Below, piece by piece: positions 1 through 64,000 of a stretch of 64,000 bases of DNA (position 1 is its first letter; every line of letters begins with the position of its first letter). The position numbers and the translations under genes are program-made. The notes beneath the pieces were generated by a model. It was not told where the DNA came from and made no database searches. It saw only the letters and a list, made by a program, of their open reading frames with translations. The stretch is from Pelagibacteraceae bacterium AG-337-I02 (lineage in GTDB: Bacteria > Pseudomonadota > Alphaproteobacteria > HIMB59 > GCA-002718135), in contig QBZY01000001.1 in the NCBI GenBank assembly GCA_003282155.1, forward strand, positions 85,991 through 149,990, read 5' to 3'.

Positions 1-831
1 TGCTTGGTTAACAGTAGCTAAATAATTAGTCTTACCACCTTTGTCATAACTTGAAGCGTAATAAGCATGTGCGAATAACATCTCAGAATACAAATCTACA
101 ACGCCGTCGCCATTAAAATCAGCTGCAGCTAAATCTTTCATCTTAGCAACATTATAATTTTGTTCTGCTGTTAGTGTTAAAGAGTGAGCTGGGGCACCCC
201 AATATCCAAATGCTTCATCCCAGCTATGTTCTTTACCAGTATAGTAAGCACCTTCTTTGTATGGTTTACGATTTTCTTTTTGACCAATTTCCATTTTTGT
301 ACCAAGATAGTTATTTACACCCTGATTATAAAAAACAGCACCCATTGCAAATTTTGATATTAATTGAGTATAATCAAAACCTGTTGCAGGATCAAAATCA
401 CCGCCAATCTCACTAGCTTTCTGCATCATATGCTCCAGTGCTTCAGGTCCAGATAATCCACCCCAACCAGGAATAGTCCCTTTGTACATTTTGCCAGATA
501 AGTTTCCACTACCAATTTCTGAAACCATTGTTTGCATAACAGGAAAACCATCTTTGGACTTAGGCGCAATGATCTCTAAACCATCTTCTCCATTATAGTA
601 AGCCATCATCTTGTTTAGATCACCAGTTTTAACTAGTTTTTTCAAACTGTCGTGTAAAACTTGTCTAGCCATTTGACCTGTATATTTTACTGAATTTGTA
701 GCGTCGCCTTCATAACCTTTTAACGTAATTGGATATGGACCATATATCTCTGGGCCATGACCATCTGCAAAGGATTTAGAAAAGTTAAACGATAAAACTA
801 ATGCAGTAACAATAAGTAATATTTTTTTCAT
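1..831 (-). CDS. DUF4856-family exported protein (runs off the window; not in the ORF track)
   Basis: Manual translation from ATG at 831: MKKILLIVTALVLSFNFSKSFA|DGHG (Sec signal), then SVKYTGQMAR, KEHSWDEAFGYWG and an EF-hand-like DFNGDGVVD. Frame is open to position 1; AAGGA RBS upstream. Confidence 0.75.
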   Translation of the reverse strand, partial: MKKILLIVTALVLSFNFSKSFADGHGPEIYGPYPITLKGYEGDATNSVKYTGQMARQVLHDSLKKLVKTGDLNKMMAYYNGEDGLEIIAPKSKDGFPVMQTMVSEIGSGNLSGKMYKGTIPGWGGLSGPEALEHMMQKASEIGGDFDPATGFDYTQLISKFAMGAVFYNQGVNNYLGTKMEIGQKENRKPYKEGAYYTGKEHSWDEAFGYWGAPAHSLTLTAEQNYNVAKMKDLAAADFNGDGVVDLYSEMLFAHAYYASSYDKGGKTNYLATVNQA

Positions 832-858
832 AATTAATTTCCTTAATTGTAAATTTTT

Positions 859-952
859 CTTAGTTTGAGGTGTGGAGATAAGTTGAAACTCGTTTGGTTA
901 AGATGCGCCTTTACCTTTAAAAGATTACTCATCTCCACGTCCTATTACTAAG
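859..952 (-). promoter_or_regulatory. Long leader hairpin upstream of the DUF4856 gene
   Basis: On the minus strand GTGGAGATGAGT (938-927) pairs with ACTTATCTCCAC (883-872) with one G-U; outer CTTAGT/ACTAAG stem at 952-947/864-859. Confidence 0.55.
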
Positions 953-1034
953 GATCTGAGATGCTTTTATAACAATTTAAAAAACAGATTTTTTTATTTT
1001 ATTTTCCCAGTGTTTATAGGCTATATCAGACGTA

Positions 1035-1051
1035 TTTAGATTTATTCTAAT
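1035..1051. promoter_or_regulatory. Irr/ICE-like iron control element 1
   Basis: TTTAGATTTATTCTAAT versus ICE consensus TTTAGAA-N3-TTCTAAA (2 mismatches). Confidence 0.55.
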
Positions 1052-1217
1052 TTAAAGGTTTTTTAAAATAGGTGGTTAGAAATCGTAATATTAAATGTGA
1101 GTTATAATGTTATAAAAACTAACCACCATGGAACGGAAGTAGATTTATTTATAGGTAAAAATTGATATTTATGTAAAAAAAAATTATTTTGATATCATAA
1201 AATAGATATTTGAGAAT

Positions 1218-1234
1218 TTTAGAACTATTCTAAT
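1218..1234. promoter_or_regulatory. Irr/ICE-like iron control element 2
   Basis: TTTAGAACTATTCTAAT versus TTTAGAA-N3-TTCTAAA (1 mismatch); 15/17 identical to the box at 1035-1051. Confidence 0.65.
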
Positions 1235-1261
1235 TAAAAGTAATAGACGTTAATTCTAGGT

Positions 1262-1279
1262 GGGGCCTCGAAGGGCCCC
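1262..1279 (-). terminator. GC-rich hairpin after ibpA (terminator or 3' stabiliser)
   Basis: GGGGCC-N6-GGCCCC just past the ibpA stop; no clear U-tract. Confidence 0.5.
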
Positions 1280-1288
1280 TATCCAAGA

Positions 1289-1726
1289 CTATTTTATAGA
1301 AATAAGTCTAGCTTTCTTTTCTTCTGGTATAATTCTCTCCAGATCAATTGTTAAAAGTCCATTAATTAATTCAGCATCCTTAACTTTGATGTCTTCTGAA
1401 ATAGTGAACGATCTTTCAAACTGTCTCGTTGAGATTCCTTTATGAATTACTCCATTACCATTATCATTAACCACTTTTTCTTTTGGTTTATTTCTAACAG
1501 TAAGATTATTTTCTTTTAATTCAATCTCAATGTCTTCTTTACTATATCCAGCAAGAGCAATTTCAATTTTATAATTGTGATCATCAACTCTATGAATATT
1601 GTAAGGTGGATAGTTTGTATTGTAACGTTCGGTGGATTCTAACATTCTATCAAATTCATCGAAAATCGAATCAAATCCAACAGAAAATGGTCTTAGAGAA
1701 TTCCAAACGGATAGGTTTCTAGTCAT
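1289..1726 (-). CDS. ibpA: Small heat-shock protein Hsp20/IbpA
   Basis: NYPPYNI, IEIALAGY, HKGISTRQFERSF, NGLLTIDL, C-terminal ISI. Start moved to ATG at 1726 because AAGGAG lies just upstream. Confidence 0.95.
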   Translation of the reverse strand: MTRNLSVWNSLRPFSVGFDSIFDEFDRMLESTERYNTNYPPYNIHRVDDHNYKIEIALAGYSKEDIEIELKENNLTVRNKPKEKVVNDNGNGVIHKGISTRQFERSFTISEDIKVKDAELINGLLTIDLERIIPEEKKARLISIK

Positions 1727-1784
1727 AATAACTCCTTTATAAGCAAGTATTAATGTCGGCACCCACAATGGCATACTGACATTT
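1724..1784 (-). ncRNA. ROSE-type RNA thermometer in the ibpA 5' UTR
   Basis: 5' hairpin AAUGUC...GACAUU, then AAUACUUGCUUAUAAAGGAGUUAUU in which UUGCU faces the AGGA Shine-Dalgarno (ROSE hallmark). Confidence 0.8.
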
Positions 1785-1787
1785 ATG

Positions 1788-1815
1788 ATGTGGGGATGAT
1801 TATGATTAATTCAAG
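1788..1815 (-). promoter_or_regulatory. RpoH (sigma32) promoter of ibpA
   Basis: CTTGAA-N14-CCCCACAT, matching CTTGAA-N13/17-CCCCATNT. Confidence 0.8.
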
Positions 1816-1822
1816 TATGTAA

Positions 1823-2479
1823 TTATTTTTTTCTTATAAAGGATAAGCCATCTGATAACGGTAAAAGAGAAAAGTCTACACGAGAATCGTTTTGGATTTT
1901 TGTATTTAAATCTCTTATGGTATTTGTTTGAGAGTCGTTTTTTTTCTCATCAGCAACATCACCATGCCAAAGCATGTTATCAATAATTATAATGCCATTT
2001 GATGGAACAAGACTTAAAGATAATTCATAATAATTAGGATAATTATTTTTGTCAGCATCTATGAAGATAAAATCATAAGAATATTGACGGTCTATCATAC
2101 TTTGCATTATTTCAACCCCATCACCGATAATAGATTCGATTTTTGAACTCATATTATCTAGATCCCAATATTTTTTAGCTAATGATAGAAATTCGTCTGA
2201 ATTATCAATTGTTGTAATTTTACCTTCTGCTGACAAACCTCTTGCAATAAATAAAGTGCTCATGCCAGTAAATCTTCCAACTTCTAGACAAGATTTTGCT
2301 TTCGATAATTTTGTGATTATTTCTAAAAACTGACCTTGTTCTTTTGCAATTTGCATTTGAGATACACTGCCAAGCTTAGATGTTTCATCTGCCAGATCGT
2401 CAATTATTTTATCTTTTCTATAACCTACGTTTTGTAGATATTTTACTAAGCTTTCATCTATTTTAGTTTGTGTACTCAT
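1823..2479 (-). CDS. SAM-dependent O-methyltransferase (CCoAOMT/Methyltransf_3 family)
   Basis: LEVGRFTGMS, FIDADKNNY, IDNMLWHG, LPLSDGL. Confidence 0.9.
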   Translation of the reverse strand: MSTQTKIDESLVKYLQNVGYRKDKIIDDLADETSKLGSVSQMQIAKEQGQFLEIITKLSKAKSCLEVGRFTGMSTLFIARGLSAEGKITTIDNSDEFLSLAKKYWDLDNMSSKIESIIGDGVEIMQSMIDRQYSYDFIFIDADKNNYPNYYELSLSLVPSNGIIIIDNMLWHGDVADEKKNDSQTNTIRDLNTKIQNDSRVDFSLLPLSDGLSFIRKK

Positions 2480-3792
2480 TGATTAATGTACTCATAAACT
2501 TGTGGTAATTTTTTTATTTCTTTATCTGAAATTATAAAACAATCTTTTATTCTTTCTTCCAATTCTTTTGAATCGTCCTCTGTGTTTGAGTATAATTGCA
2601 ATAATGGTTTCGTGCTATCAATTTTTTCACCAACTGAAATAACACTATCATATCCTACACCATAATTTATTTTATCAGAAACTTGTTTACGTCCCCCGCC
2701 AAGCTCTATCAAAATCAAAGCTAATTCTCTTGTATGAATTTTTTCAATCCAACCTTCTTTATCAGAAAAAATATCTCTAGCTGTTGACTCATTATTCAAA
2801 TCTGTTTCGTAAGTTGATAAAATATTTTTTGGTCCTCCCAAAGCTGAAGTCATCTTTTCAAATTTTTCTGCTGCTGCTCCATTTGAAAGAACCTCTTCAA
2901 TTTTTTTAAGAGCATCTTCTTTAGAAATTTTATGGACCATCATTAAAAGTGAAGAGATTAATTCATTCGTGATTTTTTCTAAGCGATAATCTTTAATTTC
3001 ATTTTTTAAATACTTTATACACTCTAACATTTCTAAAGTATGACCTGCACTTTTTCCTAAGACTTGATTCATATCTGTGATTATAGCTTCGCATTTAAGC
3101 CCAGCTCCCTTTGCAACACTAACTAAAGATTGTGATAATTCTCTTGATATCTCTATAGTACTATTAAAAGATCCGTTCCCAACTTTTACATCGAGAATAA
3201 GTGACTTCAGCCCAGAGGCAATTTTCTTAGATAAAATGGAGGAAGTAATTAATGGTAATGATTCCACTGTTCCAACAATATCTCTTATGGAGTAAAGTTT
3301 TTTATCAGCAGGTGCTAAGTTTGGTGTTTGACCAATTATGGCACAACCAACTTCTTTAACTACTTTCTTAAACATATCTAAATTAGGTTGTGTATTATAA
3401 CCTGGGATTGAATCGAATTTATCTAATGTTCCGCCTGTATGACCTAGTCCTCTTCCAGAAATCATAGGAACATATAAACCGCATGCAGCTAATATTGGTG
3501 CTAATACAATACTAGTTTTGTCACCAACTCCACCAGTTGAATGTTTATCACAAACAAGTTCACTATCAACCATGTCTGACCAATTTATTGTGTCACCTGA
3601 GTTTGTCATTGCTTCGGTTAAATAAACTGTCTCTTCTGGAATCATGCCATTAGAAAATATGGCCATACTCATTGCAGCAATTTGAGGATCAGAAAAAGAT
3701 CCAACTGTTAAACCTTTTACAAATTCATTAATTTCTTCTTTTGATAAAGATTTTTTATCTCTTTTTTTTCTAATTATTTCTTGAGGAATCAT
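2476..3792 (-). CDS. deoA: Thymidine/pyrimidine-nucleoside phosphorylase
   Basis: IIRKKRD, DKHSTGGVGDK, SGRGLGHTGGTLDK, SILSKK. Confidence 0.95.
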   Translation of the reverse strand: MIPQEIIRKKRDKKSLSKEEINEFVKGLTVGSFSDPQIAAMSMAIFSNGMIPEETVYLTEAMTNSGDTINWSDMVDSELVCDKHSTGGVGDKTSIVLAPILAACGLYVPMISGRGLGHTGGTLDKFDSIPGYNTQPNLDMFKKVVKEVGCAIIGQTPNLAPADKKLYSIRDIVGTVESLPLITSSILSKKIASGLKSLILDVKVGNGSFNSTIEISRELSQSLVSVAKGAGLKCEAIITDMNQVLGKSAGHTLEMLECIKYLKNEIKDYRLEKITNELISSLLMMVHKISKEDALKKIEEVLSNGAAAEKFEKMTSALGGPKNILSTYETDLNNESTARDIFSDKEGWIEKIHTRELALILIELGGGRKQVSDKINYGVGYDSVISVGEKIDSTKPLLQLYSNTEDDSKELEERIKDCFIISDKEIKKLPQVYEYINQ

Positions 3793-4600
3793 CGAATTGA
3801 ACTTCGCGTATAAACTGTTTAATTAAATTTAATACATTGTTCTCTGCTAAGCTTGCATTTTCTAAAGTTTCTTGATGACTGAGTTTTGTTTTATTCATTC
3901 CTGCAGCTAAGTTTGTAATTACACTTATTCCAATCACAGGTAAGCTGCAATGATTTGCAACTAATACTTCTGGTACTGTTGACATTCCAACGGCATTTCC
4001 ACCAATTACTTTTAAGGCATTGATTTCAGCTGGTGTTTCAAAGTTAGGGCCTGAATACATGCAATAAATCCCTTCATATAATTTTTGATTCATTTTTTTA
4101 GCTATATCAATTAATTGTTCTCTATAAAATTTATGGTATCCATCACTCATATCATGAAAGCGTGGGCCATAACTTTCTGCATTGGCACCAATAAGTGGAT
4201 TAAAGCCACTCCAATTGATATGATCCTTAATTGCCATTAAACTACCTGCTGGCATATTCTCATCAAGACTTCCAGCAGCATTAGTTACAATTAAAAGTTT
4301 AGATCCAATATCTTTTAAAACACGTATTGGGGCTGCTAAACTTTGTGGGTTATGTCCTTCATAAATATGTGATCTACCATACATGCAAACGACATTTAAA
4401 TTATTAATTTTTCCTAAAACTAACTTTCCAGCGTGTCCTTTTACAGTTGGTTGAGGAAAATCTTCTAATTCCTCATATGATACTGATTCTATAATATCTT
4501 GATCATCAAAAAAATTTGTTAACCCACTTCCTAAAATTACAGCTACATCGGGCGAATCATTATTTGTTATTTCTAAAAATTTTTTAGATGATGGAAACAT
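3770..4600 (-). CDS. punA: Purine-nucleoside phosphorylase (trimeric type)
   Basis: ILGSGL, GHAG, GRSHIYEG, TNAAG, GPNFETPAE, VGMSTVPE. Confidence 0.95.
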   Translation of the reverse strand: MFPSSKKFLEITNNDSPDVAVILGSGLTNFFDDQDIIESVSYEELEDFPQPTVKGHAGKLVLGKINNLNVVCMYGRSHIYEGHNPQSLAAPIRVLKDIGSKLLIVTNAAGSLDENMPAGSLMAIKDHINWSGFNPLIGANAESYGPRFHDMSDGYHKFYREQLIDIAKKMNQKLYEGIYCMYSGPNFETPAEINALKVIGGNAVGMSTVPEVLVANHCSLPVIGISVITNLAAGMNKTKLSHQETLENASLAENNVLNLIKQFIREVQFDDSSRNN

Positions 4601-5016
4601 TAAAGATTTTCTGGACCAAAAGAATCTGGAAGTAATTCTTCAAGAGTTGAAGTTTTCATATGCCCTTTTTCACTACACATATGGATTTTAGTATCTAATG
4701 ATGCAAATTCTCTTAATCGCTGTCTGCATCCTCCACAAGGTGAGCATAATAAATCTCCAGAACCGATAACCACGACTTCTAAAATTTTTTTACTTCCATG
4801 TGAAATCATATTGCCAATTGCAGTTGCTTCGGCACACTGTGATTGGGGGTATGCCGCATTTTCTACATTACACCCTGAAATAATTTGGTTATCTTCAGTA
4901 AGAAAAGCTGCACCTACCTTAAAATTTGAATAAGGAACATGGGCTTGTTCTCTAACTTTTTTTGCTGCCTCAAACAAACTATCAAAATTTTCTGAAACCA
5001 TATTCTTTTTTAACAT
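4600..5016 (-). CDS. cdd: Cytidine deaminase (homotetrameric type)
   Basis: PYSNFKVGAA, NVENAAY, CAE, SPCGGCRQ, LLPDSF. Confidence 0.95.
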   Translation of the reverse strand: MLKKNMVSENFDSLFEAAKKVREQAHVPYSNFKVGAAFLTEDNQIISGCNVENAAYPQSQCAEATAIGNMISHGSKKILEVVVIGSGDLLCSPCGGCRQRLREFASLDTKIHMCSEKGHMKTSTLEELLPDSFGPENL

Positions 5017-5042
5017 GAAATTACTAAAAAAATTATTTATTT

Positions 5043-6194
5043 CTAAATCTTAAACAATTCTTGAGACAAATCAGGAAGTTCATCTCCCCAAAAAACTTCT
5101 TTACGCAAAAATTCTGGATCTTGGTTAAAGCAAACAGACATTGCTGAATTATAAACAGCTCTTGAGTCAATTGTAGAGTTTAGATCTCTTCCTTCAAATA
5201 ATTCTTTCTTTTTCAGTCCAGGCCATTCTGTATAAACTTGAGATTTTTTTAGTAAGCCGCCAGCCATTAGTATTGCACTTCCATATCCATGTTCAGTACC
5301 ATAGCCTCCATTTTGTTTTATAGTTCGACCAAATTCTGTCAAAGTTAAAATTAGAGTATTATCAAACGCGTGGCCCAGATTTTCATATAAAATTGTAACA
5401 ATTTTATTTACCTCTTCAAGTTCATCGGCATGAGCTCCATCAACGCCTCCTTGAGCAGCATGAGTATCAAAACCATCTAAATCAAATACAGCAACTCTAG
5501 GACCACTTTGATCTTTTAATTGTTTGGCAGCTTCAAGGGCAAGTTTTTTTCTATCGTCAGAGTCAGTAGCTATTTGCATGGACAATGGTCTTTGTCTAAT
5601 TGTATCAAGTGTCGATTTAATTAGCTCATTATGCTCACCTTTAAATTCATTATAAATTTGATCTATTAAATTAGTTTCAACAAAATCTGGTGATGGAAAA
5701 AAATTATTATTTTGTGGCACACCTCTTAATAAAAGTGGCATTGGTAATGATATAGCCAAACCTTTTCCTATAATATTTGAAGCTAGTAACCCTCTACCAA
5801 GCCATCCGGTTTTTTCTTTGTATGGAATGTGAGCTCCTGTTTCCATCAAATTTTGACCATCAAAATGAGATCTGCCTGTGTAGGGAATATTCGTTGCATG
5901 TACAAATGCTGCTTGATTAGTTTGCCAGAGCTTATGAAAAATTTCTAATTTAGGGTGAAGACCAAAATCACTATTTAAATTAAGAACATCTTCTAAAATA
6001 AGTTTTTTTCTTAATTTTCTTAGACGTTTATCTCCAATAACAGGAACAGCTGTTAAACCATCCATACCTCCGCGAAGTGATATAATAATTAGATTTTTTT
6101 TCTGCATTGAAGCAAAACTAATTTTTGGGAAATATCCTGAAAGAAATAGTGTTGTTGATCCTCCAATTAAAAAATTTCTTCTTGTGCAGTTCAT
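5043..6194 (-). CDS. DUF1501-family protein with Tat signal
   Basis: N-terminal TRRNFL twin-arginine motif; LRGGMDGL, RSHFDGQ, GFDTH, TEFGRT, GTEHG. Confidence 0.88.
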   Translation of the reverse strand: MNCTRRNFLIGGSTTLFLSGYFPKISFASMQKKNLIIISLRGGMDGLTAVPVIGDKRLRKLRKKLILEDVLNLNSDFGLHPKLEIFHKLWQTNQAAFVHATNIPYTGRSHFDGQNLMETGAHIPYKEKTGWLGRGLLASNIIGKGLAISLPMPLLLRGVPQNNNFFPSPDFVETNLIDQIYNEFKGEHNELIKSTLDTIRQRPLSMQIATDSDDRKKLALEAAKQLKDQSGPRVAVFDLDGFDTHAAQGGVDGAHADELEEVNKIVTILYENLGHAFDNTLILTLTEFGRTIKQNGGYGTEHGYGSAILMAGGLLKKSQVYTEWPGLKKKELFEGRDLNSTIDSRAVYNSAMSVCFNQDPEFLRKEVFWGDELPDLSQELFKI

Positions 6195-7627
6195 GCTTTC
6201 AATACTCCAGGTAAATTACAAATGACTCCATACTTTTGACCTAAATCATAATCCAAAGTGCCAAACCTAAAATTTTCAATAAGTGATGCCATATTTTCAT
6301 GATCTTCAAAATTATTTTTAAGACAAGCTAAAATAAAATCATGGGATCTGTTTCTAGATTTAACAAGTATTGGAAGCTCAACAGAAGAGAACCAAAAGCG
6401 ACGTAATAATAATTCTGGTGATACCCAATCTGCCTCAAAATCACTCCAACCATTTGGTTGTTTTGCACGATAAGGTGAATGACCAATTTCTCTAAGTATC
6501 CATGATAGTTGTCTTTGTCTTCTATTTGGCTTTGAACTGAAGGAATAATTCATTTTTTCGGGAGAAAGAGGAATATTTAAATCAAACATTCTAGACAATT
6601 GCATAAACCATATTTCTGGTGGATGAAATTTATGTGTATTCTCATTATGTTTGTAAGCTTGCGTAATAACTGCTTTGTGAATTTCAATTAGACTTCCATT
6701 GGATTTGTTCCATGCTTCTATTACTGGGTTAATCATATCTTCAGTTGGTTCATCTGTAATAAAATGCCTGCATAATTTTGTTGAAACAAATTTGATACAG
6801 ATTGGGTGTGTTGCTAAATCATGAATTACCTTTGCAAGTTCTCTTTTTGCATCATTTTTATATTTAACTCCTAAAACTATTTTGTCTCCTTTTTGATGCA
6901 TTTCTTGATCAAACCATATATCTCCTGTCTCTAAATTTTTTCTATCCCATTTGTGTGCCCAACCTGTCATAATATAGGCTAACTGAATAACATCATCCTG
7001 AGTGTATCCAGCATTTGGTGAAACAGTATGTAATTCTAGTAGTTCTCTTGCATGATTTTCGTTTATAGTTTCTCGCCACTCCATTCCTTTTTTAGAATTG
7101 GGACCAAAAGATTCTGAGTTATCAAGATGGTGAATCATGCACCATGAAGTGGTAACCGACTGCACCATCTCTTCAAAAGTTTTAACCATATTAGGTCTAA
7201 TAATTTCACGTTGATAAGGCCCAGTGCTAAACTCTGCCAAAAAATCTTTTTCACTTATTGCAAAGTGATTTCCCCAAAAAAGCCAAAAACGCTCAAAAAC
7301 AGGCTGTTTGGAATACTTAGTTTGATAATGACGAATAGCATGTTCATTTAATTCAAAATACCTTTCACCAGTTTTTATTCTTAATTCATCTTTTGCTTTT
7401 CTATAGGCATGTTTGTCATTTTTAAATTTTTTTCTTAAGATTTCTCTGTCTCCATATACCCACTCTCCATATTTTTTTCTTAATTCTTTTTCTGTTGGAA
7501 TTATTCCAGGCCATAAGAGATTGGGTATAGTATCTAGTTGATTTAATGCCCAATTAAGAGGATCTTTATCTGGTTTATCATTTGGTGATAAACCAAATGC
7601 TACTCGTCTATAAAATTTTAATGACAT
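6191..7627 (-). CDS. DUF1800-family protein
   Basis: FWGNHF, HLDN, INENHARELLELHT, YTQDDV, PNGW; 4-nt overlap with the DUF1501 gene. Confidence 0.88.
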   Translation of the reverse strand: MSLKFYRRVAFGLSPNDKPDKDPLNWALNQLDTIPNLLWPGIIPTEKELRKKYGEWVYGDREILRKKFKNDKHAYRKAKDELRIKTGERYFELNEHAIRHYQTKYSKQPVFERFWLFWGNHFAISEKDFLAEFSTGPYQREIIRPNMVKTFEEMVQSVTTSWCMIHHLDNSESFGPNSKKGMEWRETINENHARELLELHTVSPNAGYTQDDVIQLAYIMTGWAHKWDRKNLETGDIWFDQEMHQKGDKIVLGVKYKNDAKRELAKVIHDLATHPICIKFVSTKLCRHFITDEPTEDMINPVIEAWNKSNGSLIEIHKAVITQAYKHNENTHKFHPPEIWFMQLSRMFDLNIPLSPEKMNYSFSSKPNRRQRQLSWILREIGHSPYRAKQPNGWSDFEADWVSPELLLRRFWFSSVELPILVKSRNRSHDFILACLKNNFEDHENMASLIENFRFGTLDYDLGQKYGVICNLPGVLKA

Positions 7628-7679
7628 ATTTAAAAAAAAATAGTTTACATATATTTATAATATTTAAAAATAAAATTTA

Positions 7680-8330
7680 ATGAAAAAAATACCCCTAAAA
7701 ATTTGTGGCATAACAAATGTAAAATCAGTTGAAGTTGCATATAAAAATAAAATAAAATCATTAGGTTTTGCAAGTAAAAGTTTAAATGGACCAAACACAG
7801 CTAGTGATAAAAAAATTCAATCATTAATTAAAGAATGTAAAAATTATAAAATAGAATCAGTTCTTTTGACTCGTTATGTATCACTAGATAAAATAATTGA
7901 ACAAATTGATTTCACAAAACCAAAGACAATTTCATGTTCGTATCATTTTTCAAAAAAGGATTTATTAAGAATAAAAAATATATTTAAAAGATTAAAAATT
8001 GGTATTGCAATTAACCCTGAAAATTTTAATAAAAATTATATTGAGTCAATTAAAAAAATTGTTGATGTGGTTTATTTTGATATGAATGTTTATAGAAAAA
8101 AAAGCATTAAAAAATACTCATTGAAAAAAAGTATTAAACAAATAGAATTTATTAAAAATAAAAATATTCCTGTTTATATTGGTGGTGGTATAGATAAGAA
8201 AAATGTTTCTAATATTCTTAAACAAACTTCACCTTTTGGTTTGGATATTTCAAGAGGTTTAAAGAATAACCGTAATTTAATATCTCAAGAAAAGCTTAAA
8301 GATTTGTTAAATCAAATTTCTATAGGATAA
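7680..8330 (+). CDS. Divergent phosphoribosylanthranilate-isomerase (TrpF)-like TIM barrel
   Basis: LKICGIT, VYFD, IGGGI..NV, PFGLDISRG; lacks the usual QLHG motif; no trpB/trpA nearby. Confidence 0.8.
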   Translation: MKKIPLKICGITNVKSVEVAYKNKIKSLGFASKSLNGPNTASDKKIQSLIKECKNYKIESVLLTRYVSLDKIIEQIDFTKPKTISCSYHFSKKDLLRIKNIFKRLKIGIAINPENFNKNYIESIKKIVDVVYFDMNVYRKKSIKKYSLKKSIKQIEFIKNKNIPVYIGGGIDKKNVSNILKQTSPFGLDISRGLKNNRNLISQEKLKDLLNQISIG

Positions 8331-8807
8331 TTTTTTAATAATATATTTATTTGTTAATTCTTTAGATAATTGATTAATAGATTTTTTTTCAACTGGATGG
8401 AGAAGAAAGGGTTTAATATCTAATATAGGATGTAAAACAAAATCTCTTTCTTTGGCTCTTGGATGCGGAATAATTAGATTGTTGTAATGATACTTACTAA
8501 TTCCAAAAAAAATTATATCAATATCGATACTTCTAGGTCCGTTAACAATTCTTTTATTTTTTTTTAATTTTCTTTCAATTTTTTGAATAGAATTGATTAA
8601 TTGAAGAGGCTGTTGATTGGTTTTTAATATAATTGCACTATTGTAAAAGTTTGACTGATATTTATATCCATATGGGGCTGAAACATAAATATTAGCAAAC
8701 TTACTTATGTTCCCAATTTTATTTAACTCCCTTACTGCACTACGTAAATTAAGTATTGAATTACCTACATTTGACCCAAGGGCTATGATAGTTTCAGTTT
8801 GAAACAC
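8307..8807 (-). CDS. folK: Hydroxymethyldihydropteridine pyrophosphokinase
   Basis: IALGSNVG, FYN, GPRSIDIDII, IPHPR..ERDFVL. Confidence 0.95.
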   Translation of the reverse strand: MFQTETIIALGSNVGNSILNLRSAVRELNKIGNISKFANIYVSAPYGYKYQSNFYNSAIILKTNQQPLQLINSIQKIERKLKKNKRIVNGPRSIDIDIIFFGISKYHYNNLIIPHPRAKERDFVLHPILDIKPFLLHPVEKKSINQLSKELTNKYIIKKLSYRNLI

Positions 8808-9138
8808 TTACTGATTCTGCTCCATATTTTTTGGCAACAGCTGTTTTATTTATATTTATTTTTATATTTTTGATTTTAAATTTTTTTTCAAGCACCTTCG
8901 ATGTTTTAGAAATTAAATGTTCAAGAGTGTGTGACTTTGATTCTTTAATATAAGTCTTAAGAAATTTTGTAATGGCAGAATAATCTTTAACACTATTGAT
9001 ACTATTCAAATTTAAAGAGTCTTTTACTTTATAGTCAAAGGATAGAGTAACTTTGAGAAGTTGCTTTTTCTTTCTTTCAAGTTCTGTGATACCTAAATTT
9101 GCACTAATGGATAAGTTTTTTATTTCTACTTTAAACAT
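8794..9138 (-). CDS. folB: Dihydroneopterin aldolase
   Basis: GITELER...Q, DYS, TLEHL, K near C-terminus; lies between folP and folK. Confidence 0.85.
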   Translation of the reverse strand: MFKVEIKNLSISANLGITELERKKKQLLKVTLSFDYKVKDSLNLNSINSVKDYSAITKFLKTYIKESKSHTLEHLISKTSKVLEKKFKIKNIKININKTAVAKKYGAESVSVSN

Positions 9139-9944
9139 AACTTTTTAAAAATTTTTAATGACTGTGAAGTTTCTTTAACATCATGAACCCTAAATATATC
9201 AACACCCTTTTGATAACAATATAAAGCCGAAGCAATAGAGCCTCCTAATCTTTCATCAGCATTGCTTTGATCAATTAGATTTATCCAGCTTTTTCTTGAA
9301 GAGCCCAGCAGCAATCCATAACCTTTAAACTTAAACTGTTCAATTTTTTGCATGATCTCAATATTTTGATTTAAATTTTTGCCGAAACCTATTCCAGGAT
9401 CAAACCATACTTTAGTTGAAGGTATGCTTAATTTTTCTAATTGTTTAATTTTTTTTAAAAAAATTTTCTTAATATCCTGTACTACATTTTTATAAGAATT
9501 AATTTTAGATTGCATTATCTTAGGTGGAGCAGGTGTGTGCATTAAGATTAAACCTGTTTTGAATTTTTTAGATAAATAAAATAAATCCTCAGAACCACCA
9601 AACACATCATTAATTATATGAGCACCCATGCTTAATGCATATTCTTGTGTCTCAATTTTATTAGTATCAACAGAGATAACAAATTTGTTTTTTGGTAATT
9701 TTTTTAATATAGGATCTAGCCTTTTAACTTCTTCATTATAGGTAAGAGGTACAGAGCCAGGCCTAGTACTTTCAGCTCCTATATCAATAATATCTGCTCC
9801 ATTTTCTGTCATTTTCTTTATATTATTTAGGGCATCCTTTGTCTTAAAACTCTTTCCACCATCACTAAAAGAGTCGGGTGTAACATTACATATGCCCATG
9901 ACTGTTGGCTTATTAAATTTAAAATTATGTTTACCCAATTTCAT
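9126..9944 (-). CDS. folP: Dihydropteroate synthase
   Basis: MGICNVTPDSFSDGG, DIGAESTRPG, DPGIGFGK, SRKS, RVHDV. Confidence 0.97.
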   Translation of the reverse strand: MKLGKHNFKFNKPTVMGICNVTPDSFSDGGKSFKTKDALNNIKKMTENGADIIDIGAESTRPGSVPLTYNEEVKRLDPILKKLPKNKFVISVDTNKIETQEYALSMGAHIINDVFGGSEDLFYLSKKFKTGLILMHTPAPPKIMQSKINSYKNVVQDIKKIFLKKIKQLEKLSIPSTKVWFDPGIGFGKNLNQNIEIMQKIEQFKFKGYGLLLGSSRKSWINLIDQSNADERLGGSIASALYCYQKGVDIFRVHDVKETSQSLKIFKKLCLK

Positions 9945-9945
9945 T

Positions 9946-10695
9946 TTATAAAACTTTTGAATATTCTTTTAATAAAGACTTGTACATCTTAAGAGAAGAT
10001 CTATACCAATTTAATTGATCAATAGAAGAAATACTTACAACCCCCTTGCCAGACCCAACCAGAAGTATTTCACTATATTCATAAAAGTTAGATATCAGAA
10101 TATCTACTTTTTTAATCTTGTATGGAATTGTTTTAGTTAAATATGATAAAGTTATTCCTAAGTAATATGAATTCTTCGGAATAAATAATTGATTATTTTT
10201 TACAAAAATTAAGTTTGTGGTCGACCCCTCTAAAATTTTACTTTTATTATAAAAAAGAATTTCTTCTTTTTGTAAATTAATTTTTTTTTGTAAAGAAAGT
10301 ATTTTTTTATATTGTAAGTTTTTAAAAGAAGGTAATGTTCTTTGGTATCTATAGATATAAGCAGTAAAATTTTTTTCTTCTTTATTTCTTTTTCGCAAAG
10401 ATAAAGAAATTAATTTTTTTGTAATTGCCACTCTTAATAAGTGATCATAGTTTTTAATTTTAGAATTAGTATTTATAAAATTAATCAGAAATTTTTTTGA
10501 AATTTTAAAACTAATACCAAAGAAATTTGAATCTTTGTTAAGTTTTTTTAAATGTTGATCAATTAAAACTAAGTTTGGTTTTTTTCCTGAAATCCTTATG
10601 GTTGTAAAAATACCATTATATCCCCAAAGAGAATTAAACTTTACATTTTTTAAATCTTTAACGTGATATGATTTTTTTAATAAGATATTTTCCAT
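9946..10695 (-). CDS. pabC: Aminodeoxychorismate lyase-like (class IV PLP aminotransferase fold)
   Basis: GIFTTIR, ILEGSTTNLIF, LGIT; position in the pab/fol operon. Confidence 0.75.
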   Translation of the reverse strand: MENILLKKSYHVKDLKNVKFNSLWGYNGIFTTIRISGKKPNLVLIDQHLKKLNKDSNFFGISFKISKKFLINFINTNSKIKNYDHLLRVAITKKLISLSLRKRNKEEKNFTAYIYRYQRTLPSFKNLQYKKILSLQKKINLQKEEILFYNKSKILEGSTTNLIFVKNNQLFIPKNSYYLGITLSYLTKTIPYKIKKVDILISNFYEYSEILLVGSGKGVVSISSIDQLNWYRSSLKMYKSLLKEYSKVL

Positions 10696-11215
10696 TTGGA
10701 GTTAAAAAAGAGTCTGGGTGAAACTGAAATCCATATACTTGATTAATATCATCTTCAATTGCCATTGCCACGTTTGTTTTTGCACAACGCATTGTGATTG
10801 CCATTGATTTTGAAATAAATGGCTCTTTTAATTTAAGTGAATGATATCTACCACCAAGGAGATCTACATTTTTTTTAAAAATTGATTTGTCACTTATAAT
10901 TTTTATAAGACTTTGATAACCATGTAAGATATTTTTTTGTTGAACTATTTTACCTCCTTCAGAGTGCACTATGTGTTGGAAACCTAGGCAGATTCCGAGA
11001 ATTTTTTTCTTTCCCTTATATTTTTTATAAATCTCTGAAGTTAAGGGATAATCTTTTGGTTCACCTGGCCCAGGTGAAAGAACTATTGTTGAAGCTTTAC
11101 GAAGTTTTTTATAATTAATTTCATAGTAATTAGATACAACAGTCGGCTCGATACTATCTAATAAATGTGCAAGATTGTATGTAAAGGAGTCTTCGTGATC
11201 GATTAAATAAATCAT
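10658..11215 (-). CDS. pabA: Aminodeoxychorismate synthase glutamine amidotransferase subunit
   Basis: IDHEDSFTYNL, SPGPG, GICLG, RYHSL, QFHPDS. Confidence 0.88.
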   Translation of the reverse strand: MIYLIDHEDSFTYNLAHLLDSIEPTVVSNYYEINYKKLRKASTIVLSPGPGEPKDYPLTSEIYKKYKGKKKILGICLGFQHIVHSEGGKIVQQKNILHGYQSLIKIISDKSIFKKNVDLLGGRYHSLKLKEPFISKSMAITMRCAKTNVAMAIEDDINQVYGFQFHPDSFLTPNGKYLIKKIISR

Positions 11216-12420
11216 TAATTAAACAAATCTAATAGAGATTTAGCCTTTATATAGTTTTCATTATATTCTTTTTTTGCAGTGCTTCCTAATATTACTCCAC
11301 TAGCAACAGATAATTCAATAGTATTTTTAAAATTAAGTAGTGTCCTTATCATTATATTAAAACGCATATCTCCATTCGAATGTATGATACCAAAACTGCC
11401 AGTATAAATATTTCTATCAGATTTTTCTTTTTTATTTAAAAGTTGAATAGTGCTTATTTTTGGACAACCAATTACTGATCCACCAGGCATTAACGATGAG
11501 ATTATGTCATGGTTAGTTATTTTGTTTTTCAAAACACCTTTAATTGTTGTAACGTAATGGAAGAGATCTCTGTATTCTTCAACTGTTTTTAATTTATCTA
11601 TTTTTACAGAACCAGTTTTACAAATTTTTGAAAGATCGTTTCTTTCCATGTCGACTATCATATTGTGTTCTTTAGTTTCTTTTTCATTTCTTCTAAAAAA
11701 AGCCAAAGCTTTATTGTGATTTATTTTTTTCGTTTTTCTTAAAGTACCTGCAATAGGTTTAGTTTTTATCAGATCTCCTTTTTTTAATAACAGTGTTTCA
11801 GGTGAGCAACTAATGATACTATAACCTTTATCTCTAATTAGAAAACTTTCAGGAGACTCATTTATTTGCATTAATTTCCAGAAAAGATCTATCGCGTTTA
11901 TATTGCCTTTTTTTGAGTAAGTCTGAGCAATTTTTATTTGATAAGTTTTCCCTTGCTTAATATTTTTTGAGAAATCGTCAAACAGTTTGGAGTACTGTTG
12001 TAGAGTTAAATTTAAATTAAAATTCTTATTTAATTTCGAGTATTTTTTTGTATTAGTTTTAATATTTCTAAAATTGGTTTTGGTACTTTTAATTATAATT
12101 TTTTTACCAATACTAATTTTTGTTTTAGGTTTATAAAAAAGTCCACTATAAAAATTTGTAGTTTTTTGTTTTGGAAGTTTTATTCCAATATTATCACAAA
12201 GTAGTTTATATCCAAAAAAACCTATGTAACAATTTAAACCGTCAATACTTGAGCTCTTTTCTTTAGATTGTATATTTAAAAATTTTTTTATATTTTTTTT
12301 ATCTACAATTATTTTTTTAGAAAAATCAGTATATACGTCAAAGCCATTATCATTTTTATAAATAATGATAGACTTATCAGATTGATATAATTTATCTAAA
12401 TATTCGTTATTGTTCAGCAC
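11215..12420 (-). CDS. pabB: Aminodeoxychorismate synthase component I
   Basis: SPE, KPIAGT, EHNMIVDMERNDL, PGGSVIGCPK, NIMIRT; co-operonic with pabA/pabC/folP. Confidence 0.85.
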   Translation of the reverse strand: MLNNNEYLDKLYQSDKSIIIYKNDNGFDVYTDFSKKIIVDKKNIKKFLNIQSKEKSSSIDGLNCYIGFFGYKLLCDNIGIKLPKQKTTNFYSGLFYKPKTKISIGKKIIIKSTKTNFRNIKTNTKKYSKLNKNFNLNLTLQQYSKLFDDFSKNIKQGKTYQIKIAQTYSKKGNINAIDLFWKLMQINESPESFLIRDKGYSIISCSPETLLLKKGDLIKTKPIAGTLRKTKKINHNKALAFFRRNEKETKEHNMIVDMERNDLSKICKTGSVKIDKLKTVEEYRDLFHYVTTIKGVLKNKITNHDIISSLMPGGSVIGCPKISTIQLLNKKEKSDRNIYTGSFGIIHSNGDMRFNIMIRTLLNFKNTIELSVASGVILGSTAKKEYNENYIKAKSLLDLFN

Positions 12421-12448
12421 TGGATTCTATTATAATTAGGATACTTAT

Positions 12449-12871
12449 ATGAAAAATATTTTAACTAAAATATTCTTTTTTTGCTTATCCGTCACATGGT
12501 CATCATATCTTTATGGCCATGGGACAATAATTTTTCCCAATGTTGAACATGGCGAGGGATATATAGATGTTAAAATATATGACTCCAAAGAGAGTTTTTT
12601 AGATGAGGAATTAGCTATTGAGAGTGTGAGAAAAAGAGTTCAAAAAGGTAGGGTTGTGGTCCCTTTAAGCAAAATACATGAAGGAAAAATTGCAATAGTT
12701 GCCTATCATGATGAAGATTCTAATGGAGAATTAAAGACAGGTTTATTCTGGCGACCAAAAGAGGGTTTTGCTTTTAGCAATAATTATCAGCCTAAAGGTC
12801 CTCCATCTTTTGAAAAAGCGGCAATCATTTTAGTTCATGGCGAACCCGTGGTAATAGAACTTAATTATTAA
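12449..12871 (+). CDS. DUF2141-family exported protein
   Basis: Signal peptide; AYHDEDSNGEL..GLF..PKEGFAFSNN...GPPSF. Confidence 0.88.
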   Translation: MKNILTKIFFFCLSVTWSSYLYGHGTIIFPNVEHGEGYIDVKIYDSKESFLDEELAIESVRKRVQKGRVVVPLSKIHEGKIAIVAYHDEDSNGELKTGLFWRPKEGFAFSNNYQPKGPPSFEKAAIILVHGEPVVIELNY

Positions 12872-12882
12872 AAAATATATTG

Positions 12883-14265
12883 ATGTCATTACAATTACAA
12901 AACACACTAAGTGGTAAAAAAGAATTTTTTAAACCAGTTAATCCTAGTCATGTAAGAATTTATGCATGTGGGCCAACTGTTTATAATTTTGCACATATTG
13001 GAAATGCAAGAATGGCAGTGGTTAACGATTTATTAGTTCGTGTTTTAAAAACCCAGTATAAGAAAGTAACATATGTATCTAACATCACTGATATTGATGA
13101 TAAAATTATAGATGCGTCTAAGGAAACTGGTGAGGACATCAGTGTTATTACATCAAAATATACTGAGATATACAATAATGATATGAGTGCCCTTGGTGTA
13201 AACCTTCCTGATATTCAACCAAGAGCAACTGATCATATAAAAGAAATGATTGAGTTAATAAAAAAATTAATTGAGGAAGAGAAAGCTTATGAAAAAGAAG
13301 GGCATGTTTTATTTCATGTACCAGCTTTTGAGAATTATGGAATTCTTTCAAAAAGAAATAGAGATGAACAAATAGCTGGAAGTCGTGTTGAGGTTGCTCC
13401 TTTTAAAAAAGATCCAGCTGATTTTATTTTGTGGAAACCTTCCCCTTCTCCACTGCCAGGTTGGGTTTCACCTTGGGGATTTGGAAGACCGGGATGGCAT
13501 TTAGAATGTTCTGTAATGTCAGAAAAATCCCTGGGCCTGCCTTTTGATATTCATAGTGGTGGTATAGATTTAGTATTTCCTCATCACGAGAATGAAATAG
13601 CTCAAACTTGTTCAATTTCTGAAAATAAACATCCTGAAGATTTTGCAACTTTTTGGTTTCACAATGGTTTTGTTAATGTTGAGGGTGAAAAAATGTCGAA
13701 ATCGATTGGTAATATAAGACTAGTTCACGAACTTAATAAAAAATATAAAGGAGAAGTTTTAAGACTAACATTATTATCAGCTCACTATAAACAGCCATTA
13801 AACTGGACTGAAGACATCATTGAACAAAATAATAAAATGATTGATAGACTTTATAGAGTTCTGTTAGAGCTATCAGAAGTTGAAATAGATTCTAAGATAC
13901 CTTCTGAATCAATAATGGAATCAATTTTAGATGATTTAAACACGCCAAAAGTAATTGCAAAACTTAATGAGGAAGCAAATGATGTCTCATCTGCATCTGA
14001 TGAAAGAAAAAGAGAAATCAAAAATAATCTCCTATCAGCCGGCAAAATATTAGGTATTCTTGAGAATGATCCAAGTAGTTGGTTGGGTTATAATCAAAAA
14101 AATACTGAAAATACTGAAGAAATTGAAAGGTTGATAAATAAACGCAATGAAGCTAGACGCAGTAAAAATTTTAATTTGGCAGATGGTATAAGGAATATAT
14201 TAAAAGATAAAGGTATAGAAATAGAAGATACTGATAAAGGAACGATTTGGCGGAAATCTAAATGA
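12883..14265 (+). CDS. cysS: Cysteine-tRNA ligase
   Basis: [31 protein letters not shown]. Confidence 0.98.
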
Positions 14266-16187
14266 GTAAAAAGATAATAATTACATTACCAGATGGAAAT
14301 AAAAAAGAAGTTGATAAAGGCATAAATGGTCTAGATTTAGCTTCACAAATTTCTAAATCTCTTGCAAAAGAGTCAGTCGCTATAAAAATTAATAATGAAA
14401 TAAAAGATATTAGTTTGCCTATTAATAGTGATGCGTCAGTAGCAATTTTAAAAAGAGATAGTGATGAAGCCCTTGAATTAATTCGACACGACTGTGCTCA
14501 TGTAATGGCAGAAGCTGTACAAGAATTATTCCCAGGAACACAAGTTACGATTGGTCCAACTATTGAAAATGGTTTTTATTATGATTTTGCAAGAGGTGAG
14601 CCTTTTACTGTTGCTGATCTTCCAAAAATTGAAAAGAGAATGCATGATATCATACAAAAAAATAAAAATTTTGTAAGAGAAGTATGGTCTAAAGAAGAAT
14701 CAATAAAACATTTTAAAGGTAAGGGCGAGGACTACAAAGTTGAATTAATAAATGATTTACCTAATAATGAGGAAATCAGTATTTACAAACAGGGTGACTG
14801 GTTAGACTTGTGCCGGGGCCCTCACATGGTTTCAACTAAACAAATCGGTAAAGCATTTAAATTAATGAAGGTTGCTGGTGCTTACTGGCGAGGTGATTCA
14901 TCCAATGTAATGCTAACAAGAATTTATGGAACGGCATGGGCAACAGAAAAAGATCTTGAACAATACCTTTTACAAATTGAAGAAGCAGAGAAAAGAGATC
15001 ACCGAAAACTAGGACGAGAAATGGATTTATTTCATTTTCAGGAAGAGGCTCCTGGGGCGGTGTTTTGGCATCCTAAAGGTTGGACATTATTCCAATCCTT
15101 AATAAATTATATGCGAAAGAGACAAGAAAATGCAGGTTACGTAGAAACTAATACACCAGACATGATGGATAAGTCTCTATGGGAAACCTCTGGTCACTGG
15201 GATAAATTTAGTGACATGATGTTTAGAACTGAAGCAAAAGATGATAAAATTTATGCAATCAAACCAATGAATTGTCCTGGTGCTGTAGAAATTTTTAAAC
15301 AAGGATTAAAAAGTTATAGGGATCTACCATTTCTATTATCTGAGTTTGGAAAAGTACATCGTTATGAACCATCGGGCGCCCTTCATGGATTAATGCGAGT
15401 GAGAGCATTTACACAAGATGATGCACATATATTTTGTACAGAGGATCAAATTACACAAGAGAGTAAGACGGTATGTGATCTGATACTTAGTATCTATAAA
15501 GATTTCGGTTTTGATAATGTTAGAATTAAATTTTCTGATCGTCCTGAAAAACGCGTTGGAGATGATGCTGTTTGGGATAAAGCTGAGGCTGCGTTAATGC
15601 AAGCTATGCAAGCAACAGGCCTTGAGTACTCGCTAAATCCAGGAGAGGGAGCATTTTATGGTCCAAAATTAGAGTTTGTTTTACGTGATGCAATTGGCAG
15701 AGACTGGCAATGCGGCACACTGCAAGTAGATTTAAATTTACCTGGAAGATTAGGAGCTACTTATGTGGGAGAAGATGGTAATAAGAAAATACCAGTCATG
15801 TTACATAGAGCACTATTTGGTTCCTTAGAGAGGTTCACCGGTATTCTAATTGAGCATTATGCAGGACATCTTCCGTTTTGGCTTTCACCATTGCAAGCAG
15901 TAGTTACTACAATTACATCTGATACTGATGAGTATGCTTACGAGGTACAAAAGGTATTAGTGTCTAAAGGAATTAGAGCCGAAATAGATACTCGTAATGA
16001 AAAAATTGGTTATAAGATACGTGAACACAGTAATAGCAAAGTGCCAGCAATTATTGCTGTTGGAAAAAAAGAAGCTCAAGATAAAACAGTATCTGTTAGA
16101 AGAATTGGATCTTCTGAAACAAAGACCTTTAAATTAGAAGATATTGCTACTAGCTTATCTAAAGAAGCAAAATCACCAATAGAATAA
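14262..16187 (+). CDS. thrS: Threonine-tRNA ligase
   Basis: TGS domain, [34 protein letters not shown]. Confidence 0.98.
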
Positions 16188-16190
16188 ACA

Positions 16191-17192
16191 ATGAATAACA
16201 TGCAAGGTAAGTTTCCAAGTACAAGACTTAGACGTAATAGAATGAAAGAATTTTCTCGTCGTTTAGTTGCTGAAAATACACTTAGTGTTAATGATTTAAT
16301 TTTACCTCTATTTGTATGCGAGGGAAACAAAGTTGATGATCCTATTATTTCAATGCCTGGTGTTAGCAGATACTCTATTGATAATCTTTTATATCAAGTA
16401 GAGAAAGCTGTTAAATTTAATATTCCTGCAATTGCTATATTTCCACAAATTGAAAGTGATCTTAAAAATTCTGAGGGAAGTTTAGCTGTAGATGAAAATA
16501 ATTTGGTGTGCAGATCAATTAAAAGTATCAAAAAGGATTTTCCAAATATTGGTATTATATGTGATGTTGCCTTAGATCCTTTTACTGATCATGGGCATGA
16601 TGGTTTAGTTATAAGTGATAAAATAGATAATGATAAAACTTTGGAGGTTTTGGAACAACAGGCTCTAGTCCAAGCAAATGCTGGTTGTGATGTAATCGCC
16701 CCGTCAGATATGATGGATGGAAGAGTTGGAAGAATAAGAACTGCATTAGATTCAAATAATTTAACAGATACTCTCATACTTTCTTACGCTGCTAAATATG
16801 CTTCAGGTTTTTACGGTCCTTTTAGAGATGCTATAGGCTCTGGTTCTAATTTAGGTAAAGATGGTAAATTAACATATCAAATGGATCCATCGAACAGTGA
16901 TGAAGCAATTAGAGAAGTTGGATTAGATATAAGTGAAGGAGCAGATATGGTAATGGTTAAGCCTGGTATGCCTTATCTTGATATTATTTCTAGAATAAAA
17001 TCAGAATTTAAAGTTCCAACCTTTGCCTACCAAGTATCTGGTGAATATTCGATGATAAAAGAGTCAATTATTAAAGGTTGGCTAAATGAGAAAGTTATAA
17101 TGGAATCTCTTTTATCTTTTAAAAGAGCTGGAGCAAATGGTATACTGACTTACTTTGCATTAGAAGCTGCTGAAAAATTAAAAAATGAATAA
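16191..17192 (+). CDS. hemB: Porphobilinogen synthase
   Basis: [34 protein letters not shown]. Confidence 0.97.
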
Positions 17193-17658
17193 CATTCAAT
17201 TTGAAAAAAGAAAATCTATAGAACAAGTTGAGGAGTCAAACGAGCTTGCTCCAAAATTTGATTCGAATGGTCTTATACCAGTTGTAACGACTGACTTTTC
17301 TTCAGGTGAGTTACTTATGCATGGCTATATGAATGAAGAAGCTTTTAAAAAAACTATAAGTTTGGGTGAAGCTGTATATTATTCTAGAAGTAGAAATACT
17401 CTTTGGCATAAAGGTAAAACAAGTGGATTAACTCAAAAAATAAAAGAAATAAGAATTGATGATGATCAAGATTGTGTTTGGTTAAGAGTTGATGTCAAAG
17501 GTGGTGCCAGCTGTCATGTGGGATATAGATCATGTTTTTATAGAAGCATTCCTTTGGATGGTTCTAGCTCTAAAGTTATTCTCAAATTTGAAGAAAAAGA
17601 AAAAGTTTTTGATCCTGAAGAAGTATACAAAGGTGCCTTAAATCCTACTAAACTATAA
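17185..17658 (+). CDS. hisI: Phosphoribosyl-AMP cyclohydrolase
   Basis: [29 protein letters not shown]. Confidence 0.95.
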
Positions 17659-18248
17659 TGTCAGACAAATTAAAGTTTATTGAAACTAGTAAACTTCCTA
17701 CAGATATTGGAGAGTTCACTGTACATGCATTTACAGATGAAAATGAATCTAAAGATCATTTGGCAATATGTATGGGTGACTTGCTTACCGATGAACCAGT
17801 TTTATCAAGAATTCATTCTCAATGTATTACAGGTGAATCTTTTTTTAGTATGAGGTGTGATTGTAGATTCCAACTAACTGAATCATTAAAACAAATTGCT
17901 CAAAATAGAAGAGGAGTTATTTTTTATCTACAACAAGAAGGAAGGGGTATTGGTCTTTCAAATAAAATTAAAGCATATAGTTTACAAGACAAGGGGCTAG
18001 ATACCGTTGAAGCTAATCATCAATTAGGTTTTAAAGATGATGAGAGAACATATGAAAATATAGCTGGAATGGTAAAATATTTGGCGATTAAAAAATTAGA
18101 CTTAATAACTAATAATCCAAAAAAAATAAAAGCGCTGGAAGACATGGGTATCAAAGTAAATCAAAGAGTTCCTATTTTCTCAGATACCAATAAGTACAAT
18201 GAAAAATATCTCTCGACTAAGAAAAGTAAACTTGGTCATCTAATATAA
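17658..18248 (+). CDS. ribA: GTP cyclohydrolase II (standalone)
   Basis: RIHSQC...RCDC, QEGRGIGL, KAY, DTVEAN, TNNP.K, KLGH. Confidence 0.93.
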   Translation: MSDKLKFIETSKLPTDIGEFTVHAFTDENESKDHLAICMGDLLTDEPVLSRIHSQCITGESFFSMRCDCRFQLTESLKQIAQNRRGVIFYLQQEGRGIGLSNKIKAYSLQDKGLDTVEANHQLGFKDDERTYENIAGMVKYLAIKKLDLITNNPKKIKALEDMGIKVNQRVPIFSDTNKYNEKYLSTKKSKLGHLI

Positions 18249-18653
18249 GTGAAAGCAGATAGTTTAATAAAAAAACTTAATATGATTAGTCACCCTGAAG
18301 GGGGGCATTATGTCGAAAATTTTAAAAACGATAATGTAAGTCAAATTTACTATTTATTAAAAAAAAATGAGAAGTCTCATTGGCATCGACTAACTAAAAA
18401 TGAAATATTACATTTCTATTCTGGGGATCCTCTAGAAGTTTTTACATCTAGTGATGGAATTGATTATGAGCTTTTCTCATTAGGATCAGATGATAAATAT
18501 ATTTACACGGTAAAAGCGAATACATGGTTTTCGATGCGATCTGCTGGATCTTACAGCTTAATTGGGTGCACTGTCGCACCTGCTTTTGATTTTAATGATT
18601 TTGAGCTTGCCCCTGCGACGTGGCGACCTGAAAAATTCAAAATTGAGTTATAG
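18249..18653 (+). CDS. Cupin_5 (DUF985) protein
   Basis: HPEGG, IYYLL, SHWHR, CTVAPAFDF.DFEL. Confidence 0.9.
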   Translation: MKADSLIKKLNMISHPEGGHYVENFKNDNVSQIYYLLKKNEKSHWHRLTKNEILHFYSGDPLEVFTSSDGIDYELFSLGSDDKYIYTVKANTWFSMRSAGSYSLIGCTVAPAFDFNDFELAPATWRPEKFKIEL

Positions 18654-18713
18654 TTTTCACTTTTCTTTAATTTAAATTCTTTATATATTAGTACTATATA
18701 ACGGAGGTTCTAA

Positions 18714-20849
<2,136 letters not shown>

Positions 20850-20866
20850 AATAATTTAAATTAATT

Positions 20867-20896
20867 AAAAAGTGGAACTTTAAGTTCCACCTTTTT
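20867..20896. terminator. Bidirectional intrinsic terminator
   Basis: AAAAA-GTGGAACT-TTA-AGTTCCAC-CTTTTT between convergent genes. Confidence 0.8.
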
Positions 20897-21216
20897 CATT
20901 TTGGCATATTAGTTGCACCAGTCTCTAGTGAAATTATTTTACCATCTTTATATTTATATACTGCCATTACAGCCTGTGTATTTCCATCTTTAAAAGTAAC
21001 AAAAGAGTGATGTATCCCAATTTCATCATTTTCATAAACAATTCTAGACTTATCATCATTAATGTCATCACTCATGGCCCAGCCTATAACGTCGGACTTT
21101 GATAAAACATTACCACTAGAATGCATTGTAAATTTAAAATCATCATGGATAATTTCATTCATTCCTGCTTCATCTTTTTCGTTAAACACTTTCATATATT
21201 TTTCTAATATAGACAT
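20896..21216 (-). CDS. NTF2/SnoaL-like small protein
   Basis: N-terminal helix ..FNEKD...IIHDDF, C-terminal YKDGKI; GGAG RBS. Confidence 0.7.
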   Translation of the reverse strand: MSILEKYMKVFNEKDEAGMNEIIHDDFKFTMHSSGNVLSKSDVIGWAMSDDINDDKSRIVYENDEIGIHHSFVTFKDGNTQAVMAVYKYKDGKIISLETGATNMPK

Positions 21217-21272
21217 ACTATCTCCAGAGTTAATATATTACTTATATAGATATTTTACAAAAATAACTTAGT

Positions 21273-22244
21273 TTATCTTTCTTTAATATATGGCTGACCA
21301 ATTGCATTAGGGGCAATTGCTTTACCAACAAAGCCGGCAAGTAAAACAACAGTTAACACATAAGGTAATGCTTGTATAAGTTGAACAGGTATTTCTCCTA
21401 TTGCAGGTAACTCAACTCCTTGTAATCTGATTTGAAGTGCATCAGTAAATCCAAAAAGTAGACAAGCAACTAATGCTGTTTTAGGATGCCACTTTCCAAA
21501 AATCATAGCTGCTAAAGCTAAGTATCCTCTACCAGCTGACATCTCTCTAAAAAAATTAGCATTTACTGCGGTTGATAAATGAGCTCCAGCAAAGGCAATT
21601 AAAACACCATTAATAGCCAAAGCTTTATATCTCATCGCAAATACATTAATGCCTGCTGTATCAACAGCACTTGGGTTTTCTCCAACTGCTCTTAACCTCA
21701 AACCAAAACTGGTTTTAAACACAACCCAAAACACTAATGGAACTGTAAGATATGCTAAGTAAACAAAAATATAATGCCCACTTAATATATCGCTATAAAT
21801 TGTACCTATTATTGGCACATCTTTTAAACTCTTAGCGAAAGGTAGGTTAACTTCTAGAAAACGCTGATCTTCATTTAATGTTGGTGTTAAACCTGCTTGC
21901 CCAAACCAAGCAGCTGCCAGAGCAGTAGTTAAACCAATTATTAAAATATTTATAGCAACACATGAAACAACTTGATCACCCTTATAGGTAACAGAAGCAA
22001 AACCATGCAACATTGAAAGGCTAACACATGCTATAATAGCTAAAAATAAACCAAGCCATGGATTTCCTAAAAAATAAGAACCTACTGCAGCTACAAAAGC
22101 AGCCATAAGCATTTTTCCCTCTAAGCTAAAATCAATAACCCCTGATCTTTCAGCAAATATACCTGCCATGGCAGCAAAAACTAATGGTGTTGAAATTCTT
22201 AAAGTAGAATTTATTAAAGATGCAATGTCAGATAAAAATTCCAT
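21273..22244 (-). CDS. Nucleoside ABC transporter permease (NupC-like)
   Basis: ERSGV...LEG, GLRLRAVGENP..VDTAGI, GRGYLALAA.IFGKW, LPY. Confidence 0.9.
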   Translation of the reverse strand: MEFLSDIASLINSTLRISTPLVFAAMAGIFAERSGVIDFSLEGKMLMAAFVAAVGSYFLGNPWLGLFLAIIACVSLSMLHGFASVTYKGDQVVSCVAINILIIGLTTALAAAWFGQAGLTPTLNEDQRFLEVNLPFAKSLKDVPIIGTIYSDILSGHYIFVYLAYLTVPLVFWVVFKTSFGLRLRAVGENPSAVDTAGINVFAMRYKALAINGVLIAFAGAHLSTAVNANFFREMSAGRGYLALAAMIFGKWHPKTALVACLLFGFTDALQIRLQGVELPAIGEIPVQLIQALPYVLTVVLLAGFVGKAIAPNAIGQPYIKER

Positions 22245-23359
22245 TATGCATTAGCCTTTAAGTTTAGTCTATTAACAAAGAAGTTTTCGATTTGTGGTCT
22301 AAATAGATTTTCTAAAGCACCACTAAATAAAATAATTACACCTTGGACAGCAACAAACATGTACCTAGTGATATTTGGCATGTCAAATGTAACTTCTGAT
22401 CCGCCTTGATATAAAATTCCAAATAGAAATGCTGCTGGAAAAATTCCTATAGGGTGGTTTCTTCCCATTAAAGCAACAGCTATTCCAGTAAAACCATATC
22501 CAGCCGGAAATCCTGCAACGATTTTATGATGTACTCCTAATATTTCATTAACGCCTAATAGTCCTGCAAGACCTCCAGATATACACATTGCAATAATTAT
22601 ATTTTTATAAGGTGAAATTCCTGCATAAATTGCAGCTTGTGTATTATGTCCAACAGCTCTCATTTCGTAGCCCCATCTTGTTTTCCAAACTAAAAACCAT
22701 ACAAAGACTGATGCAACAATTGCTAAAAGAAAGGAAATATTTAACGGCGAATACCTAATCTTAATTCCAAGTAGGGCAGCAAAATCTTCGAAACTTGGAA
22801 ACCATTGCTCTTTAGGTAAAGCAACCGTATGAGGTCCCATTTGTGTTGTGTCCCTTATTACATCAACAAGAAGAAATACCATTAAAGATGCAGCTATAAA
22901 GTTAAACATAATTGTAGTTATAACTACATGACTGCCTCTCGTTGCTTGAAGGTATGCTGGGATAAAGGCCCAAGCTGCACCAAAAACTACAGCGCCTCCA
23001 ACAGCTAGAAACCATACAATAGGAACAGGTAAAAAACTAAAATTTATAGCAACTAAAAAAACACCTAGACCACCTATATATGCCTGACCCTCACCACCGA
23101 TATTAAAAAGCCTACAATGAAATGCGACGGCAAATGCTAAACCAGTAAAAATAAAATTTGTTGTATAATAAAGTGTGTATGCGAAACCCTCGATATAACC
23201 AAAAGAGCCGTAGATAATTAACTTTACTGCTTCATAGGGATTTTCACCTGCAATAAATATAAATAAGCCTGAAACAAATAATGCTAAAGTTAAGTTAACA
23301 AGAGGAACGATAAGATTGGATACCCACCATGGAACTTTAGATTTATCTACTGTTGCCAT
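22244..23359 (-). CDS. Nucleoside ABC transporter permease (NupB-like)
   Basis: FNIGGEGQ, GYEMRAVG.N..AA.YAGI, GFTGIAVALMGRNHP. Confidence 0.9.
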   Translation of the reverse strand: MATVDKSKVPWWVSNLIVPLVNLTLALFVSGLFIFIAGENPYEAVKLIIYGSFGYIEGFAYTLYYTTNFIFTGLAFAVAFHCRLFNIGGEGQAYIGGLGVFLVAINFSFLPVPIVWFLAVGGAVVFGAAWAFIPAYLQATRGSHVVITTIMFNFIAASLMVFLLVDVIRDTTQMGPHTVALPKEQWFPSFEDFAALLGIKIRYSPLNISFLLAIVASVFVWFLVWKTRWGYEMRAVGHNTQAAIYAGISPYKNIIIAMCISGGLAGLLGVNEILGVHHKIVAGFPAGYGFTGIAVALMGRNHPIGIFPAAFLFGILYQGGSEVTFDMPNITRYMFVAVQGVIILFSGALENLFRPQIENFFVNRLNLKANA

Positions 23360-24879
23360 TACACAACTCCTGCCATTAATAAACCTAACTCACGATCAGT
23401 AACATTTTTATTTTCTTTTTCACCTACTATCTTTCCATCAAACATAACAGCAATTCTATCAGACAATGAAAGCACTTCATCCAATTCAACAGATACTAAA
23501 AGTATTGCAGCTCCTCTATCTCTCATATCTATAAGTCTTTGATGAATAAATTCAATGGCACCTATGTCTACACCTCTCGTTGGTTGACCAACCAATAATA
23601 CTTTTGGTTTTTCATTAAGTTCTCTACTTAAAATTATTTTTTGTTGATTACCACCTGAGAAATTTGATGTTATTAAATTTGGTGATTGAGGTCTTACATC
23701 ATACTCTTCCATAATTGTTTTAGAATGAGAAATTATATCTTTATTATTTAAGATTGATGATTTTGAAAAAGGCTGTTGATCATGATAACCAAATATAAGA
23801 TTTTCATAAGCTTTAAAATCCGTAACTAGTCCCATTCTTTGTCTATCTTCAGGCACGTGCGCTAAACCCTTTTCTTTTAGCTCTCTTGGATTCAGGAAAT
23901 TTTGACTATCTGATATTTTTTTTCCATCTAGATATATTTCGCCTGACTCAACTTTTCTAATTCCAGATAATGCTTCCAATAATTCTGTTTGACCATTTCC
24001 CGTAACACCTGCTAAACCTAAAATCTCTCCTGCACAAATTTCTAAATTTACGTTTTTAACCCTTGTTACATCTAGATCGTCTTTAACTGTAAGATCTTCA
24101 ACTTTAAACACAACATCACCTGTTTTGACCTCTGATTTATCAAGCCTTAACAGCACGCTTCTGCCCACCATCATTTCAGCCAATTGTTCTTTGTTCGTAT
24201 CTTTAGTTTTAATGTGACCAACCATTTCCCCCTGGCGCATTACAGAAACCTGGCTTGTGAGGTCCATTATTTCTATTAATTTATGGGTAATTAAAACAAT
24301 TGTTTTACCTTCCTCGTTAAGTGAACGTAATATTTTGAATAATTCATCGACTTCTTGAGGTGTTAAAACACCTGTGGGCTCATCAAGTATAAGAATTTCT
24401 GCACCTCTATATAACGACTTTAATATTTCAACTCTTTGACGGAATCCAACTGATAAATCAGAAATTATAGAATTAAGATCAATATTTAATTTGTATGTAT
24501 CACAAAGATTTTTTAAATCTTTTTTTGCTTTTACAAAATTTTTTCCAAATACTAATTCACCCTCAAATCCTAAAATTATATTTTCTAAAACTGTAAAGTT
24601 TTCTACTAACATAAAATGTTGGTGCACCATACCAATGCCATTAACTATAGAGTCTTTTGGTGATCTGAGATTTATCTCTTTTCCATTAACTTTTATTGTT
24701 CCTGAATTTGCTTTATAAAGACCAAACACGATGCTCATTAGCGTGGATTTTCCAGCACCGTTTTCCCCAATTATTCCATGGATTGTACCTTTATTAATTG
24801 TGAGGTTAATATTCTTATTGGCATGAACATGGCCGAAAGATTTATTTATATTTTTTAACTCAAGGATAGGTGAGACCAT
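23359..24879 (-). CDS. Nucleoside ABC transporter ATPase, two domains (NupA-like)
   Basis: GENGAGKST, GMVHQHF, LDEPT, PEDR, SGGNQQK, QPTRGVD. Confidence 0.92.
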   Translation of the reverse strand: MVSPILELKNINKSFGHVHANKNINLTINKGTIHGIIGENGAGKSTLMSIVFGLYKANSGTIKVNGKEINLRSPKDSIVNGIGMVHQHFMLVENFTVLENIILGFEGELVFGKNFVKAKKDLKNLCDTYKLNIDLNSIISDLSVGFRQRVEILKSLYRGAEILILDEPTGVLTPQEVDELFKILRSLNEEGKTIVLITHKLIEIMDLTSQVSVMRQGEMVGHIKTKDTNKEQLAEMMVGRSVLLRLDKSEVKTGDVVFKVEDLTVKDDLDVTRVKNVNLEICAGEILGLAGVTGNGQTELLEALSGIRKVESGEIYLDGKKISDSQNFLNPRELKEKGLAHVPEDRQRMGLVTDFKAYENLIFGYHDQQPFSKSSILNNKDIISHSKTIMEEYDVRPQSPNLITSNFSGGNQQKIILSRELNEKPKVLLVGQPTRGVDIGAIEFIHQRLIDMRDRGAAILLVSVELDEVLSLSDRIAVMFDGKIVGEKENKNVTDRELGLLMAGVV

Positions 24880-24926
24880 AAAGTTATCTAATCTCTTGGT
24901 CTCACCAAATTTTTAAAATAGTTCTA

Positions 24927-25904
24927 TTACTCTTGCGACCAGTCAGCAACTTCCATTGATCCACTCATTATATCTGCTGCTGCTGCGGATACAGCTGCTT
25001 CCATCGCAGAAGTTACCATACCGTCTTCAGTAGCATAACCAACCATACCTTCTGCTAAACCAAGAATATGAATTCCTGATTCGAAAGTACCTGCGTCAGT
25101 CTTTTGAGCTTGTTCAAAAATCGTTAAGTCCAAACGCTTTAACATAGAAGTAAGCATGTTACCTGGGTGCATCCAGTTTTGGTTTGTATCAACACCGATG
25201 CCCATAATACCTGCATCAGCTGCTGCTTGTAGAACGCCAATACCTGTTCCACCTGCTGCTTGATAAACAACATCTGCGCCACCATCAATTTGTGCTTTTG
25301 TTAACTCAGCACCTTTTGTAGGATTATTCCAAGCTTCTGGTGTTGATCCAGTCATGTTAGCTAAAACATTTATATCAGGATTTACATAAAGTGCACCTTG
25401 CTCATAACCTCCCTGGAACTTTCTAATTAAAGGAATATCCATTCCCCCAACAAATCCAATTGTTCCACTTTCAGAAGCCATAGCTGCGATCATACCAACT
25501 AGGAAAGAACCTTCGTGTTCCTTATAACAAGCTTGATAAATATTGCTTGCCGGATCATCCACCCAGCATACATCAACTGCTACGAAGTTTGTATCAGGAT
25601 AATCTGGGGCAACTGCTGCAACTGCATCGGCTTGGGCAAAACCCATTGCTACGATTAATGATGCACCTCTATCTGCGATCTTACGCATACCTTGTTCAAT
25701 TTGAGTGTTATTAGAAGCTTCAAATTCAACCATGTCCCATCCAAGTTCATTTTGAACTCTCAATGCGCTTTCATAAGCTAGTTCATTAAATGATTTATCG
25801 AACTTACCTCCAGAGTCATATACAACTCCGATTTTGTTTGCAAACGCACTTGAAGAGAAGACAAGAGCGAAAGAAACTGTAAAAATACTTAAAATTTTCT
25901 TCAT
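24927..25904 (-). CDS. BMP-family nucleoside-binding protein
   Basis: Signal peptide; DKSFN, EHEGSFLVG, GFVGG, AAGGTG.G, GVD.NQ, SMLK. Confidence 0.92.
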   Translation of the reverse strand: MKKILSIFTVSFALVFSSSAFANKIGVVYDSGGKFDKSFNELAYESALRVQNELGWDMVEFEASNNTQIEQGMRKIADRGASLIVAMGFAQADAVAAVAPDYPDTNFVAVDVCWVDDPASNIYQACYKEHEGSFLVGMIAAMASESGTIGFVGGMDIPLIRKFQGGYEQGALYVNPDINVLANMTGSTPEAWNNPTKGAELTKAQIDGGADVVYQAAGGTGIGVLQAAADAGIMGIGVDTNQNWMHPGNMLTSMLKRLDLTIFEQAQKTDAGTFESGIHILGLAEGMVGYATEDGMVTSAMEAAVSAAAADIMSGSMEVADWSQE

Positions 25905-26021
25905 ACTAAAAATCCCCCTTAAATATGAATTATAGATACCTCATTGATAACATTTTATTATAAAAAAAATGCATTAAAAAATGAGATTATGGATAAATAA
26001 TAGGATTTTTTATGGATAACT

Positions 26022-26642
26022 TCAAGTGCCCATATACCTATCACCTGCGTCACCTAAGCCCGGTACAATGAACTTATTTTTATTCAACCTAGCATCAATA
26101 TTACATGTAAATATATGAATGCCTTTTTGTTTTTTCTGGATATTTTTTATACCCTCAGGTGCAGCAAGTAAGGACACTAGAAATATATCTTTAATATTAA
26201 CTCCTTTATTTTTAATAAGGTTGATAGCAGCAATTGATGAATTGCCTGTTGCTAACATTGGGTCTAGTATTAATACTTTTTTATTTTTAACTCTTGGAAG
26301 TTTAAAAAGGTATTCTACAGGTTCATAAGTTTGTTCATCACGGTATAAACCAATATGGCCTTTTTCAGCTTCAGGTAGGAACTTTGCAAAACCTTCAAGT
26401 AGTCCTAAACCCGCACGTAAAATTGGCACTAAAATAATCGATTGACCCAAGACTGTACCACTCATTTTTATAAGAGGGGTTTCAATTGTTTGTTTTTTAA
26501 AAGGTACATATTGTAGGACTTCAGAAGCAATGAGGTAGCTTATTTCATTCATAGTTTGTCTAAAAACAGTATTTGATGTTTTTTTATTTCGTAAGACCGT
26601 TAACTTGTATTGAACAAACGATGATTTAATTACTGTAATCAT
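26022..26642 (-). CDS. upp: Uracil phosphoribosyltransferase
   Basis: PILRAG, GLYRDE, DPMLATG, IVPGLGDAGDR. Confidence 0.97.
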   Translation of the reverse strand: MITVIKSSFVQYKLTVLRNKKTSNTVFRQTMNEISYLIASEVLQYVPFKKQTIETPLIKMSGTVLGQSIILVPILRAGLGLLEGFAKFLPEAEKGHIGLYRDEQTYEPVEYLFKLPRVKNKKVLILDPMLATGNSSIAAINLIKNKGVNIKDIFLVSLLAAPEGIKNIQKKQKGIHIFTCNIDARLNKNKFIVPGLGDAGDRYMGT

Positions 26643-26662
26643 ATAAGATTACATATATAGAA

Positions 26663-27163
26663 ATGCCACTAAGAGCAATGCGGTTATCAATTTATTTTTT
26701 AACATTAGTATTTTTATCTAGCTGTACAACAATTGAAGTTGGAAAAGAGGTTGTTAAGGTTGGTAAAGTTGTAAAAGATAAAGTTGAAAAAACTGTAACA
26801 AAAAAAGAGACAGAAATTATTGAAGATAAAACTATTGTTGAGGAGCAGCAGATTATTACTGAAGAAAAAGAAGAAGAAAAAACTATAGTTAAAGAACAAC
26901 AAAAAATGGCAGAGATAAATTTTATAGGAAAACAGCTTGCTGAGATAAAACAAAGATTAGGACAGCCTAATTTATCACGTTCTGATGGATCAGTTCATAT
27001 GATGCGATATGATAGTACTTCATGTAGATTATTTATCTTCTTCCATTTAAACTCCAATATTAAAAGGGTAGAATATTTTGAATTTCGAGACTCTTTTGGA
27101 GAGCTTATAAACACAAAGCGATCTATAGAAGAGTGTTATAAAGAATACGACTTTACTAGCTAA
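26663..27163 (+). CDS. Hypothetical lipoprotein
   Basis: Lipobox LSSC (likely start ATG at 26678), E/K-rich linker, C-terminal LGQP...R.DG...Y....C.L domain. Confidence 0.65.
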   Translation: MPLRAMRLSIYFLTLVFLSSCTTIEVGKEVVKVGKVVKDKVEKTVTKKETEIIEDKTIVEEQQIITEEKEEEKTIVKEQQKMAEINFIGKQLAEIKQRLGQPNLSRSDGSVHMMRYDSTSCRLFIFFHLNSNIKRVEYFEFRDSFGELINTKRSIEECYKEYDFTS

Positions 27164-30100
27164 TTTCGACAAGTAGATCTTTTGTCTCCACATTATCACC
27201 AGAAGCAACATTGATTGATTTAATCGTTCCACTCTTATCAGCATTTATAGTGGTTTCCATTTTCATCGCTTCAATAACTAATAATTTATCACCTTTAATT
27301 ACTTTACTACCTGATTGAACGAATATTTTTGCGACCTGACCTGGTAAAGGTGATCCTATGTGACCAAAGTTATTATCTTCGGCTTTTACTCTTTGTGTAA
27401 TATTTTTTGAAAATTCTTTATTCTCTATATCTATTGTTCTTGGCTGTCCGTTAATTTCAAAAAAAACAGAACACTTACCGTTACTGTTAACTTCACTTTT
27501 AGCTAGGTATCGTAAAATAAGATTTTTTCCTTTATCAATTTCTATAGTGTATTCCTTATCTTGTTGAGGACCATAGAAAAACAATTCGGTTGAAAGAATT
27601 GATGTATCACTAAATTCCTTAAAGTGATCGACATAATCTTTAAAAACTTTTGGATACATCAAGTAGGATGCTAGATGTGCTTGATTAACCTTCATACCTA
27701 TTTCATCTTCTAAATTTTTTGCTTCCTTATTTAAATCAACTGACTCTAAAACTTCTCCAGGTCTTTTTATTAATGGTTTTGTGTCTCCAAGAACTTTCTT
27801 TTGTAATTCTTTTGGGAAACCACCGTGTGGTATACCAATTTCCCCTTTAAAAAATTCAATTACAGAAGCAGGAAAAGAAATTTCTTTTTTTGGATCTAAT
27901 ACATCTTCTTTAGATAAATCATTAGCAATCATATAGAGTGCCATATCACCTACAATTTTAGAAGAAGGTGTCACCTTTACAATATCACCGAAAAGTTGGT
28001 TTACCTCTGCGTATTTATTGGCAACCATCCCCCACTTATCAGTTGTAATGCCCAAAGATCTTGCTTGCTCTTTTAAATTCGTAAACTGTCCACCTGGCAT
28101 TTGATGGAGATACACGTCAGAACTTCCCCCTTTGAAATCAGTTTCAAAAGCATGATAATTTTGACGTACTTGCTCCCAATATAAAGATAGTGTTCTTATT
28201 GCTTCGTCATCAAGTTGAGGATCTTGATAGTTTTGTTTCATTATAGACACGATAGAGCCAAGTGCAGGTTGTGATGTTAACCCACTCATCGAGTCAATTG
28301 CAAGATCTACGATATCTACTTTTTCTTCTATTGCCGCAAGAACTGATGCTGATGAAGTGCCTGATGTATCGTGAGTATGAAAATGAATTGGAAGATCAGT
28401 TGTTTGTTTAATTTCGTTAACTAATTTTTTTATAGCATTAGGTTTTGCTAATCCCGCCATATCTTTAATGGCGATAATATGTGCTCCTGCTTTTTCTAAG
28501 TCCTTAACAAGATCAATATAATATTTTAGTGTATATTTTTTTTCATTTGGATCAGTTACATCATTTGTATAACAAATAGTTCCTTCACAAATTTTATTTT
28601 GATGGCGTACTTCATCAATTGCAACACGCATATTATCAATTAAGTTTAATGAATCAAAAACTCGGAATACATCAATTCCAGCTTCTGCTGACTGTTGAAT
28701 GAAATGTTTAACAACGTTATCTGGATAATTTTTATATCCAACAGCATTAGATCCTCTAAAGAGCATTTGTTTAAGAAGGTTGGGGGCTCTTTTGTTTAAT
28801 CTTGCTAATCTATCCCAAGGATCCTCTTTTAAAAAACGCATAGAGGTATCAAAAGTTGCACCTCCCCAACATTCTAACGAGAATAAGTTACTTAGATTTT
28901 CACTATAATATTCAGCAATATTAACAAGATCATCAGTTCTCATTCTTGTAGCAAGAAGCGATTGATGTGCATCACGCATCGTTGTATCAGTAATTAGGGT
29001 GTAGGGTGTTTCTTTTATTTTTTTTGCAAATTTTTCAGGACCTAAAGATTGTAGATCTTTTACATAATCATTTTTCTCACTTTTAATATTTGAAATAGGA
29101 ATTTGAATTTCTATAGTCGAATTACTATTAACTCTTCCAGATATATCATTGTGTCCGTTTACAATTATGTTTCCAAGATAAGATACGATTTTAGATGCTC
29201 GATCTTTTTGAGGATTATAAGCATAGAGCTCTTTTTTAGTATCAACAAAATTTGTATTGTAGTTTCCTTCAAGGAAATCTTTATTGTTGATAAGAGATTC
29301 TAGAAAGACTAAATTCGTTTTAACACCTCTAATTCTAAATTCTCGCAAAGCTCTATCCATTCTTTTAATACAGTCATCTTGATGCTTTGCCCAAGTTGTT
29401 ACCTTAACAAGTAGAGAGTCATAATAGGGTGTAATGATAGAACCAGATGATGCATTTGCTGCATCTAATCTAACACCAAAACCAGCTGCAGATCGATAAG
29501 TCATGATCTTCCCATAGTCTGGCATAAAATTATTAAGTGGATCTTCGGTAGTAACTCTACATTGAATTGCAAATCCATTTAGATTAATGTCTTCTTGTTT
29601 AGGAAGTGCAGGGTGATTGCCAATTTTCTCACCTTCTGCAATTTTAATCTGGGCTTTAACAATATCAATACCGGTTACTTCTTCTGTTACTGTGTGTTCA
29701 ACTTGAATTCTTGGGTTAACTTCAATGAAATAAAATTTACCAGATTTTTTATCAAACAAAAATTCAACAGTTCCTGCTCCAAAATATTTAACTTTTTTTG
29801 CAATTTTAATTGCAGCATTACAAATGTCTTTTCGAGTTTTTTGTTCAAGAAAATGTGCAGGTGCTCTTTCAATAATCTTTTGATGCCTTCTTTGGAGAGA
29901 ACAATCTCTTTCAAAAAGATGTAGAATATTTCCATGTCTGTCACCCAAAATTTGAACTTCAATGTGCGCAGCATCTTCTAAAAATTTTTCTATAAATACT
30001 TCATCTTTTCCAAAAGCTTTAAGTGACTCACTTTGAGCAGTTGTAATTTGATCTATTAATAAGTTGCTTGATCTAACAACACGCATTCCTCGACCGCCAC

Positions 30101-30596
30101 CACCCCAGCTAGCTTTGACAATTACTGGGTAACCAATTTTCTCAACTTCTTTTTCAACATTTTTTAAATTTTCTTTTGTCACGAGAACAGACGGGACAAT
30201 GCCCACTTTTGATTCTTCAGCAACTTTTTTAGCTTCGGTTTTATTGCCAAATCTTTTTAATATTTCTTTACTGGGTCCAATAAACGTTATGTTATTTTTT
30301 TCACACTGCTCTGCTAGTTCAGGACTCTCAGATAAGAAACCATAACCAGGATGAATTGCATCTACTTCAGCATCTTTTGCAATTTTAATAATAGAGTTTA
30401 TGTCCAGATATGCTTGTATTGGACCTTTGCCCTCACCAACTAAATAACTTTCATCTGTTTTAAATCGATGAATAGCAAAACGATCTTCTTTAGAATAAAT
30501 GGCAGCAGTTTTAATACCAGATTCCTCAGCAGCTCTGAAAATTCGAATAGCAATTTCACTCCTGTTTGCTGCTAAAATTTTACTAATCTTTTTCAT
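27156..30596 (-). CDS. pyc: Pyruvate carboxylase (single chain)
   Basis: ANRSEIAIR, GGGGRGMR, DTTMRDAHQSL, HTHDT, EAMKME biotin site. Confidence 0.97.
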   Translation of the reverse strand: MKKISKILAANRSEIAIRIFRAAEESGIKTAAIYSKEDRFAIHRFKTDESYLVGEGKGPIQAYLDINSIIKIAKDAEVDAIHPGYGFLSESPELAEQCEKNNITFIGPSKEILKRFGNKTEAKKVAEESKVGIVPSVLVTKENLKNVEKEVEKIGYPVIVKASWGGGGRGMRVVRSSNLLIDQITTAQSESLKAFGKDEVFIEKFLEDAAHIEVQILGDRHGNILHLFERDCSLQRRHQKIIERAPAHFLEQKTRKDICNAAIKIAKKVKYFGAGTVEFLFDKKSGKFYFIEVNPRIQVEHTVTEEVTGIDIVKAQIKIAEGEKIGNHPALPKQEDINLNGFAIQCRVTTEDPLNNFMPDYGKIMTYRSAAGFGVRLDAANASSGSIITPYYDSLLVKVTTWAKHQDDCIKRMDRALREFRIRGVKTNLVFLESLINNKDFLEGNYNTNFVDTKKELYAYNPQKDRASKIVSYLGNIIVNGHNDISGRVNSNSTIEIQIPISNIKSEKNDYVKDLQSLGPEKFAKKIKETPYTLITDTTMRDAHQSLLATRMRTDDLVNIAEYYSENLSNLFSLECWGGATFDTSMRFLKEDPWDRLARLNKRAPNLLKQMLFRGSNAVGYKNYPDNVVKHFIQQSAEAGIDVFRVFDSLNLIDNMRVAIDEVRHQNKICEGTICYTNDVTDPNEKKYTLKYYIDLVKDLEKAGAHIIAIKDMAGLAKPNAIKKLVNEIKQTTDLPIHFHTHDTSGTSSASVLAAIEEKVDIVDLAIDSMSGLTSQPALGSIVSIMKQNYQDPQLDDEAIRTLSLYWEQVRQNYHAFETDFKGGSSDVYLHQMPGGQFTNLKEQARSLGITTDKWGMVANKYAEVNQLFGDIVKVTPSSKIVGDMALYMIANDLSKEDVLDPKKEISFPASVIEFFKGEIGIPHGGFPKELQKKVLGDTKPLIKRPGEVLESVDLNKEAKNLEDEIGMKVNQAHLASYLMYPKVFKDYVDHFKEFSDTSILSTELFFYGPQQDKEYTIEIDKGKNLILRYLAKSEVNSNGKCSVFFEINGQPRTIDIENKEFSKNITQRVKAEDNNFGHIGSPLPGQVAKIFVQSGSKVIKGDKLLVIEAMKMETTINADKSGTIKSINVASGDNVETKDLLVEIS

Positions 30597-30807
30597 CAAG
30601 CCACCATTAAATCAAGATTATTACTTAATATTTTTTCGAGGATGCATCTATATGTTCCTTACAAAATTAGCAAGAGATCAAAGGAATTTAGCCATTTTTT
30701 AGGATTTGGAAGCAGTTATATATTGATAATAAATGATTAATATAGATTACATTATCTGTGCACATATGTCCCTTTATCACAGAGGCTGTTTTGATTAATG
30801 TGAAAAT

Positions 30808-31254
30808 ATGAATTCAATGAATGAAAATATAAGACCCTATCAAAGTTGTTCTAAATCAGTCTTCTTGATTTTAGGAATTATTTTTATAAGTTGGATTTCA
30901 TTATTCTCTATTTTTTTGATTGTACAAGGTGCTTGGCCTGTGTCTATATTTCTTGGACTTGAATACTTAATTATTTTTTATTTAATCCGTTTATATTTCA
31001 AAGAGAAAAATATTAAGGATGAAATTAATATTGATCAAAAAGTGATATCTATAAAGAAATATAAAGGTGATAAACTGTTACATTCATCTAAATTCAGCAC
31101 TTATTGGTCCAAAGTTTTTTTTACAAAATCTAAAAACACTTCCAAGTTATCAATAAGAGAATCAGATAAAGAAACTGAAGTTGCAACTTTCTTGCATGCT
31201 GATTTAAAAGAAAACTTATATTTAAGGATTAAAAAACAATTAACATATTATTAA
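30808..31254 (+). CDS. DUF2244-family membrane protein
   Basis: Two TM helices flanking GAWPV..F.GLE; C-terminal EVATFL. Confidence 0.75.
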   Translation: MNSMNENIRPYQSCSKSVFLILGIIFISWISLFSIFLIVQGAWPVSIFLGLEYLIIFYLIRLYFKEKNIKDEINIDQKVISIKKYKGDKLLHSSKFSTYWSKVFFTKSKNTSKLSIRESDKETEVATFLHADLKENLYLRIKKQLTYY

Positions 31255-31278
31255 TTTTTTATCTCAAAACATTTATAA

Positions 31279-32124
31279 TTATAAATAATTTAATTCTTTC
31301 ATGACTTGCTTGCAGGAAGCTTCAATTTTTTTTATTTGAGCTAAACTTAATATATCTTTCCATTGTTCTGCTTTACCTGATCTGAAAAATTTATCTTTAC
31401 CTTTATGAGTTTTCATTCCAAATTTTTTTTCACTTTTTTGTAGTAAACTAAATTCTGAATTCTTAACACTCAACTGAACTCTGCTATTATCCTTTTTGTG
31501 ATTTAAGATTTTTGATAGAAAATCTATTGTATTATTAAACTGGCCAAGACAATCTTTTAATAAATCTTCATATTTTATTATTATACGTGGCATATAGGGC
31601 ATTCCGTATTTCCATGATTTATAATGATAGCTCCAAGATCCTAGAATTTCTATATATGGATAATTATCTATAGAGTTTAAGTTGTAAAATAATTTATCAT
31701 CACAAAGATCTGATATAATTTTATCATAACTTTCATTTTTGTAATGTGCATAAGAAATGACAACATCTCTTGGATCTCTAACAATATAGATAGCCCCTAA
31801 AGTTAAATCCATATTGGTAAAGTCGTTTTTTTCTATTGATATTAAAGCATTGTGGTTTTTAAAAAAAACAACGTTTCCACCTTCAATATCAACTTCTTTT
31901 TGTAAGTCCAACCAATATTTAGAAATATTAAATGGGTTTTCTTTTAGAGATTTTTTATCTACAATTTTTTTTATTAGACTCAGTTGTGGAAATATTAAAA
32001 TATTATTATCTGCTATTTGAAAATTAAATTCATTGCTCCTATTAAAGAAATAATTAGATATTAAAAATCTCATCCAAGTGTTTCCACTTTTTGGATATGA
32101 TGAAATCCAAATAATTTTTTTCAT
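31279..32124 (-). CDS. PAPS-dependent sulfotransferase
   Basis: SYPKSGNTW (5'-PSB), RDPRDVVIS (3'-PB), KYEDL, FFRSG...QW. Confidence 0.9.
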   Translation of the reverse strand: MKKIIWISSYPKSGNTWMRFLISNYFFNRSNEFNFQIADNNILIFPQLSLIKKIVDKKSLKENPFNISKYWLDLQKEVDIEGGNVVFFKNHNALISIEKNDFTNMDLTLGAIYIVRDPRDVVISYAHYKNESYDKIISDLCDDKLFYNLNSIDNYPYIEILGSWSYHYKSWKYGMPYMPRIIIKYEDLLKDCLGQFNNTIDFLSKILNHKKDNSRVQLSVKNSEFSLLQKSEKKFGMKTHKGKDKFFRSGKAEQWKDILSLAQIKKIEASCKQVMKELNYL

Positions 32125-32145
32125 AAATTAGAATTTAATTATAAA

Positions 32146-32949
32146 TTAAAATAACAAATCATTCATAGAGAATAGACCGTTTTTCTTCTTATTTAAAAAA
32201 ATGGCAGCCTCTATTGCTCCGGTCACAAATATAGATCTATTATTTGCTTTATGCACAAGGTCTATTCTATCATTGGTTCCTATAAAACTCACTGTATGTT
32301 CTCCTGCAATCTCACCACCTCTTGTAATAGAAAAACCTATTTCACCTTTTTTTCTAGATGAAAATTTTTTTGTACGATCTAAAACTTTTGATTTATTTAA
32401 TTTAGTTTTTCTGCCCTCAGCAGCATACTCTCCTAAAGATAATGCTGTTCCTGAAGGTGCATCTTTTTTGTGTTTATGATGTGTTTCAGCGATTTCAATA
32501 TCATAAACAGTATCTTTTAGGGCTGATGCTGTTTGTTTTACTAGGTTAAATAATAAGTTAACACCCAAGCTCATGTTAGATGACATGAGTATAGGTATTT
32601 TTTTGGAAAAGCTTTTTACTCTCCTTTTTTGTAAATCTGTCATTCCAGTTGTTCCAATAACAACTGCAGTTTTATTTGCAGAGGCAATTTTAAGATTATC
32701 TAACGTAGATTCAGGTGTTGTAAAATCAATTATAACATTTGCTTCTTTTATTAAATGAGCTGCATTAGCTGTAACTAATTTTGCAGAGTGTATACTCGAA
32801 ACTTTGTTTAAGGGTTTGTTTATATCTTTATGTTTTTTGTGTTCAAAACCACCGACAAATTCTAAATTTTTATTTTGTAAAATTTGTTTCGATATTTCCT
32901 GACCCATTCGGCCAAGACAACCTGCAACTGCTATTTTAATTTTTGCCAT
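32146..32949 (-). CDS. dapB: 4-hydroxy-tetrahydrodipicolinate reductase
   Basis: GRMG, IDFT, GTTG, ETHHKHKKDAPSGTA, GEHTV. Confidence 0.97.
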   Translation of the reverse strand: MAKIKIAVAGCLGRMGQEISKQILQNKNLEFVGGFEHKKHKDINKPLNKVSSIHSAKLVTANAAHLIKEANVIIDFTTPESTLDNLKIASANKTAVVIGTTGMTDLQKRRVKSFSKKIPILMSSNMSLGVNLLFNLVKQTASALKDTVYDIEIAETHHKHKKDAPSGTALSLGEYAAEGRKTKLNKSKVLDRTKKFSSRKKGEIGFSITRGGEIAGEHTVSFIGTNDRIDLVHKANNRSIFVTGAIEAAIFLNKKKNGLFSMNDLLF

Positions 32950-32990
32950 AAAAACTTCTTATACTTTGGTGATTGTAAGTTGAAAAGAAA

Positions 32991-34124
32991 TTAAGTTAAA
33001 TCTTCCCAGACTTCTTTTAATTTTGAGAAAAAACCTTGTGATTTTGGACTGTGTTTTTTTGAGGTTCCTCCCTCATTTTCAAACTCTCTCAAAATATCTT
33101 TTTGTTTGCTATTTAGGTTGACTGGTATTTCTACGTTTGCTTGCACATACATATCACCCCTTCTACTTTGTCGTAGTATACTCATTCCTTTCCCGCGAAG
33201 TCTAAATTGTGTCTCAGATTGTGTTCCCGCAGGAATATTAAGTCTAGCTTTTTTTCCTTCAATGGTTGGAACCTCTATTTCACCGCCTAGAATAGCCGTT
33301 GTTATAGAGATTGGTATTTCGCAAAAAAGATTTTCTTCTTCTCTTTCAAAAAGTTTATCCTTTTGAACTTCAACGAAAATATACAGATCTCCATTACCCG
33401 CACCTCTTTCACCCGGCTCTCCTTCACCAGCTATACGAATTCTTGTACCTGTATCAACACCAGCGGGAATAGTAACGGAAATTGTTTTTTGTTTTTTTAT
33501 ATTCCCTGTTCCAGAACATTTAAGACATGGATTTTTTATGCTTGAACCTTCTCCGCCACATGTAGGGCATGGTCTTTCAATAGAAAAAAAGCCTTGTTGA
33601 GATCGAACTTTACCTGCACCACCACAAGTAGAACAGGTACTTGGTCCGGATTTATCTGCACTTCCAGTTGCTGCACATAAATCACAACCAACATATGTAG
33701 GAATTCTTATTTGAGGTTTCTTTCCAGTGAAAGCTTCGAATAGTGAAACGGACATATTATAACGAAGATCACTTCCTCTTTGTGGACCTCTTCGTCTTGA
33801 TGATTGTCCACTAAAACCTCCACCAAAGAACTCTTCAAAAATATCAGAAAAACCACCCGCAAAATCTCCAAAGCCTTGAGCTCCACCCATGCCGCCTTGT
33901 TTGAAGGCATCATGTCCATATTGATCATAAGCTGATCTTTTTTCTGAGTCTTTTAGAACTTCGTAAGCAGCAGCAGCTTCTTTGAATTTTCTTTCAGCTG
34001 TTTTGTCATCCTTGTTACGATCAGGATGATATTTCATGGCTTGTTTTCTATAAGCTTTTTTTATTTCATCATCACTGGCATTTCGTTGAACACCAAGTAT
34101 CTCATAGAAATCTTTATCAGCCAC
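32991..34124 (-). CDS. dnaJ: Chaperone DnaJ
   Basis: HPD J-domain, G/F region, four CxxCxGxG-type repeats. Confidence 0.98.
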
Positions 34125-34152
34125 ATCTCCTCCTTATAAAAATTATGGAGCG

Positions 34153-36075
34153 TTAATCTTTTTTATCTTCGTCTACTTCCTCAAATTCAGCGTCTACAAC
34201 CTTTTCATCTTTTGGATTATCAGCTGATGGTTCAGCACCAGATGGATCAGGTTGTGGTCCAGCACCTTGAGGGTTTTGTTTATAAATTGCTTCTCCCATT
34301 TTCAAGGATGATTGAACAAGTGCTTCAGTTTTAGATTTTATGAGTTCTAAATCTTCACCATCTTTTGCTTTCTTGAGCTCTTCGATATCTTCTTTAATTT
34401 TATTTCTATCAGATTCAGGAATTTTATCTCCATGCTCTTTAAGGTTTTTTTCAGTCTCGTTGATTAAGCTGTCAGCATGATTTCTCGTATCAACGGCTTC
34501 TCTTTTCTTTTTATCAGACTCAGCATTTTCTTCTGCTTCTTTAACCATTTTTTCGATCTCGTCATCTGATAATCCTCCAGAAGCTTGAATTTTAATCTGC
34601 TGTTCTTTACCAGTTGATTTATCTTTAGCAGAAACATTAACAATACCATTGGCATCAATATCAAAAGTCACCTCAATTTGTGGCATTCCTCTTGCGGCAG
34701 GTGGAATGCCTACTAGATCAAATTGACCCAGTAATTTATTATCTGCAGCCATTTCTCTTTCACCTTGAAAAACTCTTATTGTAACCGCGCTTTGGTTATC
34801 TTCAGCTGTAGAGAATACTTGGCTTTTCTTTGTAGGGATAGTTGTGTTTTTATCAATAAGTTTTGTAAATACACCTCCAAGTGTTTCAATACCAAGTGAT
34901 AGCGGTGTAACATCTAGTAATAAAACATCTTTGACATCACCTTGTAATACCCCTGCTTGAATAGCAGCACCAGATGCAACAACTTCATCTGGGTTAACAC
35001 CTTTATTAGGCTCTTTACCAAAGAAGTTTTTTACTATCTCTGTCACTTTAGGCATTCTGGTCATTCCGCCAACCAAAATAACGTCATCGATTTCTGCGGC
35101 TTGTAATCCAGCATCTTTAAGTGCCATTTCGCATGGTTTTAAACTTTGATTTAAAAGCTCACCTACGATAGCCTCTAGTTTTGCTCTTGATACTTTTATC
35201 GTCAAATGCTTCGGACCAGATTGGTCAGCAGTTATAAATGGTAAGTTGACTTCAGTTTCAGTTGAGCTTGATAATTCAATCTTAGCTTTCTCTGCAGCTT
35301 CTTTTAAACGTTGAAGTGCAAGTTTATCTGAACGTAAATCAATACCGTTATCTTTTTTAAATTCATCTGCAAGGTAGTCTATTATTTTAAGATCAAAATC
35401 TTCACCACCAAGATGGGTGTCTCCATTGGTTGATTTAACTTCAAAAACACCGTCACCTATTTCTAAGATAGAAATATCAAATGTACCTCCGCCAAGATCA
35501 TAAACAGCAACCGTACCAGTTTTCTTTTTATCTAAACCGTATGCTAATGCTGCAGCGGTAGGTTCATTAATTATTCTTAAAACTTCAAGACCGGCTATTT
35601 TACCAGCATCCTTTGTTGCTTGTCTTTGAGCATCGTTAAAATATGCAGGAACAGTTATTACTGCTTGAGAAACGTCTTCACCTAAATATGATTCTGCAGT
35701 CTCTTTCATTTTTTGTAAAATGAATGCACTTATCTGACTAGGACTATATTTGTCTCCACGCGCTTCTACCCACGCGTCACCATTATCACCTTTTACAATT
35801 TTGTAAGGTACTAGTCCGCTATCAGATTTAACATCTTCATCTTCAAAAGTTCTTCCAATTAATCTTTTAATGGCAAATAGAGTATTTTCAGAATTAGTTA
35901 CTGCTTGTCTTTTAGCTGATTGACCAACAAGTTTTTCTTTTGTGTCACTGAATGCTACCATTGACGGCGTTGTTCTTCCGCCTTCAGAGTTTTCAATTAC
36001 TTTTGCTTCCTTACCGTCCATTACCGCAACGCAGGAGTTTGTAGTACCTAAATCAATACCAATTACTTTTGCCAT
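34153..36075 (-). CDS. dnaK: Chaperone DnaK
   Basis: [34 protein letters not shown]. Confidence 0.99.
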
Positions 36076-36124
36076 ATTTTTTTCCTCTTTACTAAATTAT
36101 TTACCAATCGAAACTGGATACATT

Positions 36125-36154
36125 AGATATGGGAAAAAAGATTTAAAATACAAG
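36125..36154 (-). promoter_or_regulatory. RpoH promoter of dnaK-dnaJ
   Basis: Minus strand CTTGTA...CCCATATCT about 50 nt upstream of dnaK. Confidence 0.75.
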
Positions 36155-36174
36155 GATGTTTAGGATTTATATTG

Positions 36175-36202
36175 AAAAAACCCAGTGATTTATGGATTTT
36201 TT
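36175..36202 (-). terminator. Intrinsic terminator downstream of grpE
   Basis: Minus strand AAAAAATCCA-TAAATCAC-TGGGTTTTTT. Confidence 0.6.
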
Positions 36203-36348
36203 GTATGTTTTTACTTTCTCCAAGCTACTTGTAAATTACAAACTCTGTTTGACTTAACAATGTTAGCTAATTTAAACTTAATTACCAAGGGTAAAACCTA
36301 CAAATGAGCCGCCCTTAGTAATTTAATATTAATTTTTAATAGAAAATT

Positions 36349-37029
36349 TTATTCGTTTTGTGAATTTTCTTTGCTTTCATTCTCCTCGGTATCATTATCT
36401 TTTTCTCTTTTTGATTCTTCTTTTTTAGTAGCTGTTTTTTTAGAAACACCGACCATAGCTGCTCTAAGAAGACGATCATGCATTGTATAACCAGATTGGA
36501 CTTCTTGTACTACTGTTCCTTCTTCAACATCACTATTTTCAACTTCCATCATTGCCTGATGAAAATTGTGATCAAATTTTTGATTTAAAGTTTTTATTTT
36601 TTTGACTCCATGTTTTTCAAGAATACTTTTGTATTCTTTAAGGACCATTTTTAAACCATCGATAAGATTTTTTATACTTTGTGAATTATTTTCATCTTGT
36701 GGCAAAGCATCTAGAGCTCTCTCTAAATTATCTCCTGGCGATAAAATATCTCTTGCCAAGTTAATGCTACCAAATTTTATTGTTTCAACTTTTTCTCTTT
36801 CAAATCTTTTTCTAAGATTTTCCATTTCAGCGAGTAATCGGATTTTTTCTTCTTTTAGTTTTTCAACTTCCTTTTCTAAACTATCTTCTTCTGTGTTTAT
36901 ATCTTCACTTATCTCTTCTGCATCTGTGTTTTCTTGACTATCATTAACATCTTCTTCGTTTTCAATATTCTCAGAATCAGGTTCTTTAATTTCTTCTTGC
37001 TGATTTTCTTCTTTTTTATTCTCAACCAT
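36349..37029 (-). CDS. grpE: Nucleotide exchange factor GrpE
   Basis: AEMENLRKR, DNLERAL, FDHNFHQA, GY..HDRLLRAAMV.V. Confidence 0.97.
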   Translation of the reverse strand: MVENKKEENQQEEIKEPDSENIENEEDVNDSQENTDAEEISEDINTEEDSLEKEVEKLKEEKIRLLAEMENLRKRFEREKVETIKFGSINLARDILSPGDNLERALDALPQDENNSQSIKNLIDGLKMVLKEYKSILEKHGVKKIKTLNQKFDHNFHQAMMEVENSDVEEGTVVQEVQSGYTMHDRLLRAAMVGVSKKTATKKEESKREKDNDTEENESKENSQNE

Positions 37030-38075
37030 TAATCAATCACCTTTCCAATAATTTTAGATGTATAATCAACAAGAGGAACTATTTTGGAATAATTTAGTCT
37101 AGTTGGCCCGACTACACCTATAGCTCCTATAATTTCTTGATCATTATTTTTATATGGGGCCATTACCATAGAAAGACCAGAGTGTTTAAATAAAAAATTT
37201 TGAGATCCAATAAAAATCTGAACCCCTTTTGCTTTTCCTGCAGTTTCTAATATATCTACAAAACTAGACTTTTTCTCGATTTCATCAAAAAGATTTCGGA
37301 TTTGATCTAAATCCTTAGAAACAATTTCATCTTTTAATAAATTTGATTGACCATGTAGAAAAATATAAGGATTTTTACTATTAGGCTGAGTTTCAATAAT
37401 ACCTTGTTGAATTAATTTTGAAGAAATTGACTCTAGCTCATTTTGTGAATTTTTTATTTCAGATTGAATTAGTCTTTTAATTTGTGAAATATTTTTATTA
37501 GTAAACTTTGAGGTAAGATAATTGGAAGCCTGTATCAATAATGAACTATTATATTTTCCATTATCTTCGATGATGCGATTTTCTACTTCTCCATTCTCAT
37601 AAGCAAGAATAAGCATTAATTGGTTACTATTAAGTCTTATAAATTCAACATGTTTTAAATTTTTTTGAAATTTTGGCGCAATAACTATTCCTGCATAACT
37701 TGATAATCCTGAAATAGCTTTAGAAGCAACATCGAGCACCTCTTCATAAGATTTACCTTTGGTTAAGCACTGTTGTTTAATGTTTTCTTTATCTATTTTG
37801 GAGATTCTTCCAAATTCTAAAAGCCCATCTACAAAAAACCTCATGCCTTTTTCAGTAGGCATTCTACCAGCTGATCTATGTGGGGCATATAAAAGCCCTT
37901 CTTTTTGTAAATTCGATAAAATAGATCTGATTGATGCAGAGGAAAGATTTAAGCCTCCCATCTTCATTATTGTTTCAGAACCTGCTGGAGACCCAGTTTT
38001 GAGATATGACTCAACTAATTTTTTGAAAATTAATTTCGATCTATCATTAATTTGTGCATATACATTATCAGACAT
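37029..38075 (-). CDS. hrcA: Heat-inducible transcription repressor HrcA
   Basis: YLKTGSPAGS, SSASIR, PHRSAGRMPT, IGVVGPTRLNY. Confidence 0.96.
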   Translation of the reverse strand: MSDNVYAQINDRSKLIFKKLVESYLKTGSPAGSETIMKMGGLNLSSASIRSILSNLQKEGLLYAPHRSAGRMPTEKGMRFFVDGLLEFGRISKIDKENIKQQCLTKGKSYEEVLDVASKAISGLSSYAGIVIAPKFQKNLKHVEFIRLNSNQLMLILAYENGEVENRIIEDNGKYNSSLLIQASNYLTSKFTNKNISQIKRLIQSEIKNSQNELESISSKLIQQGIIETQPNSKNPYIFLHGQSNLLKDEIVSKDLDQIRNLFDEIEKKSSFVDILETAGKAKGVQIFIGSQNFLFKHSGLSMVMAPYKNNDQEIIGAIGVVGPTRLNYSKIVPLVDYTSKIIGKVID

Positions 38076-38122
38076 AAGAATTTTATTTAAAAATAATATT
38101 TATCTACTATTATTAAATTTAT

Positions 38123-38833
38123 ATGAGAAAAGATAGGTCCTTCAATCAAATGCGTAAAATTTCATTTGAGAAAAATGTTAATATTCATGCAGATGGTTCG
38201 TGTTTAGTAAAATTTGGAAATACTCATGTGCTTTGTCTTGCGACAATTGATGAAAAAGTTCCTCATTGGTTAAAGAATACCGGAAAGGGTTGGGTCACAG
38301 CAGAATACGGCATGCTGCCAAGATCGACAAATACAAGAATGGATAGAGAGGCGGCAAAAGGAAAGCAGTCTGGTAGAACACAAGAAATTCAGAGGTTAAT
38401 TGGGCGTAGCTTAAGATCTATTGTAGATCTTTCAAATCTTGGAGAGCGTCAGATAAAAATAGACTGTGATGTAATTCAAGCTGATGGTGGCACAAGAACT
38501 GCTTCTATCAGTGGTGGTTTTATTTCTTTATATCTGGCAATAAAAAAGTTGAAGAATAATTATAATCTCCAAAAACCAATTATCAAAAACTTTATAGGAG
38601 CTGTATCAACTGGAATAGTTGATAGTAAAGCAATTTTAGATTTAGATTACAATGAAGACTCAGAAGCTCAAGTGGATGCAAATTTTGTGATCTGTGATTC
38701 AGATGAAATATCTGAAATACAGGTTACTGGTGAAGAATTTTTTTTTAACGATAGCCAGTTTGCAGAAATGTTTTCACTAGCAAAAGCCGGGGTGAAAGAA
38801 ATAATCTCAAACCAAAAAGAGGTATTAAAATAA
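38123..38833 (+). CDS. rph: Ribonuclease PH
   Basis: GWVTAEYGMLP, GRTQEIQRLIGRSLR, ADGGTRTASI, DLDY.ED. Confidence 0.97.
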   Translation: MRKDRSFNQMRKISFEKNVNIHADGSCLVKFGNTHVLCLATIDEKVPHWLKNTGKGWVTAEYGMLPRSTNTRMDREAAKGKQSGRTQEIQRLIGRSLRSIVDLSNLGERQIKIDCDVIQADGGTRTASISGGFISLYLAIKKLKNNYNLQKPIIKNFIGAVSTGIVDSKAILDLDYNEDSEAQVDANFVICDSDEISEIQVTGEEFFFNDSQFAEMFSLAKAGVKEIISNQKEVLK

Positions 38834-38834
38834 A

Positions 38835-39416
38835 TTGAGACAAATATTATTTTTTTCAAATAATAAAAACAAAGTAATTGAAATAAAGAAAATTTTTAAA
38901 AAATTCAATCTTAAGCTTTTATCTTTAAGTGATATCAATATAGATGATGAACCGGAAGAAAGTGGACAAACTTTCGAAGAAAATGCAAAGATAAAATCAG
39001 ATTATGGATTTGAAAAAACAGGTATTCCTTGTTTTGCAGATGACTCAGGAATTTGTATTGAAACTTTAAATTGGAAACCGGGTGTTCTTTCAAAAAGATT
39101 TTTAAATAATTTTAAAAGTAATGAAGCTTGTTTTAAAAATATTATTAAAAGCACAAAAAAAAATAGTAAAAAAATAGCTTACTTTAAAACATCAATATCC
39201 TTAACAACTAAAAAGGGTCAAAACGTAATATTTAATGGACAAATTGACGGAAAGATTTCTGATGAAGCTAAAGGTAGGTTTGGGTTTGGTTATGACCCAA
39301 TATTCATTCCTAAATTTTATAAAAAAACATTAGCTGAATTAAGTTCAAAAGAAAAAAATGAGATTAGTCATAGATCTATAGCTGTAACAAAATTAATTAA
39401 TTTTTTATCTAATTGA
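38835..39416 (+). CDS. rdgB: dITP/XTP pyrophosphatase (Ham1)
   Basis: N.NK..E, ENA.IK, ADDSG, FGYDPIF, SHR. Confidence 0.95.
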   Translation: MRQILFFSNNKNKVIEIKKIFKKFNLKLLSLSDINIDDEPEESGQTFEENAKIKSDYGFEKTGIPCFADDSGICIETLNWKPGVLSKRFLNNFKSNEACFKNIIKSTKKNSKKIAYFKTSISLTTKKGQNVIFNGQIDGKISDEAKGRFGFGYDPIFIPKFYKKTLAELSSKEKNEISHRSIAVTKLINFLSN

Positions 39417-40728
39417 TTACAAATGAATTACCATTATTTATTTTCAATATATTCAAATCTCTTTCAATCATATTATTTTTAAAATAAAAACTTCCATCAA
39501 TCCCATCAAATTTTTTATTCGGATTATTTAGTAGTTTAATAACATCTCTATATTTATATTTTTTTGAATAAATTAAATTTATTAAGCCAATTAAATCATA
39601 AGGTAGTGTTGAAATTCTTAAAAATTCCTCACCATATATTTCCATATAGTCATTGATTATATTTATTCGTTTATATTCAGGCACTCCTGGAAATATCGCC
39701 CCTTGTAATGAAGGTTCGTAGAAAAAAGTTTTGTCATCTATTACTCCGGTTCCCATAAACTGAACGATGTTTGGGTCAATATCATAGTAAGGCAATAGAG
39801 GTACAACTTGTAATAAATTCAAACCATAATCGGCAATGAGAATATTAGTAAAATCATAGTCGTTTGTTGTTTTAAATCTTTCCAATTTTTTTAATCTTTT
39901 TTTTGATTTTTCATCTTCTTTAGAAGATAAAATTTGTTTTTGTCTGTTTAGTTCATATTTTCTCAATTCATATTTTCCTAATTCTTTTATTGCGTCTCTC
40001 ACATTTGAGAGATCATCTTTATATGAAGATCGATTAACTAAGATAGACGAGCTTTCAAAAATAATATCATCGATAAAACTATTTATTAAATATCCGTACT
40101 CGTTTTCAGGATAAAGAAGGGCCACTTTTGCATCTTCATTTAAAAGTGAAAAAAGTTGGGAAAGTTCATTTTTTGGAAAAAAATTTAATAGATAAATACA
40201 GTCTTTAGCTAGTGGGGTTTCAGAAGAAAATGAAAAAAATATAACTTTTTTATCACAATATTTGTTTAATGCTTTTGTGTATTTTGATTGAATTGGTCCT
40301 ATAAACACCCTTCCTGGGACAAGGTTTTTATCTATAATATTTTTTAAGTCTCTATCAGTTTCAAAAAATTCAATTTGTAAGTTAACATCCTTTACATTGA
40401 GATTATAAATTGCCAATTCATAAGTGTTTATAAATTGTTTGCTTGTTATTGCATCATCATCATTTGCAAATAAAGCTATAATAGTGTTATTTAAAACAAC
40501 ATCTTCTAAAACCTTCTCCTTTTCATTTCCTTTTCTCTCAAAAATTTTGTTTTCACTTTTTATGTTATTCGATTTTTCAGAAATAGTATTTTTCTGTGTA
40601 CTTTTTTCATTCTGGTTAGATAAATTTACTGGAGCACACGATATTATATATATAAATACATATAGAATGAATAATGTAATTAATGGTCTTTCAGTTGTTG
40701 CTACTCCTATTGGAAATTTAGATGACAT
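39409..40728 (-). CDS. Penicillin-binding protein activator (LpoA/LppC-like) lipoprotein
   Basis: Hydrophobic stretch and IISC lipobox; IGP, FSFS, ALLYP..EYG, LPYYD, FDGIDG.F.F; divergent from rsmI as is usual. Confidence 0.75.
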   Translation of the reverse strand: MSSKFPIGVATTERPLITLFILYVFIYIISCAPVNLSNQNEKSTQKNTISEKSNNIKSENKIFERKGNEKEKVLEDVVLNNTIIALFANDDDAITSKQFINTYELAIYNLNVKDVNLQIEFFETDRDLKNIIDKNLVPGRVFIGPIQSKYTKALNKYCDKKVIFFSFSSETPLAKDCIYLLNFFPKNELSQLFSLLNEDAKVALLYPENEYGYLINSFIDDIIFESSSILVNRSSYKDDLSNVRDAIKELGKYELRKYELNRQKQILSSKEDEKSKKRLKKLERFKTTNDYDFTNILIADYGLNLLQVVPLLPYYDIDPNIVQFMGTGVIDDKTFFYEPSLQGAIFPGVPEYKRINIINDYMEIYGEEFLRISTLPYDLIGLINLIYSKKYKYRDVIKLLNNPNKKFDGIDGSFYFKNNMIERDLNILKINNGNSFVIN

Positions 40729-41509
40729 AACTTATCGAGCTGTAAAAATTCTTAGAGAATGTGACATTATCATTTGTGAAAATCCTAAACATTCACTCAA
40801 ATTACTAAATAAATTAGACATTAAAAAGAAATTAATACCTTTACACGACTATAATGAGAATAAAGTTATAAATCAGATTAAGAGTTTATTAAAAAATAAA
40901 AATTGTGCATTGATTTCTGATGCTGGGTCTCCATTAATATCAGATCCTGGATATAATTTACTACAGTATTGTATTGAAAATAATATTAGAATAACATCTA
41001 TTCCTGGACCATCATCTCTTATATCTAGCTTACAATTGTCAGGATTACCAATATCAGAATTTATTTTTTATGGTTTTGTTCCAAAATCCAATAAAAAATT
41101 AGAGGATTTTGTCAATAATATTTCCAAAGAAGTAAAGACATCAATATTTTTTGTTTCAAGTCATAAATTAATTATTTTTTTAGAATATGTTGAAAAAATT
41201 TTACCTGGAAGATCTATTTCTATATGCAAAGAACTTACAAAGATTAATGAGTTTGTGTTTAGGGGATTTCCTAACAAGGTTAAAACTGATATTTTAAAAA
41301 AAAAGGAAAATTTGAAAGGTGAGTTTGTAGCAGTTGTGGAGAGACATACACAAAAAAATCAAGATTTTGACAAAATTGAATTATATAAAAGTGAATTAAA
41401 AAAATTGACTTCAAAATTTTCTTTGACCGACGTCGTAGAAATAGTGCATAAATTTACAAAAATTAATAAAAATAATATTTATAAATGCTTACTAAGATTA
41501 AAAAAATAA
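40667..41509 (+). CDS. rsmI: 16S rRNA C1402 2'-O-methyltransferase
   Basis: VATPIGNLDDIT.RA, SDAGSP.ISDPG, IPGPS, KELTK..E, KGEF; start set at ATG 40667. Confidence 0.93.
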   Translation: MNNVINGLSVVATPIGNLDDITYRAVKILRECDIIICENPKHSLKLLNKLDIKKKLIPLHDYNENKVINQIKSLLKNKNCALISDAGSPLISDPGYNLLQYCIENNIRITSIPGPSSLISSLQLSGLPISEFIFYGFVPKSNKKLEDFVNNISKEVKTSIFFVSSHKLIIFLEYVEKILPGRSISICKELTKINEFVFRGFPNKVKTDILKKKENLKGEFVAVVERHTQKNQDFDKIELYKSELKKLTSKFSLTDVVEIVHKFTKINKNNIYKCLLRLKK

Positions 41510-42093
41510 TTAGTTTTTTTATAATCTCATTGTTATTAATTTTGGCATTTATTAACTATGGATGTTCACCTGCCAATATTCTTGCAACAGGTGGAAGTGG
41601 GGCATTAGTTGTAGCAGAGGGAGAAAGATCTCTTGGAACTGTAATTGACGACGCTACAATTAAAGTAAACATCGCAGCAAAATTTTTAAACTCTGATAAT
41701 AATCTATTTGTAAATATCAATACAAGTGTTTTAGAGGGTAGAGTTTTGTTAACTGGTCTTGTTGAAAATCAAGAAATTCGAATTGAGGCAGTAAGATTAA
41801 TATGGGAAATTGAAGGAGTGAGAGAAATAATAAATGAAATAGAAATTGGAAATAGATCAACTTTAAAAGATTATACAAGTGATTTGTGGATCAACACACA
41901 AGCAAGAGCAGTGGCAGCTAAAACTGTTGGGATAAAATCAATTACTTTTAATTTTGAAACTATCAAAGGAAAGATTTATATTGCTGGAATATCTACGCGC
42001 CCAGATCTTTTAAATGAAATGATATCTGCTTTAAAAAATATAAAAGGTGTTAATGAAATTGTTAACTATGTAATGATTGTAGTCAAAGAATAA
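41485..42093 (+). CDS. Dual BON-domain lipoprotein (DolP/YraP-like)
   Basis: YGC lipobox, ERSLGTVIDD, EGRVLLTG, GV.E..N twice. Confidence 0.88.
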   Translation: MLTKIKKIISFFIISLLLILAFINYGCSPANILATGGSGALVVAEGERSLGTVIDDATIKVNIAAKFLNSDNNLFVNINTSVLEGRVLLTGLVENQEIRIEAVRLIWEIEGVREIINEIEIGNRSTLKDYTSDLWINTQARAVAAKTVGIKSITFNFETIKGKIYIAGISTRPDLLNEMISALKNIKGVNEIVNYVMIVVKE

Positions 42094-42094
42094 T

Positions 42095-42445
42095 CTATCT
42101 TAAATTTCCAATTTTTTCACCGGCTAATATATGAATATGAAAATGTGGAACTTCTTGTCCACCATCTTCGCCGGTATTTGAAATTAGTCTATAACCTTTT
42201 TCCTCTAGATCTAACATACTTATAATCAGTTGAACATTTTTAAAAAAAAATGAGATATGGTGATTATCTGCATTTTTTAAAAAATCAGAGAAATTGGCAC
42301 AGGGGAATTTAGGTATACCTAAAACATGTATCTTAGCTTGAGGGTTAATATCATTAAAGAATAAACTATATTCATCTTCATAAACTTTATCACAAGGTAT
42401 TTCTTTCCTTAAAATTTTCGCGAAGATATTATTTTCATCATACAT
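42095..42445 (-). CDS. hinT: HIT-family nucleotide hydrolase
   Basis: NIFAKILR.EIP, GQEVPHFHIHIL. Confidence 0.92.
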   Translation of the reverse strand: MYDENNIFAKILRKEIPCDKVYEDEYSLFFNDINPQAKIHVLGIPKFPCANFSDFLKNADNHHISFFFKNVQLIISMLDLEEKGYRLISNTGEDGGQEVPHFHIHILAGEKIGNLR

Positions 42446-42450
42446 TTTTT

Positions 42451-42723
42451 TTACTTTCTTTTATCTAGCTCTTTATGTATTTCAGTCATAGTAATATTTT
42501 TTGACTTCAGTAAAACGAGAAGGTGATAGATTACATCAACAGCCTCTTCTATTGTTCTTTTCTTTGATCCTTTTAAAAAATCAATTATTAATTCTGAAGA
42601 TTCTTCGCTAAATTTTTGAGCTATTTTTTTTGGACCTAACTTTAGTAACTTATTGGTATATGAATTTTTTTTTCTTGTAATTATTCTATTGTTTATAATT
42701 TTATTTAAGTCTTCAATTTTCAT
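42451..42723 (-). CDS. hisE: Phosphoribosyl-ATP pyrophosphatase
   Basis: SYT..L, QKFSEE..E, EAVDVIYH. Confidence 0.92.
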   Translation of the reverse strand: MKIEDLNKIINNRIITRKKNSYTNKLLKLGPKKIAQKFSEESSELIIDFLKGSKKRTIEEAVDVIYHLLVLLKSKNITMTEIHKELDKRK

Positions 42724-42728
42724 ATAAT

Positions 42729-43484
42729 TTAATCTCTGATGCTTATATTTTTATCTTTCAAGTATTGCTTTACTTCTTTTATGCTAATTTCATCAAAATG
42801 AAAGACTGAGGCTGCTAATAATGCATCAGCTTTGCCCTTAATTACACCTTCATAAAAATGATCAAGAGTTCCAACTCCGCCGCTAGCTATAACTGGTATT
42901 TTTAAAAATTCTGATACTTTACTTAGCAGTTCGTTATCAAAACCAGATTTTGTACCATCCCTATCCATTGATGTTAAAAGAATTTCACCCGCACCAAGTT
43001 TTTGAGCTTTTTCTATCCAGCTTAAAGCATGTAAATCAGTTTTATTCGTACCTCCATGAGAATAAACAAACCAATCATTATCATGTTTTTTTGCATCAAC
43101 AGCCACAACGATGCATTGGTTTCCAAAATATTCTGAAGCTTCTTTAATAATATTGGGATTTTTAATTGCTGCAGAATTTATAGACACTTTGTCAGCACCA
43201 GCTTTAAGTAAAGCTTGTATATTTTCTATTGTTGAAATTCCACCACCAACTGTAAGGGGAATAAAAACTTCATTTGCAGTCTTTTTAACTACATTTACCA
43301 TTGTGTCTCTATTTTCTAATGATGCGCTAATATCTAGGAAACATATTTCATCAGCGCCATTATCGGAATAATGTTTTGCTTGTTCAACAGGATCTCCTGC
43401 ATCAATTAAATTTAAAAAATTGATTCCTTTTACTACTCTTCCATCTTTAACATCTAAACATGGTATGATTCTTGTTTTTACCAT
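42729..43484 (-). CDS. hisF: Imidazole glycerol phosphate synthase, cyclase subunit
   Basis: [32 protein letters not shown]. Confidence 0.98.
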
Positions 43485-43485
43485 T

Positions 43486-44226
43486 TTAGTTTAGAATTTT
43501 TTGAGCTTCTACTAAATCAATCTTACCCTCATAGAAAGATTTGCCTGATATTATTCCTTCAATGTTTTTAAGGTTAATTTTTTTTAGATTTATTAGATCA
43601 GAGTAATCTGTTAATCCCCCTGCAATAATAATTTTTTTACTGAATTCTTTTATTTGTTTTATTTTTTTTAGAAAATTATTAACAAAATTAAAATTTAAAC
43701 CTTTTAACATTCCGTCATTTTGAATATCTGTAATTACATATCCTTTAATTTTAGAACTGTTATAAATATCAAGAATATCTTGAATATTTTTACCTGAATT
43801 TTTGTCCCACCCTTTTATCATTACATTATCTTCAAGAATATCTAATGATATATAAACTTTATCATCATACTGATTTGATAAAGCTATAACTTCGTCTGGT
43901 TTTTCAACAGACATAGACCCAATAATCAAATTATTTATTCCAGCCTCAAAATATTTTTTTGCTAAATCTAAATTTCTAACCCCTCCACCTAATTGTATTG
44001 GTATTGAAATTGATTTTCTAATTTTTTTTATTGTTTCAAAATTAATATTTGATCTTCCAAATGCGGCGTCTAAGTCAATCAGATGTAATTTTTTACAACC
44101 AATTTGCTCAAAGTAGATAGCTTGTTTTTCTGGATCTTTGTTATAAATGACGCTAGAGCTATCTTTACCTTTAGACAATCTAACACATTTGTTATCTTTT
44201 AAATCAATGGCTGGTATAATTTGCAC
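43486..44226 (-). CDS. hisA: ProFAR isomerase
   Basis: IIPAIDL...CVRL, DLD, QLGGG, TDI..DG. Confidence 0.95.
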
Positions 44227-44768
44227 TATAGATTTTTATAGTAATAATAACCTTTAATAAAGCCACCGTTAATATAAGCATAATATGGATTTTCACCCCA
44301 CTTGCTATAATTTTTGCTAGTAAAAAGCTTAATTGCTGCGTCTTGAGTTTCTCTTACTGCTAATTGTAAGGATTTAATATTGTCTTCTTTTGCAATTTGT
44401 TCAGTGTGGTCAATCATTGTTTTAGCCAAACCATAACCTCTTGCCCATGGAGCAACAAATTGTCTTCTTATTCGTGCAATATTTTTCCTAGACTCAATAT
44501 TGGGGGCCTCATACGCAAGTTGAAGAGTTCCAGCTATAACGCCGTTAAGTCTTCCAACAATAAGCTTTATATATTTGTCATTAGTTCTTTTAGTCCAATA
44601 ATCTATTAGTATATCTCTTGTTGGAACTCTTAACCAACCAAAACCTCCTCCAGCCTTGATTGCTTGTTCAGTGATGTTACAAAGATCTGCCAAATCTACT
44701 TCTGTGAGCGTTTCAATGTTATCTACTGAAATATTAATTTTTTCTTTTATTTGTGTAGTTATGTTCAT
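44226..44768 (-). CDS. GNAT-family acetyltransferase
   Basis: FVAPWARGYGLA acetyl-CoA motif; GGGFGW; V.ETQ.AA. Confidence 0.88.
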   Translation of the reverse strand: MNITTQIKEKINISVDNIETLTEVDLADLCNITEQAIKAGGGFGWLRVPTRDILIDYWTKRTNDKYIKLIVGRLNGVIAGTLQLAYEAPNIESRKNIARIRRQFVAPWARGYGLAKTMIDHTEQIAKEDNIKSLQLAVRETQDAAIKLFTSKNYSKWGENPYYAYINGGFIKGYYYYKNL

Positions 44769-45394
44769 ATACTTATAAATTCTTTTAATAAGTTTAATCC
44801 CTGGGAGGAACTTTTTTCAGGATGAAACTGAACGCCATATATATTTTCTTTTCCAACTATTGAAGCAAAATTTATTCCATACTTAGTTTCCGCCAAAATA
44901 TTGTCTTTATTAGCACAATCAAAGTAATAAGAGTGAACAAAGTAATAATCATTTTTAGATGAGATTAAGTTATTATGTTTCGAATTTGTCAGTTTAACCA
45001 AGTTCCACCCCATATGAGGGAGTTTTAAATTGTCTCCAGGCAATACTTTAATTTTACCATCTATCCAACCTAAGCCTTCATGAACTCCGTTTTCTTCACT
45101 CAACTTAGCTAACATTTGCATACCAACACATATTCCTAAAAATGGTTTTTTTTTTACTAATGCAAACTCACAAAGCTCGTCTATCAAGCCATCAGTTTTT
45201 TTTAAACCATTCATACATGTAGAAAAGGCTCCCTGACCTGGTAATACAATATGGGTTGAGTTCTTTACATCATTAATTTTTTTTGAAATTAATACATCAA
45301 CCTCAATATTATTATCTTTTGCTATTTTAATAAAAGATTTTTGTGCTGACAAAACATTGCCTGAGCCGTAATCGACAATAGTTATCTTTTTCAT
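44765..45394 (-). CDS. hisH: Imidazole glycerol phosphate synthase, glutaminase subunit
   Basis: DYGSGN, PGQG, GICVGMQ, PHMGWN, QFHPEKS. Confidence 0.97.
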   Translation of the reverse strand: MKKITIVDYGSGNVLSAQKSFIKIAKDNNIEVDVLISKKINDVKNSTHIVLPGQGAFSTCMNGLKKTDGLIDELCEFALVKKKPFLGICVGMQMLAKLSEENGVHEGLGWIDGKIKVLPGDNLKLPHMGWNLVKLTNSKHNNLISSKNDYYFVHSYYFDCANKDNILAETKYGINFASIVGKENIYGVQFHPEKSSSQGLNLLKEFISI

Positions 45395-45400
45395 TAAAAA

Positions 45401-45988
45401 TTAGAGAGTACCTTTTGATGATGGTATGTTATCTCTTCTTCTGTTATCTATTTCGACTGCAAATCTTATACTTTTAGCAAAGGCCTTAAAGCATGATTCA
45501 ATAATATGATGATTATTTTTTCCATACAAGTTTTCAATATGTAAATTACATTTTGATTCGTTTGAAAAGGCTTTAAAAAATTCATGGAATAACTCTGTAT
45601 CCATTTCGCCAATTTTTTTTAAACCAAGATTAACATTCCACACAAGCTCTGGCCTTCCACTTAAATCAATAACACATCTTGATAAGCATTCATCCATCGG
45701 AACATATGAAAAACCATATCTATTTATTCCTTTCTTATCATCTAGTGCTTTGTTTATAGCTAAAGCAATTGCGTAAGCAGTATCTTCAACAGAGTGGTGA
45801 AGATCAACATTAGTGTCACCTTCACATTTTAAATCTATATCTATTAAACTGTGATGAGATAATAATTCCAGCATATGATCAAAAAATCCAATTTGTGTAG
45901 AAATTTTAGATTGACCAATGCCATCTAAGTTAACTTCACAGCTTATCTTGGTTTCTTTAGTGTTTCTTTCAATCTTACCTTTTCGCAT
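45401..45988 (-). CDS. hisB: Imidazoleglycerol-phosphate dehydratase
   Basis: R.TKET, FFDHML, HHSVED, PMDE, NNHHIIES.FKA. Confidence 0.97.
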   Translation of the reverse strand: MRKGKIERNTKETKISCEVNLDGIGQSKISTQIGFFDHMLELLSHHSLIDIDLKCEGDTNVDLHHSVEDTAYAIALAINKALDDKKGINRYGFSYVPMDECLSRCVIDLSGRPELVWNVNLGLKKIGEMDTELFHEFFKAFSNESKCNLHIENLYGKNNHHIIESCFKAFAKSIRFAVEIDNRRRDNIPSSKGTL

Positions 45989-46032
45989 TTTTGCCTAATA
46001 TCAGTGAAATCTGATTTATTCTAGGTAAATTA

Positions 46033-46060
46033 CTTGATAAAAATAATTAAATAGCCATCT
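46033..46060 (+). promoter_or_regulatory. Probable RpoH promoter of hslVU
   Basis: CTTGAT-N14-AGCCATCT, 10 nt upstream of hslV; same spacing as the ibpA promoter. Confidence 0.55.
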
Positions 46061-46069
46061 TATGAATGA

Positions 46070-46618
46070 ATGAAAAAAAATATTATTAAATCCACAACAA
46101 TCGTAGGAATTAGAAAAGACAAACTTGTTGTAATTGCGGGTGATGGTCAGGCTAGTCTTGGTAATACCGTGATGAAATCAAATGTTAAAAAAATTAGAAG
46201 ACTTGGTGCTGATGAAACAGTTATATCTGGTTTTGCGGGATCTACAGCAGATGCGTTCGCTTTATTTGAAAGATTAGAGGGAAAGTTAGATCAATATAAG
46301 AACCAACTTAAAAGAGCGTGTGTAGAATTAGCTAAAGATTGGAGAACAGATAGATATCTAAGAAGATTGGAAGCGATGATGATCGTAGCTGATAAAGATG
46401 TAAGTTTGTTGTTATCAGGTACTGGTGATGTAATTGAATCTGATGATGGAATACTTGCAATAGGTTCTGGAGGTCCATACGCAAATAGTGCTGCTAAAGC
46501 ATTGATGAAAAACACTAAAATGAATGCAAAAGAAATTGCTTTAGAATCTCTTAACATAGCTGCAGATATTTGTATTTATACAAACCATAATATTATTTCA
46601 GAAACTATTGAGCTGTAG
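46070..46618 (+). CDS. hslV: ATP-dependent protease subunit HslV
   Basis: TTI N-terminal nucleophile, [25 protein letters not shown]. Confidence 0.97.
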
Positions 46619-46619
46619 A

Positions 46620-47933
46620 ATGGAATCCAGTTTTAGCCCAAGGGAAATTGTTTCTGAATTAGATAAATTTATCATTGGTCAGAATAAAGCAAAAAAGGCC
46701 GTTGCAGTTGCCTTAAGAAATAGATGGAGAAGAAAACAACTTGATGATTCTTTAAAAGAGGAAATTGTACCAAAAAATATTTTAATGGTTGGTCCAACAG
46801 GTTGCGGCAAAACAGAAATATCTAGAAGGCTTGCTAAGTTAGCAAACGCACCTTTTGTAAAAGTTGAAGCGACTAAGTTTACAGAAGTTGGATATGTTGG
46901 AAGAGATGTTGAGCAAATAATAAGAGATCTGGTTGAAATAAGTATAACAAAAACAAAAATTCAAATGGGTCAAGAGGTGAAGGCAAAAGCAGAAAAAAAT
47001 GCAGAAGAAAGAATTTTAGATGTTTTAGTTTCTAAAAGTTCAACACCAGCTACTCGAGATAATTTTAGGAAAAAACTAAGATCAGGTGAACTAAATGATA
47101 ATGAGGTTGAAATTCCAGTTTCAGCTAATGCAAATTTAAGTTTACCAACTATGGATATACCTGGAATGCCTGGTTCTCAAATGGGCATGATTAATTTAGG
47201 TGATGTATTTGGAAAAGGTTTTGGCAATCAAAAGAAAATGAAAAAAATGAGTGTTAAAGATTCGCATGCTTATTTATTAAACGAAGAAACTGACAAGCTT
47301 CTAGATAAAGATAAAATAAACTCAAGAGCATTGGATGATGTAGAGCAAAATGGTATCGTTTTTATAGATGAAATAGATAAAATTACTTCTAGAGCTGATA
47401 GAAGTGGTGCAGATGTTTCAAGAGAAGGTGTTCAAAGAGATTTATTACCACTTATTGAGGGAACCGCGGTTACTACAAAATATGGTGTTGTAAAAACAGA
47501 TTATGTTTTGTTCATTGCCTCTGGGGCATTTCACTTATCAAAACCATCAGACATGCTCCCTGAGCTCCAAGGTAGATTACCAATTAGAGTCGAGCTTGAT
47601 AGTCTTAGTAAAAAAGATTTTAAACTTATTCTTACTGAAACACAAAATAGTTTGATTAAGCAGTATCAAGGACTTCTTGGTACAGAGAAAGTTGATTTGA
47701 AGTTTGAAGAAGATGGAATTGATACAATCGCTTCTTTATCTACAGAGATAAATCAGAACGTAGAAAATATAGGTGCCAGAAGGCTCCATACTGTAATGGA
47801 AAAACTACTTGAAGAGGTTAGTTATACAGCCTCAGATATAGGCCCAACAGAAATAATCATTAACAAGCAATACGTTGAAAACAGCTTAGGAGAACTTATT
47901 AAAAGTCAGGACTTATCAAAGTTTATACTGTAA
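46620..47933 (+). CDS. hslU: ATP-dependent protease ATPase HslU
   Basis: [30 protein letters not shown]; start set at ATG 46620. Confidence 0.97.
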
Positions 47934-47962
47934 AACTCATTTAATTTTTTAAGAATTATAAA

Positions 47963-49297
47963 ATGAGTCTTTTTAAAAAAATAAGAATTGAACTGCTTGT
48001 TCTTTTAATGGTATCTTTAAATGTTTTCATTTCATTTAATTTAGATTTAGGACTGTATAATTATTTTAAAGATTTTAATAAAAGTATTAATAGTGTTTAT
48101 TTAAAAGAATTTTTTGTAGAAATAACAAGGTTAGGGAGCTCGTCTTGGTATTTTGCGATTTCTGTTATTGGATTTGGTATTGTTTATTTAAACAATAGAT
48201 TAGAATTTATAAAAAATGAGGAACAAAAAAATATAAGTAATTATTTTATATCATCTTTTTTTTATATTTTGGTAGTTGGAATTGTAACACAGGTTTTGAA
48301 GCATATTGTTGGTAGACCAAGACCCAATCACGCAAATTTTGAGGACTCTTTTGGTTTTAATTTTTTTACTTTCGACTCAAATTTTCATTCATTTCCTTCA
48401 GGCCATTCCTCAACCATATTCATAGTTTGTTTTATTCTTGTTGCCACTTTTCCAAAACTAAAATATTTTTTTTATTTTTTAGCATCTATTATTGCTTTGA
48501 GCAGAGTCGTTGTTGGTGCTCACTTTTTTACTGATATTGTTGCTGGTGCTATATTGGCACTTATATCTTTTAAAATTATAAATACAATCTTAGAGAAGAA
48601 ATACGCCCAATATAAATTTTCAAATTTATTGTCTAAAAAAAATTCAGAAATTTATAGTTATGTAATTTTTCTGGCAATTAGTTGTGTATTTATTACTTCA
48701 GGTCCATCTATAGATTTGTACATTTCAGGTTTATTTTATTATGGAACTTCACAGTTTGCTTTACAAAGTTTAGATTTAACCTCGATATTGTTTCGAGATA
48801 TTTTATTACCACTAATACTTATTTATATATTAATTTTACCAATAATTGGACGTTTCACTAAAATTGATAAATTTTTTTTTAGTTATAGATTTTCTATCAA
48901 CGAAATAATGTTGTTATGGGGTTCTCAAATTATTGGAGTGTTAATTTTTGTAAACCTAATACTTAAAAATTCATGGGGCAGGGCTAGACCAAATGATATT
49001 TTACAATTTGGTGGAAAAGAAACTTTTTCACCATGGTTTGAAATAAGCAAAGCTTGCGAAACAAATTGCTCTTTTGTTTCAGGCGATGCTTCTGTTGGGT
49101 TTTCAATTATAATTCTATATTTAATTACTAAAAAAATAATTTTTCTCTATGCAAGCGCTGTTGCTGGTTTAGTACTAGGTTTAATTAGAATAATGGCTGG
49201 TGGTCATTTCTTAAGTGATATTTTTTTTGCTGGTTTTTTAATTGTAATTTTAAATATAATTTTATTTAAATTATATAAAAAATATTATGCTAAATAA
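47963..49297 (+). CDS. Tandem two-domain PAP2 membrane phosphatase (LpxE-like plus LpxF-like)
   Basis: Domain 1: KHIVGRPRP / SFPSGH / SRVVVGAHFFTD. Domain 2: KNSWGRARP / SFVSGD / RIMAGGHFLSD. Confidence 0.85.
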   Translation: MSLFKKIRIELLVLLMVSLNVFISFNLDLGLYNYFKDFNKSINSVYLKEFFVEITRLGSSSWYFAISVIGFGIVYLNNRLEFIKNEEQKNISNYFISSFFYILVVGIVTQVLKHIVGRPRPNHANFEDSFGFNFFTFDSNFHSFPSGHSSTIFIVCFILVATFPKLKYFFYFLASIIALSRVVVGAHFFTDIVAGAILALISFKIINTILEKKYAQYKFSNLLSKKNSEIYSYVIFLAISCVFITSGPSIDLYISGLFYYGTSQFALQSLDLTSILFRDILLPLILIYILILPIIGRFTKIDKFFFSYRFSINEIMLLWGSQIIGVLIFVNLILKNSWGRARPNDILQFGGKETFSPWFEISKACETNCSFVSGDASVGFSIIILYLITKKIIFLYASAVAGLVLGLIRIMAGGHFLSDIFFAGFLIVILNIILFKLYKKYYAK

Positions 49298-50672
49298 AAT
49301 TTTACTGCCATCATTTGTTGTTTTACTTTTATTAAAAATAAGTGCTTTAAATTTTACTACTTTTAATTTGTTTGGCGATGAAGCACAGTATTGGTTATGG
49401 TCAAAAGATATTGACTTTGGTTATTATTCGAAGCCTCCTTTTTTGTCCTGGATAATAAGAGTTTATACTGAAATATTAGGTAGTAGTTTTGTTTCATTAA
49501 AACTTCTGCCATCATTTGTCTATTTATTGATAGCCTGGAGTGTTTATAATCTTTTATTTAACTCAGGACTAAATAAAAAAGATTCATTTGCGGGTTGTTT
49601 AATTTTTTTATTTATACCCGCTGTTTCTTTTTCATCTTTTATAATTAGTACTGATCTTTTTTTATTATTATTTTGGACACTTTCACTTAATGAATTAATT
49701 AAGATCAATAGAGAACAAAGTTTAAAAAATTTTATATTATTAGGTATTTTTCTGGGGCTAAGTTTTTTGTCAAAATACGCAACTATATATTTTATAATTT
49801 GTTTATTGGTTTTAATTTTATTTGATAAAAGATTTAGAAAAATTTTTTTTGATAATTTATTAGGTTTTAGTCTTACTTTTTTATGTGTATTTATAATTGT
49901 TGTACCAAATATTATTTGGAATTTTAACAATGACTGGATAACACTAAAGCATACTACGGATAATGCGAATTTTGGAAATATTGAAATAGATCTCATTAGG
50001 GGTTTAGAATTTTTGTTAGTTCAAATTATAATGTTAGGTCCATTTATAGTTTTAGGTGGGTTATTTGGATTTAATAAACGTAACTATATTCAAAAAATTT
50101 TTCTAATATTTTCTATGCCTATAATTTTAATTGTTTTTGTAGAAGCTATTATTGTCAGAGCTAATGCAAATTGGGCTGCTCCAGCTTTAATTTCTTTGTT
50201 TGCTCTTTTATATATTAGAATTAATAATTCTTTTTTAAAAATGGCTAATTACATATTTAATTTTATTTTCTGCTTTATTCTTTTTGTAATGATTGGAATG
50301 AGCTATCCGTCAAAAATTTTTAACCGAATAAGCGGTATAAATGATTATGCTTTAAAAATTTACAGTAGTTCTTCAGATGGTGTCGTAAAAAATATAGTAG
50401 TTTCAGATCGGCTATTATTTTCAAGCCTTAATTTTGAATTAAGAGATAAGGATATTAATTTCTATATGCCGCATAAAGAAGGGGATGAAATAACAAACCA
50501 CTTTAAAATAGTGTCTCCTCTTAGTAGAAATATAAATAAAAACTTTACTTTAATTGGGAGCCCCTCAGATATAAATTATTTAGAGAATGAATATATGGTG
50601 CTAAAAATAAATTCACCTGATCAGAAATTTATAAAAAGAAAACTTGATGTTTACGAGGTTATCTTTGAATAA
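49287..50672 (+). CDS. ArnT/PMT-family (GT-C) glycosyltransferase
   Basis: DEAQYWLWS...FGYYSKPP, many TM helices, LSKY, PN.IWN, ANWAAP. Confidence 0.88.
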   Translation: MLNKILLPSFVVLLLLKISALNFTTFNLFGDEAQYWLWSKDIDFGYYSKPPFLSWIIRVYTEILGSSFVSLKLLPSFVYLLIAWSVYNLLFNSGLNKKDSFAGCLIFLFIPAVSFSSFIISTDLFLLLFWTLSLNELIKINREQSLKNFILLGIFLGLSFLSKYATIYFIICLLVLILFDKRFRKIFFDNLLGFSLTFLCVFIIVVPNIIWNFNNDWITLKHTTDNANFGNIEIDLIRGLEFLLVQIIMLGPFIVLGGLFGFNKRNYIQKIFLIFSMPIILIVFVEAIIVRANANWAAPALISLFALLYIRINNSFLKMANYIFNFIFCFILFVMIGMSYPSKIFNRISGINDYALKIYSSSSDGVVKNIVVSDRLLFSSLNFELRDKDINFYMPHKEGDEITNHFKIVSPLSRNINKNFTLIGSPSDINYLENEYMVLKINSPDQKFIKRKLDVYEVIFE

Positions 50673-51318
50673 ATTTCTATTTTTTTTTATTATATTTGTA
50701 ATTAATACTTCGTGTGCAAATAATTTTAGTGCAGAATATAAGGTCAGCACAACAGGAATTAAAATTGGTAATTTTAGTTGGTCATTAAATATTAATGATA
50801 ATATCTATCAAACAGAAATTAATTTAAAAAATTCTGGCATTTTTTCACCCTTATATAAATTTGAAGGAAGCTATCTTTCAATTGGGGTTATTGAAAACGG
50901 TATATTTAAGACTCAGAATTATAAACAATTTTGGAAAACGAATAAGAAAACAAAAATAGTTAAAATGTCTTTTGATGATTATTTAATTGAATTAAAACAA
51001 GAACCAATAGAAGAAGAAATAGCTAGAGTAAACCTAAAAAACTTATATTTTTATTTTGACCCAATCACCTCTTTTATCAATATTTTAAATGGGGAAGATG
51101 AGGCAAAAACTATTGATGGAAGAAGAATTTATAAATTAAAAAAAAATGAAGTTGAGAATGGAAATATAATTTTAATAATTGAAGACTACACAAATATTTG
51201 GGCTGATCATAAAAGAAATGATTTAAAAAAAATTGAATTTTTTATTGAAAAAGATTTTCTTCCATATGAAATTCTTATTCATTTTAAAGAAAGAATCTTT
51301 AAGCTAGAAAGAATTTAA
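50644..51318 (+). CDS. Exported beta-rich protein, DUF3108-like
   Basis: Signal peptide, Y.V...GIKIG, DPITS, DGRR.Y. Confidence 0.6.
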   Translation: MMFTRLSLNKFLFFFIIFVINTSCANNFSAEYKVSTTGIKIGNFSWSLNINDNIYQTEINLKNSGIFSPLYKFEGSYLSIGVIENGIFKTQNYKQFWKTNKKTKIVKMSFDDYLIELKQEPIEEEIARVNLKNLYFYFDPITSFINILNGEDEAKTIDGRRIYKLKKNEVENGNIILIIEDYTNIWADHKRNDLKKIEFFIEKDFLPYEILIHFKERIFKLERI

Positions 51319-51854
51319 AGTTTTCTTTTTCTTAAATAAACAAAAAGAGCTCCGTCCCCCCCATGTTCAAAACCTGCGTCTTGATATGTTAAGATATATT
51401 TCTTAAGATCGTCTTCGTTTATCCAGTTTATTATTGAGTTTTTAATCTTTCCATAGAAAAGTTTGGGGTTTGCATCTTGCTTATTTTCAGTTTTTTTATG
51501 AACTCCCTTTCCAGTAATTATAAGCAAGCATCTTTTGTTCTTGTTATAATTTTTTTTAACTTCAATTATAAATTTTTCATATGCTTCGACTAAACCGTAT
51601 CCATGAAGATCAATTCTTCTATCTATATTAATTTTTCCCCTCTTAAGCTCCTTGTTAAACTCACCAAAGGTTAAATTAAATTCTGAACTACTAACTTTGT
51701 GTTCGGTTATTATTTGTTTAATGGTATTTTTAGTGTTAGCTTTTTTATCTAATTTTATATTTTTTTTATTGATTGTTTTTTTTTTAATTGTTGAAGTATC
51801 TTTTTTAAAAGGCTTTACTCCTTTCATTTTTTTTAAAAAAAAATCTTCTTCCAT
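51315..51854 (-). CDS. Smr/MutS2-domain protein
   Basis: IDLHG, LIITGKG, HGGDGALFVYLR. Confidence 0.92.
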   Translation of the reverse strand: MEEDFFLKKMKGVKPFKKDTSTIKKKTINKKNIKLDKKANTKNTIKQIITEHKVSSSEFNLTFGEFNKELKRGKINIDRRIDLHGYGLVEAYEKFIIEVKKNYNKNKRCLLIITGKGVHKKTENKQDANPKLFYGKIKNSIINWINEDDLKKYILTYQDAGFEHGGDGALFVYLRKRKL

Positions 51855-52282
51855 TATTTTCTAGTGTAGTTTTTAATCAAATTTTTTACTCTTTCAGGGG
51901 TTTGTAAATACCACAAGCTGTCTAGCATCTCTAGTGATGCCATAAATTTTTGTTTTTTATTTAGAAAATAAAGCATTTTTTTAAACTTAGAGACACCCTT
52001 CTCTCCAAGCTGAAACAGCATTTCTATTAATAATTCTTTTTCTGAAGTTGTGTGCTGTTTCTGAAAAAAATTTTCTTTGTATTGATTGTGTGCCTTTTTA
52101 AAATCTATTTCAAACACTTTTTCAAAATGGTTTTTTTTGTATTTCTTTATATGATAATTATTCTCATTTTTTGTGATGAGGTGCCCATAACCAATTGTAT
52201 ATAATCCTAATTGATCTTTATAAGGTTTATGTGAATAACCTTCGTTTTTTTTAATCCGATATTTAAGTTTTTTAAAAGACAA
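51854..52282 (-). CDS. T4-type (GH24-like) lysozyme
   Basis: NEG.....YKD.LG.YTIGYGH gives the E-x8-D-x5-T triad; M.FQLG, FKKM, S.W..QTP.R. Confidence 0.85.
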   Translation of the reverse strand: MSFKKLKYRIKKNEGYSHKPYKDQLGLYTIGYGHLITKNENNYHIKKYKKNHFEKVFEIDFKKAHNQYKENFFQKQHTTSEKELLIEMLFQLGEKGVSKFKKMLYFLNKKQKFMASLEMLDSLWYLQTPERVKNLIKNYTRK

Positions 52283-52285
52283 ATA

Positions 52286-52867
52286 TTAAGTTTGGGTTAA
52301 TATCCATATAGGGCTCGAAGAGTTTACAGGTTTTTCAAAAGTCCAAGTGTCTTTATTTTTAACTATAGAACCCTCATCATTGTTTAACATCTGTTCACTA
52401 ATAAAATTGACCGATATTGATATTGTGTTGTTTTCTACTTTTGCATCTGAAATACCTTCTACAATAAGTGAATAAAATTGAGATTCTGGATTGTTTGTTT
52501 TTTCATCAATTGCTTTTTCAAAAGCAGAATAAACATCCTTAGACACAAGATTTTTAAGTGTTTTCTTATCTCCGTTGTTAAAAGATGAAATTATAATTTC
52601 AAATGCTTTCTTGGCACCATCAAGGAACTCTCTGTGGTTAAAATTATTTATTTTTTTATATACAACTTCAAGCTTTGTCTCATTGTCCATTAGTGCTGGT
52701 ATTTTTTGAACATCTTCTTGTTTTTTGGTTTCTTGAGGTTTTGGATCTGAAATATTTTTTTGAAATCCTGTTCTTTTCCCAAGAACACTTCTTAATCTAT
52801 AAATAATAAATCCAGCAATAGCTGCAAAAATTAAAATATCAAAAAACTGAAGATCGCCGTAAATCAT
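52286..52867 (-). CDS. Tim44/TimA-family adaptor
   Basis: N-terminal TM, RLRSVLGKRTG, FLDGAKKAFE, F.SEQ, D.WTF, W.L. Confidence 0.9.
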   Translation of the reverse strand: MIYGDLQFFDILIFAAIAGFIIYRLRSVLGKRTGFQKNISDPKPQETKKQEDVQKIPALMDNETKLEVVYKKINNFNHREFLDGAKKAFEIIISSFNNGDKKTLKNLVSKDVYSAFEKAIDEKTNNPESQFYSLIVEGISDAKVENNTISISVNFISEQMLNNDEGSIVKNKDTWTFEKPVNSSSPIWILTQT

Positions 52868-52896
52868 CTAATTTTATATAATAACTTTTTTAAATA

Positions 52897-53571
52897 TTAA
52901 TAGTTAAATTTTTTCCAAAGGGGGTTTTTTAGTTTTTTTAACATTTCTTTATGAGCAAGATAATCCTCTTTGTAAACTTCTATAATTTTAGTTTTTGTTT
53001 CGTTTTTGTTGTTAATTTGTGTGTTTTTTTCATCATCGTTAGAATCCAACTCCATAGAAAACTGCTTACCCCCTCTTAGCTCTAAATAGACTGCGGCTAA
53101 AAGCTGGGAGTCAAGTAGGGCTCCATGGAATGATCTATCCGATAAATCAACATTAAACCTTCTACACAAATAGTCGAGGTTAGCTATTCTTGTGTTTAGA
53201 ACTTCTCTTGCGAGTGAAACGGTATCAACTACAGGGTTATTTAAGGGAGATAAACCTAAGATTGATAACTCATTATTTATAAAGCCCAAATCAAATGATG
53301 AGTTGTGAATAATTAATGTGTCATTTTTCAAAAAACTCAAAAGCTGCTTGTGGTTTTCTTCAAATGGTTTTTGTTGACTAAGAAAATTATCTGAAAGACC
53401 TACAATGTTTTTTGCTGCTTCACTTATGCTTCTATCTGGTTTACAATAAAATTGGAGCGTGTTTCCTGTAGGAACATAGTTTTTGAGTTCAACGCAACCA
53501 ACTTCTATTATTCTATCGCCGGTCTTATAGTCAAGACCTGTGGTTTCTGTATCAATTACTATTTCTCTCAT
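52897..53571 (-). CDS. dnaQ: DNA polymerase III epsilon subunit
   Basis: DTETTG, HN..FD, LD.LC.R, HGALLD. Confidence 0.96.
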   Translation of the reverse strand: MREIVIDTETTGLDYKTGDRIIEVGCVELKNYVPTGNTLQFYCKPDRSISEAAKNIVGLSDNFLSQQKPFEENHKQLLSFLKNDTLIIHNSSFDLGFINNELSILGLSPLNNPVVDTVSLAREVLNTRIANLDYLCRRFNVDLSDRSFHGALLDSQLLAAVYLELRGGKQFSMELDSNDDEKNTQINNKNETKTKIIEVYKEDYLAHKEMLKKLKNPLWKKFNY

Positions 53572-53579
53572 TGTTTTAG

Positions 53580-54170
53580 CTAAAGCTTATTTATTAACTT
53601 ATTAATCTTAATTTTATAATCCTTTAATGTTGAGTTGTTGTAAATAACATAATCAGATTTTTTTTTTCTTATAACATCTGAGGTTTGGGATCGGGTTATA
53701 TTTTTAAACTGTTTTTCAGACATTTTTCTTGTTTTTTTTAATCTTTTTAATCTTGCTTGTTTGGAAGCTATTATCGATATTACTTTGTGGAAATGTTCAT
53801 CTAAATTGTTTTCAAATAATAATGGTATATCAATAAATATTAGTCTGGTTTTCTTTTCTTTTTCTTTTTTTATAAAATCAGACCTCTTTTTTCTAACTAT
53901 TTTAAATATATATAACTCAAGTTTCTTTCTTATCTGTTTATTTTCAAAAATAATTTTTGATATAATTTTTTTATCTATGTTTTTTTTTGAAATGGACTTC
54001 GATAAACCAATAGCATGTAAATAAGTAACAAATTTTTTATCAGGGTTTTTATATATTTTAGCTACCTGCTCATCTGAACTATGAATTTTAAATCCTTTTT
54101 CTTTTAATTTACAACAAAAGGTAGATTTACCTGATCCTATCCCACCTGTTATTGCTATGGTTTGCGTCAT
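53580..54170 (-). CDS. coaE: Dephospho-CoA kinase
   Basis: ITGGIGSGKST, DIPLLFE, DYVI.N. Confidence 0.94.
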   Translation of the reverse strand: MTQTIAITGGIGSGKSTFCCKLKEKGFKIHSSDEQVAKIYKNPDKKFVTYLHAIGLSKSISKKNIDKKIISKIIFENKQIRKKLELYIFKIVRKKRSDFIKKEKEKKTRLIFIDIPLLFENNLDEHFHKVISIIASKQARLKRLKKTRKMSEKQFKNITRSQTSDVIRKKKSDYVIYNNSTLKDYKIKINKLINKL

Positions 54171-54952
54171 TAAATTTTTTTATAAATCGTGTTAAGCATT
54201 TTTTCGTCTACAGATGGTGTTTTACCAAACCACATTTTAAAACACGGCTTGGCTTGTTCTATCAACATTGATATTCCATATATTTTTTTATTCTTTGGAA
54301 ACTGTTTAAGAAATGTTGTGTTTCTTGGAGTATAAACAATGTCACTTACAATTGTCGATTTGGTAATAAGTTTTATGTGTTTTTTCAATATAGGGTTTAT
54401 TGGTGTGGTGTTTATTATTAAAAAAACTCCATCAAGTTGAGCTCCAAGCTCGCCGTATATTTTTGTATACTCAATCTTGTTTGAATATTTAATTTTTTTC
54501 TTAGATCTATTGAAAATTAAAATATCCTTAAAACCTCTTTTCTTTAAAACATAGTGTATAGCTTGTGACGCGCCTCCATAACCCAGAATAATAACTTTTC
54601 TATTCTTGGTTTTTTTTATGTTTTGCAGGGTTTTGTAATATCCTGTCCAATCAGTATTAGCCCCACTTATAATCTTTTTTTTTATAACACAATTTACCGC
54701 ATCAATTTTTTTTGCATGAGCATCTATTTTATCAAGGTGTTTGATAATTTTTTTTTTAAATGGAATGGTTACGTTTAGACCAAGTGTGTCTTTTTTTTCC
54801 AAAACCTCTTTTATTTTGTTATGAAAGTTTTTTTCTGTAAGCTCTAAGTATCCGTATCTTGCTTTAACGTTATATTTTTTAAACCAATAGTTAAATATTG
54901 TTGGTGAAAGGCTTTTAGACGCTCTGCTCCCAACTACATAAAGTTTTTTCAT
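54170..54952 (-). CDS. aroE: Shikimate dehydrogenase
   Basis: SLSP, NVTIPFK, AVN, NTD, G.GGA, NRS, NTTP, DIVY.P, MLIEQA. Confidence 0.95.
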   Translation of the reverse strand: MKKLYVVGSRASKSLSPTIFNYWFKKYNVKARYGYLELTEKNFHNKIKEVLEKKDTLGLNVTIPFKKKIIKHLDKIDAHAKKIDAVNCVIKKKIISGANTDWTGYYKTLQNIKKTKNRKVIILGYGGASQAIHYVLKKRGFKDILIFNRSKKKIKYSNKIEYTKIYGELGAQLDGVFLIINTTPINPILKKHIKLITKSTIVSDIVYTPRNTTFLKQFPKNKKIYGISMLIEQAKPCFKMWFGKTPSVDEKMLNTIYKKI

Positions 54953-55539
54953 TTTTTTGAATATAGATAATCTAGCAAATTAAATAAAGGTAATCCCATA
55001 ACATTAAAATAATCTCCTTTTATACTCTCAATAATGTTTGGTCCTAAACTTTCTATTTGATAGCACCCTACGGAGCTTAGTATTTGTTTGCCTGTTTTTT
55101 TTAGATAAGCGTTAATTTCACTGTTATTAAGCTTTCTTATTTTTACACGAGTTTTTTCGTAATTTTCCCAAATCCTTGAACCATTCAAACAAATAGTTAA
55201 ACCTGATACTATTAGGTGTTCTTTTCCTGATAGAAACTTGATTTTATTTTTTGCTTTCTCAATAGAGTTTACTTTATCTAAAATTTTTCCATTGTGATAA
55301 ATTACAGTATCGCATCCTAAAACAATTTTATTGGCATATTTTTTTTCTCTGCTCACACTTCTTGCTTTTTCATAAGAAAGTTTTTTTGCAAAAATCTCAG
55401 GTCTTGTTTTTCTATTGATGGTTTTTTTAATATCTTCTTCATTACAGTTAGGTTTTTTTTGTGTGAAGTTTAATCCTGCACTTTTAAGTATTTTGTATCT
55501 AGATTTACTTGAACTAGCTAATATAAATTGTTGGTGCAT
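54949..55539 (-). CDS. maf: Maf-family nucleotide pyrophosphatase
   Basis: ILASSS..R, KA, GCDT, LSGK.H, VG.Y.IE, GDYFNVMGLP; start set at ATG 55539. Confidence 0.93.
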   Translation of the reverse strand: MHQQFILASSSKSRYKILKSAGLNFTQKKPNCNEEDIKKTINRKTRPEIFAKKLSYEKARSVSREKKYANKIVLGCDTVIYHNGKILDKVNSIEKAKNKIKFLSGKEHLIVSGLTICLNGSRIWENYEKTRVKIRKLNNSEINAYLKKTGKQILSSVGCYQIESLGPNIIESIKGDYFNVMGLPLFNLLDYLYSKK

Positions 55540-55987
<448 letters not shown>

Positions 55988-57244
55988 ATGAATCTACTCG
56001 AATTAAAAGGAAAAGAACCACAAGAGCTTTTAAAACAAGCTGATAAGCTTGGTATAGAAAACCCATCATCCCTTAGGAAGCAAGACCTGATGTTTTCAAT
56101 TTTAAAAACAATTGCTGAAGAAGGTGAAATTATCACAGGTTTAGGAGTAATTGAAATTATGCAAGATGGGTTTGGTTTTTTGAGATCTGCAGAGTCAAAT
56201 TATCTGCCTGGTCCTGATGATATTTATATTTCTCCATCACAAATTAAAAAATTTAGCTTAAGAACTGGCGATAGTGTAGAAGGTGAAATTAGGTCTCCAA
56301 AGCAAGGTGAAAGATATTTTGCTATAACTAAAATCAATAAAATAAACGGTCAAGAAACTGAATTAGTTAAAAATAGAGTTAATTTTGAAGATTTAACACC
56401 ATTGTATCCTGAAGCAAGGTTCAAACTTGAACAAGAAAAACCTATGCCGGATAACACAGAAAGAATAATTGATATTATTGCTCCTCTTGGAAAAGGGCAA
56501 AGACAACTAATTGTTGCACAACCCTTCACTGGCAAAACAATAATTATGCAAAAAATTGCTAATGCTATAACTGCTAATAGTCCAGATGCTAAACTAATTG
56601 TTCTGCTAATTGATGAAAGACCAGAAGAAGTAACTGATATGCAAAGATCAGTTAAAGGTGAGGTAATTAGTTCAACCTTTGATGAACCTGCGTCGCGCCA
56701 CGTTCAGGTTGCAGAAATGGTAATTGAAAAAGCTAAAAGACTGGTTGAATATAAACACGATGTTGTAATCCTTCTTGATTCAATCACCAGACTTGGAAGA
56801 GCTTATAATACTGTTGTTCCTTCTAGTGGAAAGGTATTAACAGGTGGTGTTGATGCCAATGCTTTACAAAGACCAAAAAGGTTTTTTGGAGCAGCAAGAA
56901 ACGTTGAAAAAGGTGGTTCACTTACAATTATTGCAACTGCTTTAATTGATACAGGAAGCAGAATGGATGAAGTTATATTTGAAGAATTTAAAGGAACAGG
57001 TAATAGCGAAATGGTTCTTGATAGAAAACTAAGTCAAAAAAGAACTTATCCAGCTTTTGATATTGGTAAATCTGGGACAAGAAAAGAAGAATTATTGCTT
57101 GACAAAGATGAACTTGGAAAAATTTTCATTTTAAGAAAAATACTAGCCCCTATGGGAAGCACAGAAGCTATGGAGTTCTTGTTAGATAAAATGAAAAATA
57201 CAAAAACTAACAACGAGTTCTTCCAAAGCATGGGAACTAAATAA
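55988..57244 (+). CDS. rho: Transcription termination factor Rho
   Basis: [42 protein letters not shown]. Confidence 0.98.
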
Positions 57245-57306
57245 ATATAAAATTTTTATAATCTTTCTTATTTACTTAATTTCATCTTGGGTTTAATTCC
57301 CAAAAA

Positions 57307-58593
57307 ATGAAACCTTCAAAAGATATAATTTTTGCGCTTGCTACGCAAAAAGGTAAATCAGGTATAGCTGTTTTTAGAATCTCAGGAAAAGGTTCTCACA
57401 AACTAGTAAAATCAATATCTTCTAAAAAAAAATTCAAAACAAAACTTACTTCACTAAACAACATATTAGATGGTAAAAACATTGTTGATCAGACTTTAAC
57501 TACTTTTTTTAAATCACCTAAAAGCTACACAGGAGAGGATATGGTTGAAATATCTTGTCATGGAAGTATTTCTGTAATCAACAAAATAACAAAAACTCTA
57601 TTAAAGAAACAAATGCGACTTGCTGAACCTGGAGAGTTTACCAAACGAGCTTTAATGAATGATAAACTTAGTGTTTTAGAAGCTGAAACTATTATTGATT
57701 TAGTCAATGCAGAAACAGAAAATCAAAGAAAGATTGCTATTAGCAACTTAAGTGGAAGTTTAGATAAGTTTATTAATGAAGTATCAAATAAACTAAAAAA
57801 ACTTCTTGCTGATATAGAGGCTATTATTGATTTTGCTGACGAAGATCTTCCAAAAGAAATATACAAGAATATAACAGAACAAAAGAAGAACATAATTAAA
57901 AAAATTGAGAATATTTTAAAAAAATCATCTTTATCCAGTCAGATATATAATGGTTTTACAATAACTATTATTGGAAAGCCTAATACAGGAAAATCCTCAT
58001 TTATAAATTATATTAATAATAAAGAGGTTTCTATAGTTACCAATATACCCGGGACAACCATTGATTTAGTTACCTCCACCCTAGATATTCTAGATGACAA
58101 ATACACCTTTGTTGATACAGCAGGAATAAGAAAATATAAAAATTTAATTGAAAAAATTGGTATAGAAAGATCCTTAGAAAGTGCTGAAAAATCTGATCTA
58201 AACTTAGTTTTCCTTAAAAATAATGAAAAGAAAAACTACAGTGAAATTAAGTCAAAAATATTTGTTAAATCAAAGTATGATACTAATAAAAAAAAAATTA
58301 ATGGAGCACACAGCATTTCATCTGTATCTGGTTATGGTATTGAAAAACTCTTAAAAACAATATCAATTCAATTAAAGAAAAAACCTATTTCTGGACCAGT
58401 CTTTTCACGTGAAAGACATATAGAAAGCTTAAATAACGCTCTTATATTACTTAAAGGTTTAGATTTAAAAGAAATAGATATTTCTGCTGAAAATGTTAGA
58501 AGATCAATTATGTATATAGATGGAATTTATCAAAAATTTGATATTGAAAAAATTTTAGATATAATATTTAGTGATTTTTGTATTGGTAAATAA
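57307..58593 (+). CDS. mnmE: tRNA modification GTPase MnmE
   Basis: SYTGED, AEPGEFT.RA, GKPNTGKSS, PGTT.D, DTAG, FCIGK. Confidence 0.96.
   Translation: MKPSKDIIFALATQKGKSGIAVFRISGKGSHKLVKSISSKKKFKTKLTSLNNILDGKNIVDQTLTTFFKSPKSYTGEDMVEISCHGSISVINKITKTLLKKQMRLAEPGEFTKRALMNDKLSVLEAETIIDLVNAETENQRKIAISNLSGSLDKFINEVSNKLKKLLADIEAIIDFADEDLPKEIYKNITEQKKNIIKKIENILKKSSLSSQIYNGFTITIIGKPNTGKSSFINYINNKEVSIVTNIPGTTIDLVTSTLDILDDKYTFVDTAGIRKYKNLIEKIGIERSLESAEKSDLNLVFLKNNEKKNYSEIKSKIFVKSKYDTNKKKINGAHSISSVSGYGIEKLLKTISIQLKKKPISGPVFSRERHIESLNNALILLKGLDLKEIDISAENVRRSIMYIDGIYQKFDIEKILDIIFSDFCIGK
58401..58416. promoter_or_regulatory. parS site 1 (inside mnmE)
   Basis: CTTTTCAC-GTGAAAGA; perfect 12-bp core TTTCACGTGAAA of the consensus TGTTTCACGTGAAACA. 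Confidence 0.75.
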
Positions 58594-58607
58594 TTTCACG
58601 TGAAAAA
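58592..58607. promoter_or_regulatory. parS site 2 (mnmE-mnmG junction)
   Basis: AATTTCAC-GTGAAAAA; same 12-bp palindromic core, upstream of mnmG-rsmG-parAB. Confidence 0.8.
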
Positions 58608-58611
58608 AAAT

Positions 58612-60477
58612 ATGGATAATAAATTTGATGTAATTGTAATTGGTGGAGGGCATGCAGGTGTAGAGGCAGCTTGTTCATCCGCAAGAATTGGATCAAAAAC
58701 ATTATTAATTACTCATAAAATTGAAAAAATAGGTGAAATGTCTTGTAATCCAGCTATTGGGGGTCTTGGAAAAGGCCATCTAGTAAAGGAAATAGATGCT
58801 TTAGATGGAATAATGGCAAAAGCCACTGATAAATCTTGTATTCAATTCAGAATGCTAAATTCCAGCAGAGGTGCTGCTGTAAGAGGCCCTAGAGCTCAAA
58901 CAGATCGAATTTTATATAAAAATGCCATAAACGAACTTTTAAAAGAGCAAAAAAACCTCTACATTTCTGAAGCTTCTGTAGAGGATTTAATTATTTCAAA
59001 AAATCAAGTAGCTGGTGTTGTTTTAGATGATTTCAAAAAGATATCCTCTAAGTGTGTAGTCTTAACCACAGGTACTTTTTTACAAGGGTTAATTAGAATA
59101 GGTTCTAAAAAACAAGATGCTGGAAGGGTTGGAGACAAACCCTCAATAAAGCTTGCAAAAAGGCTTAAAGAACTAAAGTTTTCAATAGGTAGATTGAAGA
59201 CAGGAACACCTCCGAGATTACTTAAAAAAACTATAAATTTCAATGATTTAACTAAACAAAACCCAGATAAAAAACTCATTCCCTTTTCTTTTATTAACAG
59301 AGATATCCACATTCCCCAAATATCTTGTTTTATTACTCATACTAATAAAAACACTCATGAAATAATAGCTCAAAACCTTAACCTATCACCTATGTATTCT
59401 GGTGAGATACAATCTATGGGGGCTAGGTATTGCCCATCTATAGAAGATAAGATTCATAAATTTAAAAGTAAACCACAACACCAGATATTTTTAGAGCCAG
59501 AAGGATTAGGCAGTGACTTAATATATCCAAACGGAATATCTTCTTCTCTTCCAACTGAAATTCAAGAGCAATTTGTTAAAACTATTAAGGGTTTAGAGAA
59601 TGTTACAATTACACAACCTGCTTATGCAATTGAATATGACTTTGTTGATCCACAAGAATTAACACACACACTTGAAACAAAAAAAATAAAAAACCTATTT
59701 TTTGCAGGGCAGATAAATGGAACAACTGGATACGAAGAAGCAGCTGCACAAGGTATAGTGGCTGGGATAAATGCCTCACTTAGAACAACATCTAATAAAG
59801 AATTTATAATACCCAGATCCTCGGGATATATAGGAGTTTTAATAGATGATTTGGTTACAAAAGGAACTAAAGAGCCATATAGAATGTTTACCTCAAGGTC
59901 TGAATACAGACTATTACTTCGCGCTGACAATGCTGATTTAAGATTAACCCCTCTAGGAATTGATGCAGGCTGTGTGAGCACAGAAAGACAAATACACTTT
60001 GAAAATAGATATAAACGGATAAAAGAGGGATTTAAGTTTGCAAAAGGTCAGAAATTCTCACCAGACGCACTTCTTAAAAAAGGGATCAAAATAAATAAAG
60101 ATGGAAAGAAAAGAAATATTATAGAGCTTCTGTCGTTCACAAATATTACAACACCAAAGCTTAAAACAATTCTTCCCAAATTAAACGATTTAGAAGATGA
60201 TGTAATTGAACAAATAGAAATTGAAGCTAAGTACGCCGGTTATCTTGATAGACAAAGGATGGATATTAGAGATTTTGAAAAAGAAGAAAGCTTAGCTGTT
60301 CCTAAATCAATTAATTATAAATTAGTTGGATCTTTATCTAATGAAATAGTAGAAAAATTATCAAAAATTAAACCACCAACACTAGGGGCGGCATCAAGAA
60401 TTTCTGGGGTTACTCCAGCAGCTATAATAGCTTTGCTAAGATATATAAAAAAAAATAAAAACAAAAAAGCAGCATAA
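58612..60477 (+). CDS. mnmG: tRNA modification enzyme MnmG (GidA)
   Basis: [45 protein letters not shown]; start set at ATG 58612. Confidence 0.98.
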
Positions 60478-60478
60478 T

Positions 60479-61084
60479 TTGGACAAAAAAACTGTAATAG
60501 CAAATTACAATCTTAAAAAAAGACAAATTGAATTAATCAATAACTACATACAGAATCTAAAAAAACACAACAAAATACACAATCTAGTTGGACCATCAAC
60601 AATTGATGTTGTTTGGGATAGGCACATAAATGACTCTTTGCAGCTATCGGAGTTTATTTTAAAAAAACACTCATCAATAATAGACCTTGGCACCGGAGCA
60701 GGATTACCAGGAGTAATTTTAAATATTTTTGGATACACAAATATATTACTCATTGACTCTAAGAAGAAAAAAATAAATTTTATAAAAAAATTTGCTTACG
60801 AGCAAAATTTAGAAATAAAAACTATTTGCACAAGGATTGAGAAAATCAAAAATCAAAAATTTGATTTTATAATTTGTCGAGCTTTTGCCCCGTTGTCAAA
60901 ACTATTAAATTATTCACGGTTTTTTACTAAAAAAAATACATCACTGCTTTTTCTAAAAGGTAGAAGTGTTAAGAAAGAAATTGATGATGCAAAAAAACTT
61001 TTTAGTTTTGAATACAACCTCTATCCAAGCAAAAGCGAAGGTGATGGTTTTGTGCTAAAAATAAACAAATATAAAAAACTGTGA
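60479..61084 (+). CDS. rsmG: 16S rRNA m7G527 methyltransferase (GidB)
   Basis: NLV, RH..DS, DLGTGAGLPG, RAFA, LKG. Confidence 0.95.
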   Translation: MDKKTVIANYNLKKRQIELINNYIQNLKKHNKIHNLVGPSTIDVVWDRHINDSLQLSEFILKKHSSIIDLGTGAGLPGVILNIFGYTNILLIDSKKKKINFIKKFAYEQNLEIKTICTRIEKIKNQKFDFIICRAFAPLSKLLNYSRFFTKKNTSLLFLKGRSVKKEIDDAKKLFSFEYNLYPSKSEGDGFVLKINKYKKL

Positions 61085-61854
61085 AAAAGATAATATCAAT
61101 ATCAAATCAAAAAGGCGGTGTTGGCAAAACTACAACCACTATAAATTTAGCAACCTCATTAGCTGCAGTCAAAAAAAATGTGCTAATTGTCGACGCCGAT
61201 CCACAAGGTAATGCCAGCACAGGAATGGGCATTTCGCATGATGACAGAAAACCATCAATTTATGAAATGATTCATGAGAAGATGCTTTTAAAAGAAGGAA
61301 TAAAAGAAACAATAATTCCTGGTCTAAAAATAATTGGAGCTAACACAGACTTAGCTGCAGCAGAAGTAGAGCTGACAAATTTTGAAAACAGAGAGTTTAT
61401 ATTCAAGTCGATTTTTGCTGAAATTAATAATTTTGATTTTGTTTTTGTAGACTGTCCACCAGCGCTTGGTCTGCTAACTATCAATTCATTAGTAGCATCT
61501 GATACCACACTTATCCCTCTTCAGTCAGAGTTTTTTGCTCTAGAGGGCCTTTCAGCTCTCATACAAACAATCAAATTAATTCAACAAAACTTTAATAAGG
61601 ATCTTCAAATTGAAGGAATATTATTGACGATGTTAGATAAAAGAAATTCACTAAGCACATTGGTTGAGAAAGATGTAAGGCAACATTTTGGTAATCAAGT
61701 ATACAAAACAACAATTCCAAGAAATGTTAAAATATCAGAAGCCCCAAGCCATGGAAAACCAGCACTGATATACGATACACAAGCTGCAGGCTCTTTGGCT
61801 TATATTGAGCTTGCAAAAGAAGTAATTTTAAATCAAAATAAAAACTATGAATAA
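61081..61854 (+). CDS. parA: Chromosome partition ATPase ParA
   Basis: NQKGGVGKTTT, DADPQGNAS, DCPP, IPRNV.ISEAPS. Confidence 0.97.
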   Translation: MKKIISISNQKGGVGKTTTTINLATSLAAVKKNVLIVDADPQGNASTGMGISHDDRKPSIYEMIHEKMLLKEGIKETIIPGLKIIGANTDLAAAEVELTNFENREFIFKSIFAEINNFDFVFVDCPPALGLLTINSLVASDTTLIPLQSEFFALEGLSALIQTIKLIQQNFNKDLQIEGILLTMLDKRNSLSTLVEKDVRQHFGNQVYKTTIPRNVKISEAPSHGKPALIYDTQAAGSLAYIELAKEVILNQNKNYE

Positions 61855-62686
61855 AGAAAATAAACTAGGTATGGGCCTAGGAGCACTTCTATCAACATCT
61901 AATGATAAAAATGAGAACAACAACAGTATTCAAAAAATCAATATTTCCCAAATAATACCTAACCCATCTCAACCTAGAAAAAATTTTAAAAATGAAGAAC
62001 TTAAAGAACTATCTTCCTCAATTAAAAATCAAGGATTAATTCAACCTATAATTGTTAAACCAACAAAAGATAATCATTTCCAAATTATTGCTGGTGAAAG
62101 AAGGTGGCGAGCATGTCAATTAAATGGAATGCATGAAGTAGATTGCGTTATTAAAAATCTTGATGATACCAATGTTTTAGAGGCAGCCCTAATTGAAAAT
62201 ATTCAAAGAGAAGACTTAAATGTTATTGAAGAGGCAAACGCTTATAAGGGATTAATTGATATCAAAAAAATCAATAACGAAACCCTTTCTAAAATAATAG
62301 GAAAAAGCTCAAGTCATGTTTCTAATATTTTGAGACTATTAGAATTAGATCAAAAAATTCAAGAAATGGTTATAAATGGGGATTTATCAATGGGCCATGC
62401 AAGAGCACTTATAGGAGTTCCTGACGCTATAAACAAAGCAAAAGAAATAATTGAAAAAAAACTTAGCGTAAGACAGGTAGAAAAGATTACCTCTGTGTTT
62501 AAAAAAAATAAAGCAACGAAAACATCAAAAGACCCCAATATTGTAGACTTAGAAAAAGAGCTTTCTGATAAAATTGGACTTAAAACATCAATACAATTTA
62601 ACGAAAATGGTTCATCTGGATCACTAACCCTTTATTATTCAGACCTTAATCAACTTGACGACCTAATGAAAAGGCTTAAGAAATAG
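61847..62686 (+). CDS. parB: Chromosome partition protein ParB
   Basis: LGMGL.ALL, QPRK.F, GERRWRA, ENIQREDL, HTH, GHARAL. Confidence 0.97.
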   Translation: MNKENKLGMGLGALLSTSNDKNENNNSIQKINISQIIPNPSQPRKNFKNEELKELSSSIKNQGLIQPIIVKPTKDNHFQIIAGERRWRACQLNGMHEVDCVIKNLDDTNVLEAALIENIQREDLNVIEEANAYKGLIDIKKINNETLSKIIGKSSSHVSNILRLLELDQKIQEMVINGDLSMGHARALIGVPDAINKAKEIIEKKLSVRQVEKITSVFKKNKATKTSKDPNIVDLEKELSDKIGLKTSIQFNENGSSGSLTLYYSDLNQLDDLMKRLKK

Positions 62687-63614
62687 TAATTCTCTTCATA
62701 CTTAAAAGAAAACGAAGACCAGATATAACAGACAGATCACTATTTTTTCTCAAAGCAGTCTCAGTAGATGTTAATAATTTTATTAGTAATTTCTTTTTAT
62801 TTAAATTATATTTTTCATATATATCAATCAAAAAAGATTTTTCTCTGAACAAATATTTTGGAATATTTTTTATAAAGTCATCTTTGTTTTTGCTTTCAAT
62901 GATTAACATACAAAAAAATTTGGAATAGTAATATAGTTCGTTTACATCAGAGTTGGTGATAATTTTTTCTCTATACAACTGAGTTATTTGATTGTTCTGC
63001 TTTAAAATACTAAAAAACAATTTTTCTTTTCCAGTGTTATCTATCGTTAAAATTTTTTTTATATTTTCAAGAGAAAGTTTATCACCATCTAGCTCTAATA
63101 GTTTAGATAAAGCGTCTTCAAAAAAAACATATCTATTATCAAGTTTTTCGACTAAAAACCAATAAGTTTCTTTTGATATTTCAATACTATTTATTTCTAA
63201 AAATATATTTAAAAACCTCATTTTAGAATCTCTGTTCATTTCGTAGCAGTCAATCAAATACGAATCTTTATCATTAAGGAAAATATTTTTTATTAATTTT
63301 ATTTTTGAAGAGTTTTCTTGAACAAAAATAAATACGTAATCCATATTTTTTAATTTATTTAAATTGTTCTTATTGATACCCTTACAATTTCTTCCAACAA
63401 AAAGTTTTTTGCTATTAAATAGGCTATCTTCATCAACAAAATTATTTATGTTATCTATATTTAATATATTTAGATTTCTCTCTTTTTTGTATCTTTTGAT
63501 AATTGAGTCACAGACCTTTTCAATTAATGTGCTCTCATTTCCGCTTATGAAATATAATTTTTTATTTAATAAAAATTTATTATTCAATAATATAACTGAT
63601 GGATCTAGTCTCAT
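62676..63614 (-). CDS. holA: DNA polymerase III delta subunit (divergent)
   Basis: Y.ISGNE, SLF, CYE; convergent on parB in the conserved lptE-holA position. Confidence 0.7.
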   Translation of the reverse strand: MRLDPSVILLNNKFLLNKKLYFISGNESTLIEKVCDSIIKRYKKERNLNILNIDNINNFVDEDSLFNSKKLFVGRNCKGINKNNLNKLKNMDYVFIFVQENSSKIKLIKNIFLNDKDSYLIDCYEMNRDSKMRFLNIFLEINSIEISKETYWFLVEKLDNRYVFFEDALSKLLELDGDKLSLENIKKILTIDNTGKEKLFFSILKQNNQITQLYREKIITNSDVNELYYYSKFFCMLIIESKNKDDFIKNIPKYLFREKSFLIDIYEKYNLNKKKLLIKLLTSTETALRKNSDLSVISGLRFLLSMKRITIS

Positions 63615-64000
63615 TTACACTTATTTAAATCAACACCAGATACAAAAGTAACAAATTGATTTAGGTTGTTCATTACTGACAATTCATATTTTTTTTCTAA
63701 AGAAGCATCTGTTCCATAATTGTACCCTGAAGATTTGGGAAGTATTGAAAAACTAGACAGTATCTCTTTTTCATATACTAAACAGTCATTTTTAATTGAG
63801 ATTAAAGTGTAAAAAAACCTTAATTCATATTTTATATCTGAGGCTGTTTGGTTTGTTTCTACTGACGACTTTGTTTTTTTCTCTTCAACTCGGACAAGTA
63901 ATTGAAATTTCTGATCTTTTTTATACCCAAAAAACATAGGAATGTAAGATTTCATAAAAGATAAATCTTTTCCAGATACAACAACTTTTGTATTATCATA
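63611..64000 (-). CDS. LptE-like protein (starts outside the window)
   Basis: Frame is open to 64000 (YDNTKVVVSGKDLSF-MKSY...); Y.L...Y.L beta pattern; directly upstream of holA as in leuS-lptE-holA. Confidence 0.5.
   Translation of the reverse strand, partial: YDNTKVVVSGKDLSFMKSYIPMFFGYKKDQKFQLLVRVEEKKTKSSVETNQTASDIKYELRFFYTLISIKNDCLVYEKEILSSFSILPKSSGYNYGTDASLEKKYELSVMNNLNQFVTFVSGVDLNKCK

Follow-up and report, generated by a model that had tools for sequence, protein, structure and literature searches.

GTP cyclohydrolase I (FolE) is regarded as the enzyme with which the synthesis of folate and other pterins must begin. The genome of Pelagibacteraceae bacterium AG-337-I02 carries a compact folate operon that lacks this enzyme and sits next to a gene resembling trpF, which raises the question of how the pterin ring is made in these bacteria and what the trpF-like gene does there. 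To our knowledge, an experimentally supported bypass of GTP cyclohydrolase I exists only in Chlamydia, where a moonlighting enzyme carries it out in a host-dependent bacterium. An earlier note, made from the sequence alone, had proposed that the gene is a dedicated folate paralogue of trpF that provides a FolE-independent route. We followed up this proposal in the window (the whole stretch of 64,000 nucleotides that was analyzed), in the rest of the assembly and in related genomes.

The folate cassette and its trpF-like gene

The trpF-like gene, called trpF2 here, lies at 7680-8330 on the forward strand and encodes a divergent (beta-alpha)8 barrel of the TrpF family with 216 amino acids. It converges on folK, with which it shares 24 nt at the 3' ends, and folK is the last of six genes on the reverse strand. 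folK (HPPK, 8307-8807) matched PF01288 with 116.7 bits and TIGR01498 with 117.9 bits, over cut-off. folB (8794-9138) encodes a member of the dihydroneopterin aldolase family (PF02152, 59.1 bits; TIGR00526 FolB domain, 51.1 bits, over cut-off), which at 47.5 bits stays under the folB equivalog cut-off of 72. folP (9126-9944) encodes dihydropteroate synthase (PF00809, 237.8 bits; TIGR01496 DHPS, 282 bits, over cut-off). The gene at 9946-10695 encodes a class IV aminotransferase-fold lyase (PF01063, Aminotran_4, 82.8 bits); its matches to the pabC and ilvE equivalogs were weak and all under cut-off, and it is named pabC-like from its context. The remaining two are the glutamine amidotransferase gene pabA (10658-11215; PF00117, GATase, 122 bits; TIGR00566 trpG_papA, 124 bits, over cut-off) and pabB (11215-12420), which encodes component I of aminodeoxychorismate synthase (PF00425, Chorismate_bind, 247 bits). 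The top NCBIfam matches of PabB were the PabB models TIGR01824 (243.8 bits) and TIGR00553 (234.6 bits), both under their own cut-offs.

Successive genes of the operon overlap by 1 nt (pabB/pabA), 38 nt (pabA/pabC), 13 nt (folP/folB) and 14 nt (folB/folK), and pabC and folP are separated by 1 nt. Inside this six-gene operon (pabB-pabA-pabC-folP-folB-folK) there is neither a GTP cyclohydrolase I gene nor a Nudix-type gene. The open reading frame coordinates and family profiles thus confirm the layout that the earlier note had described, including the convergent overlap. The compositional bias that it had seen across trpF2 and the fol/pab block also held: trpF2 has 21% GC and 18% Lys and the fol/pab genes have 21-30% GC and 11-20% Lys, against 30-39% GC and 7-11% Lys in nine flanking genes. 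As it had stated, no trp genes accompany trpF2; we found none in the window, and trpD and trpC sit on another contig (C19) of the assembly. A TrpD-like match inside the window (E 1.2e-7) was rejected as far under the family cut-off.

TrpF2 matched the Pfam PRAI family (PF00697) with 31.7 bits, over the gathering threshold of 22.7, and many of its close relatives have no precomputed PRAI match. Against the NCBIfam trpF equivalogs (cut-offs of at least 172) the protein of the window scored at most 42 bits. In a comparison on these models, TrpF2 scored 36-59 bits and the resident canonical TrpF 150-194; the latter is also under the equivalog cut-off (194 versus 216), yet far nearer to it. The AF2 model of TrpF2 has a pLDDT of 95.7, and the first ten PDB structures ranked by Foldseek were all TrpF (E 5e-14 to 4e-11). 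All 29 TrpF2 rows in the phylogenetic tree fell into one clade with an SH-aLRT of 100, and the stem leading to it measured 2.0 changes per site. TrpF2 is 20-30% identical to resident TrpF. We found no paper on the TrpF2 family in a literature search that had subscription journals outside its reach. In RNA libraries of three studies, contigs match parts of trpF2 with at least 92% identity, which counts as weak support.

The residue pattern separates a retained part of the active site from a replaced one. In TrpF, Cys7 is the general base and Asp126 the general acid, and Arg36, which binds the anthranilate carboxylate, acts on the anthranilate side of the substrate together with His83 and the GG(S/T/N)G loop. 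Among 79 unique TrpF2 members (37-100% identity), 31 alignment columns were invariant in all, including C9, N39, S87, D134, G168-G170 and D189-x-S191. C9, in the KICG motif, aligns with Thermotoga C7 at the end of strand 1. D134, the Asp of YFD, closes the predicted strand 6 in the AF2 model, with a column that shifts by one or two positions between alignment methods. The phosphate-binding loops after strands 7 and 8 (G168-G169-G170, the GGG motif, and D189-x-S191-x-G, within D-I-S-R-G) are conserved in TrpF2 and canonical TrpF. By alignment, Thermotoga Arg36 (SPR motif) is replaced by the invariant Asn39 and His83 (QLHG) by the invariant Ser87, SCSY standing in place of QLHG, and after strand 6 an invariant N136-x-Y138 occupies the place of the GG(S/T/N)G loop. 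The alignment therefore bears out the motifs that had been read from the window as kept (the KICG Cys, the YFD Asp, and the GG and SRG loops) and as lost (QLHG).

GTP cyclohydrolases and the distribution of the cassette

The earlier note had suggested searching the genome for folE and folE2 and for a second, canonical trpF beside trpBA, and the outcome of both searches favors the TrpF route. FolE (PF01227) was over cut-off in none of the 52 genomes of the order with a completeness of 85% or higher, the own genome included; 22 of these reach 90%, 17 of them with fol genes. For FolE2 (PF02649), 41 genomes of the order gave no hit, and the own assembly (79% complete) yielded neither enzyme. By comparison, 143 of the 201 genomes sampled from the class do have FolE. 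As for the rest of the pathway, the assembly has DHFR on contig C6 and part of folC at the beginning of contig C1, in addition to folB, folK, folP and pabABC in the window.

The second search found a canonical trpF in relatives (PRAI E 1e-33 to 1e-47), in the order pyrF-trpF-trpB-trpA-accD-folC; in the closest relative, the next gene after trpF-trpB-trpA-accD is folC. Our assembly is without trpF, trpB and trpA, all three together, because the contig of the window (C1) begins inside folC. Judged by this gene order, the own canonical trpF lies just beyond the end of that contig.

All 52 genomes of the order encode GTP cyclohydrolase II (GCH-II). Two intact GCH-II domains are present in the own genome, both with an intact C-x10-C-x-C motif, the cysteines of which we take to bind zinc. 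One is the stand-alone RibA at 17658-18248 on the forward strand of the window (PF00925, GTP_cyclohydro2, 204 bits; NF001591, 267 bits, over cut-off). The other clusters with PTPS, a RibD_C protein and a creatininase-family protein; this PTPS cluster is missing from at least six genomes with fol genes that are at least 90% complete (G034, G033, G060, G062, G063 and G064). The stand-alone ribA had been put forward as a possible partner of trpF2. It stands as a possible supplier of substrate; as a dedicated partner it does not, since it is absent from the genomes with fol genes of the sister family and is the only intact GTP cyclohydrolase II in four genera.

TrpF2 follows folK closely. All 40 genomes with folK had it (two as contig-end fragments and one interrupted by a stop), against 1 of 12 without folK, where it was a contig-end fragment. 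Among 80 further TrpF2 loci in public genomes, 79 had folK, adjacent and convergent in 78. The cassette moves as a unit: in the family of the window its seven genes are flanked by DUF1800 on one side and DUF2141-cysS on the other, and in the sister family by katG and a binding-protein gene. In folate-less relatives, including one closed genome, exactly the segment from trpF2 to pabB is missing and the flanks are conserved. Canonical trpF is kept in genomes minus the cassette, for instance G025. The genomes compared are related, so these losses represent few events, in at least two lineages and perhaps not many more. Within one genus, some species have the cassette and others have a transporter at that site, from which uptake would seem to be the alternative to the cassette and not a part of it. 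Co-occurrence with folK equals co-occurrence with pabABC and thus does not tell to which branch TrpF2 belongs.

A proposed role for TrpF2 and its alternatives

We consider it most likely that TrpF2 is a neofunctionalised phosphoribosylanthranilate (PRA) isomerase paralogue of the folate cassette, which would replace GTP cyclohydrolase I (and FolQ). The proposal of a dedicated folate paralogue and a FolE-independent route gains support from the co-occurrence with folK, the joint deletion, and the loss of the Arg36 and His83 equivalents while the catalytic pair is kept; from comparative genomics and this residue pattern we infer which substrate and product TrpF2 has and that a phosphatase acts after it. 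In particular, TrpF2 is probably a dedicated Amadori isomerase whose reaction, like that of Chlamydia TrpF, leads from the product of GTP cyclohydrolase II to dihydroneopterin phosphate. The RibA activity would convert GTP to 2,5-diamino-6-ribosylamino-4(3H)-pyrimidinone 5'-phosphate, and TrpF2 would carry out the Amadori rearrangement of this ribosylamine through the retained Cys as general base and Asp as general acid. The 1-deoxyribulosyl product would ring-close to 7,8-dihydroneopterin 3'-phosphate, from which a phosphatase would yield dihydroneopterin for FolB, FolK and FolP, with PabABC supplying pABA.

One may instead suppose that the cells import a pterin precursor (dihydroneopterin or neopterin from phytoplankton) for FolB-FolK-FolP, and that TrpF2 is an accessory or an unrelated passenger. 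Streamlined bacterioplankton often depend on vitamin precursors, and no known GTP-to-pterin enzyme was found. The normal substrate of PTPS is dihydroneopterin triphosphate, and G029 (93% complete, without folate genes or TrpF2) retains the PTPS gene cluster, so a TrpF2-independent pterin source, external or other, may exist in the order. We nevertheless think that import is improbable: presence in all 40 genomes with folK and 31 invariant residues are hard to reconcile with a passenger in such small genomes, no gene for a pterin transporter accompanies the cassette, and the transporter stands where the cassette was lost. There is also a small chance that an unrecognised enzyme does the job of FolE and that TrpF2 isomerises another sugar-phosphate of pterin or folate metabolism, such as a formylated or modified pyrimidine ribotide. 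The pocket is remodelled far beyond that of the bifunctional Chlamydia enzyme, and the second GCH-II with its PTPS, RibD_C and creatininase-family neighbors could be read in this way. However, no candidate gene is distributed across the genomes as the cassette is, the six or more near-complete genomes mentioned above lack the PTPS cluster, and what TrpF2 retains, the Cys/Asp pair and the phosphate site, suits Amadori chemistry with a ribosylamine 5-phosphate as substrate.

That TrpF2 is a second, fast-evolving PRA isomerase for tryptophan, with a folK neighborhood of no functional meaning, is very unlikely, even if it exceeds the Pfam PRAI threshold and some sources label its relatives phosphoribosylanthranilate isomerase. 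The Arg36, His83 and GG(S/T/N)G positions hold other invariant residues, the same genomes carry a canonical trpF beside trpB, and G025 has lost TrpF2 along with the fol genes while retaining trpF. Because the cassette includes pabABC, co-occurrence would also allow TrpF2 to serve the pABA branch, for instance on a hypothetical N-phosphoribosyl-p-aminobenzoate. We give this very little credence: we know of no such intermediate in folate synthesis, the cassette has no phosphoribosyltransferase, and the PabABC route is complete without TrpF2.

Returning to a folate isomerase, we lean, by a small measure, toward a broader reading in which TrpF2 is the founder of an enzyme family in its own right, a synthase dedicated to dihydroneopterin phosphate that no longer acts on PRA. 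The pterin branch of the order would then begin at GTP cyclohydrolase II, its first step in common with riboflavin, and trpF2-folKBP-pabCAB would be a movable unit that decides folate prototrophy within single genera. On either reading, these abundant ocean bacteria with small genomes and no known first folate enzyme probably build the pterin ring from a riboflavin intermediate, with the heavily remodelled TrpF copy that their folate cassette always carries. If the broader reading is true, genome-based calls of missing folE or pterin auxotrophy are wrong for these organisms, and metabolic reconstructions that treat folE as essential would miscall carriers of the cassette. trpF2 would serve as a marker gene for folate prototrophy in the lineage, and as a system for studying the evolution of a dedicated enzyme from a promiscuous side activity.

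Comparison with known systems

The closest parallel is Chlamydia trachomatis, in which TrpF (TrpF-CtL2) and RibA convert GTP to H2NMP and complement E. coli folE (Adams et al. 2014, mBio, PMC4161248). The two settings share the missing folE and folE2, the retained folB, folK and folP, an available TrpF-family barrel and GTP cyclohydrolase II, and the proposed chemistry, an Amadori rearrangement to dihydroneopterin monophosphate that bypasses FolE and FolQ. This chemistry appears fixed here as a separate specialised gene in very abundant free-living ocean bacteria. By the same account, Chlamydia has a single bifunctional TrpF that lies outside the folate operon and retains PRA isomerase activity, whereas here there are two genes, trpF with trpBA and trpF2 with folK. 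The folate operon of Chlamydia also differs, in that CT610 takes the role of PabABC. Unlike Chlamydia TrpF, TrpF2 is without the Arg36 and His83 equivalents, is joined to folK and occurs in free-living marine bacteria. Because the sequence of Chlamydia TrpF is ordinary as far as the paper tells, a remodelled pocket is no requirement of this reaction, and that of TrpF2 could accommodate a different substrate.

TrpF2 shares with canonical TrpF (Thermotoga maritima, PDB 1LBM and 1NSJ) the fold, the Cys of strand 1, the Asp of strand 6 and the phosphate loops. It differs from canonical members of PF00697 in the Asn at Arg36, SCSY for QLHG, the replaced GG(S/T/N)G loop and the lack of a trp context. 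PriA, the bifunctional HisA/TrpF of Actinobacteria mentioned in PMC4161248, is likewise an Amadori-isomerase barrel that serves a second pathway, as that mention has it. PriA is one HisA-family enzyme with two substrates, whereas TrpF2 would be a dedicated extra copy of the TrpF family.

A divergent TrpF gene within the folate cassette

The six folate genes described in the earlier note as one overlapping operon are recovered as such by the ORF listing and family scans. On the minus strand lie pabB (11215-12420), pabA (10658-11215), a class-IV aminotransferase-fold gene that we take as pabC (9946-10695), folP (9126-9944), folB (8794-9138) and folK (8307-8807). The gene for a divergent TrpF-family protein of 216 aa (trpF2, 7680-8330, plus strand), recognized by its match to the Pfam TrpF family (PRAI), converges on folK and, as claimed, overlaps the folK end by 24 nt in the ORF listing. 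We refer to these seven genes as the cassette. The AT and lysine bias said to be common to them is also apparent: trpF2 has a GC content of 21% and 18% lysine, and the fol and pab genes have 21-30% GC, whereas composition counts for nine flanking genes gave 30-39% GC and 7-11% lysine. A DUF1800 gene (6191-7627) is divergent from trpF2, and the 52-nt spacer between the two consists of A and T only.

TrpF2 is a remote member of its family. Its PRAI score of 31.7 bits is narrowly above the threshold of 22.7, and its scores against the NCBIfam trpF equivalogs (42 bits at most) fall far under all of their cut-offs (at least 172). When 1.84 billion cluster representatives were searched exhaustively with HMMER, only three or four full-length TrpF2 clusters came back, followed by ordinary TrpFs with at most 30% identity, and a look-alike search of the Atlas returned only the family's own clusters. 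In the phylogeny all 29 of 29 TrpF2 rows group together (SH-aLRT 100) at the end of a long stem (2.0 changes per site), distinct from the canonical TrpF of the same order and without a supported sister. AF2 predicts the structure with high confidence (pLDDT 95.7), and all ten of the model's best PDB matches are TrpF. We found no paper describing this family in the literature searched, and a term search of Getz et al. 2023 (PMC10308909) gave no mention of folate.

Across 79 unique TrpF2 sequences, 31 positions are invariant. Nine are common to canonical TrpF (K7, C9, G10, G29, P38, G169, G170, D189 and S191) and twelve differ from it (S32, G37, N39, T40, L62, L63, S87, N136, Y138, G168, K195 and N199). 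In a profile alignment to the Thermotoga enzyme, C9 falls on Cys7, which we take to be the catalytic base. N39 falls on Arg36, presumably the residue that binds the anthranilate carboxylate, and the canonical SPR becomes GPN. The loss of the QLHG motif reported earlier is seen in the same alignment, in which S87 occupies the place of His83. The GG(S/T/N)G loop that follows strand 6 of canonical TrpF is missing in TrpF2. D134 closes the predicted strand 6 of the model, and its alignment to Asp126, by our assumption the catalytic acid, moves by one or two residues between methods. Judged from sequence, the pattern fits an enzyme that retains the 5-phosphate site and Amadori chemistry but has a changed aglycone pocket.

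A weak search among longer proteins yielded no fusion of TrpF2 to RibA or FolK. One metagenomic ORF of 426 aa (P0271) has radical-SAM Pfam hits as well as a stretch sharing 60% identity with TrpF2; it has one member only, on one contig, and could be an artefact of gene calling. Contigs assembled from the RNA libraries of three studies match stretches of trpF2 with at least 92% identity, which is a weak indication of its expression, given that DNA can be present in libraries of this kind. Several parts of the cassette have no such contig.

Co-occurrence and loss of trpF2 with the cassette

We searched 52 genomes of the order (completeness of at least 85%, with the genome under study also counted; 22 are at least 90% complete) using the window's TrpF2 protein and the HPPK (FolK) family. 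Forty genomes encode folK and all 40 also encode TrpF2 (37-100% identity; contig-end fragments in G049 and G053, and a split gene in G071), a perfect co-occurrence that is not a statistic, because the losses of the cassette represent few evolutionary events among related genomes. TrpF2 is missing from 11 of the 12 folK-less genomes and is a contig-end fragment in the twelfth (G052). Three of these 12, all apparent cassette-less members of the genus of the genome under study, do not count as losses: G057 and G052 are explained by assembly gaps, and G022 cannot be assessed, the whole 19-kb region not being found there.

The same linkage is seen in public genomes. Among the best 80 of 149 matching loci, folK is present in 79 and is adjacent to and convergent with trpF2 in 78, and 51 have the full order DUF1800, trpF2, folK, folB, folP, pabC, pabA, pabB, DUF2141, cysS. 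The named public loci belong to uncultured marine Alphaproteobacteria. The sister family of the order carries the same seven genes in another setting, with katG on one side and a solute-binding-protein gene on the other. In one of its genomes (G034, L132:7490-10309) katG and trpF2 lie in that order on one strand, separated by 3 nt, and in this family trpF2 may be co-transcribed with this catalase-peroxidase gene. In another (G071:C3:43948-44572) trpF2 is split by a single TAA, reflecting either a pseudogene or a sequencing error.

Sister-family species without the cassette retain both of its flanks (66-78% nucleotide identity), between which the 4.8 kb spanning trpF2 through pabB are missing. 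The flanks share a contig and are about 2.7 kb apart in the closed genome G025 and in G032 and G072, and about 4 kb apart in G037; in G029 they are on separate contigs. In G025 (L138:2887-5432) the cassette site is occupied by genes for an NMT1/THI5-like binding protein, an ABC ATPase and a permease, and the same three transporter genes adjoin the binding-protein gene in G029 (L146). This transporter may be an uptake system that replaces the lost pathway. The cassette-less species agree with a 2026 paper (PMC13408713) in which missing FolK or FolP is the basis for predicting extensive folate auxotrophy in HIMB59. Despite its loss of the cassette, G025 keeps canonical trpF. Because trpF2 is lost with the cassette while canonical trpF is kept, TrpF2 behaves, on this gene-content evidence, as the seventh gene of the folate cassette.

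A canonical trpF, which the earlier note had suggested looking for beside trpBA, is present in 25 of 40 relatives (PRAI E-values of 1e-33 to 1e-47), and one further relative has a partial match (E-value 5.5e-21). Canonical trpF adjoins trpB at the loci inspected, and genomes with this copy also give TrpF2 as a second, weak PRAI match. In the genome under study we found trpD and trpC (contig C19), no PRAI match other than trpF2, no trpA and no canonical trpB. We attribute the joint absence of trpF, trpB and trpA to the end of the assembly, since contig C1 begins within folC (partial gene, L150:1-456). From that point onward, the first 3.7 kb of C1 are 89% identical to the aligned sequence of G055, the closest relative, where pyrF-trpF-trpB-trpA-accD lie upstream of folC (L149) and trpF scores 155 bits against PRAI. 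Given this gene order, the missing canonical trp genes should lie just past the contig end.

Candidate routes to the pterin without FolE

The genome under study (1.45 Mb, 41 contigs, 79% complete) has no match to either type of GTP cyclohydrolase I, FolE (PF01227) or FolE2 (PF02649). FolE was above the cut-off in none of 41 relatives and, in the wider check, in none of the 52 genomes of the order, this one included; FolE2 was found in none of 41 genomes. Control genomes matched as expected in each of these searches, and of 201 genomes sampled from the class, 143 encode FolE. Wolbachia and Chlamydia appear in De Crécy-Lagard et al. 2007 (PMC1971073) as having neither folE nor folE2. The absence of folE and folE2 and the linkage to the cassette thus lend genomic support to the proposal that TrpF2 may be a folate-dedicated paralogue replacing FolE.

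A PTPS gene (PF01242) on contig C3 offers another candidate substitute. It lies in a cluster (L145:5854-12373) that also encodes a long-form GTP cyclohydrolase II (GCH-II), a RibD_C protein, an unknown protein, a GT1 glycosyltransferase, and dehydrogenase-like, creatininase-family and histidine phosphatase proteins. PTPS occurs in 33 of the 52 genomes, 30 of them with TrpF2, two limited by their assembly, and G029. We rejected this cluster as a folate bypass because many genomes with the cassette have no PTPS. G029 cuts the other way, as a point against a TrpF2-based route: it has PTPS and lacks both TrpF2 and folK, and some other source of a neopterin-type substrate may exist there.

GCH-II itself is encoded in all 52 genomes, and by three homologues in the genome under study. 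The window's RibA (196 aa) has an intact C-x10-C-x-C motif, whose cysteines presumably bind zinc; in the C3 long form (385 aa) a degenerate DHBPS-like domain precedes a GCH-II domain that is intact; and RibB on contig C9 has a GCH-II domain without the cysteines. The window's ribA (17658-18248) had been put forward as a possible partner of TrpF2. It overlaps hisI (17185-17658) by one base and is directly followed by a DUF985 cupin ORF (18249-18653), the group lying about 9.3 kb downstream of trpF2. Within the window's family, 24 of 28 genomes carry stand-alone ribA, in every case at a distance of 9-13 kb from trpF2, and the two genera without the cassette lack it. The cupin gene is retained in one such genus that lacks stand-alone ribA. 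Sister-family genomes with the cassette have only the long form, and in four cassette-bearing genera no other intact GCH-II accompanies the stand-alone copy, which must therefore also serve riboflavin synthesis. Stand-alone RibA is therefore a plausible supplier of the TrpF2 substrate, and the idea of a dedicated folate partner is rejected.

The genome under study holds the other ingredients of such a route, with DHFR and a partial folC besides FolB, FolK and FolP. The precedent is Chlamydia TrpF, which, according to Adams et al. 2014 (PMC4161248), rescues an E. coli folE mutant, remains a PRA isomerase, and turns the GCH-II product into dihydroneopterin monophosphate, bypassing both FolE and FolQ. 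From this precedent and the presence of all ingredients, we consider it fairly probable that TrpF2 is a dedicated version of the Chlamydia activity, one that would convert the GCH-II product to dihydroneopterin monophosphate.
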